From Candidatus Culexmicrobium cathedralense (GTDB taxonomy: Archaea; Thermoproteota; Methanomethylicia; Culexarchaeales; Culexmicrobiaceae), in assembly GCA_025061115.1 (NCBI GenBank), contig JANZKC010000002.1:26509-50508 (forward strand): DNA of 24,000 nucleotides, written 5' to 3'. The notes beneath the pieces are model-generated. The model was given only the letters and a program-made list of their open reading frames with translations. It was not told where the DNA came from and did not search any database. Of the stretch, positions 1 through 24,000 are shown piece after piece (position 1 is the first letter of the stretch; each line of letters opens with the position of its first letter). Made by a program: the position numbers and the translations under genes.

Positions 1-1800
1 GCAATTAAAGGCCATGAAATAGATAATTTCTTAGATGCATATCTTAATCTTCAATCCCTAGGCATTCCAATATTCATTACAGCAGATTCAATACTGCACG
101 CCTATCACGTCATTTTCGAAGACACTTTAATTACACTGGAGAAGGAATTCTTCATCAACTGGCTTAAGCAACTAATCAAAACGCTAACGGAGAAGACATA
201 TGACATCTATACGTATTTACCTGAAGATTCCCCTAAACTAAAGAAGGCATCGGAAATAGCGCTGTGCTACTTCGCTGTAGCATCAAAACTCCTAGGAATA
301 GAGTCAAAACTGCCAAATCAAATTGAAAAAATTGTGAATGCAGAATTAACCTTAATCGAAGAGCATAGTAAAACGGCTGAGAGCCCAATATTCAAATATG
401 AGGAAGACTACACCCAGTACAAGCCGAGAGGACATTACACCAAAAATGAAGACTTCAAAAGATACTTTAAGGCCATGATGTGGCTTGGAAGAATGTTCTT
501 CAAGGCAAAGTCGAAAGAGCATACCATAGCTGCAATCATAATCGTCAAAGCCCTCAACGAAGCCGAATTAAACTTGAATGGTGAAAGAGTTAAAGCTAAA
601 GATGTTTGGGAGAAAATCTACTTAACTACGGCATTCTTCATAGGCTATTCGGATGACCTAACAATATATGATTATGAAAAGGCAATTAGCCAAGTTTATG
701 GAGAAGAATTCAAGCTACAAGACTTGAAGGATGATGCAAAACTAGAGAAGCTACAATCAACACTCATAAAAATGAACAAAAGCAAAATCATATCCTTCCC
801 AATATACCCCATAGAGAATGATGAAATTATAGGGTTAAGATTCATGGGGCAACGATTCATCCCAGACTCCTACATTTTCCAGCAATTAGTTTTCGATAAA
901 GTGCCAGGAAGAATCATGCCCAAAGCATTAGATGTAGCTGCAGTATTAGGATCCAAAAGAGCTGAAGTGCACCTAACCATCGACGATAAAAAATACCCAA
1001 ATTACAAGGTTCAACTTGAAAAATTAAAGTTGGAATTTAGCGAATTAACATTGGAAAATTGGACTCAAAATCTCTACTTTGGCTGGCTATATTCCGTCAA
1101 AGCCGCGATTCAAAACTTCACAGATCACCATCCAACGTTCATGCAAACCCAAGCATGGCTCGATGAAAAGCTAAATACGTTTCTAGGCTCCTGGGCTGAG
1201 CTTAGACACGACACGATATTATACGCCAAGCAATCATATACCCTTAAAACATCATCAACAGAGGCATTGAACATAGGTTATGTCGAACCAATACCAGAAC
1301 TATACCAGCGATTAAGACTTTTATGTGATATAACATTAAATGGACTTCAAAAATTAAAACTACTCAAAGATGAATATAAGGAAAAGCTACTTGAATTCTC
1401 AAACATGCTAAAGCAATTAGAGCTAATCTCAATTAAAGAGCTATGTGGATATGAATTAACAAGCGAAGACTACCAGCTAATCATGAATATAGGATATAAA
1501 CTTCAAACGATAATGGCTGGAATTAGAGGGAAAACATTAAAAACTACATTAATAGCCGACGTCCACACCGACACAAATACTATGAGAGTATTGGAAGTCG
1601 GATGCGGCTACGTGGACTACATAATAGTAGTGGTGAAAAAGCCAAGTGGAGAAATGTATGTAGCGGCTGGACCAATATTCACATACTACGAATTTACCCT
1701 GCCAATAAACCAAAGATTAACCGACGAAGAATGGATAAACATGCTCAGAGGAAGAGAAGCTCCGGGCAGGCCAGAATGGGTAAAAAGCTACTATAGCTAA
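1..1800 (+). CDS. DUF3160-like protein, 5' end cut by the window edge
   Basis: Frame 1 is open from nt 1. I translated AIKGHEIDNFLDAYLNLQSLGIPIFITADSILHAYHVIFEDT... without a stop, and it runs into the 334..1800 ORF, so the GTG at 334 is not the real start. The motif DYTQYKPRGHYT...YFKAMMWLGRMFF matches what I recall as the DUF3160 signature. The family call is from memory only. Confidence 0.6.
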   Translation, partial: AIKGHEIDNFLDAYLNLQSLGIPIFITADSILHAYHVIFEDTLITLEKEFFINWLKQLIKTLTEKTYDIYTYLPEDSPKLKKASEIALCYFAVASKLLGIESKLPNQIEKIVNAELTLIEEHSKTAESPIFKYEEDYTQYKPRGHYTKNEDFKRYFKAMMWLGRMFFKAKSKEHTIAAIIIVKALNEAELNLNGERVKAKDVWEKIYLTTAFFIGYSDDLTIYDYEKAISQVYGEEFKLQDLKDDAKLEKLQSTLIKMNKSKIISFPIYPIENDEIIGLRFMGQRFIPDSYIFQQLVFDKVPGRIMPKALDVAAVLGSKRAEVHLTIDDKKYPNYKVQLEKLKLEFSELTLENWTQNLYFGWLYSVKAAIQNFTDHHPTFMQTQAWLDEKLNTFLGSWAELRHDTILYAKQSYTLKTSSTEALNIGYVEPIPELYQRLRLLCDITLNGLQKLKLLKDEYKEKLLEFSNMLKQLELISIKELCGYELTSEDYQLIMNIGYKLQTIMAGIRGKTLKTTLIADVHTDTNTMRVLEVGCGYVDYIIVVVKKPSGEMYVAAGPIFTYYEFTLPINQRLTDEEWINMLRGREAPGRPEWVKSYYS

Positions 1801-1878
1801 CCAATCTAGTTAAAACCTATTTTACATTCCAATCCAAACCAAACACCTTTTAAGTATAAGAACAAAAATATTGCAAGC

Positions 1879-2475
1879 ATGAGTTTAACTAAATGCATAT
1901 TTGATCTTCTAGTTCGAATTGTTAGGAAATACTCTTGGATTGGAGTATTTATATCAATGATAATGGAGAGTGCATGCCTACCAATTCCAAGCGAAATTGT
2001 GATGCCATTAACTGGATTTGCACTCTGCACAAACATAAACAGCATTATTATTGCCGCATTAATTGCTTCAATAGCGAATTTAATTGGCTCATGGATAGCG
2101 TACCTAGTTGGATATTGGGGTGGAAGAAAAATAATTCTAAAATATGGAAAGTATTTCTTAATAAGAAGAAAAGAGTATTTAAAAGCTGAAGAATTATTTG
2201 AAAGACATGGAGCTATAGTGATCCTTATTGGCAGAATGCTACCAGTCATAAGAACAATCATCTCCCTTCCAGCAGGGATATTCTCGATAAATCCAACAAA
2301 ATTCACGACCTATACCCTTATAGGTTCAATTCCATGGAATCTGGCCCTAACATATTTAGGATACCTCCTGGGTGAAAATTGGCATTTAATTGCAGATTAC
2401 GTAAGCTACTTAGACTACATTGTCATAATAGCATTAATAATCCTTATCATTTATATTTTAAAGAGAAATAAATAA
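1879..2475 (+). CDS. DedA / VTT-domain (SNARE-associated) integral membrane protein
   Basis: 198-aa ORF with ATG at 1879 and several hydrophobic helices. GVFISMIMESACLPIPSEIVMPLTGF and GRMLPVIRTIISLPAGI resemble the DedA family core motifs. Confidence 0.7.
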   Translation: MSLTKCIFDLLVRIVRKYSWIGVFISMIMESACLPIPSEIVMPLTGFALCTNINSIIIAALIASIANLIGSWIAYLVGYWGGRKIILKYGKYFLIRRKEYLKAEELFERHGAIVILIGRMLPVIRTIISLPAGIFSINPTKFTTYTLIGSIPWNLALTYLGYLLGENWHLIADYVSYLDYIVIIALIILIIYILKRNK

Positions 2476-2585
2476 AATCACTGCTAAATCAATCAACAGA
2501 TAATAGTTCTAATTCAGAATAATATTCATTTTTTAATTATTATAATCTGAATAATTAAAAATTTTAAATCAATTTAATTATTTAA

Positions 2586-2991
2586 TTAAAATTTGCTTAA
2601 AGAATCATGTTGTGGACGTGAGATAAAATGATTCATTAATTTATGGCTTTGATTAAAAATTGGAGGTAAAACTTCACTCCACCTTTTAATCAATTCAACC
2701 GCATATTTGAACTCATCTAATGCATTCTTTCTACACCAATATCAGAGTTAAAATGGACATCCCACCATGAGATTTTGCATTCAACGAAAAAGCGATTCAA
2801 AATGTTGTTGGCCTTTTCAACAATTTTTGAAAATCAATTGGAGGTATGCCGAATAATTCTCTAAATCTTGGAAAGTCAATTTTCACATCAAATTTCTTCG
2901 CTAATCTATGAGGGAACCGTAATCCTAGTAACTGTAAATTAATGACCACAGCATCCAACTCCAGTAACTTAAACTTTTTACTAAATATATT
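2586..2991 (-). pseudogene. Decayed gene remnant of unknown family, in three consecutive reading-frame fragments
   Basis: Hand translation of the minus strand gives three abutting protein-like fragments in three frames, each ending at a stop where the next frame opens. Fragment 1 (2991..2797): NIFSKKFKLLELDAVVINLQLLGLRFPHRLAKKFDVKIDFPRFRELFGIPPIDFQKLLKRPTTF*. Fragment 2 (2796..2717): NRFFVECKISWWDVHFNSDIGVERMH*. Fragment 3 (2716..2586): DEFKYAVELIKRWSEVLPPIFNQSHKLMNHFISRPQHDSLSKF*. There is no start codon and no family was recognised. Confidence 0.3.
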
Positions 2992-3017
2992 ATTAACATT
3001 ACGCTAAATAATATAAT

Positions 3018-3430
3018 TTAATTAAGTAGTAATGCGATCCAAGTTGCCATTATTAAAATGCCAATAATATCGCTCAGCCTTTCGTGATTGCTTTCACTAG
3101 CAAATGGATGGCTTTGATAAAAGCATTCATCCACCCACAATATAAGTGCAGCCACATAAAACGTTGAGCTTGAGGCCCAGTCAAATCGCGATAATAATGT
3201 CGACAATATTGTTGAGACCATCGACCAATGATAGTGCTCAAAAACTCCAGATTTCTATCATATTTTGAGCCTACATAGCCTCCATGCCACCAAATCCAGT
3301 TGACCAACCCCATAGCAACAAACCTAAAGATGAAATAATTATTCCAGACAACGAATTGCGATGATAATACTATGGGTAAGGAGAATAATATGGCCCTTAA
3401 GGATTTGAGCAATCTTTTAAGCATTGACAC
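3018..3430 (-). pseudogene. Small multi-pass membrane protein, frameshifted (or carrying a sequencing error) at an A5/T5 run
   Basis: ORF 3074..3430 is membrane-like only up to ...GSKYDRNLEF and then turns into an implausible C/H/W/Y/R-rich tail. The -1 frame opens just after 3254 and continues membrane-like to 3018 (FEHYHWSMVSTILSTLLSRFDWASSSTFYVAALILWV...IGILIMATWIALLLN). The switch point coincides with the homopolymer at 3240..3244. Confidence 0.45.
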
Positions 3431-3493
3431 TTCATCTTCATGTTATATTCTCATTGTATAAGCTTTAAGATTAAAGGAAAACTCGACTCAATT

Positions 3494-5296
3494 TCACGTT
3501 ACTGCGGTAGCTTGCATTCCTAACTGAGAAGTGTAGAGCTTGTAGTAAAGACCTTTCCTCTCCATGAGTTCATTATGAGAACCCTCCTCAATGATTTCTC
3601 CATTATGTATAACTATAATTCTATCACAATCCCTAGCTAAAGTTAGTCGATGTGCAATTATAATTCCTGTTTTTCCTTGGAATAGTTTTTTAATGGCATT
3701 TTTAATCATTTCTTCAGTTTGAGGATCTACACTTGACATTGCCTCATCGAGAATTAATATTGATGGATTACGCAGCATAGCTCTGGCGAATGCTATTAAT
3801 TGCTTTTCTCCAGTTGATAATTTTCTGCCTGCTTCTCCTGCATCTGTTTCATATCCATGAGGAAGCCTCATTATGAAGTTGTGGATTCCAAGTTTTTTGC
3901 ATACGTTAATTACATCTCGCTCGGTTGCTCCGGGCTTTCCTATCTTAATATTCTCCATTATTGTTCCTGGAAATAGGTATGTTTCCTGTGGAACGAAACC
4001 TATAAGCATGCGAAGTGATTTTTGCTTGATTTTTCTTATATCATGTCCATCAATCAATATGGATCCTCTCTTAACATCATAAAATCTGCATAATAAGCTA
4101 ACTAAAGTTGTTTTACCTGCTCCTGTTGGCCCAACTAGGGCAACTATTTCTCCAGGATTTATCGTTAAATTAATGTTTTTGAGGACAGGCATGCCTGGAT
4201 TATACTCAAAGTAGACATTTCTGAACTCTATTTTACCCTTTATTTGAGTTAGCTCAATTGCATCTGGAGCATCTTTAACATCCAATTCTACATCTAATAT
4301 GTTGAATATTCTTTCAGCAGCTGCAAAGGCAGCTTGAATTGCGTCATACATGTTTACAAGCGTCATTATTGGCATCGTAAATCGAGTAACATAGGATAGA
4401 AATGCTACAAGAGTCCCTATGCTCACTGCTTGAATTGAAGTCAAGTAACCACCATACCATAATACGAGGACGGTGGCTACAGTTGAAAGCATTCGTATTA
4501 TTGGCCAGAAAAGAGCCATCAATCTTCCTGCAGCCACGTTTGCCTCCAGGGTCTCCCTTGAAGCAGCTCTAAAGGATTTAGCTACAGCATCTTCCCTTCC
4601 AAATGCTTGAATCACCTTAATTCCAGATATGCTTTCTTGAACTTTAGCTGTAACTTTAGCTATTTTCTCCCTAGTCATCCTGTATGCTTTCCTCATTTTA
4701 GAGCTAAAAACATAGGCAACCGCAATCATTACTGGAATTATTGTAAGAGACACCAATGTGAGAGGTATACTTAACATAAACATGGCTGCCAAAATGCCTA
4801 CCAATGTTATTAGATCTCCAATCACGCTGAAAACTCCAGTTACCAAGACTTCTTGCAGCGTTGAAGTGTCATTCACGACTATGGATATTAGCTCACCCAC
4901 TCTTCGCTTATTATAGAAGCTAAAGGACAACTTCTGAAGCTTTTCAAAAATTTGCCTCCTAATGCTATTAAGGAATTTTTGTCCAACCCACTCGAGAGCA
5001 TATCCTCTTAAACTTTGGGAGGCCCATTGACCAACAGCGCAAACCACATATAGACCCGCCATAATTAAAAGACCAGCTAAATCCCCCCTCAAAATGTAAT
5101 TGTCAATTGCCAATCCAAGTATATAGGGTGCAGCTAAGCTTGCAAACGAGTTGACTATAGTTAAAATAGCAACCGCCACGAAAGCCAATTTATAAGGCGC
5201 TAAGTTTCTAATTAACCTCCTCAGAAGAACTGTGGATGGCGTGGTCACCTTAACCTTTTCTTGCTTCCACATTCTCCTAAAATGAAAGCCCGTCAA
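3494..5296 (-). CDS. ABC exporter subunit (TMD-NBD half transporter) with a canonical catalytic NBD
   Basis: 600-aa ORF with an N-terminal six-helix exporter-type TMD. Walker A GPTGAGKTT, Walker B ILILDEA (catalytic Glu present), H-loop IIIAHRL, and a non-canonical signature LSTGEKQ. The TTG at 5296 overlaps the upstream stop (TTGA). An alternative ATG lies at 5272. Confidence 0.9.
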   Translation of the reverse strand: MTGFHFRRMWKQEKVKVTTPSTVLLRRLIRNLAPYKLAFVAVAILTIVNSFASLAAPYILGLAIDNYILRGDLAGLLIMAGLYVVCAVGQWASQSLRGYALEWVGQKFLNSIRRQIFEKLQKLSFSFYNKRRVGELISIVVNDTSTLQEVLVTGVFSVIGDLITLVGILAAMFMLSIPLTLVSLTIIPVMIAVAYVFSSKMRKAYRMTREKIAKVTAKVQESISGIKVIQAFGREDAVAKSFRAASRETLEANVAAGRLMALFWPIIRMLSTVATVLVLWYGGYLTSIQAVSIGTLVAFLSYVTRFTMPIMTLVNMYDAIQAAFAAAERIFNILDVELDVKDAPDAIELTQIKGKIEFRNVYFEYNPGMPVLKNINLTINPGEIVALVGPTGAGKTTLVSLLCRFYDVKRGSILIDGHDIRKIKQKSLRMLIGFVPQETYLFPGTIMENIKIGKPGATERDVINVCKKLGIHNFIMRLPHGYETDAGEAGRKLSTGEKQLIAFARAMLRNPSILILDEAMSSVDPQTEEMIKNAIKKLFQGKTGIIIAHRLTLARDCDRIIVIHNGEIIEEGSHNELMERKGLYYKLYTSQLGMQATAVT

Positions 5297-7098
5297 TCAC
5301 TATCACCTCTGATGGGCATTTCGACTGGACTAACCTTTTTCTGATCCTCCAACATGATTGAATACATTTTGGCGTATAATCCCCTCCTAGCCATAAGCTC
5401 CTCATGGGTGCCCATTTCAACTATTTGACCATCATCGAGAACAATTATCTTGTCAGCCAATTTAACCAATGACAAGCGCTGAGTAACTATGAAGGTTGTT
5501 CTCCCTTTCATTACTTCCTTCAAGTCTTCAACTAAAGCTTTCTCCGTTTCAGCATCCAAATTTGAGGTCGGATCATCCAAAATTAATATTCTCGGATTGG
5601 TTAGTAATGCCCTTGCTATGGCCAGCCTTTGCCTTTGACCTCCTGAAAGCGTAACCCCCCTCTCACCTATAACGGTATCATACTTCCTAGGCAAGGTCAT
5701 TATAAAATCATGAATTTTTGCAGCTTTAGCTGCAGCAATTATGTCCTCCATCGAAGCATCAGGCTGCCCAAAAGCAATATTTTCTTTAATTGTTCCGCTG
5801 AAAAGAAATGGTTCCTGAGAAACGAAGGCAACTTGCCTTCTTAATGACTTAAGCTTAACATCCCTAATATCGACATTATCAATTAATATCCTACCTCTAT
5901 CCGGGTCGTAAAATCTCGGAATAAGCCTTATCAACGTGCTTTTCCCTGAGCCAGGTGGACCCAATAAAACTACCTTCTCGCCCGGATTAACTTTAAATGA
6001 AATATTTTTGAGGACAGGTTTACCTTTAATATAGCTGAAAGTTACATCTTCAAATTTAACTTCACCTTTCACAGGCGGAAGCTCTATTGCATTTGGCTTT
6101 TCTTTAACTTCAGGAAGCCTCTCCATTATTTCAAATAATCTTTGAGCTGCAGTCATTGATCTTTGAAAACCGCTAATAAAGAATCCCAAGGCCCTCATCG
6201 GCCACATTAACATAAGCAAGTATGAATTAAATGCAGTTAACTCGCCAATCGTAAATTCTCCTCCAATTATCGCATAACCACCATACAGAAGAATGAAAGC
6301 CATTCCCAACCCCAATATCAAGCGACCGCAATAACCATAAATCGACCTAATCTTAGCTGCCTTAACATTTAATTCAAAAAGCCTGTCATTCTCCCTCGAA
6401 AACCTCTCCAATTCAAAATCCTCAATTGCCAATGCCTTAACTGTCTTTATTCCACTTAAATTGCTGTTAACTATTGACGTTAAAACGCCAATTTGATACC
6501 TTATGGTTGAGTAAAGTGGTCTAATCATGGAGCTATACTTCAAATTCACGATAATCATCACAGGCAGTATGAGCATGGTCAACAGGGAAAGCTTAAAGTT
6601 CATCTGAAACATGTAGACATAAGCCAAAATAGTAAGAGTTATCGCATTTATAAAGCTCCTTAATTGAAAAGATAAGAACCTTGACATAGCATCTGTATCA
6701 TTAGTTACTCTAGCAATTAGTTGACCGGTCGGAACTTCATCAAAGAAAGCGTAGGACTGCCTTTGAATTGCCTTAAAAACATCATTACGTAAATCGAAAA
6801 CAACATTTTGAGAAAAAAGAATGCTGGCATACCTTTCAAAGTAGCCTAGAAGGCTCATTAATGCCGTAACTATAATTATCAAAGCGGAATAATATGGGAT
6901 AACTTGGAAATTACCTGCACTTATCCCTTCATCAATTATGACTCTAGTAAACGAAGGTATTAAAACGCTTAGTAAAGATGATAAAAACATGCTTGCAACT
7001 GCAATTGCAAAATACTTTCGTTTCCTCAAAATATATGGTATCAACTTCAAAAACGTCTTAAAACTAGAACTTCTAGACTTTATCGTAACTGCGTCCAC
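5293..7098 (-). CDS. ABC exporter subunit (TMD-NBD half transporter) with a degenerate NBD
   Basis: 601-aa ORF. Walker A GPPGSGKST and canonical signature LSGGQRQR. Walker B is ILILDDP (Asp in place of the catalytic Glu) and the H-loop position reads FIVTQRL (Gln in place of His). GTG at 7098 is the only in-frame start after an upstream TAG. Confidence 0.9.
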   Translation of the reverse strand: MDAVTIKSRSSSFKTFLKLIPYILRKRKYFAIAVASMFLSSLLSVLIPSFTRVIIDEGISAGNFQVIPYYSALIIIVTALMSLLGYFERYASILFSQNVVFDLRNDVFKAIQRQSYAFFDEVPTGQLIARVTNDTDAMSRFLSFQLRSFINAITLTILAYVYMFQMNFKLSLLTMLILPVMIIVNLKYSSMIRPLYSTIRYQIGVLTSIVNSNLSGIKTVKALAIEDFELERFSRENDRLFELNVKAAKIRSIYGYCGRLILGLGMAFILLYGGYAIIGGEFTIGELTAFNSYLLMLMWPMRALGFFISGFQRSMTAAQRLFEIMERLPEVKEKPNAIELPPVKGEVKFEDVTFSYIKGKPVLKNISFKVNPGEKVVLLGPPGSGKSTLIRLIPRFYDPDRGRILIDNVDIRDVKLKSLRRQVAFVSQEPFLFSGTIKENIAFGQPDASMEDIIAAAKAAKIHDFIMTLPRKYDTVIGERGVTLSGGQRQRLAIARALLTNPRILILDDPTSNLDAETEKALVEDLKEVMKGRTTFIVTQRLSLVKLADKIIVLDDGQIVEMGTHEELMARRGLYAKMYSIMLEDQKKVSPVEMPIRGDSD

Positions 7099-7197
7099 TG
7101 AAGTTTTAATCCCAACACCTCCCTGTAGCTACATACTCGTATGGAGCTTGATTATATAGAATATAATCATCCTAGATAAAAATGTTACGTAGATAAC

Positions 7198-8339
7198 TCA
7201 CAAACTATTACCTTTACCTCCATGCTTATATGCTATGGCGCAGGCACCTTCGCTAGAAACCATGCATGGCCCAACTGGATTTAGCGGATTACACGTCCTA
7301 GCAAAGAGCGGGCATTCCCATGGCATTATTAGACCTCTTAAAACATCGCCACACCTGCATCCCGGAGGCATTTCATAGCTCTCTTCAACCTCAAGGTCAA
7401 ATTTCAACTCTGCATCATACTTCTCAAACTCACTTTTAAGCTTCAATCCCGAATTCGGAACCCTACCAATTCCCCTCCAGTCGGCATCGTAAATGTCAAA
7501 TACTTCCTTCATCATTCTCTGCGCCTTCACATTGCCCTCCTCCTTAACAACCCTCGCATATTCATTGAAAACATCATAGTGACCCTCCCTAATCATTTGA
7601 ATGAGCATCGCAGTTCCTATCAAAACATCAATCGGCTCAAATCCAGCTATGACCATTGGAGCCCTAAACCTCTTCGCAATCGGTCTATAAGGTTTAACTC
7701 CAATTATAGTTGAAACGTGACCTGGACAAATGAAGCCATCTATTTTAAGTTCACCGAGCCTAAGCAGGAACTCCATGACCGGCGGAATAAGCAGGTGAGT
7801 GCATATTATCGAGAAATTGCTGGGAGGCTTTTCAAGCAGAACTGCAGCTGTGGATGGAGCAGTAGTTTCGAATCCAATTGCAAAGTGAACCACCTCCTTA
7901 TCCGGATTATTAAGAGCTAACTTAACCGAATCCCAAATACTATACACCACAACAACATTTCCACCCATGGACTTAGCTTCCATAAGCGATTGCCTCGTCC
8001 CCTTAACCCTAAACATGTCTCCAAAAGTAGTTACTATCACGTCATTCCTCATTGAAAGCTCAACCGCCTCCTGAACTTTAACTGGAGAAGCCACGCATAC
8101 TGGGCATCCTGGACCTGCTCTCAAATCTACTTTAGAAATTAAACTTCTAATTCCAAAGTGGGTTATCGTATATTCGTGAGTCGGCCAGCCGCTTAATGCG
8201 GCTGTGTGCCGCACACATGCATAACTAGGAACCTATCCTCACCGCACAACCTATTTATATATGCAACCAACTTCTCAGCCAATTTCCTATCCCTATACTT
8301 TGAAATCAAATCGAGAAGTTCCATCACATTCACCCCCAT
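7198..8339 (-). CDS. hypD: [NiFe]-hydrogenase maturation protein HypD, reading frame interrupted by a 26-nt BHB-flanked insert (exon 1 8206..8324/8339, exon 2 7198..8179)
   Basis: The 63-aa ORF (8193..8384) carries the HypD N-terminus (MELLDLISKYRDRKLAEKLVAYINRL...FLVMHVCGT). The 338-aa ORF (7198..8214) carries the rest: HEYTITHFGIRSL...GPGCPVCV, GFETTAPS, CPGHVSTIIG, PPGCRCGDVLRG...CPLF...CNPLNPVGPCMVSSEGACAIAY. Deleting 8180..8205 joins ...VCGT|HEYTIT... in frame. Total length is 1098 nt from ATG 8324 or 1113 nt from ATG 8339, both divisible by 3. ATG 8324 is preceded by GGGGTGA plus 5 nt. ATG 8339 overlaps the upstream stop (TGATG). Confidence 0.85.
8180..8205 (-). other. Candidate bulge-helix-bulge (BHB) intron inside the hypD coding sequence
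   Basis: The RNA sense strand, with descending window coordinates, reads: UGUG(8215-8212) CGGC(8211-8208) [AC|A](8207-8205) CAGCCGC(8204-8198) AUUAA(8197-8193) GCGGCUG(8192-8186) GCCG(8185-8182) [AC|U](8181-8179) CACG(8178-8175). This gives a 4-bp outer helix (one G-U pair), a 4-bp central helix CGGC/GCCG flanked by two 3-nt bulges on opposite strands, and a 7-bp inner hairpin. That is the canonical hBHBh' geometry. The in-frame TAA (8195..8193) lies in the hairpin loop. Confidence 0.7.
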
Positions 8340-8854
8340 CAGCTTGCCAATGCATAATATAGAAGTGAAAATGCAAATGCGCAAACCGCAAAGTTAGCTA
8401 AATGATTATCATACCTTACATTTGCAATTTTAAAGTCCATTCCATGCTTAATAAAGAAATCCAATGTGAAACCAATAGTTCTAACTCCAGAAGGATTTAG
8501 CGCATCCAAAAGCCAGTGAAGAAAGACAGCTAAAGCAGCAACTACGGGATTAAAGCGAATCAAATACGCAACTATTGGAGCCAATGCAGTAAACGTATAA
8601 ACGCTATGCGTTAACCCGCACCTATGCTGAATTAACCCCTTAAACAAGTGGTCAAAATCAGGAGCTATACCAAATATTGCACCCTGAACTCCAAGAGAAA
8701 TAAACGAAAGATCAACAAATGAAGCTAAATCGGATTGAATATCAACTTCAAACCCATATAGAAGCTTAGCTAGAATTACAGAAAAAGTCCAGCCCACAAC
8801 TAAATGCGTGTACTTCTGCATTACAATCTCCACAAATGAGAAGCAGGTAAGCAC
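8339..8854 (-). CDS. Membrane-bound metal-dependent hydrolase, DUF457 / YdjM-like
   Basis: Hydrophobic ORF with THLVVGW near the N-terminus, IAPDFDHL, and HRCGLTHS, as in the DUF457 family. The track start is GTG 8854. ATG 8821 (MQKYTHLVVGW...) is the more likely start, giving 160 aa. Confidence 0.65.
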   Translation of the reverse strand: MLTCFSFVEIVMQKYTHLVVGWTFSVILAKLLYGFEVDIQSDLASFVDLSFISLGVQGAIFGIAPDFDHLFKGLIQHRCGLTHSVYTFTALAPIVAYLIRFNPVVAALAVFLHWLLDALNPSGVRTIGFTLDFFIKHGMDFKIANVRYDNHLANFAVCAFAFSLLYYALAS

Positions 8855-9228
8855 TTATTAAATTTTGGAAGTTAATGGTGCAACCTTAATTTGAAACTTT
8901 TAAAAAGGCTTGATTTGAAGGTGCCCTAGAACCTACCTCCTAAAAAGACTTAGAAGCAGCTGAGCAGTATAGGGAAGAGATCGAGAGCCTGTCTTGCAAC
9001 GTTAAATAAATTAGTTAACTAAGGAATTCATAGGTAATGAAATTTACAAGCAGTTTTTAGCTTAGGTAGCTAGAGAGCTCCTTTAAGTTAGTGGTTTTCC
9101 ATTCCGTTAGTTTAGTTACTCTAGATGTTTAAAATAACTATGGACGCTGAGTTAGGAGAACGTTATCTCGTTCATATTGCAGTCTGATATCTGCTATAAT
9201 TGGCCGTTGAGTTGGCTTAGAAAATTAC

Positions 9229-10062
9229 TTAAAATATGTTATTGTTTTTGGGTTTTATTTTGAATTGGCAGTATGGATCTCCTCTTGCTATGCATTTGGT
9301 TTCGATGGCGATTACTTCCTTATTAAAGAAGCTGCCAAACCATCCTGCCATCATTCCTCTAACGAGGTGTGATTCTGGCTTGTTAGATCCTTTGAAGAGT
9401 TCACATTCGAAGCCGTCATATATTTTCACCGTTGCTTCGCATTTATCTAAATCATAGTATTCAACTTTCATAATTCCGCTTCCTGCATGTTGGAATAAGG
9501 TCTGTGCAGTCTTAATCAGCTTCTCCGGATTCCTCCCCGCAATCTTTTTATGCGATTCATACGCTAATCGTCCAATCTCATATCCCGCGAGGTAAAGGAT
9601 CATATCATATCCGGTGCCTATCTTCTCCCTCAGCACTTTACTTAATGCTAAGTAGTTTCTCTTGTAAAATATAATTGCCCTTTCACCGCCAACCATAAAT
9701 GGGAAGAAGTAGGAATCAATTGTGAAGCCATCGAACAATGGAGTAATAATCCTAACATCCTTAACGTATGACAGCCTCCTCAAAATTGTGAGAAGATTAA
9801 AAGCGACGTTCACGTCTCGCCCACTTAAATCAATAAAGACAACCGCATGAGACTTCCCTTTAGGATTAAAAGAGACAGCAAGATGAATGATCGGAATACC
9901 TCTTGAAGAAAAGGCCTTAGTAATTTGCCCCAAAATACCAGCATGATAAATCGCCCTCTCATCCAATACAAAATGAAAACCATAAACAGTCCTATTGGGA
10001 AAATGAACAAACAACTGAAAATTAAAGGGAACCTCCCCTTCAACCAAACCTATCATATCCAA
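9229..10062 (-). CDS. ACT-like domain fused to a V4R (4-vinyl reductase type) small-molecule-binding domain
   Basis: 277-aa ORF. The C-terminus (ATVKIYDGFECELFKGSNKPESHLVRGMMAGWFGSFFNKEVIAIETKCIARGDPYCQFKI) has the V4R pattern of conserved Cys and Gly. The N-terminal ~100 aa (AGILGQITKAFSSRGIPIIHLAVSF...AVVFIDLSG) look ACT-like. A GGAGGT site lies 6 nt upstream of TTG 10062. ATG 10056 is an alternative start. Confidence 0.65.
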   Translation of the reverse strand: MDMIGLVEGEVPFNFQLFVHFPNRTVYGFHFVLDERAIYHAGILGQITKAFSSRGIPIIHLAVSFNPKGKSHAVVFIDLSGRDVNVAFNLLTILRRLSYVKDVRIITPLFDGFTIDSYFFPFMVGGERAIIFYKRNYLALSKVLREKIGTGYDMILYLAGYEIGRLAYESHKKIAGRNPEKLIKTAQTLFQHAGSGIMKVEYYDLDKCEATVKIYDGFECELFKGSNKPESHLVRGMMAGWFGSFFNKEVIAIETKCIARGDPYCQFKIKPKNNNIF

Positions 10063-10763
10063 TTTTAAACCTCCACGAAATAATGTATAAGATATATTTT
10101 TAACAATTTATCTTACAAAATCATTTAGCCTAGGATACAATTAAATAGTTGTCCATTATGCTTAATATTTCACATAAGACATACTTTTGCACTTGTTACC
10201 TTCACTTTCTTTTCCTTTCAGGATGCCTGTCTTATAGGAGTGTGACTGCATTACATAACGCATGAATCTTCGGATGGGACTTACAGCTACAATGCTTTGA
10301 GTGATCATCATGTTCCATTTAGGTTGAATTGCACGGCTGTGATTTTCTACAATTACTTAACTACCGCTCCCTATCAACACCATCCAATGTCTGAGAGAAT
10401 CCTAAGGAGAATTCATTCGAGAAAATTGAGATTAGAAATGGCGGGAGTTAAATTAAATGTCTAAGTAATAAGGATCTCAATAGGCTACTTAAAACGGCTA
10501 GAGAAACATATGCATTTAAAGAACAACTAAATAATTTATCAAAGTAAATTATAGCATAAAGCAAAATCCAATAAACTCTTTATTGCATAAAATTATTATT
10601 TCTTAGTGTTTCACTTACTTTCTGCTTAGCAGTCGTTTTACTTTGAATTCTCTAAATACATTCTATGTTTACAGCATCCCTCGATCGTAGAACGTATTTA
10701 AATCACCACCGAAATACCATTAAGTACTTAAAATTCCCTTCAAAATCCATTCTAGTGGAGAGT

Positions 10764-12014
10764 ATGCCAGCTAGAATCTCGCCAACATTATGCGCGCAGT
10801 GTAAGGGAAGTCGAAGGCTTTGTGGGAGAATTAAGTGTCCAATATTAGTTAGACTTGAAGCTCAATTGGATCTCGAGGAAAAGCTAAGGCGAAATGTAGT
10901 TTTTGGAGCAACGCCGCCGGAGATTCTTGTTGGAGAATTTGGGTACCCTGAAGTTAGAGTCGGTCCTTTAATACCTCCAATTCTTGATGATGAAGTCGCA
11001 GCAGAATACGGAAATCCTTCGAAATGGTATGGCAAAAAGCTTGAGGATATCATTAAGATTAGATCTAAAATTGTAAGAGCAAGTTTTAAAGTTAAGGTTA
11101 GAGAAGCCTCAACGCTAAGTAGTAGGCTTTTAAATTTAACTCAAGAGTTAGCAATGTCCATTAAGCCAGTCGATACTGAAGCGCACTTCCGTAAGCCTCC
11201 AACGCCGAGAATAGCTTTTGACGGAGTATTATCTCCAATTGGCCCATCAGCTAACATTAGGAAGTTAATTATCGCAGAAAATCCATCAGTTCCAAAGCGA
11301 GTCGAACAGGCAATATATGATTATGATGCTAGAGCCAGCATAATTGTTGGAGAGCTCTACGACAGAGGATACTCAAACTATTATTTAACACAACTATTAA
11401 CAGCAGGGCTTCTCGGCCAAAGACGCGAAAGACGCATAGTACCAACTCGATGGGGAATAACAGCCGTAGACTCCATAATTGGAGATCACATCCTAGAGAA
11501 AATTAGGGATTATCAAGAGCTCAACCAAATACTACTATACTCAAACAGCTACCTCGACAATCACTACTACATTCTACTAATGCCAGGAGCGTATGCATTT
11601 GAAATGATCGAAATCTGGCTTCCACAGACAGTTTGGGTAAAAGAGGTCAAACCCTACATAGTAGAAAACTTCGAACTATACGATGGTAAGTGGAGGAGGA
11701 GCGACATAGACGGAGGATACAAGGCAATGCGACTGGCTGTACTAGAACATTTAAACAAGATTAAAAGGCAAGCAATGACCCTAGCAGTAAGGGAAATAGG
11801 TCCAGGATATTACTGCCCAGTTGGCGTTTGGCAAGTTAGAGAGGGGATGAGAAAAGCATTTCTGAAAAAGCCACAGAGATTCTCCAGCATAGATGAAGCA
11901 CTAAAAATTATTCAAACAAAAATTAGAGTAAAGCCTCAATACTGGATTAATGAAGCGCGAATTGTGAAGTTATTCAAGTTTCAAAGAAAAATAACATCAT
12001 ATTTTAAGCAATAA
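10764..12014 (+). CDS. nreA: Archaeal Nre-family DNA repair protein (DUF650/DUF651) with a C-terminal PIP box
   Basis: The N-terminal CAQCKGSRRLCGRIKCPIL cysteine cluster and overall length fit the Nre family. The likely start is ATG 10764 (MPARISPTLCAQCKG); the track start 10665 adds 33 unlikely residues. The last residues QRKITSYF (11982..12005) fit the PIP consensus Q-x-x-[ILM]-x-x-[FY]-[FY]. Confidence 0.7.
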   Translation: MPARISPTLCAQCKGSRRLCGRIKCPILVRLEAQLDLEEKLRRNVVFGATPPEILVGEFGYPEVRVGPLIPPILDDEVAAEYGNPSKWYGKKLEDIIKIRSKIVRASFKVKVREASTLSSRLLNLTQELAMSIKPVDTEAHFRKPPTPRIAFDGVLSPIGPSANIRKLIIAENPSVPKRVEQAIYDYDARASIIVGELYDRGYSNYYLTQLLTAGLLGQRRERRIVPTRWGITAVDSIIGDHILEKIRDYQELNQILLYSNSYLDNHYYILLMPGAYAFEMIEIWLPQTVWVKEVKPYIVENFELYDGKWRRSDIDGGYKAMRLAVLEHLNKIKRQAMTLAVREIGPGYYCPVGVWQVREGMRKAFLKKPQRFSSIDEALKIIQTKIRVKPQYWINEARIVKLFKFQRKITSYFKQ

Positions 12015-12081
12015 GCAAAATTGTTCTAGAAAAATTGTTGCATATATTAATAATCTTAAAGTTGATGCGAAAGAATCCATA

Positions 12082-13794
12082 TTATGAGATGATGAATGGA
12101 CGCTTAATTTTCTTCCTAACTTCATTTAGTTCAGCATTAATTCTATTTAGGAAGTCATCCGGGAGCTTCTTGAAAAGCAGTTTTGGTTTGGCAATCTCAT
12201 GGCCAGGTTTTAAAGTTAGCTTTGCCGCGTAATCCCACCTGGAATCATGAACCGAGCCTTCCAACTTAAGAAGAGACCACAATTTTTCAGCTGTAAAAGG
12301 CATGAAGGGCTCCATTAAGATTGCTAAGGACTTCACTGCGTTGGCGGCAAGCCAAAGCGTAGTGGATGCATCTTTCAAATTCACCTTGATTTTGCGCCAC
12401 GGCTCTTTTACATTTATATACTGATTGCCTTGCCTTGAAAACTCCAGAAGAGCTTCAGCCGCTAGCTTTAACCTCATATTCATAATGAGCCCACCAATTT
12501 TTGATGGCGCTCTCTCAATTTTCTTGACGAAATCCTCATCTTCAACATCGAATTCAGCTGGCTCCGGAACTTTTGCTTTGAAGTACCTATAAATGAAAGT
12601 GAGCGTCCTATGCACAAAATTTCCAAGGTTATCGTTTAGCTCAGCATTGACTATCCTATAGAAGTCCTTCCAAGTGAAGTTTAGATCCCTAACTTCAGGC
12701 CTCATCATTATGAGAGCGAATCGCCAATAGTCAGCCTCAAAAAGCTCCAGCGCTTCATCTAACCATACACCTATGCCTCTACTTTTGCTAAACGCTTGAC
12801 CTTCAAACATCAAGTACTCTATGGCAGATATTTGCCAGGGAAGCACGTAGTTTTCACCCGAAGCGATAAGCATGGCTGGAAGGATGATTGCATGAAAGGG
12901 AATGTTATCTTTACCAATAAAGTACACTGTTCTAGCATCACTATTTAGCCAAAACTCCTTCCACCTATCTGGCTCACCTTGATTTATGAAGTATTGTAAA
13001 GTAGCTGAAAGATAGCCTAGCAGCGCTTCAAACCACACATAAATTGTTTTACCTTCAGCACCTGGGAAGGGAGCTGGAATTCCCCACTCATTATCCCTAG
13101 TTACCGATCTGGCCTTCAAACCCTCCTTTAGCCATGACTTACAGTAATTTTTAACGTTATCCGGAAAACGCGGGTGATTCTCTACAAATTCAGCTAGCCT
13201 ACTGGTGAGCTTAGGCAAGTCAAAAAACCAGTGCTTAGTCGACTTAATGATTGGAGGCGACTTGCAGAAAACGCAGTAAGGATCAATAAGGTCAAGTGGG
13301 TCTAGAAGCCTTCCACAATTATCGCATTGATCTCCCCTAGCTGACGGATAACCACAATATGGGCATTTCCCTTCCACAAACCTATCTGGAAGAAAAGTCT
13401 TACAGTTTTCGCAGTAAGGCAGGCTCACATTTTTCTCATAAACATAGCCATTTTCATAGAGTTTCATGAAGAACTTTCTAACAAAGTCTATGTGAACTGG
13501 GTTTTCAGTTCTTGTGTAATTGTCGTAGCTTATTCCAAACTTCTTAAAAAGCTCTACAACATAGTTATGCAACTCATCCGTTAAGACTTTAGGCGAAATG
13601 TTCCTCCTTCTAGCTTCAACCTCGATTGGAGTACCATGCTCATCAGAGCCACTTACAAAAACAACTTCCTCTCCTTTAAGCCGAAGATATCTGGCTAATA
13701 CATCCGGTGAAACTACGCATGCAATTAAAGTACCTAAGTGTGGAATAGCATTAACGTATGGCCATGCTCCGCATATCACCCATTTTCCCATCAC
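12082..13794 (-). CDS. metG: Methionyl-tRNA synthetase
   Basis: 570-aa ORF. HIGH-type motif AIPHLGT, zinc knuckles CENC...CPYCG and CDNCG...CVFC, and a KMSKS-type motif AFSKSRG. Start is GTG 13794 or ATG 13791. Confidence 0.92.
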
Positions 13795-13837
13795 TTATCT
13801 CCTCGCGGCTCGCATAATTTAAGTGCGTTAGAAAAAA

Positions 13838-14710
13838 TTAAGTATTACTGGGCTCCTGAGAAGCGGCAGGCTCCATGAGCTTTCTCTTAAACCTAACTGC
13901 GCCAGATTTTACGTGAGGAGTGCGAATCACCGAGTCAATTGACTTTTCAATTTCCCTAGCTTCATCAGCGAGCTTCGCTGCAAATCTCATTAGCTCATGT
14001 GCAGCAGCAACAATTGGAATATACTGCTCCCTACGCTTAAGTACGTAGCATCCCCTCGTCGATAGGCGAGCAACTCTTCTAGCAGCTTCATAGCACGCAA
14101 TGGCCTTGGCTCTCGCGTATGGGTTTGTGAAGCCCCCATAATTGTTCACTACGAATTCCGCTGAACCAATTATTTTTGGAAGATCAACTTTACCTCCAGA
14201 CTTAATTTGACTTATAATGCGGTCAATTTCACTGACAATCATCCTAAACACGCCAGCTACTGCAAGAACCCTTAAGACATCGCTGTTGAATAGCACCATT
14301 TCAGTCGCATCCAAGAAATCCCTTCTAGCACCAATCATGGAGTCAGCTTCAACAATTATGTACCCAAATCCCTCAGACTCAAGCTCATCGGCAACTTTCT
14401 TGGCAGGCTCATCAGATATTATAATGATTGAAGCGTTAGGCAACCTTTTCCTCAATTCCCTTCTACCAGCAGTCGGCCCTTCGAGAGCAGCATTTGGAGT
14501 AACAACTACTACTAGTTGAGGCTCAAACCTTGCAGCTTCAACTGAAACTTCAATACAGTCCTCTGGACTCATTTTACCGCCAGTGGAGTACACTCTAACT
14601 TTAATGTCCTCCCTATTAGAACGCTCGTCCAAAGCTATCTCTAGTAGGGGAGAGCAACCTATGCAGCCAAACTTGACAACCGCAATTCTAACTGGCTCCA
14701 AATCATTCAC
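13838..14710 (-). CDS. mtd: F420-dependent methylene-tetrahydromethanopterin dehydrogenase (Mtd) homologue
   Basis: Collinear similarity to methanogen Mtd as I recall it. VKFGCIGCSPLLEIALDERSNREDIKVRV..GGKMSPED parallels IKCGN.GTS...D.LLDERADR. GFGYIIVEADSMIGARRDFLDATEM..FNSDVLRVLAVAGVFR parallels GLGYI.VK.D.M.GARREFLDP.EM. A further block is YIPIVAAAHELMRFAAKLADEAREIEKSIDSVIRTPH. The track start is GTG 14710. TTG 14701, preceded by GGGGTGA plus 4 nt, is an alternative. Confidence 0.85.
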   Translation of the reverse strand: MNDLEPVRIAVVKFGCIGCSPLLEIALDERSNREDIKVRVYSTGGKMSPEDCIEVSVEAARFEPQLVVVVTPNAALEGPTAGRRELRKRLPNASIIIISDEPAKKVADELESEGFGYIIVEADSMIGARRDFLDATEMVLFNSDVLRVLAVAGVFRMIVSEIDRIISQIKSGGKVDLPKIIGSAEFVVNNYGGFTNPYARAKAIACYEAARRVARLSTRGCYVLKRREQYIPIVAAAHELMRFAAKLADEAREIEKSIDSVIRTPHVKSGAVRFKRKLMEPAASQEPSNT

Positions 14711-14791
14711 CCCCCTAAATTAGCTTTCTAAAAATATAAGTATATGAGTGTAAGATTTGGTGAAAGTGACTGAATTTACGGAGGTTTGCGG
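14711..14791. promoter_or_regulatory. Divergent promoter region between mtd (-) and fhs (+)
   Basis: 81-bp spacer with a central AT-rich TATA-like block (CTAAAAATATAAGTATAT, about 14728..14745) usable in either orientation. A GGAGGT SD at 14781..14786 lies 5 nt before fhs ATG 14792, and GGGGGTGA precedes the mtd start. No transcription start data are available. Confidence 0.35.
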
Positions 14792-16444
14792 ATGTCCTCA
14801 TGCGAAATGAAACCAATTATTGAAATAGCTAAAATGCTTGGATTAAGCGAAGACGACATAGAGCTCTACGGCAAGTATAAAGCCAAGATCAAACTTGAGG
14901 TTTATGAGCGATTAAAGAACAAGCCAGACGGGAAACTCATAGTAGTAACAGCAATAACGCCAACCAAAGCAGGCGAAGGAAAAACAACTGTAGCAATAGG
15001 ACTTGGAGAAGCGCTTGGAAAGCTAGGTAAAAAGAATATAGTAGTACTGAGGCAGCCATCACTTGGACCAATTTTTGGAATAAAGGGAAGCGCATGTGGA
15101 GGTGGACGCGCCCAAGTAGTTCCAATGGAAGACATCAGCCTACACTTCACAGGAGACTTGCATGCAATCACAGTTGCGCACGACCTATTAGCTGCAATGC
15201 TAGATAACCACATTTACAGAGGCAATGAACTAAACATCGACATACACAACATCCTACTAAAGAGAGTACTAGATGTCGAAGATAGGCCGCTTAGACATAT
15301 AGTTATAGGACTTGGAGGAAAGTTGGGCGGAATACCCAGAGAAAGCGGCTTCGAAATAACCGCAGCATCAGAGGTAGCTGCAATACACGCACTTGCAGTC
15401 AATTTGAAAGACCTAAAAGAAAGGCTGGCCAGAATGACGATAGCATATACAAAAGATGGAAAGCCAATAACCCCAGCAGACATTAAAGCCCACGGAGCAA
15501 TGACTGCACTCTTAAAAGACACACTAAAGCCAAATCTAGTTCAAACCTTGGAGAATACGCCTGCAATAGTTCACGGAGCACCATTCGCGAACATAGCTCA
15601 CGGCTGCCCCAGCTTAATCGGAATAAAGATGGCGTTAAAGCTCGCAGACTACGTGATTGTAGAGCCAGGATTCGGAGCAGACTTAGGCTTAGAAAAGTTC
15701 TGCGATATAGCTTGCAGAATCGGCAATTTGAAGCCAGATGTAGCAGTCATAGTTACATCAATACGAGCTCTCAAAGTTCATGGAGGAGTTAAATTTAAAG
15801 AAGTAGACAAGCCTAATGTTGAAGCAGTCCGAAAAGGACTTGAAAACCTCGAGAAGCAAGTTGAAAATGCAAGGAAATTCGGACTGCCAGCAGTAGTTGC
15901 GATTAATAGATTCCCAAGCGACACGGATGAAGAGGTAGATTGCGTCAAAAAGTGGTGTGAAGAAAAGAAAATACCAGTAGCAGTAGTTGAAGTATTCCAG
16001 AAAGGCGGGGAAGGAGGAATAAAATTAGCTGAAAAAGTACTCGAATTACTTGAAAAAGAAAAGGCAAACTTCAAATTCCTCTACGACCTAGACATGCCGA
16101 TTGAAGAAAAAATCAAGACAATTGCAAGAGAAATGTATGGAGCTGACGATGTCGAATTCACACCCGAAGCCAAGAAGGCAATAAGAAAGATAAAGAAACT
16201 TGGATTCGACAAACTACCAATAAACATGGCCAAAACACCGCTCTCATTAACCGATAACCCAAAGAAGGTTGGAAGGCCAAAAGGATTCAAAATTAAAATT
16301 ACGGATATAAGGCCATTCACTGGCGCAGGATTCCTCGTAGCATACTGCGGAGAGATTAACACGCTGCCAGCACTGCCGTCAAAGCCAGCAGCAGAGGAAA
16401 TCGACGTTGATGTTGAAACCGGAAGGATAATTGGACTTAGATAG
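14792..16444 (+). CDS. fhs: Formate-tetrahydrofolate ligase (formyl-THF synthetase)
   Basis: About 550-aa ORF with IEIAKMLGLSEDDIELYGKYKAKI, the P-loop TPTKAGEGKTT, and GFGADLGLEKF. The track start is TTG 14786. ATG 14792, just downstream of GGAGGT (14781..14786), is preferred. Confidence 0.92.
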   Translation: MSSCEMKPIIEIAKMLGLSEDDIELYGKYKAKIKLEVYERLKNKPDGKLIVVTAITPTKAGEGKTTVAIGLGEALGKLGKKNIVVLRQPSLGPIFGIKGSACGGGRAQVVPMEDISLHFTGDLHAITVAHDLLAAMLDNHIYRGNELNIDIHNILLKRVLDVEDRPLRHIVIGLGGKLGGIPRESGFEITAASEVAAIHALAVNLKDLKERLARMTIAYTKDGKPITPADIKAHGAMTALLKDTLKPNLVQTLENTPAIVHGAPFANIAHGCPSLIGIKMALKLADYVIVEPGFGADLGLEKFCDIACRIGNLKPDVAVIVTSIRALKVHGGVKFKEVDKPNVEAVRKGLENLEKQVENARKFGLPAVVAINRFPSDTDEEVDCVKKWCEEKKIPVAVVEVFQKGGEGGIKLAEKVLELLEKEKANFKFLYDLDMPIEEKIKTIAREMYGADDVEFTPEAKKAIRKIKKLGFDKLPINMAKTPLSLTDNPKKVGRPKGFKIKITDIRPFTGAGFLVAYCGEINTLPALPSKPAAEEIDVDVETGRIIGLR

Positions 16445-16454
16445 GTGCAAGGAT

Positions 16455-17303
16455 ATGGCAAGAATACTCGACGGAAAAGCTCTTTCCAATAAAATACTAA
16501 ATAACTTGGCCGTTGAAGTTGAAAGGTTGAAGAGGGAAGGAGTAATTCCGAAAATTGCACTCGTACTAGTAGGCGAAGACCCATCATCAAAAACCTATGT
16601 GAAGTTGAAGGCTAGGAGAGCCAAAAAAATTGGAGCTCAATCCGAGGTCCACAATTTACCTGAAAGCATCGGTGAAGAGCAGCTCATAAAACTCATTGAT
16701 AAACTAAGTAGAGATGAAAGCATCCATGGAATAGTCATTCAAATGCCACTTCCAAGCCACATCAACGAAAGGAACGTCATAAATGCACTAGACCCTAAAA
16801 AGGATGTAGATGGCTTACACCCATTAAACCTCGGAAAACTATTGCTGGGGGAAGAATGCCTAGCCTCACCAGCAGCAGAAGGAATAATTGCACTACTAGA
16901 AGAATACGATGTCCCGATTAAAGATCAAGAGGCAGTAATATTGGGTGCCACCGAGCTAACGGGCAAGCCGCTAGCAGCAATGCTAATAAATAAAGGAGCA
17001 GATGTGACAATCTGCCATTCAACATCAACTAGAATTGAAGATTACACCAAAAGGGCAGATATAATAGTTGCTGACATCGCTAAGCCTAAAGCAATCCACG
17101 GCTCAATGATTAAAAGAGGAGCAGCAGTCATAGATTGCGGATTCAACTACATTGAAAATAAGCTGGTAGGCGATGTGGACTTCGAATCAGCCGTGCAAGT
17201 TGCTTCAGCAATCACTCCAGTTCCCGGCGGCGTCGGCCCAATGATCATAGCAATGCTGCTATCTAACCTAATTAAAGCAGTAAAAGCATATTTTCTTACG
17301 TAA
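16455..17303 (+). CDS. folD: Bifunctional methylene-THF dehydrogenase / methenyl-THF cyclohydrolase
   Basis: Family hallmarks: ARILDGKALS...PKIALVLVGEDPSSKTYVKLK...IHGIVIQMPLPSHI...TPVPGGVGPMIIAML. ATG 16455 lies 10 nt after the fhs stop and is preceded by AGGTG. The track start 16431 would overlap fhs. Confidence 0.9.
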   Translation: MARILDGKALSNKILNNLAVEVERLKREGVIPKIALVLVGEDPSSKTYVKLKARRAKKIGAQSEVHNLPESIGEEQLIKLIDKLSRDESIHGIVIQMPLPSHINERNVINALDPKKDVDGLHPLNLGKLLLGEECLASPAAEGIIALLEEYDVPIKDQEAVILGATELTGKPLAAMLINKGADVTICHSTSTRIEDYTKRADIIVADIAKPKAIHGSMIKRGAAVIDCGFNYIENKLVGDVDFESAVQVASAITPVPGGVGPMIIAMLLSNLIKAVKAYFLT

Positions 17304-17324
17304 ATAACAATCAGCCAAGAAAAC

Positions 17325-17690
17325 ATGAAGTACGTGAGACTGAGAGATGCAATTAAGGACTTCCTGAAAGATAATCAAATTGAAATTCAAGACATCCTGG
17401 ACGCAATGGACGAAAGCAAAGAAAACGCTGAAAAAGCATTGCTACGCAGAACAAACTTAAGTAAAAAAGAGGTAAGAGCTCTCGTAAATTCAATATCAAG
17501 TAAAAAAATAAACCTCCTTCTTTTTGCACTACAAACATTTTACATTTCAAATCCAAGCGGAATGTATAAAGGTCGAATATTAATCCCCTTAAGAAATGAA
17601 GTTATTATCCACGGAAAAGCTTCCAAACGAGGATTAAGACTACTAATGCATGAATTGCGAATTACAGCCGATTGGGCTAAAACAATTTAA
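17325..17690 (+). CDS. Hypothetical protein, 121 aa
   Basis: ATG-initiated ORF 21 nt after folD on the same strand. It has a charged N-terminal half and a basic C-terminus. No family was recognised. Confidence 0.4.
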   Translation: MKYVRLRDAIKDFLKDNQIEIQDILDAMDESKENAEKALLRRTNLSKKEVRALVNSISSKKINLLLFALQTFYISNPSGMYKGRILIPLRNEVIIHGKASKRGLRLLMHELRITADWAKTI

Positions 17691-17827
17691 TGAAAAATTT
17701 TCATAAAAGCTCAGCATACAGATGGAAGCCCCATCACAGTTGCTGAAAAAATTGACCAGCTAATCAAAAAATTATGAAAAAATTTTATAGAAAAATATAA
17801 ATTTATAAAAAATATTCAATAATAAAC
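17690..17827 (+). promoter_or_regulatory. glnA upstream region: two copies of an ATGAAAAA(A)TTTT(C)AT palindromic motif plus TATA-like boxes
   Basis: A perfect 7+1+7 palindrome ATGAAAA-A-TTTTCAT lies at 17690..17704, with an imperfect copy ATGAAAAAATTTTAT at 17774..17788. AAAAATATAAATTTATAAAAAAT (about 17791..17813) ends about 15 nt before ATG 17828 and there is no SD, which suggests a leaderless or very short-leader mRNA. Confidence 0.3.
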
Positions 17828-19171
17828 ATGATTGCAAGTAAAACTTACGACGTAGAAAGCGCAATTAAGAAGCTTGAGCAGGAAGACGTGAAGTACCTCA
17901 GACTCATAATAGTTGATATACACGGAGTGCCAAAAAGCTTAATCATCAAAAAGGACGATTTCGAAGATGCATTAACCTATGGAGTTGGCTTTGACGGATC
18001 ATCGATTCAAGGGTATGCCCAAATTGAAAACAGCGATTTAATTGCAATTCCTGATCCATCGACTTTAACATTAGCGTATTGGGAAGAAGGGAAAACAGCC
18101 GCAGCCATATGCGACGTATATACTCCGGAATACAAGCAATTCCAAGGAGACCCTAGATTTATATTGAAGAGAATTGTTGAGCAAACTTCATCAAGAAACT
18201 TGAAAGTTAAAGTTGGAATCGAACTTGAATACTTCATTGTAAATAAAAGCGTTGAAAGCGAAATTAAGCCTCAAGACTCTGGACAGTGCTTCGACACTGT
18301 GCCAATGGACTATGGAGATGATCTAAAGAAGAGGTTGGGAGAAATCATATGCAGAGTAGGATCTTCATTTGAGAAAATGCATCACGAAGTAGCCCCAGGA
18401 CAACATGAACTGTCCATTTCAGCTACAGATCCAGTTAGGCTAGCAGACATAATGATAATATCAAAGCTAGCTGTAAAATCGATAGCTAGGAAAGTAGGAT
18501 TCACGGCTACATTCATGCCTAAGCCATTCTTCGGAGTAAATGGCAGCGGCGCCCATGTCCACGTAAGCTTGCAAAGCAAAGAAGGGAAAAACCTATTCTA
18601 TGATAAAGCGAGTAATGGGCTTTCGCAATTAGCCATCCAATTCACTGGAGGAATCCTATCTCACGCAAAAGGCTTATCATTATTAGTTGCGCCTCTAGTA
18701 AATTCATATAAGCGCCTAGCTCCAGGATATGAGGCCCCAGTATACATATGCTGGGGATATAGCAATCGCTCCACGCTCATCAGGATACCTAGACCAATAA
18801 GGGAAAAAACTTGTAGAATCGAGTATAGACATCCAGACCCATCATTCAACCCATACTTGGGGTTGGCAGCCATAATAGCTTCAGGATTAGATGGTATAGA
18901 CAGAAAGTTAAATCCTGGAGAGCCATGCCAATTAAACGTCTATCACGCCGAAAACAACTTTGAAAGACTACCTGAAAACCTCCATGAAGCAATCATAGCA
19001 TTTGAAAACGACAAAACAGTTAAAAGAGCAATCGGAAAGCATGCTTCAAGCAAAATTGTCGAATTAAAGATAAAGGAGTGGAATTCATATATAGAGTCTG
19101 AAGGAGACTGGAATTCAACTAAAAACAAAATTACCGCATGGGAAATTCAGAAATATTTGGAGAGAGTCTAG
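17828..19171 (+). CDS. glnA: Glutamine synthetase, type I
   Basis: 447-aa ORF with HHEVAPGQHE, KPFFGVNGSGAHVHVS, and NSYKRLAPGYEAP. Confidence 0.92.
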   Translation: MIASKTYDVESAIKKLEQEDVKYLRLIIVDIHGVPKSLIIKKDDFEDALTYGVGFDGSSIQGYAQIENSDLIAIPDPSTLTLAYWEEGKTAAAICDVYTPEYKQFQGDPRFILKRIVEQTSSRNLKVKVGIELEYFIVNKSVESEIKPQDSGQCFDTVPMDYGDDLKKRLGEIICRVGSSFEKMHHEVAPGQHELSISATDPVRLADIMIISKLAVKSIARKVGFTATFMPKPFFGVNGSGAHVHVSLQSKEGKNLFYDKASNGLSQLAIQFTGGILSHAKGLSLLVAPLVNSYKRLAPGYEAPVYICWGYSNRSTLIRIPRPIREKTCRIEYRHPDPSFNPYLGLAAIIASGLDGIDRKLNPGEPCQLNVYHAENNFERLPENLHEAIIAFENDKTVKRAIGKHASSKIVELKIKEWNSYIESEGDWNSTKNKITAWEIQKYLERV

Positions 19172-19623
19172 CGTTGAAAAGTGTTGAGCTCGACGAAATA
19201 GATATCAAAATCATTAAAGAACTGCAGAAAAATGCAAAGCAAACCTACAGAGAATTATCAGACAAGCTGGGACTAGCAATTGGAACAATATACAATAGGA
19301 TTAAGAAGTTAGAGGAAAATGGAGTAATAAGAAACTTTACAATTAATTTAGACTACTCCAAGCTTGGATACGATTTAACAGCAATAATAATGATGCAAGT
19401 TGAAGGTCCATACATCATTGAAATAGAAAAGCGACTAGCCAACTACGAAGAGGTAATGAGCGTATATGATATAACTGGAGAATTCGACATCGCAGTAATT
19501 GCAAAATTTGTGGATAGAGAACACCTAAACAAATTCATTAAAGGAATACTCACTATGCCCCACATAAAACGAACAGTAACTAGCATCGCGCTAAGCGTAG
19601 TAAAAGAAAACTTTAAACAATAA
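19138..19623 (+). CDS. lrp: Lrp/AsnC-family transcriptional regulator
   Basis: N-terminal HTH (LDEIDIKIIKELQKNAKQTYRELSDKLGLAIGTIYNRIKKLEENGVI) followed by a RAM/AsnC_trans_reg-type domain. ATG 19138 overlaps the glnA 3' end by 34 nt. TTG 19174, 2 nt after the glnA stop, is an alternative start. Confidence 0.85.
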   Translation: MGNSEIFGESLALKSVELDEIDIKIIKELQKNAKQTYRELSDKLGLAIGTIYNRIKKLEENGVIRNFTINLDYSKLGYDLTAIIMMQVEGPYIIEIEKRLANYEEVMSVYDITGEFDIAVIAKFVDREHLNKFIKGILTMPHIKRTVTSIALSVVKENFKQ

Positions 19624-20318
19624 AGTATTTATTTAAAGATACAACCCTATTAAATCAGCTTATAATGATTGTTTGATAAATGATCTTCTCCAGCCGGCTT
19701 TTAGCTTCCTTCAGCAATTCGCCGCAATTAAAACTGCTGAAGTAATTTCATATCCAACTTACTTATCCTGCACCTTTGCTACTTCAAATTCGTTCGGTTT
19801 TGCGCACTTTATGTCCACATCCATAAGGGTTTCTAATTTAGTGGACATCTCTTCCCCTAAGGAAAAACAATGCAACCAAACAAGATGCTGCAATATGAAT
19901 TGCAGGTACATATAACACGTTTAATTCAGCATCCGTAATAATTCGTTTGCATATTATGGTCGGAAGCCCATTGCATGACGTGCTTGAAGAAGAGATGACA
20001 CCGCCACCATATCAAGCGTGCGCAATAAGCCTAAACTCAACGCAAATATAGATTAGGGAAACATAAGCTATATGCTTCATGCGTTGCGGCTACTCCATAG
20101 GGAGAAGCATGAGCAGGGGTAAGTACGGCATATTTTAGACCTAGTGAAGATAGTTATTGAAGACTGCGCTTAGCAGCTAATTCACATACGGATTATATTG
20201 AAGAATGTTCTTGGAAAATCGAGTTAAACCTGAATATGATTGGCCAATAAGATCCGATTCAAATAGCTTTGCATGGCAAAAGTTATAACTGAAATAGAGT
20301 AAATATTAGTTAAAAGAG

Positions 20319-21551
20319 GTGCTCATCTTGAAACAGCTTGATAAACCTGCGATTGAAGGAGGAAAGCCCATTAGGAGCAAGCCGATTTCCGCATTCCCGA
20401 AATTCACTAATGAAGAGATAGAGGCAGTTGTTGAAGTTCTTAAGTCTGGCAAGCTGACGACGCTCGTCGGCGAAGTAACGAGGAAATTTGAGGAGGAATT
20501 CGCGAAATTCCATGGAGTTAAGCACGCCATTGCGGTTTCGAATGGAACCGTAGCCCTTCATGTAGCATTGAGGGCAATTGGAGTTAAACCTGGAGATGAA
20601 GTAATAACTACTCCATTTACCTTTGTGGCTTCAGCATCATCAATACTTCACCAAAATGCAATTCCAATATTCGCCGACATAGACAGGGAAACATTCAACA
20701 TAGATCCAGCCAGCATAGAGGAGAGAATAAGCAATAAAACCAAGGCGATAATCGCGGTTCACCTGTGCGGTCATCCAGCTGAAATGGATCAAATAATGAA
20801 GATAGCCGATGACCACGACTTAATGGTAATTGAAGACTGCGCACAGGCAATAGGAGCAGAATACCGAGGAAAAATCGTTGGTGGATTAGGTCATGTAAGT
20901 GCATTCAGCTTCTATCAAAGTAAAAATATAACGACAGGAGAAGGAGGCATGGTTCTCACAAACGATGATGAAATTGCTGAGAAGGCTAAATTGATTAGGC
21001 ATCACGGCGAACCTGAGTGGTATCACTACGTGCTTCTGGGCTACAATTATAGAATGACTGAAATGCAGGCAGCATTAGGATTAGCTCAACTAAATAGGCT
21101 TGAGGAATTGAACAGGAGAAGAATGGAGATAGCAAAAATATACACTGACGAGTTGGAAGATGTTGATGCACTAACACTGCCTACAGCTAAGCCGCACGTA
21201 AAGCACGTCTGGCACATATATAACGTTCTAATTGACTTAAAGAGAGTAAGGAAGACTAGAGATGAAATTGTCAAGGCAATAAAAGCTGAAAATGTTTGGG
21301 TGGGAATCTGCTATCCAACAGTATTATACCTAGAGCCAATATTCCAAGAAAAAATAGGTCATGGCAACGGCTGCCCATGGAAATGCCCACTGTATGGAAG
21401 AGAAGTAGAATATAAGAAGGGATTATGCCCAAATGCAGAGTGGGTCAGCGAAAGAGTATTCACACTGCCAACCCAGCCAGCGCTAAGCGACGATCAAGTC
21501 ATCGATATCGCGAGAGCAGTGAAAAAGGTAATCAAGTATTATCAGATCTAA
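20319..21551 (+). CDS. DegT/DnrJ/EryC1/StrS-family PLP-dependent sugar aminotransferase
   Basis: About 410-aa ORF with FEEEFAKFHGVKHAIAVSNGTVALHVAL, DEVITTPFTFVAS, VIEDCAQAIGA, and the lysine region SFYQSKNITTGEGGM. The GTG at 20319 is part of an AGAGGTG SD-like site, so TTG 20328 (MKQLDKPAIEGGKPI) may be the true start. Confidence 0.88.
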   Translation: MLILKQLDKPAIEGGKPIRSKPISAFPKFTNEEIEAVVEVLKSGKLTTLVGEVTRKFEEEFAKFHGVKHAIAVSNGTVALHVALRAIGVKPGDEVITTPFTFVASASSILHQNAIPIFADIDRETFNIDPASIEERISNKTKAIIAVHLCGHPAEMDQIMKIADDHDLMVIEDCAQAIGAEYRGKIVGGLGHVSAFSFYQSKNITTGEGGMVLTNDDEIAEKAKLIRHHGEPEWYHYVLLGYNYRMTEMQAALGLAQLNRLEELNRRRMEIAKIYTDELEDVDALTLPTAKPHVKHVWHIYNVLIDLKRVRKTRDEIVKAIKAENVWVGICYPTVLYLEPIFQEKIGHGNGCPWKCPLYGREVEYKKGLCPNAEWVSERVFTLPTQPALSDDQVIDIARAVKKVIKYYQI

Positions 21552-21790
21552 GCACGTCCAGCTTAAATCCAAGAAAGCTCCCAGCAAACATTCAGGATGA
21601 ATTTCACGAATTCAAGCTCCAAAGCATGCAAGAAAATGAAAATCATGGCATTAATACGCATCCCCTTTTACTTGACTGCGCAAAGATGCACAAAATAACT
21701 ACTAAGAGTGTTTCAAAATGAAACTTACACCAAATCCCCTCCACTTTACCTAAAACTTTGGAAGTCAATTCAAGCCACTGCAAAATTGCG

Positions 21791-21820
21791 CTCATCATAA
21801 AAACTCTCATCATAAAAACT
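21791..21820. repeat. Perfect 15-bp tandem duplication (CTCATCATAAAAACT x2)
   Basis: 21791..21805 is identical to 21806..21820, read directly from the sequence. It lies in the 490-bp spacer between the aminotransferase and the THUMP gene. Confidence 0.9.
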
Positions 21821-22045
21821 ATTACTCCAGCACGCACCCATATCCAAATATTTACTATAAATAAACTCTAAAATTAGCTGGATACGCGAGTTTAAAGAAG
21901 CTCTAAGTATCATTTATCCGATAATGAGCATGAGAATCCAAGTGCAGCTCTAGAATGAAACAAAATAAGCTTCAGCATCAATTATAAGCTTCAACCAATC
22001 ATTCTTTAATGGTGATTTAAACTGAAATCGCACGATCTCGATAGG

Positions 22046-23110
22046 GTGGACATCCTAATAAAAACAACCCTGGGCATGGAAAAAGTTGCAGCCACAAGAG
22101 TCGAGGAAACAATACCTGAGGTGCAAGTCATACCTAAGCCATATGGATTCATGGGGCTAGTAGCAGTAAAAACAGAGCTCGATAAAAAAGAGGCGGCGAA
22201 AAAGATTGAAAGCAACGTATTGGAGGCAGATAGGGTAATAGTAGTTGAAGAGTGCGTTCCCGCCAATCTAGATGAAATAGCTGAAGCAGCAGCAAGAATA
22301 GCCAAAAAGAGCATTGGAAGCAAAGATACTTTTGCAGTAAGAACAGTTCGAAGAGGCAAGCATGAATTCACGAGCATCGATGTTAACGTCGTAGCTGGAG
22401 CTGCAGTTAAAAAAGCAACTAGAGCACTTGTAGACTTAAAATACCCATCAAAAATCATTAGAATTGAAATTTTGAAGAACCTAGCATTAATAGCGATTGA
22501 AGATGGAGAGAAAGAGCTGAAAAAAATTAGGCCTGGCAAAATCCCAGTTATAGAGTTCTTGAGGAAAATTGCCATAATTCAAATGCCTTACCTCGGACCG
22601 CTAAACGCCATTAGAGCCATTGGAGTTAGAGTAGGAAGGGAAGTTCAAACATTTGAAGTTAGAGAACTAGTCATATCTCCAATAGGAGCAGTAAAAGCCG
22701 AGGAATTAAAGGTATTTATTGAAGGAGTATTTGAGGGAATAAACTCAAGATATGAAATTCAACGAAAAACTTATGGAAGAAAAGTGTGGAGAGTTCCAGT
22801 TTTCATCCAAGATCTACATCAGCTAGTTAGGGAGAGAAGAAGGAGAGAACCAATAATCGTGCTTGAACCGGAAGGAGAACCCCTACCTAAAGTTAAAGAT
22901 AACCTCGCCGAGATACTGCTAAGTGAAAAGAAAAGAATTAATGTTCTCATTGGAGCTAGAGAAGGCATTCCACTTGGAATCTATAGATTCGCCAACCTAG
23001 TAGTTGATATATGCCCTGGAATAACAATTTCAACAGATTATGCTGCAGCTTCAGCATTGATAGCATTCTCAACAATAATCGAGGAAAAACTTCTTGAAAA
23101 GAAATCATAA
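22046..23110 (+). CDS. THUMP-domain protein fused to a SPOUT-like (DUF531-type) domain; predicted RNA methyltransferase
   Basis: The N-terminal ~150 aa have a THUMP-like layout (ILIKTTLGMEKVAATRVEE...DTFAVRTVRRGKHEFTSIDVNVVAGAAV...IIRIEILKNLALIAI). The C-terminus (IIVLEPEGEPL...INVLIGAREGIPLGIYRFANLVVDICPGITISTDYAAASALIAFSTII) resembles the knotted SAM-binding end of SPOUT enzymes. The domain calls are from memory. Confidence 0.55.
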   Translation: MDILIKTTLGMEKVAATRVEETIPEVQVIPKPYGFMGLVAVKTELDKKEAAKKIESNVLEADRVIVVEECVPANLDEIAEAAARIAKKSIGSKDTFAVRTVRRGKHEFTSIDVNVVAGAAVKKATRALVDLKYPSKIIRIEILKNLALIAIEDGEKELKKIRPGKIPVIEFLRKIAIIQMPYLGPLNAIRAIGVRVGREVQTFEVRELVISPIGAVKAEELKVFIEGVFEGINSRYEIQRKTYGRKVWRVPVFIQDLHQLVRERRRREPIIVLEPEGEPLPKVKDNLAEILLSEKKRINVLIGAREGIPLGIYRFANLVVDICPGITISTDYAAASALIAFSTIIEEKLLEKKS

Positions 23111-23186
23111 AATGCTTTGACCCGAAATGAGTTGATGGACATCCCTACCTAAAAAGACAATGAAGAAGGGTGGTGTAATTATTAAA

Positions 23187-24000
23187 CTAAAAGCCTGGAG
23201 ACCTTACTTGCACAACCTCCCTATTAACTAGGTTTGGAGGAACTTCTCCTTTGGCAAATAAAATTAAGTTATCTGCAACCATCATTGCAATCCTCTCCCT
23301 AGCTTCCCTGGAGTCACTGCCAATGCGCGGCGCAACAACATTTGGAAACTTTAGAAGGGGATTATCCCTAGGCGTCGGCTCAACCTCAAATACATCCAAT
23401 GCTGCACCCGCAATCCACTTGTTCCTTAAAGCTTTAATTAGAGCCTTCTCATCAACAATAGCTCCCTTTGAAGTATTTATCAAGTAGACTGTGGGCTTCA
23501 TTAATTTAAGCTCCCTCTCGCCTATCAAGTGGTATGAAATTTTATTTAATGGAACATGTAGGGAAACGAAATCCGAGTTACTTAGAAGGTAGTCCAGATC
23601 CACATACTCTGCGCCAAGCTCCTTCTCCAATCCAATCTTCCTCTCAACATCAAAGTACAGGATTTTCATGTTGAAGCACTTAGCCCTCCTAGCTACTGCT
23701 GAGCCAATTCTGCCTAATCCAATTATGCCCAAAACCTTTCCATGAACATCCAATCCCAACATCATTGTTGGATGCCAGCCAGTTTGCGTCTTCTCCCACG
23801 ACCCGCTTCTAACGAACCTATCTGCCTCAACAATCCTCCTAGCAACTGCCAAAATTAAAGCCCAAGTCAAGTCAGCTACAGCTTCGGTCAATACGCCAGG
23901 AGTGTTAGTTACATATATTCCCCTTCTCGTGCACTCTTCAACGTCGATATTGTCGTAACCCACAGCATACTGGGCAATTATCCTAAGCCTAGGCGCCTCA
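23187..24000 (-). CDS. gyaR: D-isomer-specific 2-hydroxyacid dehydrogenase, glyoxylate/hydroxypyruvate reductase-like; 5' end beyond the window
   Basis: The frame stays open upstream of the track start to nt 24000 ([38 protein letters not shown]). It has the NAD-binding motif [16 protein letters not shown] and [11 protein letters not shown]. It closely resembles Thermococcales glyoxylate reductase as I recall it. Confidence 0.85.

Follow-up and report, generated by a model that had tools for sequence, protein, structure and literature searches.

The hypD gene of an uncultivated hot-sediment archaeon of the Culexarchaeia lies on the minus strand of the DNA stretch analysed here (24,000 nucleotides, referred to as the window) and is broken by a 26-nt insert. 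We conclude that this insert is in all likelihood an archaeal bulge-helix-bulge (BHB) intron, which would split the Thr codon of the active-site motif CGTHE after its second base. The hypD intron is very probably only the second known of its kind within an archaeal protein-coding sequence. It is the comparison across alleles, rather than the geometry alone, that makes the case for an intron. The features of the locus are collected in Table 1.

Table 1. Features of the hypD locus, in window positions, with the predicted RNA junctions (all sequences read on the minus strand)
Feature	Position	Strand	Remarks
YdjM-family membrane protein gene, upstream of hypD	8339..8854	minus	stop overlaps the hypD start
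hypD exon 1	8206..8339	minus	from ATG (8339..8337) to ...ATG CAT GTG TGC GGC AC
Candidate BHB intron, 26 nt, ACAGCCGCAUUAAGCGGCUGGCCGAC	8180..8205	minus	splits the Thr codon of CGTHE
hypD exon 2	7198..8179	minus	opens with U (Thr codon) and CAC GAA (His-Glu); stop at 7198..7200
Complete hBHBh' motif, spanning both exon-intron boundaries	8175..8215	minus	from base-by-base reading, fold, and allele comparison
Outer helix h, 5' strand UGUG, exon 1	8212..8215	minus	partner 8175..8178; pairs U8215-G8175, G8214-C8176, U8213-A8177, G8212-C8178
Outer helix h, 3' strand CACG, exon 2	8175..8178	minus	His codon and first base of the Glu codon
Central helix H, 5' strand CGGC, exon 1	8208..8211	minus	within the TGC GGC codons; partner 8182..8185; pairs C8211-G8182, G8210-C8183, G8209-C8184, C8208-G8185
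Central helix H, 3' strand GCCG, intron	8182..8185	minus	invariant across alleles
5' bulge ACA	8205..8207	minus	predicted 5' splice site between C8206 and A8205
3' bulge ACU	8179..8181	minus	predicted 3' splice site between C8180 and U8179
Inner hairpin h'	8186..8204	minus	CAGCCGC (8204-8198) and GCGGCUG (8192-8186), 7 bp; loop AUUAA (8197-8193)
Predicted spliced junction			GTGTGCGGCAC joined to TCACGAATATACG
Unspliced counterpart of the junction			GGCACACAGCCGC
Predicted circular-intron junction			...GGCCGAC joined to ACAGCCGC...

Exon 1 ends in AC, with which the Thr codon of CGTHE begins. Its start codon (ATG, 8339..8337) overlaps the ydjM stop as TGATG, and an alternative ATG is located at 8324..8322; the overlap with ydjM provides the context of the intron-carrying transcript. 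When 8205..8180 were removed in silico, the frame became continuous and MHVCGTHE was regained, giving an ORF of 366 codons from ATG 8324 or 371 codons from ATG 8339. The mended product aligned with HypD from T. kodakarensis (2z1d) with an E-value of 1e-101 and without a gap across MHVCGTHE, and its MHVCGTHE, GPGCPVC, and C-terminal CxxC... motifs aligned with those of 2z1d. In addition, it spanned positions 2–350 of the 351 positions of the Pfam HypD family (PF01924) with 467 bits; a full-length match with an intact CGxHE was obtained only once 8205..8180 had been removed. An earlier reading made from the DNA letters without database searches (the sequence-only reading) had claimed that excision of the 26 nt repairs CGTHE and an ORF of 366–371 codons, and the 2z1d and Pfam alignments confirm this. 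The gene callers and NCBI annotate in the window a truncated 338-aa product alone, and the public HypD entries of Ca. Culexmicrobium and several Bathyarchaeia are deposited as N-terminally truncated proteins without the essential Cys of CGxHE. HypD is needed by these organisms because they encode several [NiFe]-hydrogenases (PMC9723716).

The 26 nt begin with base 3 of the 5' bulge, continue through the inner hairpin and the 3' strand of the central helix, and close with bases 1 and 2 of the 3' bulge. The strands are arranged as in the canonical tRNA-type hBHBh' (5' h-H-bulge-h' ... h'-H-bulge-h 3'). In the window allele, each strand has one 3-nt bulge, with 4 bp between the two, and the helices on each side exceed the 2 bp expected at least of an hBHBh' motif, with an outer helix of 4 bp including one U-G pair and an inner helix of 5–11 bp across the alleles. 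A premature in-frame TAA is located at 8195..8193 within the hairpin loop. Every base pair, bulge, and coordinate that the sequence-only reading had assigned to 8215..8175, including the TAA in the loop, was found in the sequence as claimed.

Taken alone, the BHB geometry is not above chance in the window. Minimal BHB motifs numbered 353, versus 388 ± 28 in shuffles, and those with an outer helix of at least 4 bp and an inner helix of at least 7 bp numbered 4, versus a mean of 2.8 per shuffled window; the geometry was dropped as a stand-alone argument. The local fold of the motif region was only moderately unusual (z = -3.06). In the minimum-free-energy fold of the window allele, the register of the outer helix is shifted and the strict BHB lies 2.7 kcal/mol higher; across the alleles, the strict BHB lies 2.7–6.9 kcal/mol above the minimum-free-energy fold, and the registers of the outer helix compete with each other. 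The improbable part is the registration of the motif with the break site, rather than the geometry: among random 26-mers placed at the pre-defined site, the central helix together with a hairpin of at least 7 bp occurred at a frequency of 3.6e-5. A “frame-mending” filter applied to the BHB scan was too loose, and 9 of the 10 hits that passed it were spurious. A further BHB-like match in the spacer between hypD and the ABC transporter gene (minus strand, 7107..7188; outer helix 5, inner helix 10) was rejected as a chance occurrence, the fold of that region giving z = -0.46. Neither an Rfam scan of the window nor a search for tRNA genes in the window and 20 related loci gave a match, which left no tRNA introns of the same organisms for comparison.

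Fifteen distinct alleles of the insert (22, 23, 26, 27, 28, and 37 nt), all located at the same hypD codon, were found in Culexarchaeia and Bathyarchaeia; within the former, the window matches Ca. Culexmicrobium cathedralense. The N-terminal HypD segments of the carriers are 47–85% identical to that of the window, and four carriers are 63–77% identical over the full length. A single cut rule, cleavage after the second nucleotide of both bulges, was applied in silico to the 15 alleles with their six lengths. The rule yielded CGTHE and an open frame in all of them, and a full-length frame in 12; L095 and L106 run off the contig ends, and for L107 the 5' exon, the junction, and the called 300-aa 3' ORF were read separately. 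None of the 15 alleles contains a further frameshift or stop. The insert lengths are 3n+1, 3n+2, and, in the 27-nt allele of L107, 3n. The generalization that the length is never a multiple of three, which held for 13 alleles, was abandoned upon finding this allele, which carries TAA TAG; when read by hand, every allele showed an in-frame stop within 4–15 codons. The bulges are strictly 3 nt in 12 of the 15 alleles, and an extra 3' nucleotide is present opposite the 5' bulge in the L092, L096, and L104-type alleles. For the clade C alleles (L092 and L096), the former of which has a mismatched fourth central pair, a tolerant endonuclease would be needed. A protein scan of genome contigs seeded with the uninterrupted MHVCGTHE recovered almost solely intron-free genes, which served as the control set. 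What looked like a 450-nt insertion in hypD of an Asgard archaeon (L063) turned out to be unrelated: the gene is intact, and a duplicate of a C-terminal fragment of 29 aa comes after it.

The pairing is preserved among the alleles. Across 14 alleles, 90.3% of the cells are paired, compared to 29–38% when the partners were slid by 1–3 columns, and the covariation score is 0.239, compared to 0.03–0.08 in the slid controls. There are 23 compensatory cells, a number matched by none of 500 shuffles. Double-sided changes are found at 6 pairs, five of them in the inner hairpin, where the sixth pair is G-C, A-U, U-A, or C-G depending on the allele. The structure is kept by compensatory change. The 5' bulge ACA shows no variation in any allele, and the 3' bulge always reads A-N-N, with its last base completing the Thr codon. 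For the central helix, the pattern used for the metagenomes (YGGN...NCCR) allowed variation, and only CGGC/GCCG was found together with one mismatching CGGA variant. Covariation was thus dropped as support for the central helix, which is supported by its invariance and by codon bias.

The codons that contribute to the helices provided further insight. The outer pair G8214-C8176 links the third positions of a Val and a His codon, and 14 of the 15 alleles show it covarying as either G-C or A-U. Watson-Crick pairs between these two positions are found in 14/15 intron alleles but 22/84 intron-free genes, and the codons TGC and GGC in 14/15 and 7/84, respectively, although the carriers belong to just three clades and Fisher tests therefore overstate independence. 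The intron-free sisters L007 and L009 show drift to GGG and to TGT GGT. Judging from these codons, the helix-forming part of the exons is under constraint only where the insert exists. Among the intron-bearing alleles, dN/dS is 0.08–0.30 for exon 1 and 0.05–0.15 for exon 2; dS often exceeds 1, and the ratios indicate purifying selection on both exons. This result, like the intactness of the 15 alleles, is the opposite of what the sequence-only reading had named as refuting an intron, namely relatives carrying the insert together with more inactivating mutations. The BHB intron that it proposed is supported by the alleles, the covariation, and the selection; its main argument was weaker than it had looked, the motif alone being statistically unremarkable.

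These results bear on several readings that require no splicing. One of them regards hypD as a plain pseudogene, inactivated by a 26-nt insertion whose hairpin and BHB shape are accidental. Chance produces BHB-like motifs of comparable quality at a rate of about 2.8 per 24 kb, and the product annotated by the gene callers and NCBI is merely a truncated protein of 338 aa. A pseudogene should show relaxed selection and further lesions, but none of the 15 alleles at this codon is damaged apart from the insert, dN/dS is 0.05–0.30 over both exons with dS saturated, the substitutions within the insert are compensatory, the helix-forming exon codons are constrained, and the hosts depend on [NiFe]-hydrogenases. 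The selection and covariation data effectively refute this reading, which retains next to no probability. Hardly any credence can be given to an artefact of assembly or sequencing, or to a strain-level mobile palindrome (MITE or REP-like) that is not removed at the RNA level, either of which might be suspected from the GC-rich palindrome in a genome of 39% GC. The identical window allele recurs across independent assemblies, among them a MAG contig of 531 kb, and the 14 other alleles come from other samples. An assembly artefact, which the sequence-only reading had wished to see checked, is excluded because the same alleles recur in independent NCBI, JGI, ENA, and Logan assemblies. Moreover, the insert is single-copy in the window and confined to hypD within ~700 kb of related loci, target-site duplications are absent, and the boundaries of the insert are the bulges.

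Purifying selection on both halves would likewise be predicted if HypD were split, an N-peptide of ~45–55 aa (...CGT plus a short tail) assembling non-covalently with a C-fragment that begins near ...GWP-T-HE. Most alleles do possess an ATG or GTG of the downstream frame just 5' of the insert, which the gene callers choose. Such an arrangement, however, would divide the contiguous active-site CGxHE and leave the Thr codon incomplete, and the putative N-terminal tails of the C-fragment vary between all alleles. In the 27-nt allele of L107, TAA TAG occurs in the frame and HE is not preceded by a start codon; the earliest start that could serve lies beyond GPGCPVC. The conserved bulges, the invariant CGGC/GCCG, the compensation in the hairpin, and the constraint on synonymous codons would also be left unexplained, and we regard a split HypD as very unlikely. 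Ribosomal recoding with no RNA cleavage, either by programmed frameshifting or by bypassing over the hairpin in the manner of phage T4 gene 60, seems extremely unlikely. The stable hairpin and the stop soon after the break recall the gene 60 bypass signals, and in the window allele Thr is encoded both at take-off (ACA) and at landing (ACU). In 7 of the 15 alleles, however, a bypass would land in the exon-2 frame on AAA, AUU, AUA, or AGA; none of these encodes Thr or matches the take-off codon ACA, and for this reason bypassing cannot regenerate CGTHE. Frameshifting would place 7–12 residues of variable sequence within the active-site motif, different shifts would be demanded by inserts that are 3n, 3n+1, and 3n+2 long, and a conserved slippery site is lacking. 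An intron fits better than any of these readings, be it pseudogene, artefact, frameshifting, bypassing, or split protein.

We propose the following course of splicing for the BHB intron. In the pre-mRNA, UGUG-CGGC-AC of exon 1 would pair with the 3' end of the intron (GCCG) and with CACG of exon 2, and the interior of the intron would fold into the hairpin. This pairing would yield the two 3-nt bulges on opposite strands with 4 bp between them. The tRNA-splicing endonuclease EndA would cut after the second nucleotide of each bulge, at the sites given in Table 1, and the RNA ligase RtcB would join the exons to give ...UGC GGC AC/U CAC GAA... (the slash marks the junction), with the intron being freed, probably as a circle. 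Functional HypD would be encoded by the spliced mRNA only, and the unspliced mRNA would stop at the TAA after four extra codons. EndA and RtcB, whose genes lie outside the window and the retrieved related loci, are expected of Archaea generally. In the public protein data, the cluster members of five truncated intron-bearing products were all truncated calls with no full-length protein among them. A profile search of public protein collections across the junction, which was an insensitive search, returned distant short fragments only and no near-identical full-length product.

Intron-free relatives nest among the carriers, and the repeated precise loss in close relatives suggests that the hypD intron is dispensable. 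Most likely, the intron is an old, neutral or mildly selfish passenger that was precisely lost several times, and it may have persisted because it is located in codons hardly free to change. The sequence-only reading had raised the possibility that the intron makes hydrogenase maturation depend on RNA splicing. Regulation of maturation by splicing has so far found no support, the repeated loss hinting rather at dispensability. It is with considerable doubt that we mention a retained control point that would tie all [NiFe]-hydrogenase assembly to EndA and RtcB, and an intron that might also be the tip of a wider set of systematically mis-annotated BHB introns in uncultivated Thermoproteota; we consider this reading unlikely. 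If it were true, the hypD intron would be an archaeal counterpart of the XBP1/HAC1-type unconventional splicing mentioned in PMC13149111, and the affected coding genes would be called “truncated” or “split” by every pipeline.

For more than 20 years, the only archaeal gene documented to carry endonuclease-dependent introns in its coding sequence has been cbf5, in a single group of Crenarchaeota; one case in a 5'UTR is also on record, and a 2023 review anticipated more such mRNA introns. The view of the sequence-only reading that cbf5 was the sole prior case in a coding sequence agrees with the searchable literature, to which the 5'UTR case from Haloferax should be added; no prior report of a hypD intron was found in that literature. 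Being hosted independently, and in two additional archaeal classes, this second example would imply that the tRNA-splicing machinery handles mRNAs more broadly. The strict hBHBh' of 41 nt, half of which is codons, should be a clean substrate for biochemistry, and the alleles offer a natural series of gain and loss for asking how introns arise and vanish precisely. For annotation, the “truncated” HypD could be misread as a defective maturation pathway in metabolic reconstructions and should be corrected. The present case also supplies a search recipe, which is to look for conserved genes that are interrupted within a conserved motif and have a BHB at precisely that point.

An intron in the cbf5 pre-mRNA of Crenarchaeota is said to have been described by Watanabe et al. 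in 2002 and by Yoshinari et al. in 2006. According to Yokobori et al. 2009 (PMC2738675), BHB motifs are cut between bulge nucleotides 2 and 3, and the cbf5 introns are 16–44 bp long, split the catalytic codon, and are cut by EndA. The hypD intron falls outside this homologous set, having another host gene and another lineage, but would work alike. Both introns are short and located within the coding sequence (16–44 bp in cbf5 and 22–37 nt in hypD), and both split an active-site codon, that of the catalytic Asp in cbf5 and that of the Thr of CGTHE in hypD. In both, an exon-intron structure of the BHB type sets the boundaries, with the cut between bulge nucleotides 2 and 3, and a conserved core surrounds a variable interior. 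Both are also patchily distributed, and in both cases secondary losses seem to have occurred inside a single archaeal group (PMC2738675). The differences are that cbf5 encodes an RNA pseudouridine synthase and hypD a hydrogenase maturation factor, and that the cbf5 introns occur in Sulfolobales and Desulfurococcales, whereas the hypD intron occurs in Culexarchaeia and Bathyarchaeia. Furthermore, the cbf5 introns mostly form relaxed, “unconventional” BHBs that need a heterotetrameric endonuclease, whereas most hypD alleles form a strict hBHBh'. The splicing of cbf5 was demonstrated experimentally, whereas that of hypD is inferred from sequence.

The splicing endonuclease likewise processes a BHB in the mRNA of HVO_1309 of Haloferax volcanii (Schwarz et al. 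2020, PMC7714728), which is a second example of EndA acting on mRNAs. In contrast to hypD, this BHB lies in the 5'UTR and interrupts no protein, and the organism is a euryarchaeon with an alpha2-type enzyme. The pre-tRNA introns at position 37/38 and the pre-rRNA BHB stems share the geometry and topology (h-H-bulge-h' / h'-H-bulge-h) of the hypD motif. The archaeal tRNA introns, 11–175 nt long (PMC2738675), cover the same size range and presumably involve the same enzymes, EndA and RtcB. Unlike these RNAs, the hypD substrate would be an mRNA without a tRNA body, in which the exon strands of the helices double as codons, so that RNA structure and protein sequence are jointly constrained. In eukaryotes, the HAC1 and XBP1 mRNAs are spliced in the cytoplasm by the endonuclease IRE1 and a tRNA ligase or RtcB; as a protein endonuclease acts there at paired stem-loop sites and is followed by a tRNA-type ligase, the course resembles that proposed for hypD. 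The XBP1 intron is 26 nt, coincidentally the length of the hypD insert in the window, and its excision from the coding sequence changes the reading frame. The endonuclease and the RNA motif differ from those proposed here, and XBP1/HAC1 splicing is a regulated stress switch, which makes the resemblance an analogy only.

The two halves of hypD, a [NiFe]-hydrogenase maturation factor gene, lie in overlapping ORFs, and deletion of a 26-nt insert brings them into a single frame, as the sequence-only reading had proposed. Each pair and bulge that it listed for the motif hBHBh' (bulge-helix-bulge, BHB) was found in the minus strand of the window. The strands run h, H, bulge, h' inward and h', H, bulge, h outward, an order identical to that of canonical pre-tRNA introns. 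The orthologue alignment it had called for showed the spliced product to be gap-free across MHVCGTHE against T. kodakarensis HypD (2z1d; E 1e-101), and the product spans the entire Pfam HypD model (467 bits). The hypD ATG overlaps the stop of an upstream YdjM-family gene, which suggests that the two genes are co-transcribed and translationally coupled and favors the 371-codon hypD start over the 366-codon start.

Coordinates of hypD, its BHB motif and other features (window unless a locus is named)
Feature	Position	Strand	Detail
hypD 5' ORF	8193..8384	-	
hypD 3' ORF	7198..8214	-	truncated HypD call
Insert	8205..8180	-	26 nt
Motif RNA	8219..8172	-	CAU GUG UGC GGC ACA CAG CCG CAU UAA GCG GCU GGC CGA CUC ACG AAU
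Outer helix h	8215-8212 with 8178-8175	-	U-G, G-C, U-A, G-C
Central helix H	8211-8208 with 8185-8182	-	every pair G-C or C-G
5' bulge	8207-8205	-	ACA
3' bulge	8181-8179	-	ACU
Inner hairpin h'		-	7 bp, loop AUUAA
First in-frame stop	8193..8195	-	hairpin loop
hypD ATG	8339..8337	-	
Minus-strand overlap with YdjM-family stop	8337..8341		TGATG
BHB-like spacer arrangement	7107..7188	-	outer 5 bp, inner 10 bp, 82 nt
Conserved neighbourhood	13838..17303		
Glutamine synthetase gene	17828..19623	+	
Lrp/AsnC-family regulator gene	19138..19623		
Clade C motif, L092	7324..7374	-	28-nt insert
Clade C motif, L096	591..641	-	28-nt insert
Cas12f1-like/TnpB gene, L005/L006	5386..6480		PF07282
Duplicated hypD fragment, L063	4420..4506		last 29 residues

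A search with the spliced protein found close homologues of full length (P0002, 81%; P0004, 69%) and others called about 30 residues short (P0003, 77%; P0005, 72%; P0026 and P0044, 63%). The short calls start with out-of-frame read-through of an insert, e.g. MYAAHSLNGWPTHE and MRHTARIAGWPKHE, and their DNA carries an insert between GGC AC and N CAY GAA, at the same position as in the window. Metagenome contigs scanned by pattern (hairpin unconstrained, central helix variable), with one further lookup added afterwards, yielded 15 distinct insert alleles of 22, 23, 26, 27, 28, and 37 nt. A single rule, a cut after the second bulge nucleotide on each side, gives CGTHE and an uninterrupted frame in all 15; for BHB introns this position, between bulge nucleotides 2 and 3, has been published as the rule in the cbf5 study (PMC2738675). 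Twelve spliced alleles are demonstrably full length; L095 and L106 are cut off by the ends of their contigs, and L107 was read piecewise, as 5' exon, junction, and called 300-aa 3' ORF.

The alleles form three clades: A, carried by Ca. Culexmicrobium cathedralense and other Culexarchaeia, some of which bear the label Verstraetearchaeota or Methanomethylicota; B, carried by Bathyarchaeia; and C, placed close to Bathyarchaeia. A neighbour-joining tree puts all carriers inside one 26-leaf clade alongside eight intron-free genes, with intron-free L007 sister to the window lineage and L009 sister to L100. The common core ACACA...UGGCCGA argues for a single origin of the intron followed by several precise losses, and such repeated loss would argue against its necessity.

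Public HypD entries for intron-bearing genes are N-terminally truncated (316-342 aa; MCS7386021.1, MCD6154337.1, MBS7643672.1, and others), with out-of-frame starts in exon 1 or the intron, and do not contain the Cys of CGxHE, which is essential; the five clusters inspected held no full-length version. The 90% cluster of the window ORF holds a 338-aa product whose deposited name is HypD, from Ca. Culexmicrobium cathedralense (MAG GB-1867-005), and the cluster representative differs from that ORF by a single residue, H222R.

The BHB geometry by itself, which had been offered as evidence, lies within shuffle expectation: a scanner counted 353 minimal hBHBh' motifs in the window versus 388 ± 28 in dinucleotide shuffles, and four of comparable quality (outer at least 4 bp, inner at least 7 bp) versus a shuffle mean of 2.8. 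At z = -3.06, the local fold departs only moderately from the usual. In the minimum-free-energy structure of the window, central helix, 5' bulge, and hairpin are retained but the outer register is shifted, and the strict BHB is less favorable by 2.7 kcal/mol (2.7-6.9 kcal/mol across alleles). The improbable part is that the motif coincides exactly with an interruption that has its boundaries independently fixed by protein alignment; random 26-mers at the hypD site gave the central helix with a hairpin of at least 7 bp at a frequency of 3.6e-5. A BHB-like arrangement in the hypD-ABC transporter spacer probably arose by chance, since the regional fold is not unusual (z = -0.46).

The 5' bulge ACA, the 3' bulge A-N-N, and the central-helix 3' strand GCCG are kept in all alleles. 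The hairpin is of variable length (5-11 bp), and its sequence varies in a compensatory way (CAGCCGC/GCGGCUG, CAGCCAG/CUGGCUG, CAGCCU/AGGCUG, CAGCCC/GGGCUG, CAACCG/CGGUUG, and CA-N-CUUCCA/UGGAAG-N-UG). Among 14 aligned alleles, 90.3% of the cells are paired versus 29-38% with partners slid by 1-3 columns, and the covariation score is 0.239 versus 0.03-0.08 for the slid controls. Six pairs are altered on both sides, and the 23 compensatory cells were matched by none of 500 shuffles; counting clade C as aligned is conservative, because its hairpin is offset by one column through an extra nucleotide. The exon strands of the helices are codons and therefore provide an independent test of the structure. 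TGC GGC, which gives CGGC, occurs in 14/15 intron alleles versus 7/84 intron-free hypD genes, and Watson-Crick-compatible third bases of Val and His (GUG...CAC or GUA...CAU) in 14/15 versus 22/84, ratios that overstate independence since the alleles fall into three clades. Intron-free sisters within the same clade have drifted (L007, TGC GGG; L009, TGT GGT). Protein-neutral third-position choices in the helix codons are constrained in intron carriers only. The clade C alleles (28 nt; L092, L104, and L096) carry one additional A in the 3' strand facing the 5' bulge, and GGA replaces GGC in L092 and L104, giving a mismatch at the fourth central pair. Apart from this relaxed BHB, which may need a broad-specificity endonuclease, the clade C genes are intact.

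A pseudogene, of which further inactivating mutations in relatives had been named as the sign, is excluded: no other lesion was found in any intron-bearing allele, and the exons evolve at dN/dS 0.05-0.30 (exon 1, 37 codons, 0.08-0.30; exon 2, 0.05-0.15), with dS often above 1. An assembly artefact is likewise excluded, as the same alleles recur in independent NCBI, JGI, ENA, and Logan assemblies; the window holds one copy of the insert, which is restricted to hypD within ~700 kb of related loci. Read by hand, the unspliced message of every allele has an in-frame stop within 4-15 codons, including an in-frame TAA TAG in L107 (27 nt), the sole allele with a length divisible by three. In most alleles (the window, L002, L003, L011, L095, L102, L106, and L107) the hairpin loop contains the first such stop (TAA or TAG); aberrant products may have been selected against, or the loops may simply be A/U-rich.

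Ribosomal bypassing over the insert fails because a Thr codon is absent at the landing site in 7/15 alleles, and frameshifting fails because the insert lengths cover all three classes and because it would expand the active-site motif. A HypD made as two separate chains would account for none of the RNA-level constraints, and in L107 it would lack a start codon; we regard this arrangement as highly improbable. The 15 alleles, the covariation, the one cut rule, and purifying dN/dS bear out the BHB intron reading, and we consider it very likely that the tRNA-splicing endonuclease excises the hypD insert at the RNA level and RtcB then joins the exons, as in cbf5. The enzymes and the splicing are what we infer; the structure, its conservation, the exact restoration of frame and motif, the selection, and the presence or absence in relatives are established. 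A hunt for the spliced product in public protein collections, a search of low sensitivity, was negative. A regulatory role of the splicing would be pure speculation.

The hypD neighbourhood is conserved in Culexarchaeia (window, L003, L009, and L107), with FTHFS, methylene-H4MPT dehydrogenase (MTD), and class I tRNA synthetase genes, two ABC transporter genes, and no other hyp genes nearby; in Bathyarchaeia loci, hypC lies 2-3 kb from hypD. The Cas12f1-like/TnpB gene between a metallophosphatase gene and hypC in L005/L006 is absent from syntenic L011, an IS200/605-type insertion polymorphism close to hypD in Bathyarchaeia. On the Promethearchaeota contig L063, the duplicated fragment follows an intact hypD by ~350 nt. 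The glutamine synthetase gene overlaps the start of the Lrp/AsnC-family regulator gene by 34 nt, a possible regulator-target pair.

The searchable literature holds no report combining BHB with hypD, or describing Bathyarchaeia or Culexarchaeia genes with BHB introns, and the description of Culexarchaeia records several [NiFe]-hydrogenases without mention of hypD, introns, or splicing (PMC9723716). EndA-dependent mRNA introns are known there from cbf5 in Sulfolobales/Desulfurococcales and from the HVO_1309 5'UTR in Haloferax; the earlier statement that those in protein-coding genes are essentially limited to cbf5 is in line with this. The hypD intron would be a previously unreported case of the cbf5-like kind. 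Like the cbf5 introns, it is short, interrupts an active-site codon, has cuts set by exon-intron pairing, and shows gain and loss. It is not homologous to the cbf5 introns, and most of those are less canonical in shape.
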